A stretch of 32,000 nt of DNA. Source: an uncultured archaeon. GTDB taxonomy: Archaea > Asgardarchaeota > Thorarchaeia > Thorarchaeales > Thorarchaeaceae. Under the pieces are notes generated by a model that was not told where the DNA came from, did not search any database, and was given only the letters and a program-made list of their open reading frames with translations. The position numbers were made by a program, and so were the translations under genes. Positions 1-32,000 of the stretch are shown in pieces. How positions within the stretch are numbered: the stretch's first letter is position 1; every line of letters begins with the position of its first letter. Where the stretch lies: the NCBI GenBank assembly GCA_964354495.1, contig CAYHAA010000002.1:180001-212000 (forward strand), in the 5' to 3' direction.

Positions 1-768
1 GTTGGAGCCGATGGAGTCTCCAGTATGGTCGCACGTGAATCAGGTCTTCTGCGTAGGTGGCCCAAGAGCAAAATAACTGCTTGTCGTGTTGCAGAAGTAC
101 CAGCTAGGCAGGATGAGATCATTGATAGATATACAGAAGACCTGCACTACCATTTCTTCGCCAGCTTTGGCGGACTACCCGGATATGGATGGATTTTTCC
201 GAAACATGAAACGATCAATATAGGTCTAGGAATCGTCGGCGTTCATGCACGAGGACTGCCGAGAGTATTCGAAGCATTTGTTCGGTATCTAAAGAGCGAG
301 AATCTTCTCATGGAAAATGCAGACCTCTCGTCAGTCAGGGGAGCTCTTGTTCCAACAGGGGGACCTGCGAAAGAAACAATCAGCCGCGGCTGCCTCATTG
401 CTGGAGATGCGGCCGGTATGGTAGACCCTCTGACTGGAGGAGGAATTGCGTACGCCATGAGAGCTGGTCGTCATGCATCGAAAGCCATTGCTACTGCTTT
501 CGAGAATGGGCTGGAGCATGAAACTCTCGTGCAGTACGAGCAGTCATGGAAAAACGATTTTGGAAAGTACTTCAAGGATCATTTGCTCGCACAGAAGGTC
601 ATCACGAGTCCCTTTACAGACCTGTTTTTTGAGATAGGTCGACGTGATGAGCTTATTCAAAAGATGGTGTCCGAGTCCATGGATAATTCGTCTGAAAGCA
701 GAATCGATACAAGAGACTTGGCATTGCGAATCCTACTTGTCTGTCTACGCGGAGCTCTAAGGATTTAG
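1..768 (+). CDS. Geranylgeranyl reductase family FAD-dependent oxidoreductase (5'-truncated by window edge)
   Basis: Frame 1 is open from base 1 (VGADGVSSMV...). Motifs GYGWIFPK...NIGLG and GDAAGMVDPLTGGGIAYAM are typical of the GGR/DGGGPL reductase family. Confidence 0.85.
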   Translation, partial: VGADGVSSMVARESGLLRRWPKSKITACRVAEVPARQDEIIDRYTEDLHYHFFASFGGLPGYGWIFPKHETINIGLGIVGVHARGLPRVFEAFVRYLKSENLLMENADLSSVRGALVPTGGPAKETISRGCLIAGDAAGMVDPLTGGGIAYAMRAGRHASKAIATAFENGLEHETLVQYEQSWKNDFGKYFKDHLLAQKVITSPFTDLFFEIGRRDELIQKMVSESMDNSSESRIDTRDLALRILLVCLRGALRI

Positions 769-866
769 GAGGATAGCCATGGTCGAAAACCCATCAGAAG
801 GGATAAATGATGGTACTCGCCTGTAATCGTATTCCGTTCTCAATGTGCGAGAGAGGCGACTAAGCT

Positions 867-2540
867 TTGGAAAGACCATGGTACAAGAATTATGTTGAAG
901 GTACTCCCAGAGAGATTAAGATTCCAGAAGGACCGCTTTGGAAAGGTCTTGATGATGCTGTCAAGAATTATCCTGATAACATCGCGCTCTTTTTCGAAGG
1001 AGTCAAAATCACATATCGCGAACTCGGAGAGCTCGTAAACAAAGCAGCAAATGGCTTCGCGAAGTTGGGAGTGACGAAGGGGGACTCTGTGGCAATCATG
1101 CTCATCAACTGTCCCCAATTTGTAATATCATACTTTGGCGCACTGAAGTGTGGAGCAATAGTCACGCCAGTCAACCCCTTGGCTGTGCCCAAGGAGTTGA
1201 GAATCTACTTGCAGGATACAAAGGCCAAGGTTATTGTCGTTCTCAATTTCTTCTACGGAGTCGTTGAGGCTGTACGTGCAGAGTCGAGCCTTGAGAAGGT
1301 CATAGTCGCTGCTGGTTGGGATATGATGTCCAAGATCAAACAAATTCTGGCACCCAAGACAGTCTACAAGAAAGAGATGAAGCATGTTCCTCCGCTTCGC
1401 GAAGGTGACATTCTCTGGAATGATTTCATCGCTAGTGCAGTCCCAGAACCGCCAGCAGTCAAAATAGATCCAGCTAACGATATCGCAGTCTATCAGTTCA
1501 CGGGTGGAACAACAGGAATCCCGAAGGCTGCCATGCTTACCCACAACAATCTCAAGGCAAATTGCGAGCAGTGCGGTGCATGGATGGAGTGGCTGGCTGA
1601 GCGTGGGAAGGAATCCTTTTTCGCTGCACTGCCACTTCAACATATTTTCGGGCAGACAATCTCCATGAACTTGGCAATAGCTTGGGGAAGTACAATGATC
1701 TTGGTGCCAAATGCCAGAGATATCAAACACCTGCTAGAACTCATACACAAACAGCGACCCACATTCTTCCCGATAGTATCGACTCTGGCGATAGCTATTT
1801 ACAGTCATCCTGAAGCCAAGAAATATGATTTGACTTCACTGAAACTCTCAATCGCCGGTGCGATGGCATTGCCGCCAGAGGTGACTCGAAGATTCGAAGA
1901 AGTCACAGACTCAATGATTATCGAAGGATACGGTCTCAGTGAGGCTAGCCCTGTCACTCATGCCAATCCGCTTGATAAGAAGTCAAGGAGAATTGGCTCA
2001 ATCGGTCTGCCATTTCCAAGTACAGACTGCAAGATTGTCGACTTAGATAATCGATCAAAGGATCTGCCCGCAGGAGAGGTCGGAGAGCTTGCAGTGAAGG
2101 GGCCCCAGATAATGAAGGGGTATCACAACCGTCCTGATGAAACCGCTGATGTCCTCTCTAAAGATGGATGGCTGTACACGGGAGATATTGCCAAACTCGA
2201 CAAGGATGGATGGACATATATCGTTGACCGCAAGAAGGACCTGATCAATGCGAGTGGCTACAAGGTTTGGCCTAACGAAGTCGAAGAGGTGCTCTTCGAA
2301 CACCCGAAGGTTCGCGAGGCTGCTGTCATCGGCATTCCTGACGAAACAAGAGGGGAAACCGTCAAGGCATTTGTCGTACTACGTCCCGGCCAGACTGCCA
2401 CAGTTGATGAAATCAGGGCATTCTGCAAGGAGAAGATGTCCGCATACAAAGTGCCCACTCATGTTGAGTTTGTTGAGTCTCTGCCAAAAACACAGGTAGG
2501 CAAGATTCTACGAAGAGAACTTCGCGGAACCAAGGAGTGA
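867..2540 (+). CDS. fadD: Long-chain-fatty-acid--CoA ligase (ANL adenylate-forming family)
   Basis: TTG start after an in-frame TAA at 861. N-terminus ERPWYKNY. AMP-binding motif FTGGTTGIPKAAMLTH, plus EGYGLSEASP, GELAVKGPQIMKGY, WLYTGD, IVDRKKDLI and terminal LPKTQVGKILRR. Confidence 0.92.
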   Translation: MERPWYKNYVEGTPREIKIPEGPLWKGLDDAVKNYPDNIALFFEGVKITYRELGELVNKAANGFAKLGVTKGDSVAIMLINCPQFVISYFGALKCGAIVTPVNPLAVPKELRIYLQDTKAKVIVVLNFFYGVVEAVRAESSLEKVIVAAGWDMMSKIKQILAPKTVYKKEMKHVPPLREGDILWNDFIASAVPEPPAVKIDPANDIAVYQFTGGTTGIPKAAMLTHNNLKANCEQCGAWMEWLAERGKESFFAALPLQHIFGQTISMNLAIAWGSTMILVPNARDIKHLLELIHKQRPTFFPIVSTLAIAIYSHPEAKKYDLTSLKLSIAGAMALPPEVTRRFEEVTDSMIIEGYGLSEASPVTHANPLDKKSRRIGSIGLPFPSTDCKIVDLDNRSKDLPAGEVGELAVKGPQIMKGYHNRPDETADVLSKDGWLYTGDIAKLDKDGWTYIVDRKKDLINASGYKVWPNEVEEVLFEHPKVREAAVIGIPDETRGETVKAFVVLRPGQTATVDEIRAFCKEKMSAYKVPTHVEFVESLPKTQVGKILRRELRGTKE

Positions 2541-2542
2541 CC

Positions 2543-2594
2543 GAATGGTGAACCGGAAGCCGTCCAAAGCGCTTCCGGTTTCATTCGCTTTTTT
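2543..2594 (+). terminator. Hairpin plus oligo-T terminator between convergent fadD and apt
   Basis: Perfect 10-bp inverted repeat AACCGGAAGC (2551-2560) / GCTTCCGGTT (2571-2580), extended by GAATG/CATTC and followed by TTTTTT (2589-2594). Confidence 0.75.
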
Positions 2595-3154
2595 CATTTA
2601 CTCGATTGAAAAGAATCAGTTTCAAAATTCTCTATGAGGGCTTGAACCTCAGGCCTTCCAAGCAATTTACGCCGGGTCTCAGACATGTTATTGATAACAC
2701 ATGCGATGCCAACGACTGACGCGCCAACGCTTTCTACGAATTTCTTCACTGCTAGTACGGTGGTACCTTGTCGTAACCAGTCATCCACAATGACTACTCG
2801 GTCGCCGGGGTCTATCGATTCCGAAACGATGGTCAGTTTTCTATCTGCATATCGGCTGAAAGGAAACACTTCCACTTGTCGATCATAGTCATCAGGGATG
2901 TAGAATATTGAACGTGCGGGAACAATTCCGCAGCCCATATAGTAGGCGATAGCACTGCCCAGGGCGATACCACGTTGTTCAATGCCAATTACCTTGTTTG
3001 GCTTCACCTCAAGTAGCGGTCTCGCCAGTTCCACAACTGCTTCGTGGAACACATCGGGATGTTCAAGCAGCCTGCTGATATCACAAACTGCCTTTCCAGG
3101 GCTTGGCCAGTCCTTGATTACTTCAACGTAGTCTCTAAAATCCATGTCAGCCAT
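2594..3154 (-). CDS. apt: Adenine phosphoribosyltransferase-like type I PRTase
   Basis: DWPSPG..DIS, IGIEQRGIALG and the PRPP-binding loop VVIVDDWLRQGTT (divergent from DDLLATGGT). ATG at 3154 follows GGAGCG; the track start of 3184 is probably too long. Confidence 0.8.
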   Translation of the reverse strand: MADMDFRDYVEVIKDWPSPGKAVCDISRLLEHPDVFHEAVVELARPLLEVKPNKVIGIEQRGIALGSAIAYYMGCGIVPARSIFYIPDDYDRQVEVFPFSRYADRKLTIVSESIDPGDRVVIVDDWLRQGTTVLAVKKFVESVGASVVGIACVINNMSETRRKLLGRPEVQALIENFETDSFQSSK

Positions 3155-3288
3155 CGCTCCGTTGTGAAAAACTTCTCCAAGCAAGACTTAATCCTTTCGT
3201 TACTGATGAGAATCATTGTTTTTTTCGATACTAGACGCGAAACAGTTAATTTGCAAACTCTATTATCTTAAACCGGGAGTCTGGTCAT

Positions 3289-4638
3289 TTGATAGTACCC
3301 GGAACAACCATCTCGCTCACGCTGATGCCCACGTATATCGAGGTAAGAGACAAAGGCGTCATCAAGAAGAAAATACCGCTGAAAGCTAGGTCCTTTGAAG
3401 ATATTTCACTGGAACTCCAGAAATACCTCAGATATCTGGGCAAACGGCTAGCGCCAGGAGTACTCGATGAAACATTAGTTAGAATCGGTCTTCCCAGAGC
3501 AAGACGAGTTCTACACGAGCCTGAAGCTGAGCCTAGGCCTGAACCTACGTTCGAAGAGCCAATCATTAGAGCTGCTGAAATAACAAGACCCCCAGAAAGA
3601 GCCGAGGAACCTCCAGTAGAAGCTAAGGAATATCCAAGAAAGAAAGAGAGAAAGAAAGGTAAGAAGGAAAAAGTCAGGGCGCCTCTCACGCAAACTGCGG
3701 GTACAAGTGCCAATGAGACGGGGGTTATACTGCCAAAGGACTTTGATGATATTGCTGATGCTCTTGAGGCAGTCGAAGCATTGAGTGACTCGTTTATGAC
3801 CGGGGCCAAGGAACCTCTCAAAAAAGAGAAACAAGTACAGATTAGTATCAATGTTGAGGGACAGGATGAAATCGTCGCCTCTGGGAGTACATACATACGA
3901 GCACCCGAAAATGTGAGTGAACCGGAAAAGGAAACTGCCAAAACAAGCGAACCAGAGTTTGTCGAGATCGTCGCTGAAACCATTGGTGAGGAGATGCCCT
4001 CAAAGGCAACAGAGGAAACATCGCCCCCTGTCGCACCTGTTCATCAGATAAAGCCGATTAGAGAATGTAAAGCACTGCTTCTTGGAGAAACAGGAGTTGG
4101 CAAACGATGCTTGAGTGCAAAAGCTGGAGTCATGCCGCTTGTCATAAACGATGAAACAAATGAGGTCTCTCCATATATCTGTAACAGAGTCTTTGATGGT
4201 GCGAACAATAGAATTAATCTGAATGTTTGGTCATTTGATCTTGCAGTGAAATTCAAACTGCCAAGGAAGGAATTTTATTCCGATGCTCAAGTGATAGTCA
4301 TTGTGTATGCCGCGTCCGACCGATGGTCCTTTGAGAGCATCGATTTCTGGCTTAGAGAAGCGTCTATTTCATGCGAGAACAACCTGCCGATTGTGATTGT
4401 TGGAAACAAGACAGACCTGCGCACAGAAAATGGAGATGATACAGGCGAAGAGCACGTAAGCCATGAAGAAGGATTCCAATTCGCTGAAGAATTAGCAGAG
4501 AGATTTTCCACGAAGAAAGAGCTCCATCCCGTGGCTTTCATTGAAACATCGTGCTTGAGAGGGGACAACATCGAAAGCGTATTCAAGACTGCTGCAGATC
4601 TCTTCGAGAACGGCCTCCAAAAACAGATGATGCAATAA
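3289..4638 (+). CDS. Rab/Ras-like small GTPase domain (degenerate G1/G3) fused to a long charged, low-complexity N-terminal region
   Basis: C-terminal ~190 aa: LLGETGVGKR (G1), WSFD at the G3 position, FYSDAQVIVIVYAASDRWSFESIDFWLRE (Rab-like), VGNKTDL (G4), ETSCLRGDNIESVF (G5). The start could be TTG 3289 or ATG 3325. Confidence 0.8.
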   Translation: MIVPGTTISLTLMPTYIEVRDKGVIKKKIPLKARSFEDISLELQKYLRYLGKRLAPGVLDETLVRIGLPRARRVLHEPEAEPRPEPTFEEPIIRAAEITRPPERAEEPPVEAKEYPRKKERKKGKKEKVRAPLTQTAGTSANETGVILPKDFDDIADALEAVEALSDSFMTGAKEPLKKEKQVQISINVEGQDEIVASGSTYIRAPENVSEPEKETAKTSEPEFVEIVAETIGEEMPSKATEETSPPVAPVHQIKPIRECKALLLGETGVGKRCLSAKAGVMPLVINDETNEVSPYICNRVFDGANNRINLNVWSFDLAVKFKLPRKEFYSDAQVIVIVYAASDRWSFESIDFWLREASISCENNLPIVIVGNKTDLRTENGDDTGEEHVSHEEGFQFAEELAERFSTKKELHPVAFIETSCLRGDNIESVFKTAADLFENGLQKQMMQ

Positions 4639-4736
4639 GGTCAAAGGCACCACTGTCTCAGAGAATTCTTATAGTCGTCAGGCATGACAATCGACAAACT
4701 AGATAGCAGTCAGAGTAATCTAGCACAGAGATGGTG

Positions 4737-5049
4737 ATGGGATTCGATAGAATTCTGTGAGAGCTGTGGCAAAGAAATGGATCCAATTGGGTCAGCCATT
4801 ACTCTAGAAGACAATTTCACCAATGACACTAGGCAAAGTCTTCGTATCTGCACAGAATGCTTCAAGAAGCGTTTCAAGATAGTCACTAAAAAGAGCAGCG
4901 CCTATGGTGGGACCATCTATGAACTTGAAGAACGCTCCAGTCCAAGATTCGGATTGGGAAGTCAATCATTCAGTTGCTTGAAATGCAATTGGGTTTCTTG
5001 GAATGAGGAAGGACTTAGAGCTCATATACGCAGACGGCATCCGCAGTGA
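4737..5049 (+). CDS. Small zinc-binding protein (CxxC...CxxC ribbon plus C2H2 finger); true start uncertain
   Basis: The track ORF 4777-5049 has CTEC and C-x2-C-x12-H-x4-H (CLKC...HIRRRH). The same frame upstream of 4777 encodes FCESCGKE, which supplies the first CxxC. The ATG at 4737 is one base out of frame. Confidence 0.7.
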
Positions 5050-5691
5050 CTAACGGTTCACCGCAAACTGACTATTGTCTCTTATTATCTCATGACCCGA
5101 TATTCTCAGACCGGGAACTCTTCGTGCAGCACTCTCTAGCATTCCCATTCTGTATGTGGCAGTTCTCGGACCTAGGCCGTGAAGCCAGTCTAGTTCAGCC
5201 ATATCGAGTGTCTGATTGGTAGAAAAATACACCTTCAGGTCCTCTGCTATTGCGCGAGACCTCTCTAGCATTGCTGCAGTGAGTCCGATACCAGGCGCAG
5301 CAAAACTGAGCAGTACCCAGATGAGTATCAGTGGATCGGCGCTGAACTCAGCAGAGAAGAAGGCGAATCCAAAGAAGATTGGGCCCACTAGAGATAGTAT
5401 CACAAGGATAAGCGAAATATGTTGACTGGAGTCATCGCTTCCAAGGCCTGCGATGCCAATGACATCCTGATCAGGAGGATAGAGGAAGACGAGAACACTC
5501 CCAGATGTAACTCCCACAATGAGCGCAGACAAAATGACTTGAAACATGTATGGTAAGGTGCGGGTTTGCCAGATGATAGGGAAGCTGAGTAGGGACTGTA
5601 CAATCAAAGTAGCAGCGATTATCGTCGCACCAATAATGAAACCCTGCCAGCTGAAGAATTCATGTTTGTGATCCATTATCTCATCAGACAA
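5050..5691 (-). CDS. Hypothetical membrane protein (about 4 TM segments plus a soluble C-terminal domain)
   Basis: 213-aa ORF with four hydrophobic stretches. Its stop directly abuts the convergent zinc-finger gene. No family recognised. Confidence 0.7.
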   Translation of the reverse strand: MSDEIMDHKHEFFSWQGFIIGATIIAATLIVQSLLSFPIIWQTRTLPYMFQVILSALIVGVTSGSVLVFLYPPDQDVIGIAGLGSDDSSQHISLILVILSLVGPIFFGFAFFSAEFSADPLILIWVLLSFAAPGIGLTAAMLERSRAIAEDLKVYFSTNQTLDMAELDWLHGLGPRTATYRMGMLESAARRVPGLRISGHEIIRDNSQFAVNR

Positions 5692-5982
5692 AATCGAAAA
5701 GACCTCTTACTATTCTATGGCTATGTAAGTCACTAATAGTGATAAAGTTAACTCATCAATCAAGCCTCAATTGCACCGAATAGCTCACTATCATTCCTAT
5801 GCCCATTTTGTCTCATGGAGAAGTCTCCACTGCTCAGAGTCGGTGAAATCTCCACTCAGCGGTTTATGATACGGATTGATGAAAACCAAGTAGTACAATT
5901 CTTGATACTTGGAAGCAGTCATTTATTAGTTTCTGCGCTATTTCCATTATTGTCGCATGATGTTTCGTCTGAGCGTGCTGAA

Positions 5983-6684
5983 ATGAATAGCGATACAATT
6001 GTTGATGTACAGGACGTTTCCCGAGTCTATAGGATGGGGGAAATTGAAGTTCATGCACTGCGAGGTGTATCGCTGCAGATTCAGCGAGGTCAGGCAATTG
6101 GCATCATGGGGCCCAGTGGTAGCGGCAAGACCACCCTTCTGAATCTCATCGGTGCCCTTGACAGACCGACAAGTGGCAGGGTTGTTATAGATGACGTAGA
6201 TATCACAGAGATGTCTGACGACGCTCTTACTACTGTCAGGCGGAACAAGATCAGTTATGTCTTCCAATTCTTCAATCTGCTGCCCGTATTGACCGCGTAC
6301 GAGAACGTAGAGCTACCACTGCTCATCGCCGGAGTCGATGAAGACACACGGAAAGAGCAAGTGGACCATTTGCTATCCTTGGTTAGTCTCACTGAGAGGG
6401 CTGAACACCGTCCAGACGAGTTGTCAGGTGGAGAACAACAGAGAATTGCTATTGCTCGAGCTCTCGCCAAGCCAAAGGGTTCTGCTAGTTCCATCGTGGT
6501 CCTTGCAGACGAGCCAACAGGAGACCTAGACTACAACACGGGTAAAGAAATTCTGGATATTCTTGTATCGCTGACAAAGGGAGAGGGTGGAACACTGATC
6601 ACAGTGACGCATGATCCAGAAGTAGGCGAAAAGATGGACTATGTATACAGAATGCGCGACGGCCAGATTGAGAATCCTAAATGA
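5983..6684 (+). CDS. ABC transporter ATP-binding protein, LolD/MacB/FtsE-like family
   Basis: Walker A GPSGSGKT, Q-loop YVFQFFNL, signature LSGGEQQR, Walker B VVLADEPTG, H-loop VTHD. The likely start is ATG 5983 (MNSDTIVDV), not the track start of 5815. Confidence 0.93.
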   Translation: MNSDTIVDVQDVSRVYRMGEIEVHALRGVSLQIQRGQAIGIMGPSGSGKTTLLNLIGALDRPTSGRVVIDDVDITEMSDDALTTVRRNKISYVFQFFNLLPVLTAYENVELPLLIAGVDEDTRKEQVDHLLSLVSLTERAEHRPDELSGGEQQRIAIARALAKPKGSASSIVVLADEPTGDLDYNTGKEILDILVSLTKGEGGTLITVTHDPEVGEKMDYVYRMRDGQIENPK

Positions 6685-6694
6685 GGTGTGATTC

Positions 6695-9475
6695 ATGACT
6701 TCAGTGCCTGTAGGCTATGAGGCGTTTCATAGTCTCAGAAGAAAGGCTGTCACTATACTCTGTTTTCTGCTCGCATCGACTATGACTATGGGCATCACAG
6801 TGTATGTAGATTCGTATTCCGTCCATGAATGGGACAAGGACACTGATGTAGGCGATGTGGCAATCAAAGTCGAGGGCGAGGATATAGGGCACTACATCGG
6901 TGAGATCAGGGCTTTGTCAGGTGTCACCAAGGCGGAGGTTCTCCCCCGTGCTTATGGAAATCTTGAGAGAGTAGCCAATCTCACATCTGGCACTGAGGAG
7001 TTGTACGTTTATGGGCAGCTATTCGCTCCGAGCCAGCAGTTCCTTGATACATTCCCAAACTACATCGAGCTTGTGCGTGGAAGACTGCCAGAGAATCTCT
7101 CTGAGGTCGCTATTATCGACTCACTAAGCACATACTTCCATGTCTATCCTGGCGAGGAACTGCTCCTTCACACAGATTCCACAGCTGCGAATGTGACAGT
7201 CGTCGGATTCTATCGGCATGAAGACGATGAGGACTTGCCATACTACTGGATGTATGAGAGTATTGCGATAGTCATGGAGGGCATAATACAAGCAGCTCCG
7301 TATTCCTCTGCAGATATTCTGGTCGAAGTAGACCGTGCTCCACTCACGCCTTTCAACCCTGTAGGTTCTCTTGGCTATTTGACCGGGATTGACGAAGCGA
7401 TTAGGAGCCTTGATCCAGGATATGACCCTGTTCATAGTCCCTATTCAGAACTCAGTGTTCAAGACCGTCTGGCCTCTGGCATCACGGCATATATCTACTG
7501 GGTTCAAGCAACGCGAATAGGCGAGATGCTAAGGGCATCAAGTATCATGCTGCTTGTGATTCTTGTCACTTTCCTTGCAATACGACACAACGTCAATGAG
7601 CGACGATTTGAGGAAAGCATCCTCGTATCAAGAGGTGCTGCAAAGGGAGATCTGGAGAAAATAGTCACCCGAGAGATACTTGAACTATCAATCATCTCAT
7701 GTCTTCTCGGAATACCAATGGGACTGCTCTTCAGCAGAGTGGCGATTGGGGCGACTAGCTTCTTCTCTTTCGATTTTGGTCTCTTCATCAGTGAGCCACT
7801 ATTGGTCAGCCTTGAATCATTGATAATCGCAGTTATTGTAGGGTTTGTCCTTCCAATGCTGACCCTGACGGGCTATCGCATGGTCTATTCAACAAAGAAG
7901 AAAGTTGACGAAGAACGCGGAAAAATAGCCAAGCTTGCAAGAGGGCTCAATCTCATTCGCTGGGATGCGTTCGTTACGGCCATCGCTGGTCTCCTATTGC
8001 TCGCCCTCTCGACGGGTGGGCCTTCAGCCGCAAGCAACCCTATCCTATCGATGCTCATGCCACTCATTCCGCTTCCTCTCTTCCTCGGAGTAGCAAGCCT
8101 CTCCATGAAGGCTTTTCGAAGGGGTGCCAATTGGATGTCAAAAGGGATGAGGAGGATAGTTGGTGTAATACCATCATCTATTGGAATTCGACGAGTTGGC
8201 AAGGAAGCTTCGTCAGCAGGAGCAGCTGCAATGGTACTCGTGCTGGCCATATGTCTGAGCTGGAACAGCGCGATTATTGATGCATCGCTGCCTGTCACCG
8301 CTCAGAACCAAGCAAGACTTGCAGTTGGCTCCGATCTCAGTTTCAGATTGGATGAGACGAGCTATGACGTCTGGGATGAGTTTTTGACCAATGTCACAAG
8401 CCACGAACTGATCGTTGCGGGAACATTCGCCTCTACAAAACAACTCTATCTCTCGACAGATTACAGCGGCAGGACTTCTTTCCTGGCAATTGACCCTGAA
8501 AACTATTCGGGCATTGGATATGATTATCTAGGGAACCAACTCGACGAGTCAGAGATTGCAGGTCTAATCAATCAAATCCAGACCACTCGTGACGGAGCTA
8601 TTATCACTTCAGATATTGCAGCTGCCTACGACCTCGCAGTTGGAGATGTTCTTCGTGCTTCCACCATGGAGGACGATGCTTTTCCCGTCTCATTCAGAAT
8701 ACTAGGGATCACTGAGGCGCTCCCGGAGATGCCTGAACAGGACGACTGGTGGTACTATGATATCCCGTACTACTATTACTGGGGGGAGCAAGTAGGCAAG
8801 TGGAGAGTCATTGTAAATCGTGAGTATTTCAGAACTCTATTCAATTTGGTCAATGAAACAAGTAACTATCTATGTGTCAAGACCGTCGACGATGCCAATG
8901 CAACGAAAATCGTCGAGGACATTATTCAAGATGGTGGATTCATTGCAGTCTACAATGAGGAGTGGGACAGCGTCTATGGCCGCGTACACGACTACATAGA
9001 TGACGTGTCCTATAAAATGGAGAGGGCGATTGATACCATGCTCACTGTACTCGCGGTGGGCTCAATCGTAGGTGCATTCTCGATTTATGCTGTCGAGGGG
9101 CTTCGGGACCGGAGAAGAGAGATAGCTCTTCTCAGGTCAATCGGCGCAACAAAGAACACCATCATTATGGCTCAGGCAGCAGAGATGCTCATGCTCGTAA
9201 TGTTCAGTCTCTTCCTTCTACTTGTCTACTCGCCTTTGTTTTTGAGTACCTCAGTGGCCTCAGCAGGAGGCTCTGCGTCCATGTCGTACGAAATATACCC
9301 AATATCTGTCTTCCCCGTGATCCCATGGAACATCGTAATAGCAGTTCTTGGTTTCTTCATCCTGACCGTCACGGTGTTCATTGCAGTCATTGCAGCTCTC
9401 AGCTCCAAAATCAATCTAGCTGAAGCCCTCAACACATCATGGGCTGAGGCAGGACCCTATGGAGGAGAAGTCTAG
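6695..9475 (+). CDS. Double-FtsX-like ABC permease, type A copy 1
   Basis: N-terminal TM, large extracytoplasmic domain, FtsX-like segment (ERRFEESILVSRGAAK), further TMs, a second extracytoplasmic domain and a second FtsX segment (RRREIALLRSIGAT). SD-like GAGGTGTGA upstream. Confidence 0.85.
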   Translation: MTSVPVGYEAFHSLRRKAVTILCFLLASTMTMGITVYVDSYSVHEWDKDTDVGDVAIKVEGEDIGHYIGEIRALSGVTKAEVLPRAYGNLERVANLTSGTEELYVYGQLFAPSQQFLDTFPNYIELVRGRLPENLSEVAIIDSLSTYFHVYPGEELLLHTDSTAANVTVVGFYRHEDDEDLPYYWMYESIAIVMEGIIQAAPYSSADILVEVDRAPLTPFNPVGSLGYLTGIDEAIRSLDPGYDPVHSPYSELSVQDRLASGITAYIYWVQATRIGEMLRASSIMLLVILVTFLAIRHNVNERRFEESILVSRGAAKGDLEKIVTREILELSIISCLLGIPMGLLFSRVAIGATSFFSFDFGLFISEPLLVSLESLIIAVIVGFVLPMLTLTGYRMVYSTKKKVDEERGKIAKLARGLNLIRWDAFVTAIAGLLLLALSTGGPSAASNPILSMLMPLIPLPLFLGVASLSMKAFRRGANWMSKGMRRIVGVIPSSIGIRRVGKEASSAGAAAMVLVLAICLSWNSAIIDASLPVTAQNQARLAVGSDLSFRLDETSYDVWDEFLTNVTSHELIVAGTFASTKQLYLSTDYSGRTSFLAIDPENYSGIGYDYLGNQLDESEIAGLINQIQTTRDGAIITSDIAAAYDLAVGDVLRASTMEDDAFPVSFRILGITEALPEMPEQDDWWYYDIPYYYYWGEQVGKWRVIVNREYFRTLFNLVNETSNYLCVKTVDDANATKIVEDIIQDGGFIAVYNEEWDSVYGRVHDYIDDVSYKMERAIDTMLTVLAVGSIVGAFSIYAVEGLRDRRREIALLRSIGATKNTIIMAQAAEMLMLVMFSLFLLLVYSPLFLSTSVASAGGSASMSYEIYPISVFPVIPWNIVIAVLGFFILTVTVFIAVIAALSSKINLAEALNTSWAEAGPYGGEV

Positions 9476-12334
9476 ATGTTCCTGCTGTCGCGTCTTTCAG
9501 CAAGAGCACCAGAAGTGATTACAACTTTGGTAATATTCTCACTATCCAGCGGAGTACTTGGAGGCGTGCTGTTCTATATGGACTCAGCTTCTCCTGACGT
9601 CCTGGACGACATGACATCAGATGTGCCGATTGATATGCAGGTCTCATTCACTCCCCCGTTTTACGCACAGAATTGGACCAATCCAAATAGTACAACGATG
9701 GAAGATATCGAGAACGGTGTGTCTGCTCAGGATTTCGTCATATCTACTGAGAGAGTTGTTTTTGCAGAAGTAGAAGATTGGAATGAGGAAGACTACCGAT
9801 ATGCTAGGAAGGGCTTCCTTGGTGCAGACTATGGTGCTTTCCAGAGTTTCGCTGATGCAATTGATGTTAGAGTTGAAGCCCTGTCATACGATGACAACTC
9901 ATGCATTCTGGAGAGGTCACTCTTTCTGAGAATTGGTGCAGAGATTGGCGACAATTTCACGCTTAGTATGACAGTATACAACAGCACCTGGGAATTGGTG
10001 GAGTTAGAGAGGACGTTCATAGTCGTAGGAACATTCACATCGAATATCTATATGAATGAAATGTTCTGGGACCAGCCAGAGGCCACATACCTGCAGATGA
10101 TTACAACGCCAGAAGCAATAAATGCCACCTTCAGTATTCTCGGTCATGGACAGTATTACGGAGTCCAAGACAAGATTTGGGTCAAGTTCGACCATACAGT
10201 CATTATCCAATCAGACATAGCGAGTGTGGAGGAGTCTCTTCTCAATGTCAAGAGACGGGTTGAAAATGAGTATCTTCCCTACGTGATAATCAATTACAAT
10301 GATTTCCAGCTCATGGATGCAGTCTATGAATATACCATCTGGTCCGTCAGTATGAGGGCAATTGCTTTAGCATTCTCACTTCCAACCATTATGATGGGGA
10401 TGATGCTAATCCAGTATAATACTAGATTACTTGCTGATTCTCAGAGGAGGGATGTTGGTACTCTCAAGACAAGAGGCTCCTCAGGCATGCAAGCTTCTTC
10501 ATGGGTGCTCAGCAATGCACTTGCGACAGGATTCCTAGGAAGCATTGGTGCTGTTTGCACGGGCATTGCTGCTGCAATACTGTCGAGCACAGTGAAGGAA
10601 TTACTTGTGTTTGACCTAGAGCATCTTGCGGGCTTTACTATCCTTCTTCAGCCTATTGCTGTTGCTGCAGTGTTTTTCTTCTCCTTCATAGTAGGAATCA
10701 TAGTTGCTTTGCCTGCCGCAGTCAAAGCGTTACTTATGACACCCTCAGAGGCTCACGCCTCACTTGAGAGTGCAACCCTCTCAGATTCGGAGAAGACGGG
10801 AAGCCCTATTACAGATCTATTGATGATTGGCATAGCAGGTTGGCTGCTCTTTCCAATGATGAGTATGCTTGCCTATTTAGGGATGGGCGCTTTTGGGTCA
10901 TATGCGGCGGTAGCAGTGATTATTCCAATACTAGGTATCTTTCTCTTTGGATTCGTGCGTCTGCTGTCAAGACCCACTGCCGCAATCAAGGCCAAGATAC
11001 TTGGGAGAATGAGGCGGCCATCTCTTATTGTAGGCTTGCGACTGATGGCAAGGACAGTCCTAATGTTCAAGAAGTCGGAGGCGATGGGCACAATGTTTGT
11101 TGCCATGGTATTCATAGCCGGTATCTTCGCCTCGATTTCAGCGACGACAGGAAATGTCCATATGAAACAGGTCTTCATGTTTCAGACAGGAGCTGACATT
11201 GTCGTTGATGTTGATGCAAGCTTCACCAATATCACGCTGGACCTTCTGGAAAACATCAGCAGCGTTGACGGAGTTGCTCATGTAAGCCCGATGCTTCGTA
11301 CAACTGCCTATGTGCTGTACTCGGACTCGTCTTACTATGGATACCAGGAGTACTACAACCGTACAATTACTGTCTTCGGAGTGGATCCGGACACTTGGAT
11401 AGAATCAGCGTTCTGGTTGAGCTACTTCTCATATTATGCGCCGCCCAGTGTGTCGATTCCGCTACTCTCAGAGCCAGCACTCGATGGCATAAATGTAATC
11501 ACATCTTTCAAGCCGATCGATCACTATACTATCGATTCCACCGGACATCCGCAGCCAGTGTATTCCAATTTTATAGAATTGCAGATTATCACTCCCGATT
11601 CCAGAGACATAACCTCATGCACCATTGTGGATGTGCTGGCTGCAGCTATCAGCAATTATCCGGGTGTGACATATCTTCCTGGTGAACCTGATGCTACTGA
11701 TTTCCTAGTAGCTGACCTCGAGTTCATTCATTCGAGCTATAACACGACTCAGGTCTCGAAGTTCTATGTCGACCTAGTGCCTGATGCAAATTACACTAGA
11801 GTGATCAACGATATCCACGCCATCGCGCCGTACGCTTTCAATGATATCGAGTCGCCCTTCACCAATATCGATGACGTCCTCGCATCAAGGGGGACTCAGT
11901 CCATAAATGGAGCATATACTCTGAATGTGATATTCTCTTTGGTCTATTTGACAATAGGCATATCAATCGTAAGTTTAGTGCGAGTGAGAGGACTCAGGAA
12001 GCAACTCTCAGTGATTCGTGCTCTTGGTGCGCCGAACAAGTCAATAATCGTGGCATCTCTCTCTGAAACCAGCATTGGCTTGCTTATCGCGGCAGCAATT
12101 GGTTCGATAGTCGGTGTTTCTCTTGCTTACCTATTGATGAACTTGCCGCTCATCTATATGGGTGTGGCCACTGCCAGCGTGTGGTTGCGTCTGCCGGTCT
12201 TTCTGCAGATACCTATTCCACTGCTGCTGACAATAATCGTTGTGTCAGTTGGGGTTGCTTTGGCTGCCACATACTTCATACTTATTCGAATCTTGGGTCT
12301 GAACATTGCAGAAGAAATACAATACAATGAGTGA
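9476..12334 (+). CDS. Double-FtsX-like ABC permease, type B copy 1
   Basis: FtsX segments RRDVGTLKTRGSS and RKQLSVIRALGAP; TGADIVV motif at the start of the second extracytoplasmic domain; abuts the upstream stop. Confidence 0.85.
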   Translation: MFLLSRLSARAPEVITTLVIFSLSSGVLGGVLFYMDSASPDVLDDMTSDVPIDMQVSFTPPFYAQNWTNPNSTTMEDIENGVSAQDFVISTERVVFAEVEDWNEEDYRYARKGFLGADYGAFQSFADAIDVRVEALSYDDNSCILERSLFLRIGAEIGDNFTLSMTVYNSTWELVELERTFIVVGTFTSNIYMNEMFWDQPEATYLQMITTPEAINATFSILGHGQYYGVQDKIWVKFDHTVIIQSDIASVEESLLNVKRRVENEYLPYVIINYNDFQLMDAVYEYTIWSVSMRAIALAFSLPTIMMGMMLIQYNTRLLADSQRRDVGTLKTRGSSGMQASSWVLSNALATGFLGSIGAVCTGIAAAILSSTVKELLVFDLEHLAGFTILLQPIAVAAVFFFSFIVGIIVALPAAVKALLMTPSEAHASLESATLSDSEKTGSPITDLLMIGIAGWLLFPMMSMLAYLGMGAFGSYAAVAVIIPILGIFLFGFVRLLSRPTAAIKAKILGRMRRPSLIVGLRLMARTVLMFKKSEAMGTMFVAMVFIAGIFASISATTGNVHMKQVFMFQTGADIVVDVDASFTNITLDLLENISSVDGVAHVSPMLRTTAYVLYSDSSYYGYQEYYNRTITVFGVDPDTWIESAFWLSYFSYYAPPSVSIPLLSEPALDGINVITSFKPIDHYTIDSTGHPQPVYSNFIELQIITPDSRDITSCTIVDVLAAAISNYPGVTYLPGEPDATDFLVADLEFIHSSYNTTQVSKFYVDLVPDANYTRVINDIHAIAPYAFNDIESPFTNIDDVLASRGTQSINGAYTLNVIFSLVYLTIGISIVSLVRVRGLRKQLSVIRALGAPNKSIIVASLSETSIGLLIAAAIGSIVGVSLAYLLMNLPLIYMGVATASVWLRLPVFLQIPIPLLLTIIVVSVGVALAATYFILIRILGLNIAEEIQYNE

Positions 12335-12339
12335 TTATC

Positions 12340-13230
12340 ATGTCGGAAAACCTTGACCAAATCTCGGAACAATACAAAATAGTGGTGAGAGACCTCATGA
12401 AGGTCTATAGGAGGGGTCAAAAGGAAGTCATCGCACTGCGAGGAGTTGACTTTGAGGTCAGTGGGGGGGAATTCCTTTCGATAATTGGCCCATCGGGCAG
12501 CGGGAAGTCAACTCTGCTCAAGATGCTTGGAGCTTTGGACAAGCCAACAGCCGGAGTAATACTCTATGACGGTCATAGTGTCAATGCGTTGGATGATCGT
12601 CGTTCAATGCTTTATCGACGACAGAAAGTTGGATTCGTTTGGCAGATTGGAAACCTAGTTCCAGGGCTTAGCGCCCTCAGGAATGTAATTCTGCCGATGA
12701 AGCTTGCAGGGGCACCATCAAGCGCTTCGACTGAACGAGCCACCATGCTTCTTGAAACTCTGGGGCTTGGCGACAGAATGAATCATAAGCCCAACCAGCT
12801 ATCAGGAGGCGAGAACCAACGTGTGGCAATCTGTGTTGCCCTCGCTAACAGCCCTGAATTGCTTCTAGGTGATGAGATTACGGGAGAGCTGGACTCCGAA
12901 ACCACAGAGGTTGTAATGGACTCGCTGAAGAGAACAAACAAGGAGTTCGGCACTACCGTGATTAATGTCACTCATAATCCAAAGGTCGCTGAATACGCCG
13001 ATAGAGTTCTCAGGATTCGTGATGGTCTGATTGAGGGTCAGAAGCACATCCTATATGGTGACATCACTGAGATTGATGCAAAGGGAAGGATGGTCATACC
13101 GGATACAGTTCGCCGACTTGCAGGACTCGGCAAGAGAGTCGTCCTACGAGCAACCTCCGATGGGCTTCTCATCAGTCCCCTCGACACGAGTGGCGAAACT
13201 GGTGACAATCATGAAGTTGCATCAGAGTGA
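12340..13230 (+). CDS. ABC transporter ATP-binding protein (LolD/MacB-like) with C-terminal AbrB/MraZ-like swapped-hairpin domain
   Basis: GPSGSGKS, LSGGENQR, LLGDEITGELD, VTHN. The C-terminal EIDAKGRMVIPDTVRRLAGL resembles the AbrB N-terminus (VDELGRVVIP..LRR.LGI). Confidence 0.88.
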   Translation: MSENLDQISEQYKIVVRDLMKVYRRGQKEVIALRGVDFEVSGGEFLSIIGPSGSGKSTLLKMLGALDKPTAGVILYDGHSVNALDDRRSMLYRRQKVGFVWQIGNLVPGLSALRNVILPMKLAGAPSSASTERATMLLETLGLGDRMNHKPNQLSGGENQRVAICVALANSPELLLGDEITGELDSETTEVVMDSLKRTNKEFGTTVINVTHNPKVAEYADRVLRIRDGLIEGQKHILYGDITEIDAKGRMVIPDTVRRLAGLGKRVVLRATSDGLLISPLDTSGETGDNHEVASE

Positions 13231-13279
13231 AACATGAGCAATCTCTATATCGGAGTAAGTGAACCGGAGGTCAGGGACG

Positions 13280-13516
13280 ATGATGGAAAACAAACAGAAG
13301 ATGCCATGGTCATTCTACTCCACGCTCGCATCCTTCGGAGTGTTCTTTGCTTCCGCAAATATGTATATTCTGACAACATGGCTTGATCATCCATTCAAAT
13401 CGGACCTCTGGCTTATTGGTGGCGTCATAGGTCTTGTGTTGTTGGTGTATTCAATTCACATGGTTAGAAGACATCAACAAGAGTTGATTGAGAAGAAGCG
13501 ACTTGAAGGCACTTGA
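13280..13516 (+). CDS. Small two-TM membrane protein inside the ABC locus
   Basis: 78 aa from ATG 13280 with GGAGG upstream; two hydrophobic helices and a basic/charged C-terminal tail. Confidence 0.65.
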   Translation: MMENKQKMPWSFYSTLASFGVFFASANMYILTTWLDHPFKSDLWLIGGVIGLVLLVYSIHMVRRHQQELIEKKRLEGT

Positions 13517-13620
13517 CAGTTACAATGGCGCAATCAGGTACTATTTTATGCCGGTCATTTGTGTTCTCACCGAGCAAGGAGGCTTGAACACAGCACTTGC
13601 ATTCAACCTTTGACTCACCC

Positions 13621-16359
13621 ATGACGCCTCTGAAAAGAAGAACTGTGACTCTTCTTTGTTTTCTAACCGCAGCTTCGATTCTCTCATCCATCTTCATCTA
13701 TGTCGACTCCAGCTCGCTAACGACGTGGTCAGAATGCAACGAGGATGTGGGACCAGTCGCAATGAGAGTTATAGGAGATGATCTTCAACTGGCCCTCGAT
13801 GAAATAAGAGGCATTGCTCACGTCACGCAGGCAAGTCTTGTCGAGACTGCTCCTGCCTATCTTAGAATGGATAAGAATCAAGTCTATGTTGGTTCTCCGG
13901 ACGATCCTGCCAATCCCACATTCCTGTTACAGGGGAATGCATATGCTCTTAGCGACGATTTTATTGTCAATTTTCCCGAGGAATTTGAGATAGTGGAAGG
14001 AAGGTATCCGCAGAACTCCTCAGAGATAGCATTAACATATGCAGACGCAGCAGAGTGGAATATACCCATAGGGCGAATGATGAACTACACACATACTCTG
14101 AATGGAGAGAAGCGCACGATATTTGTTGTCGGGTTTTTTAAGCTAGAATACTATGATGCAATGAGGTATGCGACTGCAAAAATCATAGCCATTGTAGCAT
14201 CAGATGTGCTGAATCCATTAGCAATTAAGACATTGGGCTACATAGATGTTGATAGGGACATCCTATCACCACTAGATCCTAGAGGCAGCCTCGGTCTGCT
14301 TCTTGGAATCGAGAATAGCATTACTCGTGCTAGTCCGAGTGATTTGTCATATTCAGACTACTACGTTGACAACTATCTTGCAATGGGTGTACAATCGTAT
14401 CTGGATTCCCTGAATCTTCAGAGAATCAGACAAATCTCCAGAACACAAGCCCTTCTCCTGCTCGCAGGAATATTGAGCTTTCTCGCTGTACGATTCAATA
14501 TTACATCGCGCGAAGCTGAGATGGAGTTTCACATGATGAGAGGAGCCTCTAGAATTAGGATTCTGAGGTCGACTATGGTTGAATTGTGGATACTATCAAT
14601 CCTGTCAAGCGCACTATCCATTGTCCTGGGCCTTTTTCTAAGCGGACTCGCAGGAAGCTCGAATGGCTATCTTGACTTCAGTCTTGAAGATTCATTTGGT
14701 AGTCCACTACTTCTTACCAATGACACCGTAATCGCACTCGGACTCACGGGCCTCGCTCTGCCCGCAATTGGATACTTGACTCACAAAACAATCCGGACTG
14801 GCACTAGTGTAGAGACTGAACACAGTCAACTTGCAAAGCTTGTAAGAAACATTCGACTCGTCCGTTGGGATGTCGCTACCGTTCTGCTCGTCGTTCTGTT
14901 GATATTGACAATGTATATTGGCGGTCAGAACGTTAGCGGAAATGCAGCCCTTCTGCTCTTAGCCAGTTTCGTACCAATTCCGCTCTTCCTAGCTATTGCC
15001 AGCATGTTCAAGAAAAGCATCGTTCCGCTGACAAAGCCACTCTCCCGTCTTCTGGGTAATGTTACCGGCAAGATATCTGCGACTGTTGGCATTCGAGGCG
15101 TCGCTATTAGTGACAATATGGCGCTTCCCGTCATCTTGATCGTGTCACTCGTACTTTCATCATGTTTCATAAGTAATGTAGTAGCGACCAGTCTGCCCAA
15201 TACTCATCTCTTCCAGACAAGGTACCTTATCGGTGGAGACCTATCGTTTCATCTAGACAATGGAGAATCAGCCAGATGGAGTGACTTTAGCGAAGCTGTT
15301 CTACAACAGGAGGATGCGGTATCAGCCTCACTTGTTTCAATGGGACTCCTTTCACTATCGGAAGGAATTGAAGGAATCGTGGAATTCATCGCAATTAGCC
15401 CGGAGCAATATCGTCATGTTGGATACAGTCACACAGGGGAGGAACTAGATAGCTCAAGTCAGAATGAGCTCTTGCTGGATCTTGAGGTGAATCCGGAGGG
15501 AGCTATTCTTACATCGGACATAGCATCAGAATACAATCTTGTCCTTGGGGATACGTTGCGAGCGTTTTCTTTTGGGGATACCTCAATCACTACTGAATTC
15601 AACATCGTTGGCGTAACAGATGCTATTCCACGGCCAAAGGTGATTTCCCAGGTCACATCGGAGTCTGTGGTAGGTACGAGGAAAGTATGGCTCAACCGCA
15701 GTCATCTAGGAGCCCTAGTCGATTTGAATGCCACAGCCGAAACCTTCCTCTGTGTTAGGGTGTCTCATAATGCCAACGCTACAGAGATTGGCAAAGATGC
15801 ACTAGTGGACTATGAGTCGGTAATCCATTCCCAGAACGAGTGGTCATCAGCCACAGCTGAATTGGACTCCTTCTACGCACTACCAAGTTACAGCATCGAC
15901 AGAGCAATTGATAACATGCTAACTATCAATCTGGCATTTTGCATGTTTGCAGTTCTCATTGCATTTCAGGTCAATAGACAATGCATTGACAGAGGAAGCA
16001 ACGCTCTTCTCAAATTGATGGGCGCCCCCAGGAAATTGCTAGTGAGAACTCGCTGTGCAGAGGTGTTGGCCGTTATTCTCTTCAGTTTCTTTCTCGTGGC
16101 AATATTCAGCTCAATCAGCATAGCAAACACTCTTAGAATTGAGCTACTCGAATATAGTACATGGCTCTATACATTCCCAGTATCGATTTTTGCATTCGCA
16201 AATTGGAGCAGCTACCTCTGGGTCGCCTTGTTCCTGCTTGTGCCATCAATAGTACTAACAACTGCTTTGTCGATAAGGAGTGACGAGGGAAGTATTGCTG
16301 GTGTGCTGGACGATATAGAATCGTCTCGCAAGACTCGTTTTGTAGGAGAGTCTGATTGA
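13621..16359 (+). CDS. Double-FtsX-like ABC permease, type A copy 2 (paralog of 6695-9475)
   Basis: Colinear similarity to copy 1: VT(I/L)LCFL.A....I..YVDS, DVG.VA..V.G.D, IRWD, GGDLSF/GSDLSF, GAI(I/L)TSDIA..Y.L..GD.LRA. The likely start is ATG 13621. Confidence 0.82.
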   Translation: MTPLKRRTVTLLCFLTAASILSSIFIYVDSSSLTTWSECNEDVGPVAMRVIGDDLQLALDEIRGIAHVTQASLVETAPAYLRMDKNQVYVGSPDDPANPTFLLQGNAYALSDDFIVNFPEEFEIVEGRYPQNSSEIALTYADAAEWNIPIGRMMNYTHTLNGEKRTIFVVGFFKLEYYDAMRYATAKIIAIVASDVLNPLAIKTLGYIDVDRDILSPLDPRGSLGLLLGIENSITRASPSDLSYSDYYVDNYLAMGVQSYLDSLNLQRIRQISRTQALLLLAGILSFLAVRFNITSREAEMEFHMMRGASRIRILRSTMVELWILSILSSALSIVLGLFLSGLAGSSNGYLDFSLEDSFGSPLLLTNDTVIALGLTGLALPAIGYLTHKTIRTGTSVETEHSQLAKLVRNIRLVRWDVATVLLVVLLILTMYIGGQNVSGNAALLLLASFVPIPLFLAIASMFKKSIVPLTKPLSRLLGNVTGKISATVGIRGVAISDNMALPVILIVSLVLSSCFISNVVATSLPNTHLFQTRYLIGGDLSFHLDNGESARWSDFSEAVLQQEDAVSASLVSMGLLSLSEGIEGIVEFIAISPEQYRHVGYSHTGEELDSSSQNELLLDLEVNPEGAILTSDIASEYNLVLGDTLRAFSFGDTSITTEFNIVGVTDAIPRPKVISQVTSESVVGTRKVWLNRSHLGALVDLNATAETFLCVRVSHNANATEIGKDALVDYESVIHSQNEWSSATAELDSFYALPSYSIDRAIDNMLTINLAFCMFAVLIAFQVNRQCIDRGSNALLKLMGAPRKLLVRTRCAEVLAVILFSFFLVAIFSSISIANTLRIELLEYSTWLYTFPVSIFAFANWSSYLWVALFLLVPSIVLTTALSIRSDEGSIAGVLDDIESSRKTRFVGESD

Positions 16360-19199
16360 TGTACCTATCATCGAGAATAAGATCAAGTGCACCAGAGATT
16401 CTTGTTGCATTCTTGATTTTCTCTCTCTCTACGGGAGTTGTTGGAGGAGTCCTTCTTTATGTCGACAGTATAGGACCTGATGTCCTGGCTGAAATGTCCG
16501 AGGAAGTCGTTGTGGACATGCAGGTCTACTTCTATTCACCGTTTTACGAGCAGAACACCTCGACTGTTGAGACATACAGGGACATAGTTCTGAATCAAGA
16601 CTACATCATGGGAGCTGAGTGCATATCGTTCATAGAGATAAATGACCCTGATGCAAGTCGGAGTGAGTACACGAAAAGTGCCATTCTAGGAATCGAAGAG
16701 AGCTTCGAGAACTCATTTCCCAAAGCCATAGATATGTCTGAGGGCAACACGCCGCTCAATGAAACCAACTGCTATGTCCTAGAATCCAGATTAGTGAATG
16801 ATGGTCTAGCAATAGGTGACAATTACACAGCATCTATACCCTCAGATGGAGGCACCTTGGAGAAAACATTTGTCATCGCAGGCACTTTCGAGTCCAATGT
16901 TTTTCTCAGAAGACTTTCATACGATTCACCAGTATTCTCCTACCTGCACGTCGTGATTCTCAGAAGCACACTCCTCAATGAATTCTCAAGTTTGGAGCAC
17001 TCGGAGCAAGACAGCATTGTGGATCGAATTTGGGTTAGAATCGACTCTGGAGAGCTGCTGCTAGAGGATCCTTCATCAATTCTGACTCTCTTGCGGGCAA
17101 CAGAAAAGCAAATTGAACAGAAGACACTTCCTGATGCCTCCGTTGTTGAATTTGCGCTCGTATCAATATTCTATGAATACTCGACATGGACAACTTCAAT
17201 GAGAATCATTTCTTTTGCATTTTCAATACCGTCGATTATTATGGCCGTGATGCTGATACAATACAATTCTAGTCTTGAGTCTGAGCAACAGAGGCGGAGT
17301 GTTGGAGCATTGAAGACTCGTGGTGCCTCTGGCATTCAAGCGACTAGATGGATAATGAGCATGTCTCTATTCACAGGTTTCGTGGGCAGTATGGGTGCTA
17401 TAATGACTGGACTTGCATCAGCTGTCATTGCAGGAGGGGTGCGGGAACTTGTGGTGTTCGACATCTCTCTAATCAGTAGCTTTGTCGTTGTTCTCCGGCC
17501 GCAGTCGATCATCATCCTGTTCCTCTTTTCATTTGCCGCAGGCCTGCTTGTAACAACGCCGACCGCAATTCGTGCATTCTTGATGTCGCCAACTGAAGCT
17601 CACAGTGTCGTGGGCCACGAAGACGAGGCGCAAGAGAAAAGAATGAGCAACCCTGTCTATCAAGCTCTTGCAGTCGGTATTTCGGGGCTCCTCCTCATTC
17701 CTCTAGTTGGGAGCCTAGGATCTTTTGCGGACCTATCTGCAAGTTCAGCGCTGATTGGAATCACGTTCGTCATTGCACTGGCAACATTCATTGTGGGCTT
17801 GACATTTCTGCTTGCCAGACCTTCAGCAGATCTGAAAGCGAGTATCCTATTGCGTATCAAGAAACACTCGCTAATTGTGGGCTGCAGATTATTGGGAAGA
17901 AACGTTGTCACGTACACAAGGAGTGAAACTATAGCTGTTGTGTTCATATCCCTCGTGTTTACAGCGGGTGTTTTCTCAGCTATCGCTGCCACCTCAGGTA
18001 GCGAGCACATGAAGGGCCTCTTTATGTTCGAAGTAGGCGCAGATGTTGTCATGGATGTTCAACCGGGGCTGTCCAATGTTACGCTAGACATGATTGATGA
18101 TATCATGTCTGTTGAGGGAGTGTCTCAGGCAAGTGGATTCATGAGAACGATGGCAAGAGTGACCTATCTAATGGACTGGGATGGGCACTTGACTCCCTTC
18201 AATAGGTCATTGGTCATTTATGGAGTGCAGCCAAATGAGTTTGCTGAGGCAGCATTTCTAAGACCTGATTTTGCGTACTACGGAGACCCAAGGTCAGCCA
18301 TCCCGCTTCTAGAACAATCAGAAGAGAATGCAATCACTAATTTCAAGCCAATTGTCGAGTACGACACGGATTGGATTGGCAATTTATACCCGGTCCTATC
18401 GGATCATGTGGGTGTTGAATTGATTGGGCCATCAGGAAAACACACTTTGAATTGCACGATAGTTGACGTGCTGGCATCGACACCAGGCACGCTAGCACAG
18501 GGTATCTATTGGGGATCGTCATTCCGAGGAACGACATACCTACCTGGTGAAGATGATGACACTCAATTTGTGATGTTGGATATCAGTACGCTACACGAGT
18601 ACCTCAATGTTTCCTATGTCAACAGATTCTACATAGACCTTGTGCCTGATGCTAACTACACTAGGGTCATGCAGGAATTAGGCGGTATTGCTCCCTTCAG
18701 TTTCGCTGATATATCGTCACCATTTACTCAGATTGATGCAATCCTGAATTCAAGAGCAGGCGAATCAATCTATGGAGCATACACATTGAACATCCTCTTT
18801 TCAATTCTCTACCTGACTGCGGGAACTACATTAGTTGTCACCATGAAGGTGAGAACGCTCAGGAAACAATTCTCACTCCTCCGAGCCCTTGGCTCTCAGC
18901 CTGGGCACATTCTCAAAGCTATGCTTTCAGACTCTGTTATTGGTGTGATTCTCGGAGCCATCGTAGGTGGAATCGTTGGTTCTGTTCTATCGTTTGTTGT
19001 CATGCAGATGCCATTGACATATCTCGGACTGTCCACGGAGGTTTCGTGGGGCAGACTTCCGCTTATGATATCGGTGCCATTCATCCTAATCGCAGAGATA
19101 CTGACTCTAGCAGTCTTGTTCTCAATGGCTGCCACTTATTTGGTGGTGCGAAAAGGCCTGCAGGCGAATATTGCTGAGGATATTCAGCATTCGGAGTAG
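16359..19199 (+). CDS. Double-FtsX-like ABC permease, type B copy 2 (paralog of 9476-12334)
   Basis: Colinear similarity to copy 1: APE....IFSLS.GV.GGVL.Y.DS..PDVL..M, VG.LKTRG, FY.DLVPDANYTRV, GAYTLN..FS..YL. The ATG overlaps the upstream TGA (TGATG). Confidence 0.85.
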   Translation: MYLSSRIRSSAPEILVAFLIFSLSTGVVGGVLLYVDSIGPDVLAEMSEEVVVDMQVYFYSPFYEQNTSTVETYRDIVLNQDYIMGAECISFIEINDPDASRSEYTKSAILGIEESFENSFPKAIDMSEGNTPLNETNCYVLESRLVNDGLAIGDNYTASIPSDGGTLEKTFVIAGTFESNVFLRRLSYDSPVFSYLHVVILRSTLLNEFSSLEHSEQDSIVDRIWVRIDSGELLLEDPSSILTLLRATEKQIEQKTLPDASVVEFALVSIFYEYSTWTTSMRIISFAFSIPSIIMAVMLIQYNSSLESEQQRRSVGALKTRGASGIQATRWIMSMSLFTGFVGSMGAIMTGLASAVIAGGVRELVVFDISLISSFVVVLRPQSIIILFLFSFAAGLLVTTPTAIRAFLMSPTEAHSVVGHEDEAQEKRMSNPVYQALAVGISGLLLIPLVGSLGSFADLSASSALIGITFVIALATFIVGLTFLLARPSADLKASILLRIKKHSLIVGCRLLGRNVVTYTRSETIAVVFISLVFTAGVFSAIAATSGSEHMKGLFMFEVGADVVMDVQPGLSNVTLDMIDDIMSVEGVSQASGFMRTMARVTYLMDWDGHLTPFNRSLVIYGVQPNEFAEAAFLRPDFAYYGDPRSAIPLLEQSEENAITNFKPIVEYDTDWIGNLYPVLSDHVGVELIGPSGKHTLNCTIVDVLASTPGTLAQGIYWGSSFRGTTYLPGEDDDTQFVMLDISTLHEYLNVSYVNRFYIDLVPDANYTRVMQELGGIAPFSFADISSPFTQIDAILNSRAGESIYGAYTLNILFSILYLTAGTTLVVTMKVRTLRKQFSLLRALGSQPGHILKAMLSDSVIGVILGAIVGGIVGSVLSFVVMQMPLTYLGLSTEVSWGRLPLMISVPFILIAEILTLAVLFSMAATYLVVRKGLQANIAEDIQHSE

Positions 19200-19480
19200 C
19201 TGAAGTGATCTTTTCATCGGGCCCACTAGCGGATGCCCCGTGCAGACACTGCAGGATACATGAGGCCAGTCTGTCCATCGTCCGCCGCCAGCTATCAACG
19301 AACATGGACTTGAATCTTGCAGCCAATCGATGCAAGCATTCAGAGAGAAAAGTGGAAAAAAAAGTTCGCAAGGATTGTTCCTTCATAGCAGAACCACTTT
19401 TGACTGATGACGCTTACAAATAGCTAGGGGCAAATCCTTTGAAATGGAAGTGTCTTCTTGATATCATATGTAGAGAAGAG

Positions 19481-19588
19481 ATGATGTCCGAGAAAACACC
19501 TGAAGAAACTAAGGCAGCTGTTAAGAAGACGGCCAAGAAAGCGGCTACTAAGAAAACGACTGCAAAGAAAACAACCAAGAAGAAGTAG
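19481..19588 (+). CDS. 35-aa Lys/Ala/Thr-rich basic micro-protein resembling a histone H1 tail (missing from the ORF track)
   Basis: Translates as MMSEKTPEETKAAVKKTAKKAATKKTTAKKTTKKK (13 Lys, 3 Glu). Repeats are conserved in protein but vary at third codon positions, and oligo-T tracts follow the stop. Confidence 0.72.
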   Translation: MMSEKTPEETKAAVKKTAKKAATKKTTAKKTTKKK

Positions 19589-19597
19589 GAACTCTAC

Positions 19598-19616
19598 TTT
19601 TTCTCGTTCTTTTTTT
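19598..19616 (+). terminator. Archaeal oligo-T terminator candidate
   Basis: T5 (19598-19602) and T7 (19610-19616) in a pyrimidine tract 10-28 nt after the TAG of the basic micro-ORF. Confidence 0.6.
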
Positions 19617-19819
19617 GTCATTTGTGAATTGACATGATAGGGAGAGCGTCTGTCCACTAAGGTTGGACATAAGGAGTGTCAGTTATGCCACGGAAGAACA
19701 TGCATCACCGAATTCAGGTGTCATGCTGGACGTAACGAATGCTGCACTAGATGAGAAAAAGTGAGTGTTTCTTCGTCACGCTGAATATGCACTGATGCAA
19801 GTTTGAGAATTCTCATCGA

Positions 19820-21115
19820 CTAGGGATATATGCGACTGACGGTTCTAGGGAATGGAATACATTCTCGAATATGCTCTAGATTAAGCATCCATGTGATGAT
19901 TCTATCCATTCCAACACCGAAACCAGAGTGCTGTACACTGCCGTATCTTCTGATGTCAATGTACCACTTATACTTCTCTGAATCGTCACCGATTCGAAGT
20001 AGATTATCCATGAGCAGTTGAGCCTCGGTCTCTCGCTCACTTCCACCAATCACCTCTCCAAAGCCCCTTGGTCCGAGCAGGTCACTGTTCTTGTAAGTCC
20101 TGTGATCATCAGGGTTGTCTTTCATGTAGAAGGACTTGATCTCCTTAGGATAGTATTCCACGAAGAGGAAATTATCACTGTCCTTGGTCAGGAATTCCTC
20201 TGCATCACTCCGAATATCATCGCCCCATTTGATATCGATGCCGCCATTCTGGCACGCTTTGATTGCATCAGTATATGTCGTTCTGTCGAAGGGAGGGTTC
20301 ACATCAAGCAAACGTTGAGGGTCCACGCCCAGTTCCTTCAATTCCGGAAGCCTATTCTTCGCGACAGCGTGGCACATGTAGCTAATGAGTTCTTCCTGTC
20401 GCCTCATGTTACATTCATGATCACACCAGGCTTCTTCAACTTCTAGATGCCAGAACTCGGTGAGATGCTTTCTGGTTCGTGATTTCTCAGCCCGAAAAGA
20501 TGGTGCTAGAATGAACACCCTTTCCATCGCAAACAATTGAGGTTCCAGGTGCATTTGGCTGGTTTGCGTAAGGTACACCTTTCTGCCAAAGTATTCTACT
20601 TCAAATAGATCGCCTCCCTCCTCGCCCATCGTTGACACAAACATTGGACATGTAGTTTCATAGAAACCATGCTGCCGCAGATACTCCCGAGAGGCTGCAA
20701 AAACCTCATCCCTAATCTTGAATATACTTGTGAGCTTACGAGATCTCATCCATAAGTGGCGATTGTCATTCAGGAATTCGACGCTCTGATCTTCAGTAAT
20801 TGGGAATTCCTCTGCAAAGTGTAGTACATTGAAATCTTCGACTTGTACTTCAAAACCACCCTCAGCCCTTGGGTCAGCCTTGACAGTTCCGGCCAAGGTC
20901 ACAAGCGACTCTATCAGCATCCTCTCCGCGTCAGCGTAGCTCTGTTCACTGACCGCATCTTTCTTGACAACAGTCTGGACCACGCCTGAAGGGTCTCTCA
21001 AGACTACGAAGATCATTTTCTTCTGTTTGCGAATTCGATGTACCCAACCTCTGAGATGGACCTTCTTCCCATCATATCCACCTTCAAGCACATCTCTCAC
21101 ATGTACATAGCTCAC
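19820..21115 (-). CDS. asnS: Asparagine--tRNA ligase (class IIb, archaeal-type)
   Basis: OB-fold RGWVHRIR...FVVLRD, RHLWMRS, motif 2 FRAEKSRTRKHLTEFWHLE, EVIGGSERE, motif 3 RRYGSVQHSGFGVGMDR. GTG 21115 follows GGTGA; ATG 21160 is an alternative start. Confidence 0.9.
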   Translation of the reverse strand: MSYVHVRDVLEGGYDGKKVHLRGWVHRIRKQKKMIFVVLRDPSGVVQTVVKKDAVSEQSYADAERMLIESLVTLAGTVKADPRAEGGFEVQVEDFNVLHFAEEFPITEDQSVEFLNDNRHLWMRSRKLTSIFKIRDEVFAASREYLRQHGFYETTCPMFVSTMGEEGGDLFEVEYFGRKVYLTQTSQMHLEPQLFAMERVFILAPSFRAEKSRTRKHLTEFWHLEVEEAWCDHECNMRRQEELISYMCHAVAKNRLPELKELGVDPQRLLDVNPPFDRTTYTDAIKACQNGGIDIKWGDDIRSDAEEFLTKDSDNFLFVEYYPKEIKSFYMKDNPDDHRTYKNSDLLGPRGFGEVIGGSERETEAQLLMDNLLRIGDDSEKYKWYIDIRRYGSVQHSGFGVGMDRIITWMLNLEHIRECIPFPRTVSRIYP

Positions 21116-21217
21116 ATTGGTCACCACAAAGATGAATTGGGCTCCTGAAGAGCCTAGCATCTATCGCCCTTGGCTTCACGGATAAAAGGGTGACGGCTTG
21201 AGGAAACCATCATTCGT

Positions 21218-23131
21218 CTATCTGTATCTTATGAACCACACGACTGCAATGAGTGCAATGGCACCAAGAGCCACAAGACTGCCGTATATGATATATCGAG
21301 ATGTTGTTGACTGAGTCACGATGACCGTTACAGTTGATTCAGCGTAATTTCCGCCTATATCATACACCCTCAAAGTAACAGCGTGCGAGCCCTCAATGAG
21401 ACCAGAGAAGTCAAACTCAATGTTCTCAGTGATCCAGTCGTCTTCAACAACTATATCGCCATCCAGCAAAACTGTGTAGTAGTCTTTGAAATCATCTGTT
21501 GCAGTCCAGTTCTTTATGGGTACTGCATCACCTTGGGCATAGACAAAATCCGATGGTGAGTACACGATAATCGGCATGATATCGTCAGCGAGCACTGTAA
21601 CCAATACACTATGGGCTGCAGTGTTGCCACTCGTGTCGTTGGCGTAAAGTGTGAAGTTGTGAACGCCAATATCTAAGCCATTGAGACTGATTGTGATGAT
21701 TGGTTCTTCAGGGTCGATGTTGCCAGATGCAATCTCTGTATCATTATCGGTAATTCTGTATTCATTGATAAAATCGTCAGTGACATTCCAAGTCAGTGAC
21801 TTGCCAGTAAGCGTGAAATAGAACTCAATTGGGTCTGGTCCGTCAATCAAGGGCGTTACATTCTCGTATATTCGTAATGAAACGATATCTTCAGCAAAGT
21901 TGCTGTTTTGGTCATATGCTCTCAATTTGATCTGATAGAATCCAATAATGAACTCATGGAAGGCTGCAGATACGTTGTAGGTGTAATCATATGTTGAATT
22001 GACCCATGAAACAGTGCGGTTCAGTTTTCCATCAACATAAATCTTGACTTGGCCTGGGAATTCATCCTCCAAGTGCCAAGTTATGGTAACGTTCTCGGCA
22101 TTGTTTAGGATTGACAGGTTGCCAGGGCTAGTGATAATAGGTACACGAATATCACTAGCTACAGTCGTGAGGTCATAGTAATACTCTCCGAGACCTACTG
22201 GGAACCCTCCGAATGTGACAGTCCAGTTGACTTCTGCAATCGGGAGATCAACGAAGACAACGGTTCCATTAGATGGCGTTGTCTTGGTGTCGATTATTGT
22301 GCCATTCTTGTACATCAATTCAACAACTGCACCGACTATAGGCTCAAGACTTGTTTCGTAATATGCAAAGACCTCGAGGTCATACAAGTTGGGGTCACCA
22401 ATTAGAGGGCCAATGTCCTGGTAAACCAGTAGTTGTGTGCCATTCGCCTGTAACAGGCCCCAATCAAGCAAGTATCCATCATAGAGGCCGCTTAGAACTG
22501 CTAGCCTCCATATATACGAGCCATCTGGAATGTCGCTGAAGTCAGCTCTCCCACTGACAACCTCGACTTGGTCATAGATTGAATCGTTTCCGCTGTAATG
22601 AATTGAGAAATTCAAATTGTTCGCGAGAGCGCCTTCAACATCTCTGACAGTAGCATTGAGGTCATCATCGTCATTATTCCAGTCGATGTTTCCAAAGAGG
22701 ATGGTCACGCTAGCTTCAGGACCATTTGACACGATTTGACCGGTCTTATCAGGAGTCAGTATGTCTGCTATATGCGACACATTCCACTGATAGGTTCCAA
22801 AAGGTAGATTGTAGAATGTGGTGTAGCCATTCCCGTCTGTGTGCGCTTCAGCTTTGAGAGTCATGTCTGTGGCATTGAATAGACGCACCCACGCATTACT
22901 GAGAGGAACTGAACCATTCCGTACTCTGAACTGAAAATCATCATCATTGAAGGCCTGCAGTTCATTGAACACACGCACAGTCACGACGTAATTAGTCGAT
23001 GAAGGAACATAGGGAGAGTCGACTAGTGACACATTATTGAAGATGCCGCTATTGAAAGCAGCTGGAATTGCCACGTTTCCCAAAAACAACATGATGAAGA
23101 GAAGCGCAAATGCTCGGTATGATTTGGTCAT
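21218..23131 (-). CDS. Secreted, C-terminally membrane-anchored beta-sandwich repeat surface glycoprotein
   Basis: Signal-peptide-like N-terminus, three repeats of the type (A/K)xTxxNG..xFx(D/N)(L/I)Px, three Ig-like repeats (ITWHLEDEF / LTWNVTDDF / KNWTATDDF), about 20 N-x-S/T sequons, and a C-terminal TM followed by RYR. Confidence 0.8.
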   Translation of the reverse strand: MTKSYRAFALLFIMLFLGNVAIPAAFNSGIFNNVSLVDSPYVPSSTNYVVTVRVFNELQAFNDDDFQFRVRNGSVPLSNAWVRLFNATDMTLKAEAHTDGNGYTTFYNLPFGTYQWNVSHIADILTPDKTGQIVSNGPEASVTILFGNIDWNNDDDDLNATVRDVEGALANNLNFSIHYSGNDSIYDQVEVVSGRADFSDIPDGSYIWRLAVLSGLYDGYLLDWGLLQANGTQLLVYQDIGPLIGDPNLYDLEVFAYYETSLEPIVGAVVELMYKNGTIIDTKTTPSNGTVVFVDLPIAEVNWTVTFGGFPVGLGEYYYDLTTVASDIRVPIITSPGNLSILNNAENVTITWHLEDEFPGQVKIYVDGKLNRTVSWVNSTYDYTYNVSAAFHEFIIGFYQIKLRAYDQNSNFAEDIVSLRIYENVTPLIDGPDPIEFYFTLTGKSLTWNVTDDFINEYRITDNDTEIASGNIDPEEPIITISLNGLDIGVHNFTLYANDTSGNTAAHSVLVTVLADDIMPIIVYSPSDFVYAQGDAVPIKNWTATDDFKDYYTVLLDGDIVVEDDWITENIEFDFSGLIEGSHAVTLRVYDIGGNYAESTVTVIVTQSTTSRYIIYGSLVALGAIALIAVVWFIRYR

Positions 23132-23279
23132 TCAAGTCCACTCTCGATAGGGAATGAAAACAGCATATCCTTTGCCGTTTCTCTCTTAGCGGCGTCGATT
23201 TCGGATGCTGCATAAAAGGCTTACCCTAGTTCCAACACTGCACCAACTTTGCTGCACGGTAACCATTCCTGTTTGAAGA

Positions 23280-23462
23280 TCAGCCCTTCCGACGGGTTCT
23301 ATACAATCCCACAAGATTCAGAACAACTGACATACCTGTAAGAACACCAATAATGAAATCGAGAACAGGAGCATCAACTATTAGAAATCTGTCTGCCAGA
23401 ATCGCAGCTGCAAGACATATGCAGCCAGTTGGTATTAGCCATTCATCTTTGAGAAGTACCAT
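23280..23462 (-). CDS. Small two-TM membrane protein
   Basis: 60 aa, two hydrophobic helices and a basic tail (RTRRKG); GGTGA upstream of the ATG. Confidence 0.6.
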   Translation of the reverse strand: MVLLKDEWLIPTGCICLAAAILADRFLIVDAPVLDFIIGVLTGMSVVLNLVGLYRTRRKG

Positions 23463-23702
23463 GCGGAGTCACCTGACATGCCTCTGTCTTAGTACTAATA
23501 AGCGATTGTAACGAAGCAAGATTCCGCGAGCTATGTTGTTTCGTTCGGTCAGATGAAGGGTTATGCTCCAGATAGGCAGACATCATGCACTTGAATACAC
23601 TGAGAATCGAAAGCGGCGGCATTTGCCCGACCGGAATAACACCTGAGGAATTGACACGGAGCTCGTCGAGTTTCATATTCCATGAGAATCTCGTGGATGG
23701 TG

Positions 23703-24539
23703 CTATAGTCGCTTTTCAATCCATGAGAGCATGTCAGCTAGGACTTCTTCGCCTCCAGGTTCCTCAAATGGTTCATGGTAGAGACCAGGATACAGTTTCC
23801 ACGTCTTGTCTTCCGAAGAGATGTTATCAAAGAATTCCTTGTTCTTCTCAGGTATGAGAATCATGTCATCACCTGATTGCTGGACAAGCACTGGAAATCT
23901 GATTCTATTCGCGGAGGCAAAAGCAGCCTTGCTCGCCTTGAAACCTTCAATTGCATACCGAGGTGTTACCTTGTCAAACCTCAGAGGGTCTTCTCTGTTT
24001 CTTCGAACAATGTCTGGATTCTTCGAGATCAGATCGTAATTGAGTCCATTACTGATATATGTCTTGACGTTGAGTTTCGACAGAAGTGACCCGATGGCAC
24101 GCGTCGTCTTACTGACTTGGAGCCTTTCGGATACCGAGGGGCATGGCATGATAACCCCATTAATCGGAGCCTCTGGATGATTGATGACATAGTTGGCAAC
24201 ATGCAATCCGCCCATGGAATGGCCAAATAGAAACATCTTCTCATCAGGATGACCCTCCCTAAGCTGTCCGACTAAGGAGTGGATATCGTCCATATGCTCA
24301 CGGTATGTTTCGATATGTCCCTTGCGACCTGGAAACGTGCCAAAGCCTCTCATGTCAGGAGCATAGAATATGAAGCCCTTCGATGAGAACCTCTCGCCGA
24401 GAAAGGATAGAAGGCCGCTGTGAGAGCCAAGTCCATGAATCCCAAGCACTACTGCTCGGGGAGTTCCTGCTGGTTTCCACACTCTCAGCAGCATGATTGT
24501 ACCATCATGACCAGAGTAATTTTCCTCTTCGCCAGACAT
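23703..24539 (-). CDS. Alpha/beta hydrolase, lysophospholipase/monoacylglycerol lipase family
   Basis: HGLGSH oxyanion region, DMRGFG, nucleophile elbow GHSMG, acid SGDD and catalytic His in YHEPFEE. Confidence 0.88.
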   Translation of the reverse strand: MSGEEENYSGHDGTIMLLRVWKPAGTPRAVVLGIHGLGSHSGLLSFLGERFSSKGFIFYAPDMRGFGTFPGRKGHIETYREHMDDIHSLVGQLREGHPDEKMFLFGHSMGGLHVANYVINHPEAPINGVIMPCPSVSERLQVSKTTRAIGSLLSKLNVKTYISNGLNYDLISKNPDIVRRNREDPLRFDKVTPRYAIEGFKASKAAFASANRIRFPVLVQQSGDDMILIPEKNKEFFDNISSEDKTWKLYPGLYHEPFEEPGGEEVLADMLSWIEKRL

Positions 24540-24571
24540 TGAAACCACGAATTTCCTATCAGCAGCCTTGC

Positions 24572-25421
24572 CTAAGTGTCTTGCGAAGTTTTCGAAATGT
24601 GTTCAGGAATAAAGGCGAGTGGCTTCTTAGGATAATCGATGGTCAATTCGAGTTGTCGCAAGATATCGAATCCTATGATTCCGTTTTCTATCAACCGCCC
24701 CCCGTGGCGAAACAGAAGCGAGATCTACCACGGCTACTTGCCTCCTTTCTTGCACAAATGAACCCAAGGAGAAATGCTCCAAGAAAGCTAGTTCTAACTT
24801 TACGTCACCACCAATGCCGCGAGCAATACCATTGACCGGTTCTGCCTTGAGATTCAACGACTTGGCAAGATCAGGAGTGATAACGCTGCTTCCAGCTCCA
24901 GTGTCAATAACAAAATCAAATGGGCCTTGGTCGTTGATATAGACAGGTGCACGTATCAGATGGGTGCCGTCAATATACTCAAACGAGTACCAGACTTTTC
25001 CCAGTCCCCCATCATCCATCGACGAGTTACCCTTTCGCAGCTTGAGACTTTGTTTCTCGTAGTTCAGAGAGAGTCTACAACTCTTCAGGGTACTGTGACC
25101 AATCACTCCATCGTGTTTCCCGCATCCCTTCAGTGCCAAGTTCAAGTCTAGCACGTATACTTCTTCATTCTTGAATGTCATAGAACCTATGGCAATGCTA
25201 TCGACACTAGCAAACCGAGTTGGGATACCTCCGCCAACTCCCATGGCCTCTTTCTTATGACCGTCATAGGTCGGAATGCCAAGCCTCTCTGCCAATTGGC
25301 TTGAGAGAGTGGTTGTGGAAGCGCCAATGTCAAAATCAAAGGCAAACGGACCTTTTTGGTTTACATAGACTGGGACCTTCACGAGGTTTGTGTTGCTTTC
25401 AACCTGAACTTCCACTTCCAT
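24572..25421 (-). CDS. Tandem two-domain retropepsin-like aspartyl protease, frameshifted near the 3' end
   Basis: Domain 1 FDFDIGAS...DGVIGHS; domain 2 FVIDTGAG. The closing motif NGIIGFDILRQLELTIDYP appears only after removing one base from the C6 run at 24698-24703, which gives a stop at 24572. No signal peptide. Confidence 0.8.
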
Positions 25422-25453
25422 TTCGTATTGCCCCTACTGAATGATCATGGTAA

Positions 25454-26251
25454 CTATTCTGGCTTTCGTGCAGAGATGTAGGCACTGTATGATCCATATA
25501 GACTGCCACCAGCTTTCCCAGTGATTTCTACATCAACGAATCCTGCGGCTCTAATGTGGTTTAGGTATTCCTTGTCAAGTATAGCTCCGCCGATACATCC
25601 AGTATATGTGACAACCTCATCGCGTACTGTTTTTGGCAACGGTTTCGACAGAACAATATCGGATACCATTATCCTTCCGCCAGGACGTAAGACTCTATAG
25701 GCTTCTCGGAACACCTTGCTCTTATCAGGAGCCAAATTAATGACACAGTTGCTGATTATGACATCGATAGAGTCATCTTCTATGGGCATATCCTCGATGT
25801 CGCCAAATCTGAATTCGACATTCGTGATTCCAAGTTCCACAGCATTCTTCTTTGCTTTCTCGATCATGGCTGGAGTCATATCGATGCCAATCACTTTCCC
25901 TCGACTACCCACTTTCTTACTGGCAACGAACATATCAAGTCCTGCTCCACTACCTAGATCCAGAACGACTTCTCCTTCCTTTACGCTAGCTAGAGCGACT
26001 GGATTTCCACATCCAGCAAACGATTCGGTTGCCGAGATGGGCATACCCTCTGTATCATAGCCCAGGGCGTGAGCCAGATTCACGCTTGTAATAACCTTAG
26101 ATGAAGAGCCACTGCAGCAGCTTGAGGATGTTTGAATCTTAGGTTCACAGCCACATCCCACATTGATATCTGCTACTCGAGTGTATGCTTTCCGCACCTC
26201 TTCTTTGATTTCGTCAGGCTTCATTTCGCTGACTCTCTTTGATTCCTTCAT
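25454..26251 (-). CDS. arsM: Arsenite S-adenosylmethionine methyltransferase
   Basis: SAM motif VLDLGSGAG.D, GIDMTPAM; ArsM-type cysteines FAGCGNP, ISNCVINL and YTGCIGGA; Cys-rich N-terminus (GCGC, SCCS); GGTGAT SD. Confidence 0.88.
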   Translation of the reverse strand: MKESKRVSEMKPDEIKEEVRKAYTRVADINVGCGCEPKIQTSSSCCSGSSSKVITSVNLAHALGYDTEGMPISATESFAGCGNPVALASVKEGEVVLDLGSGAGLDMFVASKKVGSRGKVIGIDMTPAMIEKAKKNAVELGITNVEFRFGDIEDMPIEDDSIDVIISNCVINLAPDKSKVFREAYRVLRPGGRIMVSDIVLSKPLPKTVRDEVVTYTGCIGGAILDKEYLNHIRAAGFVDVEITGKAGGSLYGSYSAYISARKPE

Positions 26252-26413
26252 GTAATCACCATTCCTGCAAAATGATATTTCGAGTGGGAGTCATCATCAC
26301 ATTTCGGCTTTCCGGTCGATACCACCGATTTCATGCTGCACTGCGCTTCACACAGTGAAGCATTGCCATCAGCTTCTTTGTTGAGGGCCATTCAATAAGC
26401 ACCTTCGTTCATA

Positions 26414-26481
26414 TCTAATATTGGGAGTCCAATATTGGACGTCCTATATGTATATTTAAATGTATCGGATATCCAATATGT
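26414..26481. promoter_or_regulatory. Divergent arsM/PadR control region: TATA box and palindromic operator candidates
   Basis: Perfect 14-bp palindrome GTCCAATATTGGAC (26427-26440); inverted repeat AATATTGG-4-CCAATATT (26417-26436); TC(C/T)AATAT at 26414, 26428 and 26472; TTTAAA at 26455-26460, 26-31 nt before ATG 26486. Confidence 0.6.
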
Positions 26482-26485
26482 AACT

Positions 26486-26857
26486 ATGGAACGCCCCTCG
26501 GATTCTGGACTATGCTGTGCACCGGACTGCTGTGATATGAGAGGACTACTCACATTCCAGATACTCTGGGAGCTTGATAGAGAAGAGATGAATGGACAGC
26601 AGATCGCAGAGAAGATTGCGAAGAGAAGAGGAAACAAACCAACTCCAGGTACGATCTATCCTGCCCTGAAAGAGCTCAAGAAAGGGAAGTTCATCAAAGG
26701 TCGAAAAGACGGACAGACGATCATCTACTCCTTGACAGTGAAGGGGAAAGAAGGCTTAGCTGATGCTTCAAGATACTTCCTTCAGGCATTTGGGGATATC
26801 GCAGAGGATGTGAAAGTCAAGGTCGTAGTTATTAGGAGAGATGATTGCAGCTGTTAG
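26486..26857 (+). CDS. PadR-family winged-helix transcriptional regulator with Cys-rich termini
   Basis: ILWEL..EEMNGQQIA...PTPGTIYPALKEL.KG.FI.......YSLT.KG is the PadR pattern. N-terminal CCAPDCC, C-terminal CSC. The likely start is ATG 26486. Confidence 0.85.
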   Translation: MERPSDSGLCCAPDCCDMRGLLTFQILWELDREEMNGQQIAEKIAKRRGNKPTPGTIYPALKELKKGKFIKGRKDGQTIIYSLTVKGKEGLADASRYFLQAFGDIAEDVKVKVVVIRRDDCSC

Positions 26858-26926
26858 GTATTGACCCTCAAAGTGTACGTCAAGCTTAAATGTCGTCATA
26901 GATAGAATCGTCGAATCTTTATTTGG

Positions 26927-26933
26927 TATATAA
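26927..26933 (+). promoter_or_regulatory. TATA box candidate of tbp
   Basis: TATATAA lies 26-32 nt upstream of ATG 26959, the spacing expected for a leaderless archaeal transcript. Confidence 0.55.
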
Positions 26934-26958
26934 GGACAGAGAGAGCAAGAGAGAGCAG

Positions 26959-27569
26959 ATGCCCCGCCCAAAGCCAATAGCAAAGATCGAGAATGTCGTA
27001 GCTTCAGTCATTCTCAATCAACGACTAGACCTAGACGAAATTGCGGCCACAATGCCAGTGTTGAATTTGATCCCGAACAATTCCCAGGTCTTGTCTACCG
27101 CTTGAATTCACCTAAGACTGCGACTCTGATTTTCAATTCAGGCAAGATGGTATGTACAGGTGCTAAGAGCGAGAAGGAATCCAGGCGAGCAGTCCACAAG
27201 ATTGTCAAGAACATCAAAGAGGCAGGCAAAGAAATAACGGGCCGACCTGCCATAACAGTTCAGAACATCGTCGCAAGTGCTAGCCTTGGAGCAGAACTGA
27301 ACCTTGAGCTTGCCGCCATGAAGCTGGAGAATACGCTCTATGAGCCAGAGCAATTTCCTGGCCTAATCTATAGAATGCGAGACCCGACAGTTGTCATACT
27401 TCTCTTTGGTTCGGGCAAGCTTGTCATCACAGGTGCGAAGTTCGAGCCGCAAATCGACGAGGCTGCCTTAAAGGTAATGAATCGTCTTCTGGAACTTGGA
27501 GTCATGAGAGTCCCTGACGGGGAGGATTGGGGGCAAGGCAAGTCTGGAAACGAGAACGAAGATTGGTGA
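26959..27569 (+). CDS. tbp: TATA-box-binding protein, split by a one-base deletion near 27057
   Basis: Frame A gives IENVVASV.L...LDLDEIA; the -1 frame continues VEFDPEQFPGLVYRL..PKTATLIFNSGKMVCTGAK; repeat 2 is QNIVASA...YEPEQFPGLIYRM.DP.VVILLFGSGKLVITGAK. Joined length is 203 aa. Confidence 0.93.
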
Positions 27570-27661
27570 GTGCTCGGAAACGTCGTATGGTTCTCATAGC
27601 TGATTGGTCAAGCCAAGGACTCCATGCCCCGGGTCCAATGGTGTCGTTTCCATTTATCCGA

Positions 27662-28891
27662 CTAGAAGATGTCAGACATCTGCCATAGAGGTGGAATGCA
27701 GAGTACAAGGACGACCATGGCGAATACGAACAGCGCGATGCGACCTCTTGAGACCTTGACAGTATCATTCAAGGGGCCGGGATGCCCGCCACCCCCCGAT
27801 ATCATAAAGATGAGGATTGCCATCATGATGAATCCTGTCAGAAGGAGGAGGATGATGCCGGCCCATCCGATTCTCTTGTGCCAGGTCGAGTCCACGATTG
27901 CTCGGAGGGCATGACCTCCATCTAGCTGTGCAATTGGAAAGAGGTTCAGTGCAGTCACGAGCATTCCGACCCAAGATGCAAAAGCGACTGGATGCAGATA
28001 GATTGTGCCACCTGCGGGGATGAAGTCGACAAAGAGGTATTCCATCAGTACGAATAGATAGGGGACTGCAAGTGAGTCAGATTGGTCAGGAAAGGTATGA
28101 TCGATGGCTATGAGTTGTTCAGCTGTAACTGGTACGGACATGAAGAATCCGACTACCAAGACAACCAGAGTCACAACGAATCCAGCAAGTGGCCCAGCAA
28201 GGCCAAGGTCAAGTAGGTCGGACCGTTTTTCCGTTGGGCTCTTCTGTGAGATGAAGGCGCCAAAAGTTCCGCCAATCTGCGGTAGACCCGGAATGAAATA
28301 GGGGAGAGATGACTCGATCCCCAGTCTCTGTGCCGTCTTGTAGTGTCCCATCTCATGCGTGAATATGATTCCCATGAGAGCAGCCATGAAGAGAATCGTC
28401 GTGAATGCGATGTCCCAGACGGTGTAGCCAGAAGGATAGAAGAGAGACAAGAATACAGGGCTCGTTGCTTGAAGGAATCCTCCAATCGCGATGGTTGAGA
28501 GCGTGACGACAAACAGGGCATAGTTGATCTTATTGTTTCCTTTCGGAGCTCTCTGCTGGGGGACAAATCGAATGATGTATTCGCCCTCCTTCTCATTACG
28601 CCAACGAATGACTGGCCAGACCTTGAGTGGCTGAGTCAATCTCGAGATTTCTTTGAATGTGGCATCTTGCTCATTATTGCTAGGAATCTGACCACCGGCC
28701 CATTGAACAACAAAAGTTGGCATGCCGTGTTCCAGCACACTCATCTTGATCACGAATTTTCGTGACAAGATTTCATTTAGGTCAGAGAACATTGGATAGG
28801 TAATGACGCTGTCAAGAGGTTCTTCGTCGAAGGACAATCGAATCGGGTCTCCAGGGTTTTCAGGACGCTTGGAAGCCTTCACTCCTAGCAT
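27662..28891 (-). CDS. Site-2 protease, peptidase M50 family
   Basis: HEMGH zinc motif in a TM, AGPLAG, and NLFPIAQLDGGH (NxxPxxxLDG); soluble N-terminal domain. Confidence 0.9.
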   Translation of the reverse strand: MLGVKASKRPENPGDPIRLSFDEEPLDSVITYPMFSDLNEILSRKFVIKMSVLEHGMPTFVVQWAGGQIPSNNEQDATFKEISRLTQPLKVWPVIRWRNEKEGEYIIRFVPQQRAPKGNNKINYALFVVTLSTIAIGGFLQATSPVFLSLFYPSGYTVWDIAFTTILFMAALMGIIFTHEMGHYKTAQRLGIESSLPYFIPGLPQIGGTFGAFISQKSPTEKRSDLLDLGLAGPLAGFVVTLVVLVVGFFMSVPVTAEQLIAIDHTFPDQSDSLAVPYLFVLMEYLFVDFIPAGGTIYLHPVAFASWVGMLVTALNLFPIAQLDGGHALRAIVDSTWHKRIGWAGIILLLLTGFIMMAILIFMISGGGGHPGPLNDTVKVSRGRIALFVFAMVVLVLCIPPLWQMSDIF

Positions 28892-28935
28892 TATAAGAAT
28901 ATCCGCTCAGGCAGTTCCGGTCGAGGCGTCCAGGC

Positions 28936-30852
28936 TCATAGCTCAAACTTGCTCGTGAAATCGAAGGTGTTATGAATGACTTCGAGCAGCTTCATAGATT
29001 TAATCATGGAACCAACGGTTTCAACTCGAATGCCTTTCTTCCTGAGCTGCACGGAGAGACGGTCCTTAGGTTGTGGTCTTGTTGCTACGACCACGGTTTT
29101 TGCCTTGACATGGCTGTATTTGCCATCTTGAAGCACTGTAATATATTTGGACTCAATCTCAACGACATGTGCATTGACATTCAGTTCGACGCCTCTCTCT
29201 TTGAGCTGCTGAAGGATAACCCATCTTGAGGTTCTCCCGAGATCGACTCCAATCTTCTCATCAGCATCAAACACCTTGACACTTTCCGCCTTCGATGCAA
29301 GTGCCAAGGCAGTGTAACACCCGAGAGCTTGTCCCCCAATCACGACGACAACTCCAAGGTCGTTTGGTTCAAATGACAGTACATCATATGCAGTTGTCAC
29401 ATGCGAACTTTCAACACCGTCAATGGCAGGGGCACCTGCCACCGTCCCTGTCGCACATATCACGCAATCAAAATTGCCTTCGAATAGGAGCTTTGAATTT
29501 GCGAGTGTGTTGAGCTTAATCTCAACGCCCAGAGTTCTAAGCTCTCGTGCCATATAACTGACATACGCTGCAAACTCGCCACGACCAGGAATCTTGGAGG
29601 CAAGATTCAGAAGACCACCGAGCTTGTTGTGTTCCTCAAACAGGTCAACTCTGAATCCACGAAGTGCCAAAACTCGGGAAGCCTCCATGCCTGCAGGGCC
29701 GCCACCTACTACTGCTATACGACCTGACCCCTTGGGACCTAAGCACTTCTCATTCTCAAAACCAGCAAGAGGATTGATTGCACACGTGACAGGCTCGATC
29801 ATGAAGACTCGGTCTAGGCATCCCTGATTACATCCAATGCAGGGTCGTATGAATTTCTGCTGTCCTGTGCGGGCCTTAGTCGGAAGCTCTGGATCAGCAA
29901 TGAATCCTCGTGACATTCCTATAAGCTGAACCTTTCCTCTAGACAGGATATGCTCAGCAATGGTAACGCTGTTAATCCGATTGCATGCAACGACCGGTGC
30001 CGGAACCACATCAGCTATGCCTTCAGCGAGGTAGACAAAGTGACCCCGGGGTACATTCATGGTGATTTGAGGAACCCTTGTTTCATGCCATCCACCTGTC
30101 ACATTCATGCAGTCAACTCCAGCCTTACAGAGTAAGGGTGCGACTATCTTGTTATCCTCGAGAGTGAGGCCATCCGGTACGAAATCTTGTCCACTCATCC
30201 TGTAGAGAATCGGGAAATCACGGCCAACCGACTTGCGGATACACTTGACAATCTCAAGTGCAAACTTTGCGCGAGCCTTCAAGTCCCCGCCATATTCATC
30301 CTCACGTAGGTTCGTTGCCTTGGCCAGAAACTGATTGATAATGTAACCAGCTGAGCCTATAACCTCAACAGCATCGAACCCGGCCTGCTTAGCACGATAG
30401 GCGGCTTTCCCGAAGTTTGCCACGGTCTCGTGAATCTCATCACTTGACAGTGGCCGAGCAGTCTCGCGGGTCAGTCTGCATTTGGTCGCTGACGATGAAA
30501 CAGCCTGTTCACCTATAATGAATGAGTGGACATAGCGACCTGCATGGTACAGCTGAGCAGCCACAGGAACGTCGTATGAATGGATAGCCTTCGAGAGCTT
30601 CTGTAGACCCTCAATGTGGTCATCTCGCGAGATTCCTATCATTGTTGGACTGCTCATCCCTAGATGCTCCGTGTAGCAGCCTCCAACAATGATCAATCCA
30701 GGTCCATGCTTTGCACGAGCGCTGTAGAAGTCGACGAGCCTGTCTGTCACGACTCCATCCTCATCGCAATAGCCAAGATGTGTGGCGAGCAGAATTAGTC
30801 TGTTCTTGAGTTCCATACCCCGAATGGAAATGGGCTCCCACAACTTCATCAT
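28936..30852 (-). CDS. NADH:flavin oxidoreductase / 2,4-dienoyl-CoA reductase (FadH-like: OYE barrel, 4Fe-4S and FAD domains)
   Basis: LKNRLILLA, QLYHAGRY, REDEYGG, GGWHE, CIGCNQGC...CAINP Fe-S motif, and VVGGGPAGMEA. Confidence 0.87.
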   Translation of the reverse strand: MMKLWEPISIRGMELKNRLILLATHLGYCDEDGVVTDRLVDFYSARAKHGPGLIIVGGCYTEHLGMSSPTMIGISRDDHIEGLQKLSKAIHSYDVPVAAQLYHAGRYVHSFIIGEQAVSSSATKCRLTRETARPLSSDEIHETVANFGKAAYRAKQAGFDAVEVIGSAGYIINQFLAKATNLREDEYGGDLKARAKFALEIVKCIRKSVGRDFPILYRMSGQDFVPDGLTLEDNKIVAPLLCKAGVDCMNVTGGWHETRVPQITMNVPRGHFVYLAEGIADVVPAPVVACNRINSVTIAEHILSRGKVQLIGMSRGFIADPELPTKARTGQQKFIRPCIGCNQGCLDRVFMIEPVTCAINPLAGFENEKCLGPKGSGRIAVVGGGPAGMEASRVLALRGFRVDLFEEHNKLGGLLNLASKIPGRGEFAAYVSYMARELRTLGVEIKLNTLANSKLLFEGNFDCVICATGTVAGAPAIDGVESSHVTTAYDVLSFEPNDLGVVVVIGGQALGCYTALALASKAESVKVFDADEKIGVDLGRTSRWVILQQLKERGVELNVNAHVVEIESKYITVLQDGKYSHVKAKTVVVATRPQPKDRLSVQLRKKGIRVETVGSMIKSMKLLEVIHNTFDFTSKFEL

Positions 30853-31027
30853 GCGTTCACCTCATCCGTGGAACGAAAACCTGCACCCAGGAAACTCTCT
30901 CTATGCAACTCCTGAATCTTCCTTCTTTGATTTCGAATCAATTCCATTTGAAGGCTCGTTGAAAGTCACAGCGAAAGCCAATAGTATCATTCAGATATAC
31001 TTGTCCACTACTTAGCCATAGAGAAGA

Positions 31028-31675
31028 CTACGCTGTCAGCGTTCGTAAGATTCCCTCTAGTGCTCCCTCTGGACCTTTGAAGACTCGTACACGAAATTCG
31101 ACACCCTTTCTCCTGGCGATGCCTCGGCAGGCATCGATGTTCACGCCAGGGACGTCAACGACAGAGAATTCAACTCTCATCAGAGGTTTGCACCTTTCAG
31201 CGAACTCCAGAATAGAATCATAAGCAGCTCGGCCAAACTTTGGCTGACACAATCTCAGATAGGTGTCAGAATCAGGCGCGTTGAGAGAGATCTGTATCCT
31301 ATCCAGACCTGCATCTGCCAATTCATGAGGAACGTCACGAGAGGGATAGAGAAGAAGCGCCTGTCCGTTTGTGTTCATCCTGATGGGTCTGCGACTCAAC
31401 TCTCTCATCTTCCGGATTGCAGCAATAGTCCCATCCAGATTGAGCAGTGGCTCTCCAAAACCCACTATGGCAATGTCAGTGAATTTTGACTTCCAGGTCT
31501 CCTCAATTTCCTTCACAATTTCTTCAATGGTTGGATCTTCGTCAAGGACCAGATCAAAACCAAAGACGCCCTCACCAAAATGACGAACACAGAACAGGCA
31601 ATCATTGATGCACCGAGAGGTGGGATTTATGTAGAAGCTGTTGCCGCGCCAATATGTCAAGTTGCCTCTAGCCAT
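31028..31675 (-). CDS. Radical SAM protein, resembling the TatD-associated family
   Basis: YINPTSRCINDCLFCVR (CxxxCxxC), VGFGEPL, RMNTNGQ, ISLNAPD..TY.RLCQP. The likely start is ATG 31675. Confidence 0.82.
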   Translation of the reverse strand: MARGNLTYWRGNSFYINPTSRCINDCLFCVRHFGEGVFGFDLVLDEDPTIEEIVKEIEETWKSKFTDIAIVGFGEPLLNLDGTIAAIRKMRELSRRPIRMNTNGQALLLYPSRDVPHELADAGLDRIQISLNAPDSDTYLRLCQPKFGRAAYDSILEFAERCKPLMRVEFSVVDVPGVNIDACRGIARRKGVEFRVRVFKGPEGALEGILRTLTA

Positions 31676-31768
31676 TGAGATAACACGTCTCTCTATGAAT
31701 GAATACTCGCGCTTCACTCATCACTACATTGTCAATTAGCCATTTAATGCTCTCGAAATCATCGAGGT

Positions 31769-32000
31769 TCATTTCTTCTCTGAATCGCGCCCCCTCAAGA
31801 ACAACACCAGTCCAATCAGAAGTGGTACGAGGGCCATAATCACAGCAATCGCAATGACTGTGATAGTGAATGCGAAAGCCTGTATCATGGTAAGAATGGC
31901 TGTCGCCCACGTCATTAGAAGTGCAACCACCAGACCATAACGTATCACCTCGCCCTCGATGCCAATCTTATCAATGACTGCTGCAGCATTCTGTATCTTT
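31769..32000 (-). CDS. C-terminal fragment of a membrane protein (starts beyond the window)
   Basis: Open minus frame from 31999: KIQNAAAVIDKIGIEGEVIRYGLVVALLMTWATAILTMIQAFAFTITVIAIAVIMALVPLLIGLVLFLRGRDSEKK, with TGA at 31769-31771. Not in the ORF track. Confidence 0.7.
   Translation of the reverse strand, partial: KIQNAAAVIDKIGIEGEVIRYGLVVALLMTWATAILTMIQAFAFTITVIAIAVIMALVPLLIGLVLFLRGRDSEKK

Follow-up and report, generated by a model that had tools for sequence, protein, structure and literature searches.

Lysine-rich, low-complexity polycations are known from bacteria, from eukaryotes and, as protein tails, from Asgard archaea. The closest counterparts of the locus reported here are Hc2 of Chlamydia trachomatis (hctB) and the Hc2-like proteins of Bordetella and Burkholderia, which consist almost wholly of lysine-rich repeats with Ala, Thr, Val and Pro and have no globular domain; small HC2-like proteins are common in bacteria, and Chlamydia Hc2, which is 165–237 aa long, is polymorphic in length through the gain and loss of a 36-aa repeat element (PMC2848022). 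The C-terminal domain of eukaryotic linker histone H1 is likewise strongly basic and rich in K/A/T(P); it is disordered with a propensity for helix, and is expected to neutralize DNA charge. The H1 of kinetoplastids consists of the tail only and has the same K/A/T(P)-rich, basic, helix-prone character. In Pseudomonas, the H1-like regions of AlgP and PhaF are low-complexity polycationic repeats that act by electrostatics, and both have documented partners: AlgP is found with polyphosphate granules (PMC9239181), and the disordered H1-like region of PhaF binds specific mRNAs and activates translation (PMC12818456). Within the Asgard archaea, lysine-rich N-terminal tails are known on histones, among them the HLoB/HMpB type (bioRxiv 10.64898/2026.07.02.735847; see also 10.1101/2021.11.30.470311).

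The present study suggests that a polycation of this general kind is encoded, as a gene of its own, in a metagenome-assembled Thorarchaeota genome. The window, that is, the whole 32,000-nt stretch of DNA analyzed, comprises positions 180001–212000 of contig 2 of a genome (hereafter G000) of 51 contigs and 3.3 Mb that is 97.7% complete; its features are collected in Table 1. The 35-aa, +10 frame with recurring KK pairs described in an earlier note on this DNA is borne out by translation of 19481–19588 on the + strand (MMSEKTPEETKAAVKKTAKKAATKKTTAKKTTKKK, followed by the stop) and by residue count, with 13 Lys, 3 Glu and neither Arg nor Asp. Beyond residue 10 the peptide is made of K, A, T and V only, the KK pairs are spaced by nothing but A, T or V, and the codons are mixed across the repeats (AAG/AAA, GCA/GCT/GCC/GCG, ACG/ACT/ACA/ACC). 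Among the 17 lysine-dense stretches found by a six-frame scan of the 3.3-Mb genome, it is the sole short stand-alone frame of the K/A/T type, the others lying inside larger frames. That the frame had been missed by ORF calling also holds, in that its 35-aa, 34-aa and TTG-extended 49-aa versions are absent from a collection of 15 billion proteins; the 100-aa ortholog described below is on record in the ESM Atlas. The further particulars of the note, namely T5 and T7 tracts after the frame (19598–19602 and 19610–19616, both 3′ of the stop), an asnS neighborhood and a probable Asgard host, agree with what was found: the convergent downstream gene is a class II tRNA synthetase of the Asn/Asp type, and its nearest relatives are in Candidatus Thorarchaeota metagenome-assembled genomes.

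Table 1. Features at the micro-gene locus, in window coordinates
Feature	Position	Strand	Description
Upstream neighbor, 947-aa double-FtsX-type ABC permease	16356–19199	+	Pfam FtsX 2.4e-8; co-oriented with the micro-ORF
Antisense ORF	19414–19578	-	54 aa, TTG start; 105 aa in OWC2; judged an artefact of the lysine-codon repeats
Conserved 5′ flank	19446–19480	+	Possible core promoter or short leader; conservation from alignment and variant table, promoter role putative
30-nt patch matching a NUDIX-like gene	19456–19485	+	ATGAT and the 25 nt that precede it; match at G000:C13:39516-39545 (minus strand)
Micro-gene CDS (probable)	19481–19588	+	35 codons plus TAG; Lys/Ala/Thr-rich polycation, net +10 (from translation)
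Core of the 42-nt (14-codon) repeat unit	19517–19554	+	Copy number differs between alleles
Terminator-like element	19578–19616	+	11-bp hairpin over the last Lys codons and the stop, then T5 and T7
Downstream neighbor, class II aminoacyl-tRNA synthetase (asnS/aspS type)	19820–21160	-	Pfam tRNA-synt_2 6.6e-68 plus OB anticodon domain; convergent

The permease is the last gene of a MacB/FtsX-type ABC locus (window 5983–19199) and ends 281 nt before the micro-ORF. Between that locus and the micro-ORF there is only a T4 run, and the micro-ORF may be co-transcribed as a last cistron. The 280-nt region upstream is ~85% conserved between G000 and OWC2, the same-genus isolate introduced below, and contains minus-strand frames starting MKEQS (19081–19386, 101 aa, in G000; 58 aa in OWC2) that diverge in length and sequence past ~25 residues and are probably spurious. 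Two readings that would attach the micro-ORF to a neighbor were considered and set aside. It is not the C-terminal tail of the permease split off by a frameshift, as in every ortholog the permease terminates with the conserved DIQHSE, 281 nt before the micro-ORF; a leader peptide or attenuator of asnS was rejected because asnS is convergent.

The frame has a syntenic ortholog. In OWC2 (G012, PRDH01000003.1) a 100-aa ORF lies between the FtsX permease and asnS, shares the ATGATG start with the G000 form, is identical to it at 16 of the first 18 residues and ends in the same KKTTAKK-x-TKKK-stop. A third form, of 49 aa, was recovered in contigs from four public runs belonging to four studies (runs X1, X5, X7 and X11), and the ATGATG start, the N terminus, the C-terminal KKK-stop and the hairpin with its U tract are common to all three. 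The four contig sets are of DNA or of unspecified type, and no RNA run was listed among those containing the stretch; the RNA runs retrieved were unrelated and had no more than a species label in common. The frame-conserved homolog with conserved start and stop for which the earlier note had proposed a search thus exists, both in OWC2 and as the 49-aa strain allele. The latter is a 42-nt in-frame tandem duplication (joint 19554>19517 plus GAAG), so that the 49-aa allele exceeds that of G000 by one unit, while OWC2 has about three extra, diverged units; Tandem Repeats Finder reports a period of 42 with 3.1 copies at 82% identity in OWC2, and the 14-residue unit follows the pattern KK-x-x-KK-x-x-x-KK-x-x-x. 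Because the layout of the 49-aa form matches the start of the OWC2 protein, the 35-aa form of G000 is most likely a one-unit contraction. An in-frame TAA just upstream of ATGATG in OWC2 and in the strain variants identifies ATGATG as the shared start. Only in G000 is there an in-frame TTG (19439–19441) with no stop before ATGATG, which allows a possible 49-aa, TTG-started reading; this extension is not conserved, the next codon being TAA in OWC2 and in all four sets of strain contigs.

Several observations indicate constraint on the reading frame. Of the 12 columns that vary among the diverged 42-nt units, 9 do so at the third position of the codon (binomial P=0.004), a bias that would equally appear were the antisense frame the coding one. 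All aligned Lys codons remain Lys between G000 and OWC2, where the codon changes are otherwise 4 nonsynonymous and 3 synonymous, so that constraint on the individual A/T/V/P residues is weak. Over the 801 nt compared, the strain variant of run X1 differs from the window by 12 substitutions and one 1-nt deletion; the 12 substitutions lie in the 512 nt of intergenic DNA on either side and the 108-nt CDS has none (P=0.077), and the CDS in this respect behaves like the adjoining ends of the permease and asnS genes. The codon score is higher for the + frame (0.38 and 0.30 bits per codon) than for the antisense frame (0.02 and 0.17). The ESM Atlas contains the 100-aa product of OWC2 letter for letter, so that the + frame is on record as a predicted protein. 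In-frame length change is by itself no proof of selection, since a unit of 42 nt is divisible by three. The proposal that the repeats reflect selection on a protein rather than a DNA microsatellite is nevertheless upheld by the frame-conserved ortholog, the strain allele and the prevalence of unit differences at codon position 3, and we consider it likely, from sequence comparison, that the micro-ORF is a real coding micro-gene of the H1-tail/Hc2-like type.

The flanks of the frame are also conserved, in part. On the 3′ side, the hairpin is predicted to fold at -11.9 kcal/mol in G000 and -14.3 kcal/mol in OWC2 (z -2.1 and -3.4); its stem is kept in the two species, 4 of the 5 loop bases differ, and in the strain variants T19600C turns its single G-U pair into G-C. 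The distance from the stop of the micro-ORF to that of asnS is ~230 nt in G000 (19589–19819) as against ~105 nt in OWC2, and the additional ~125 nt of G000 contain no conserved ORF and no Rfam match. An Rfam search of 18900–20000 gave a sub-threshold chance match only (STnc420, 23 bits against a threshold of 70). On the 5′ side, G000, OWC2 and the strain variants agree at every position of 19446–19473 and vary over 19430–19445. Profiles derived from the G000 genome place the Shine–Dalgarno (SD) sequence at -14 to -8 and show a faint A/T rise at -27; with these genome-derived profiles no recognizable TATA box and no SD of at least 4 nt was found before the micro-ORF. An SD of this length is also missing from 38% of the confident, well-defined genes of G000, and its absence here is therefore uninformative. 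A sigma-70 promoter scan of the window is irrelevant to an archaeon.

Part of the conserved 5′ flank has a match elsewhere in the genome. In whole-genome blastn, a 30-nt patch that ends within the start codons matches the interior of a NUDIX-like gene at 27 of 30 positions in G000 (E 4e-4), and the OWC2 copy matches at 28 of 30 (E 1.6e-5); the two encode, in the same frame, LDIICREEMM and LDIVCREEMI. The patch is present in only two copies in G000, and the NUDIX-like gene is conserved in the genus, the ortholog of OWC2 itself being far less similar within the patch. The patch could be a captured start region or the trace of a gene conversion. This patch excepted, there is no DNA-level parent copy of the micro-ORF in G000 or OWC2. 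A copy of the N-terminal tail of an FKBP, which begins MSEKK in relatives, was considered as a source and rejected, as there is no similarity at the DNA level and the FKBP of G000 starts MTEKEAT.

The distribution of the gene is narrow. Of 28 genomes belonging to the genus, only G000 and OWC2 contain the DNA of the locus, and inspection of 26 more asnS loci from the genus and of 52 from Thorarchaeota genomes in GTDB showed a lysine-rich ORF there in OWC2 only. The permease/asnS junction occurs without the micro-ORF in two other genomes of the set (G002 and G003), where the spacer is an unrelated one of 580 nt or is 160 nt long. A search of 301 sampled Asgard genomes with the 100-aa form as query returned G000, OWC2 and two tails inside frames of 348 and 374 aa. 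Exhaustive HMMER searching of 1.84 billion protein representatives found no stand-alone relative, its three matches all being tails of unrelated proteins of 419–487 aa, and use of the conserved 5′ block as a pattern against metagenomes and genomes returned only OWC2 and its apparent source contig, with no further allele. A homologous-protein search with the 100-aa form gave one compositional match, P0002, through its KKAAVKK tail. This 99-aa protein from a Logan assembly, the only match in the range of 55–175 aa, joins a Cys-rich head resembling a zinc ribbon (CRICG...CGC...CC) to a KKAAVKKVVKKAAPKK tail and exemplifies a minimal head-plus-lysine-tail protein. As judged from these comparisons, the micro-gene is young and restricted to two sister species of Thorarchaeota: the occurrence of the stand-alone form in these two alone points to a recent and not an ancestral origin. 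The two-species restriction and the threefold range in length are also compatible with a gene that is dispensable or not yet functional.

What the gene would encode resembles the described systems in composition, and the resemblance has clear limits. The 35-aa form has no Pfam match, and the 100-aa form matches Pfam HC2 (PF07382) below threshold, at 19.1 bits (E 0.0015) against a gathering cut-off of 40 bits. The feature clusters in ESM that are closest to the 100-aa form are bacterial HC2-like proteins of 85–118 aa. The comparison with H1 tails and Hc2 that the earlier note had drawn therefore stands for the richness in K, A and T, the weak HC2 match and the nearest ESM clusters, and falls short as a family assignment, at 19 bits versus 40 and with no Pfam match for the 35-aa form. 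A further HC2 match in G000, at C6:28588-28851, was dismissed as an off-frame Pro/Gly-rich artefact. No PDB sequence matches at E<=1, and a winged-helix globular domain of the linker histone H1/H5 type (PF00538) was not found by Pfam, in PDB sequences or in the AF2 model. AF2 builds one continuous helix from residue 8 to 99 with a pTM of 0.38 and no tertiary fold, and ESM's own model is of low confidence; long-helix and low-confidence models are typical of K/A-rich disordered, helix-prone tails, and the product is thus predicted to be of that kind. A cationic antimicrobial peptide was rejected, as a hydrophobic face and a signal sequence are both absent.

Set against each of these systems in turn, the micro-gene is most like Hc2: it consists entirely of short lysine-rich repeats, and its alleles of 35, 49 and 100 aa differ in the number of copies of a repeat element, which measures 14 aa here and 36 aa in Hc2. 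Unlike Hc2, the product is only 35–100 aa long, is archaeal and is confined to two species. It has the Lys/Ala/Thr/Pro-rich basic character of an H1 tail as a compositional resemblance only, and unlike H1 it has no winged helix and no S/TPKK kinase motifs and is not conserved in Asgard archaea. Compared with AlgP and PhaF, which are longer, bacterial and Pro-rich (KPAA/AAKP-type), it shares the polycationic repeats. Nor is it the tail of a histone of the HLoB/HMpB type, in which the histone fold follows the lysine-rich tail: the ORF stops right after the repeats in all three alleles, and the only PF00808 match of G000 is elsewhere (C1:410736-410918). G000 encodes one short-tailed histone, at C1:410634-410942, and one Alba, at C18:36246-36596.

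The nearest relatives in motif are found within the phylum itself. In this Thorarchaeota genus, tails of the KKTTAKK/KKAAPKK type occur on eS25 (C-terminal) and on an FKBP26-type PPIase, Topo VI-A and RpoA'' (N-terminal), and in another Asgard family Alba has a lysine-rich N-terminal tail, MSEEETIEKEEPKKKTTAKK..., with a similar acidic MSEEE cap. By Pfam, the tail-bearing domains are Rpb1-domain-5 (RpoA''), TP6A_N+HhH, S25, FKBP and Alba. Polycationic tethering of proteins that handle DNA or RNA thus looks like a phylum-wide habit of the Asgard archaea. The micro-protein shares with these tails the phylum, the KKTTAKK and KKAAxKK dialect and the frequent acidic N-terminal MSE(K/E) cap; unlike them it is free, whereas they take their target from the folded domain to which they are attached, and it has no DNA-level parent among them.

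Within this framework there is room for more than one view of what the locus does. It may be a proto-gene or a decaying remnant, a recently arisen or orphaned lysine-tail repeat that is perhaps transcribed and translated at a low level, has no selected function and, in its 35-aa allele, is contracting toward loss. We regard this as a lesser but real possibility: the gene is present at 2 of ~50 Thorarchaeota asnS loci and stands alone in 2 of the 301 sampled Asgard genomes, the permease/asnS synteny persists without it in G002 and G003, and the threefold length range, the ~4 nonsynonymous versus 3 synonymous changes between the orthologs, the start region apparently patched from the NUDIX gene and the lack of an evident SD or TATA all fit. 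Indeed, the narrow distribution and the length variation fit a functional gene only slightly better than a dispensable proto-gene. Arguing the other way are the position-3 bias among the diverged units (P=0.004), which points to past selection on the reading frame, the lack of a parent copy in G000 or OWC2, and the persistence of start, stop, N terminus and hairpin across the species split, together with a strain-variant CDS free of substitutions. A different view accepts a real polycation and gives it a main partner other than chromosomal DNA, such as polyphosphate granules, ribosomes or rRNA, or specific mRNAs. The partners of AlgP and PhaF are precedents for this, and eS25, FKBP and Alba, all carriers of the motif in Asgard archaea, have links to RNA or the ribosome; Topo VI-A and RNA polymerase bear it just as well, however, and the neighbors of the micro-gene are an ABC exporter and asnS, with no polyphosphate or ribosome genes at the locus. 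We consider such a main partner unlikely.

Two further explanations carry far less weight. The minus strand might be the coding one, for a hydrophobic Val/Phe/Leu/Ala-rich peptide of 54–105 aa of which the lysine ORF would be the mirror image. That frame is open in both G000 and OWC2, and, as the coordinates show, it shares its wobble positions with the + frame, so that the position-3 bias suits both and the phase of substitutions cannot separate them. Its start is not conserved, however, TTG in G000 being TTA in OWC2; the two species agree at just five of its ten C-terminal residues (HFKGFAPSYL versus HYNGFVPRNV); its codon score is the lower of the two; the hairpin and U tract sit after the + strand stop; the ESM Atlas record is of the + frame product; and a run of ~85 unbroken uncharged residues is not that of a normal membrane protein. 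Coding on this strand is accordingly very improbable. More improbable still is that the peptide is a true homolog or precursor of the eukaryotic H1 tail, conserved in Asgard archaea, for which there speak the K/A/T composition and the Asgard host only. Neither the 301 Asgard genomes sampled nor the 1.84 billion representatives yielded a relative beyond the two sister species, there is no winged-helix domain, and similarity in low-complexity sequence cannot establish homology. The suggestion in the earlier note that the locus is relevant to the origin of H1 must therefore be abandoned: only 2 of the 301 sampled genomes have a stand-alone form, the ~50 other Thorarchaeota asnS loci lack it, and there is no globular domain; the distribution shows an independent and recent origin, and the gene has no bearing on H1 ancestry.

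The explanation that best accommodates these observations, and whose chances of being correct in full we would place at about even, is that the locus is a real, young + strand gene for a free-standing polycationic tail that binds nucleic acids non-specifically. Its product would be a domain-less, disordered or helix-prone polycation, in effect a tail without a body. The length of the protein (35, 49 or 100 aa) would shift as 42-nt units undergo slippage or are exchanged unequally, and since length changes by this unit, the selected property would be charge or composition and not the exact sequence. We infer that the peptide is translated, binds nucleic acid and has a role in the cell. Its likeness to the tails on RpoA'', Topo VI-A, eS25, FKBP and Alba makes DNA and/or RNA the most likely ligand of the free peptide, a view based on analogy and on the proteins that carry the motif. 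Binding would be by charge, partly neutralizing the nucleic acid backbone, and its strength would scale with the number of units; the peptide would act in trans, as do the H1 C-terminal tail and chlamydial Hc2. A more elaborate version, which we think rather doubtful, extends to the birth of the gene: a 42-nt lysine minisatellite would have gained a start and a 5′ flank from the NUDIX patch, together with a hairpin terminator, and so have become a free, trans-acting tail, a length-tunable polycation of chromatin or RNA that is H1-tail-like but independent in origin.

The KKTTAKK-type tails on many Asgard proteins that handle DNA or RNA constitute a wider and better-supported pattern than the micro-gene itself. 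If the peptide is made, a lysine-rich tail can serve Asgard archaea as a polycation in its own right, besides being attached to histones and enzymes. The micro-gene would then provide a dated, small-scale example of how a low-complexity nucleic acid binder is born and changes in length, and would be another short gene that is missing from large collections of predicted proteins.
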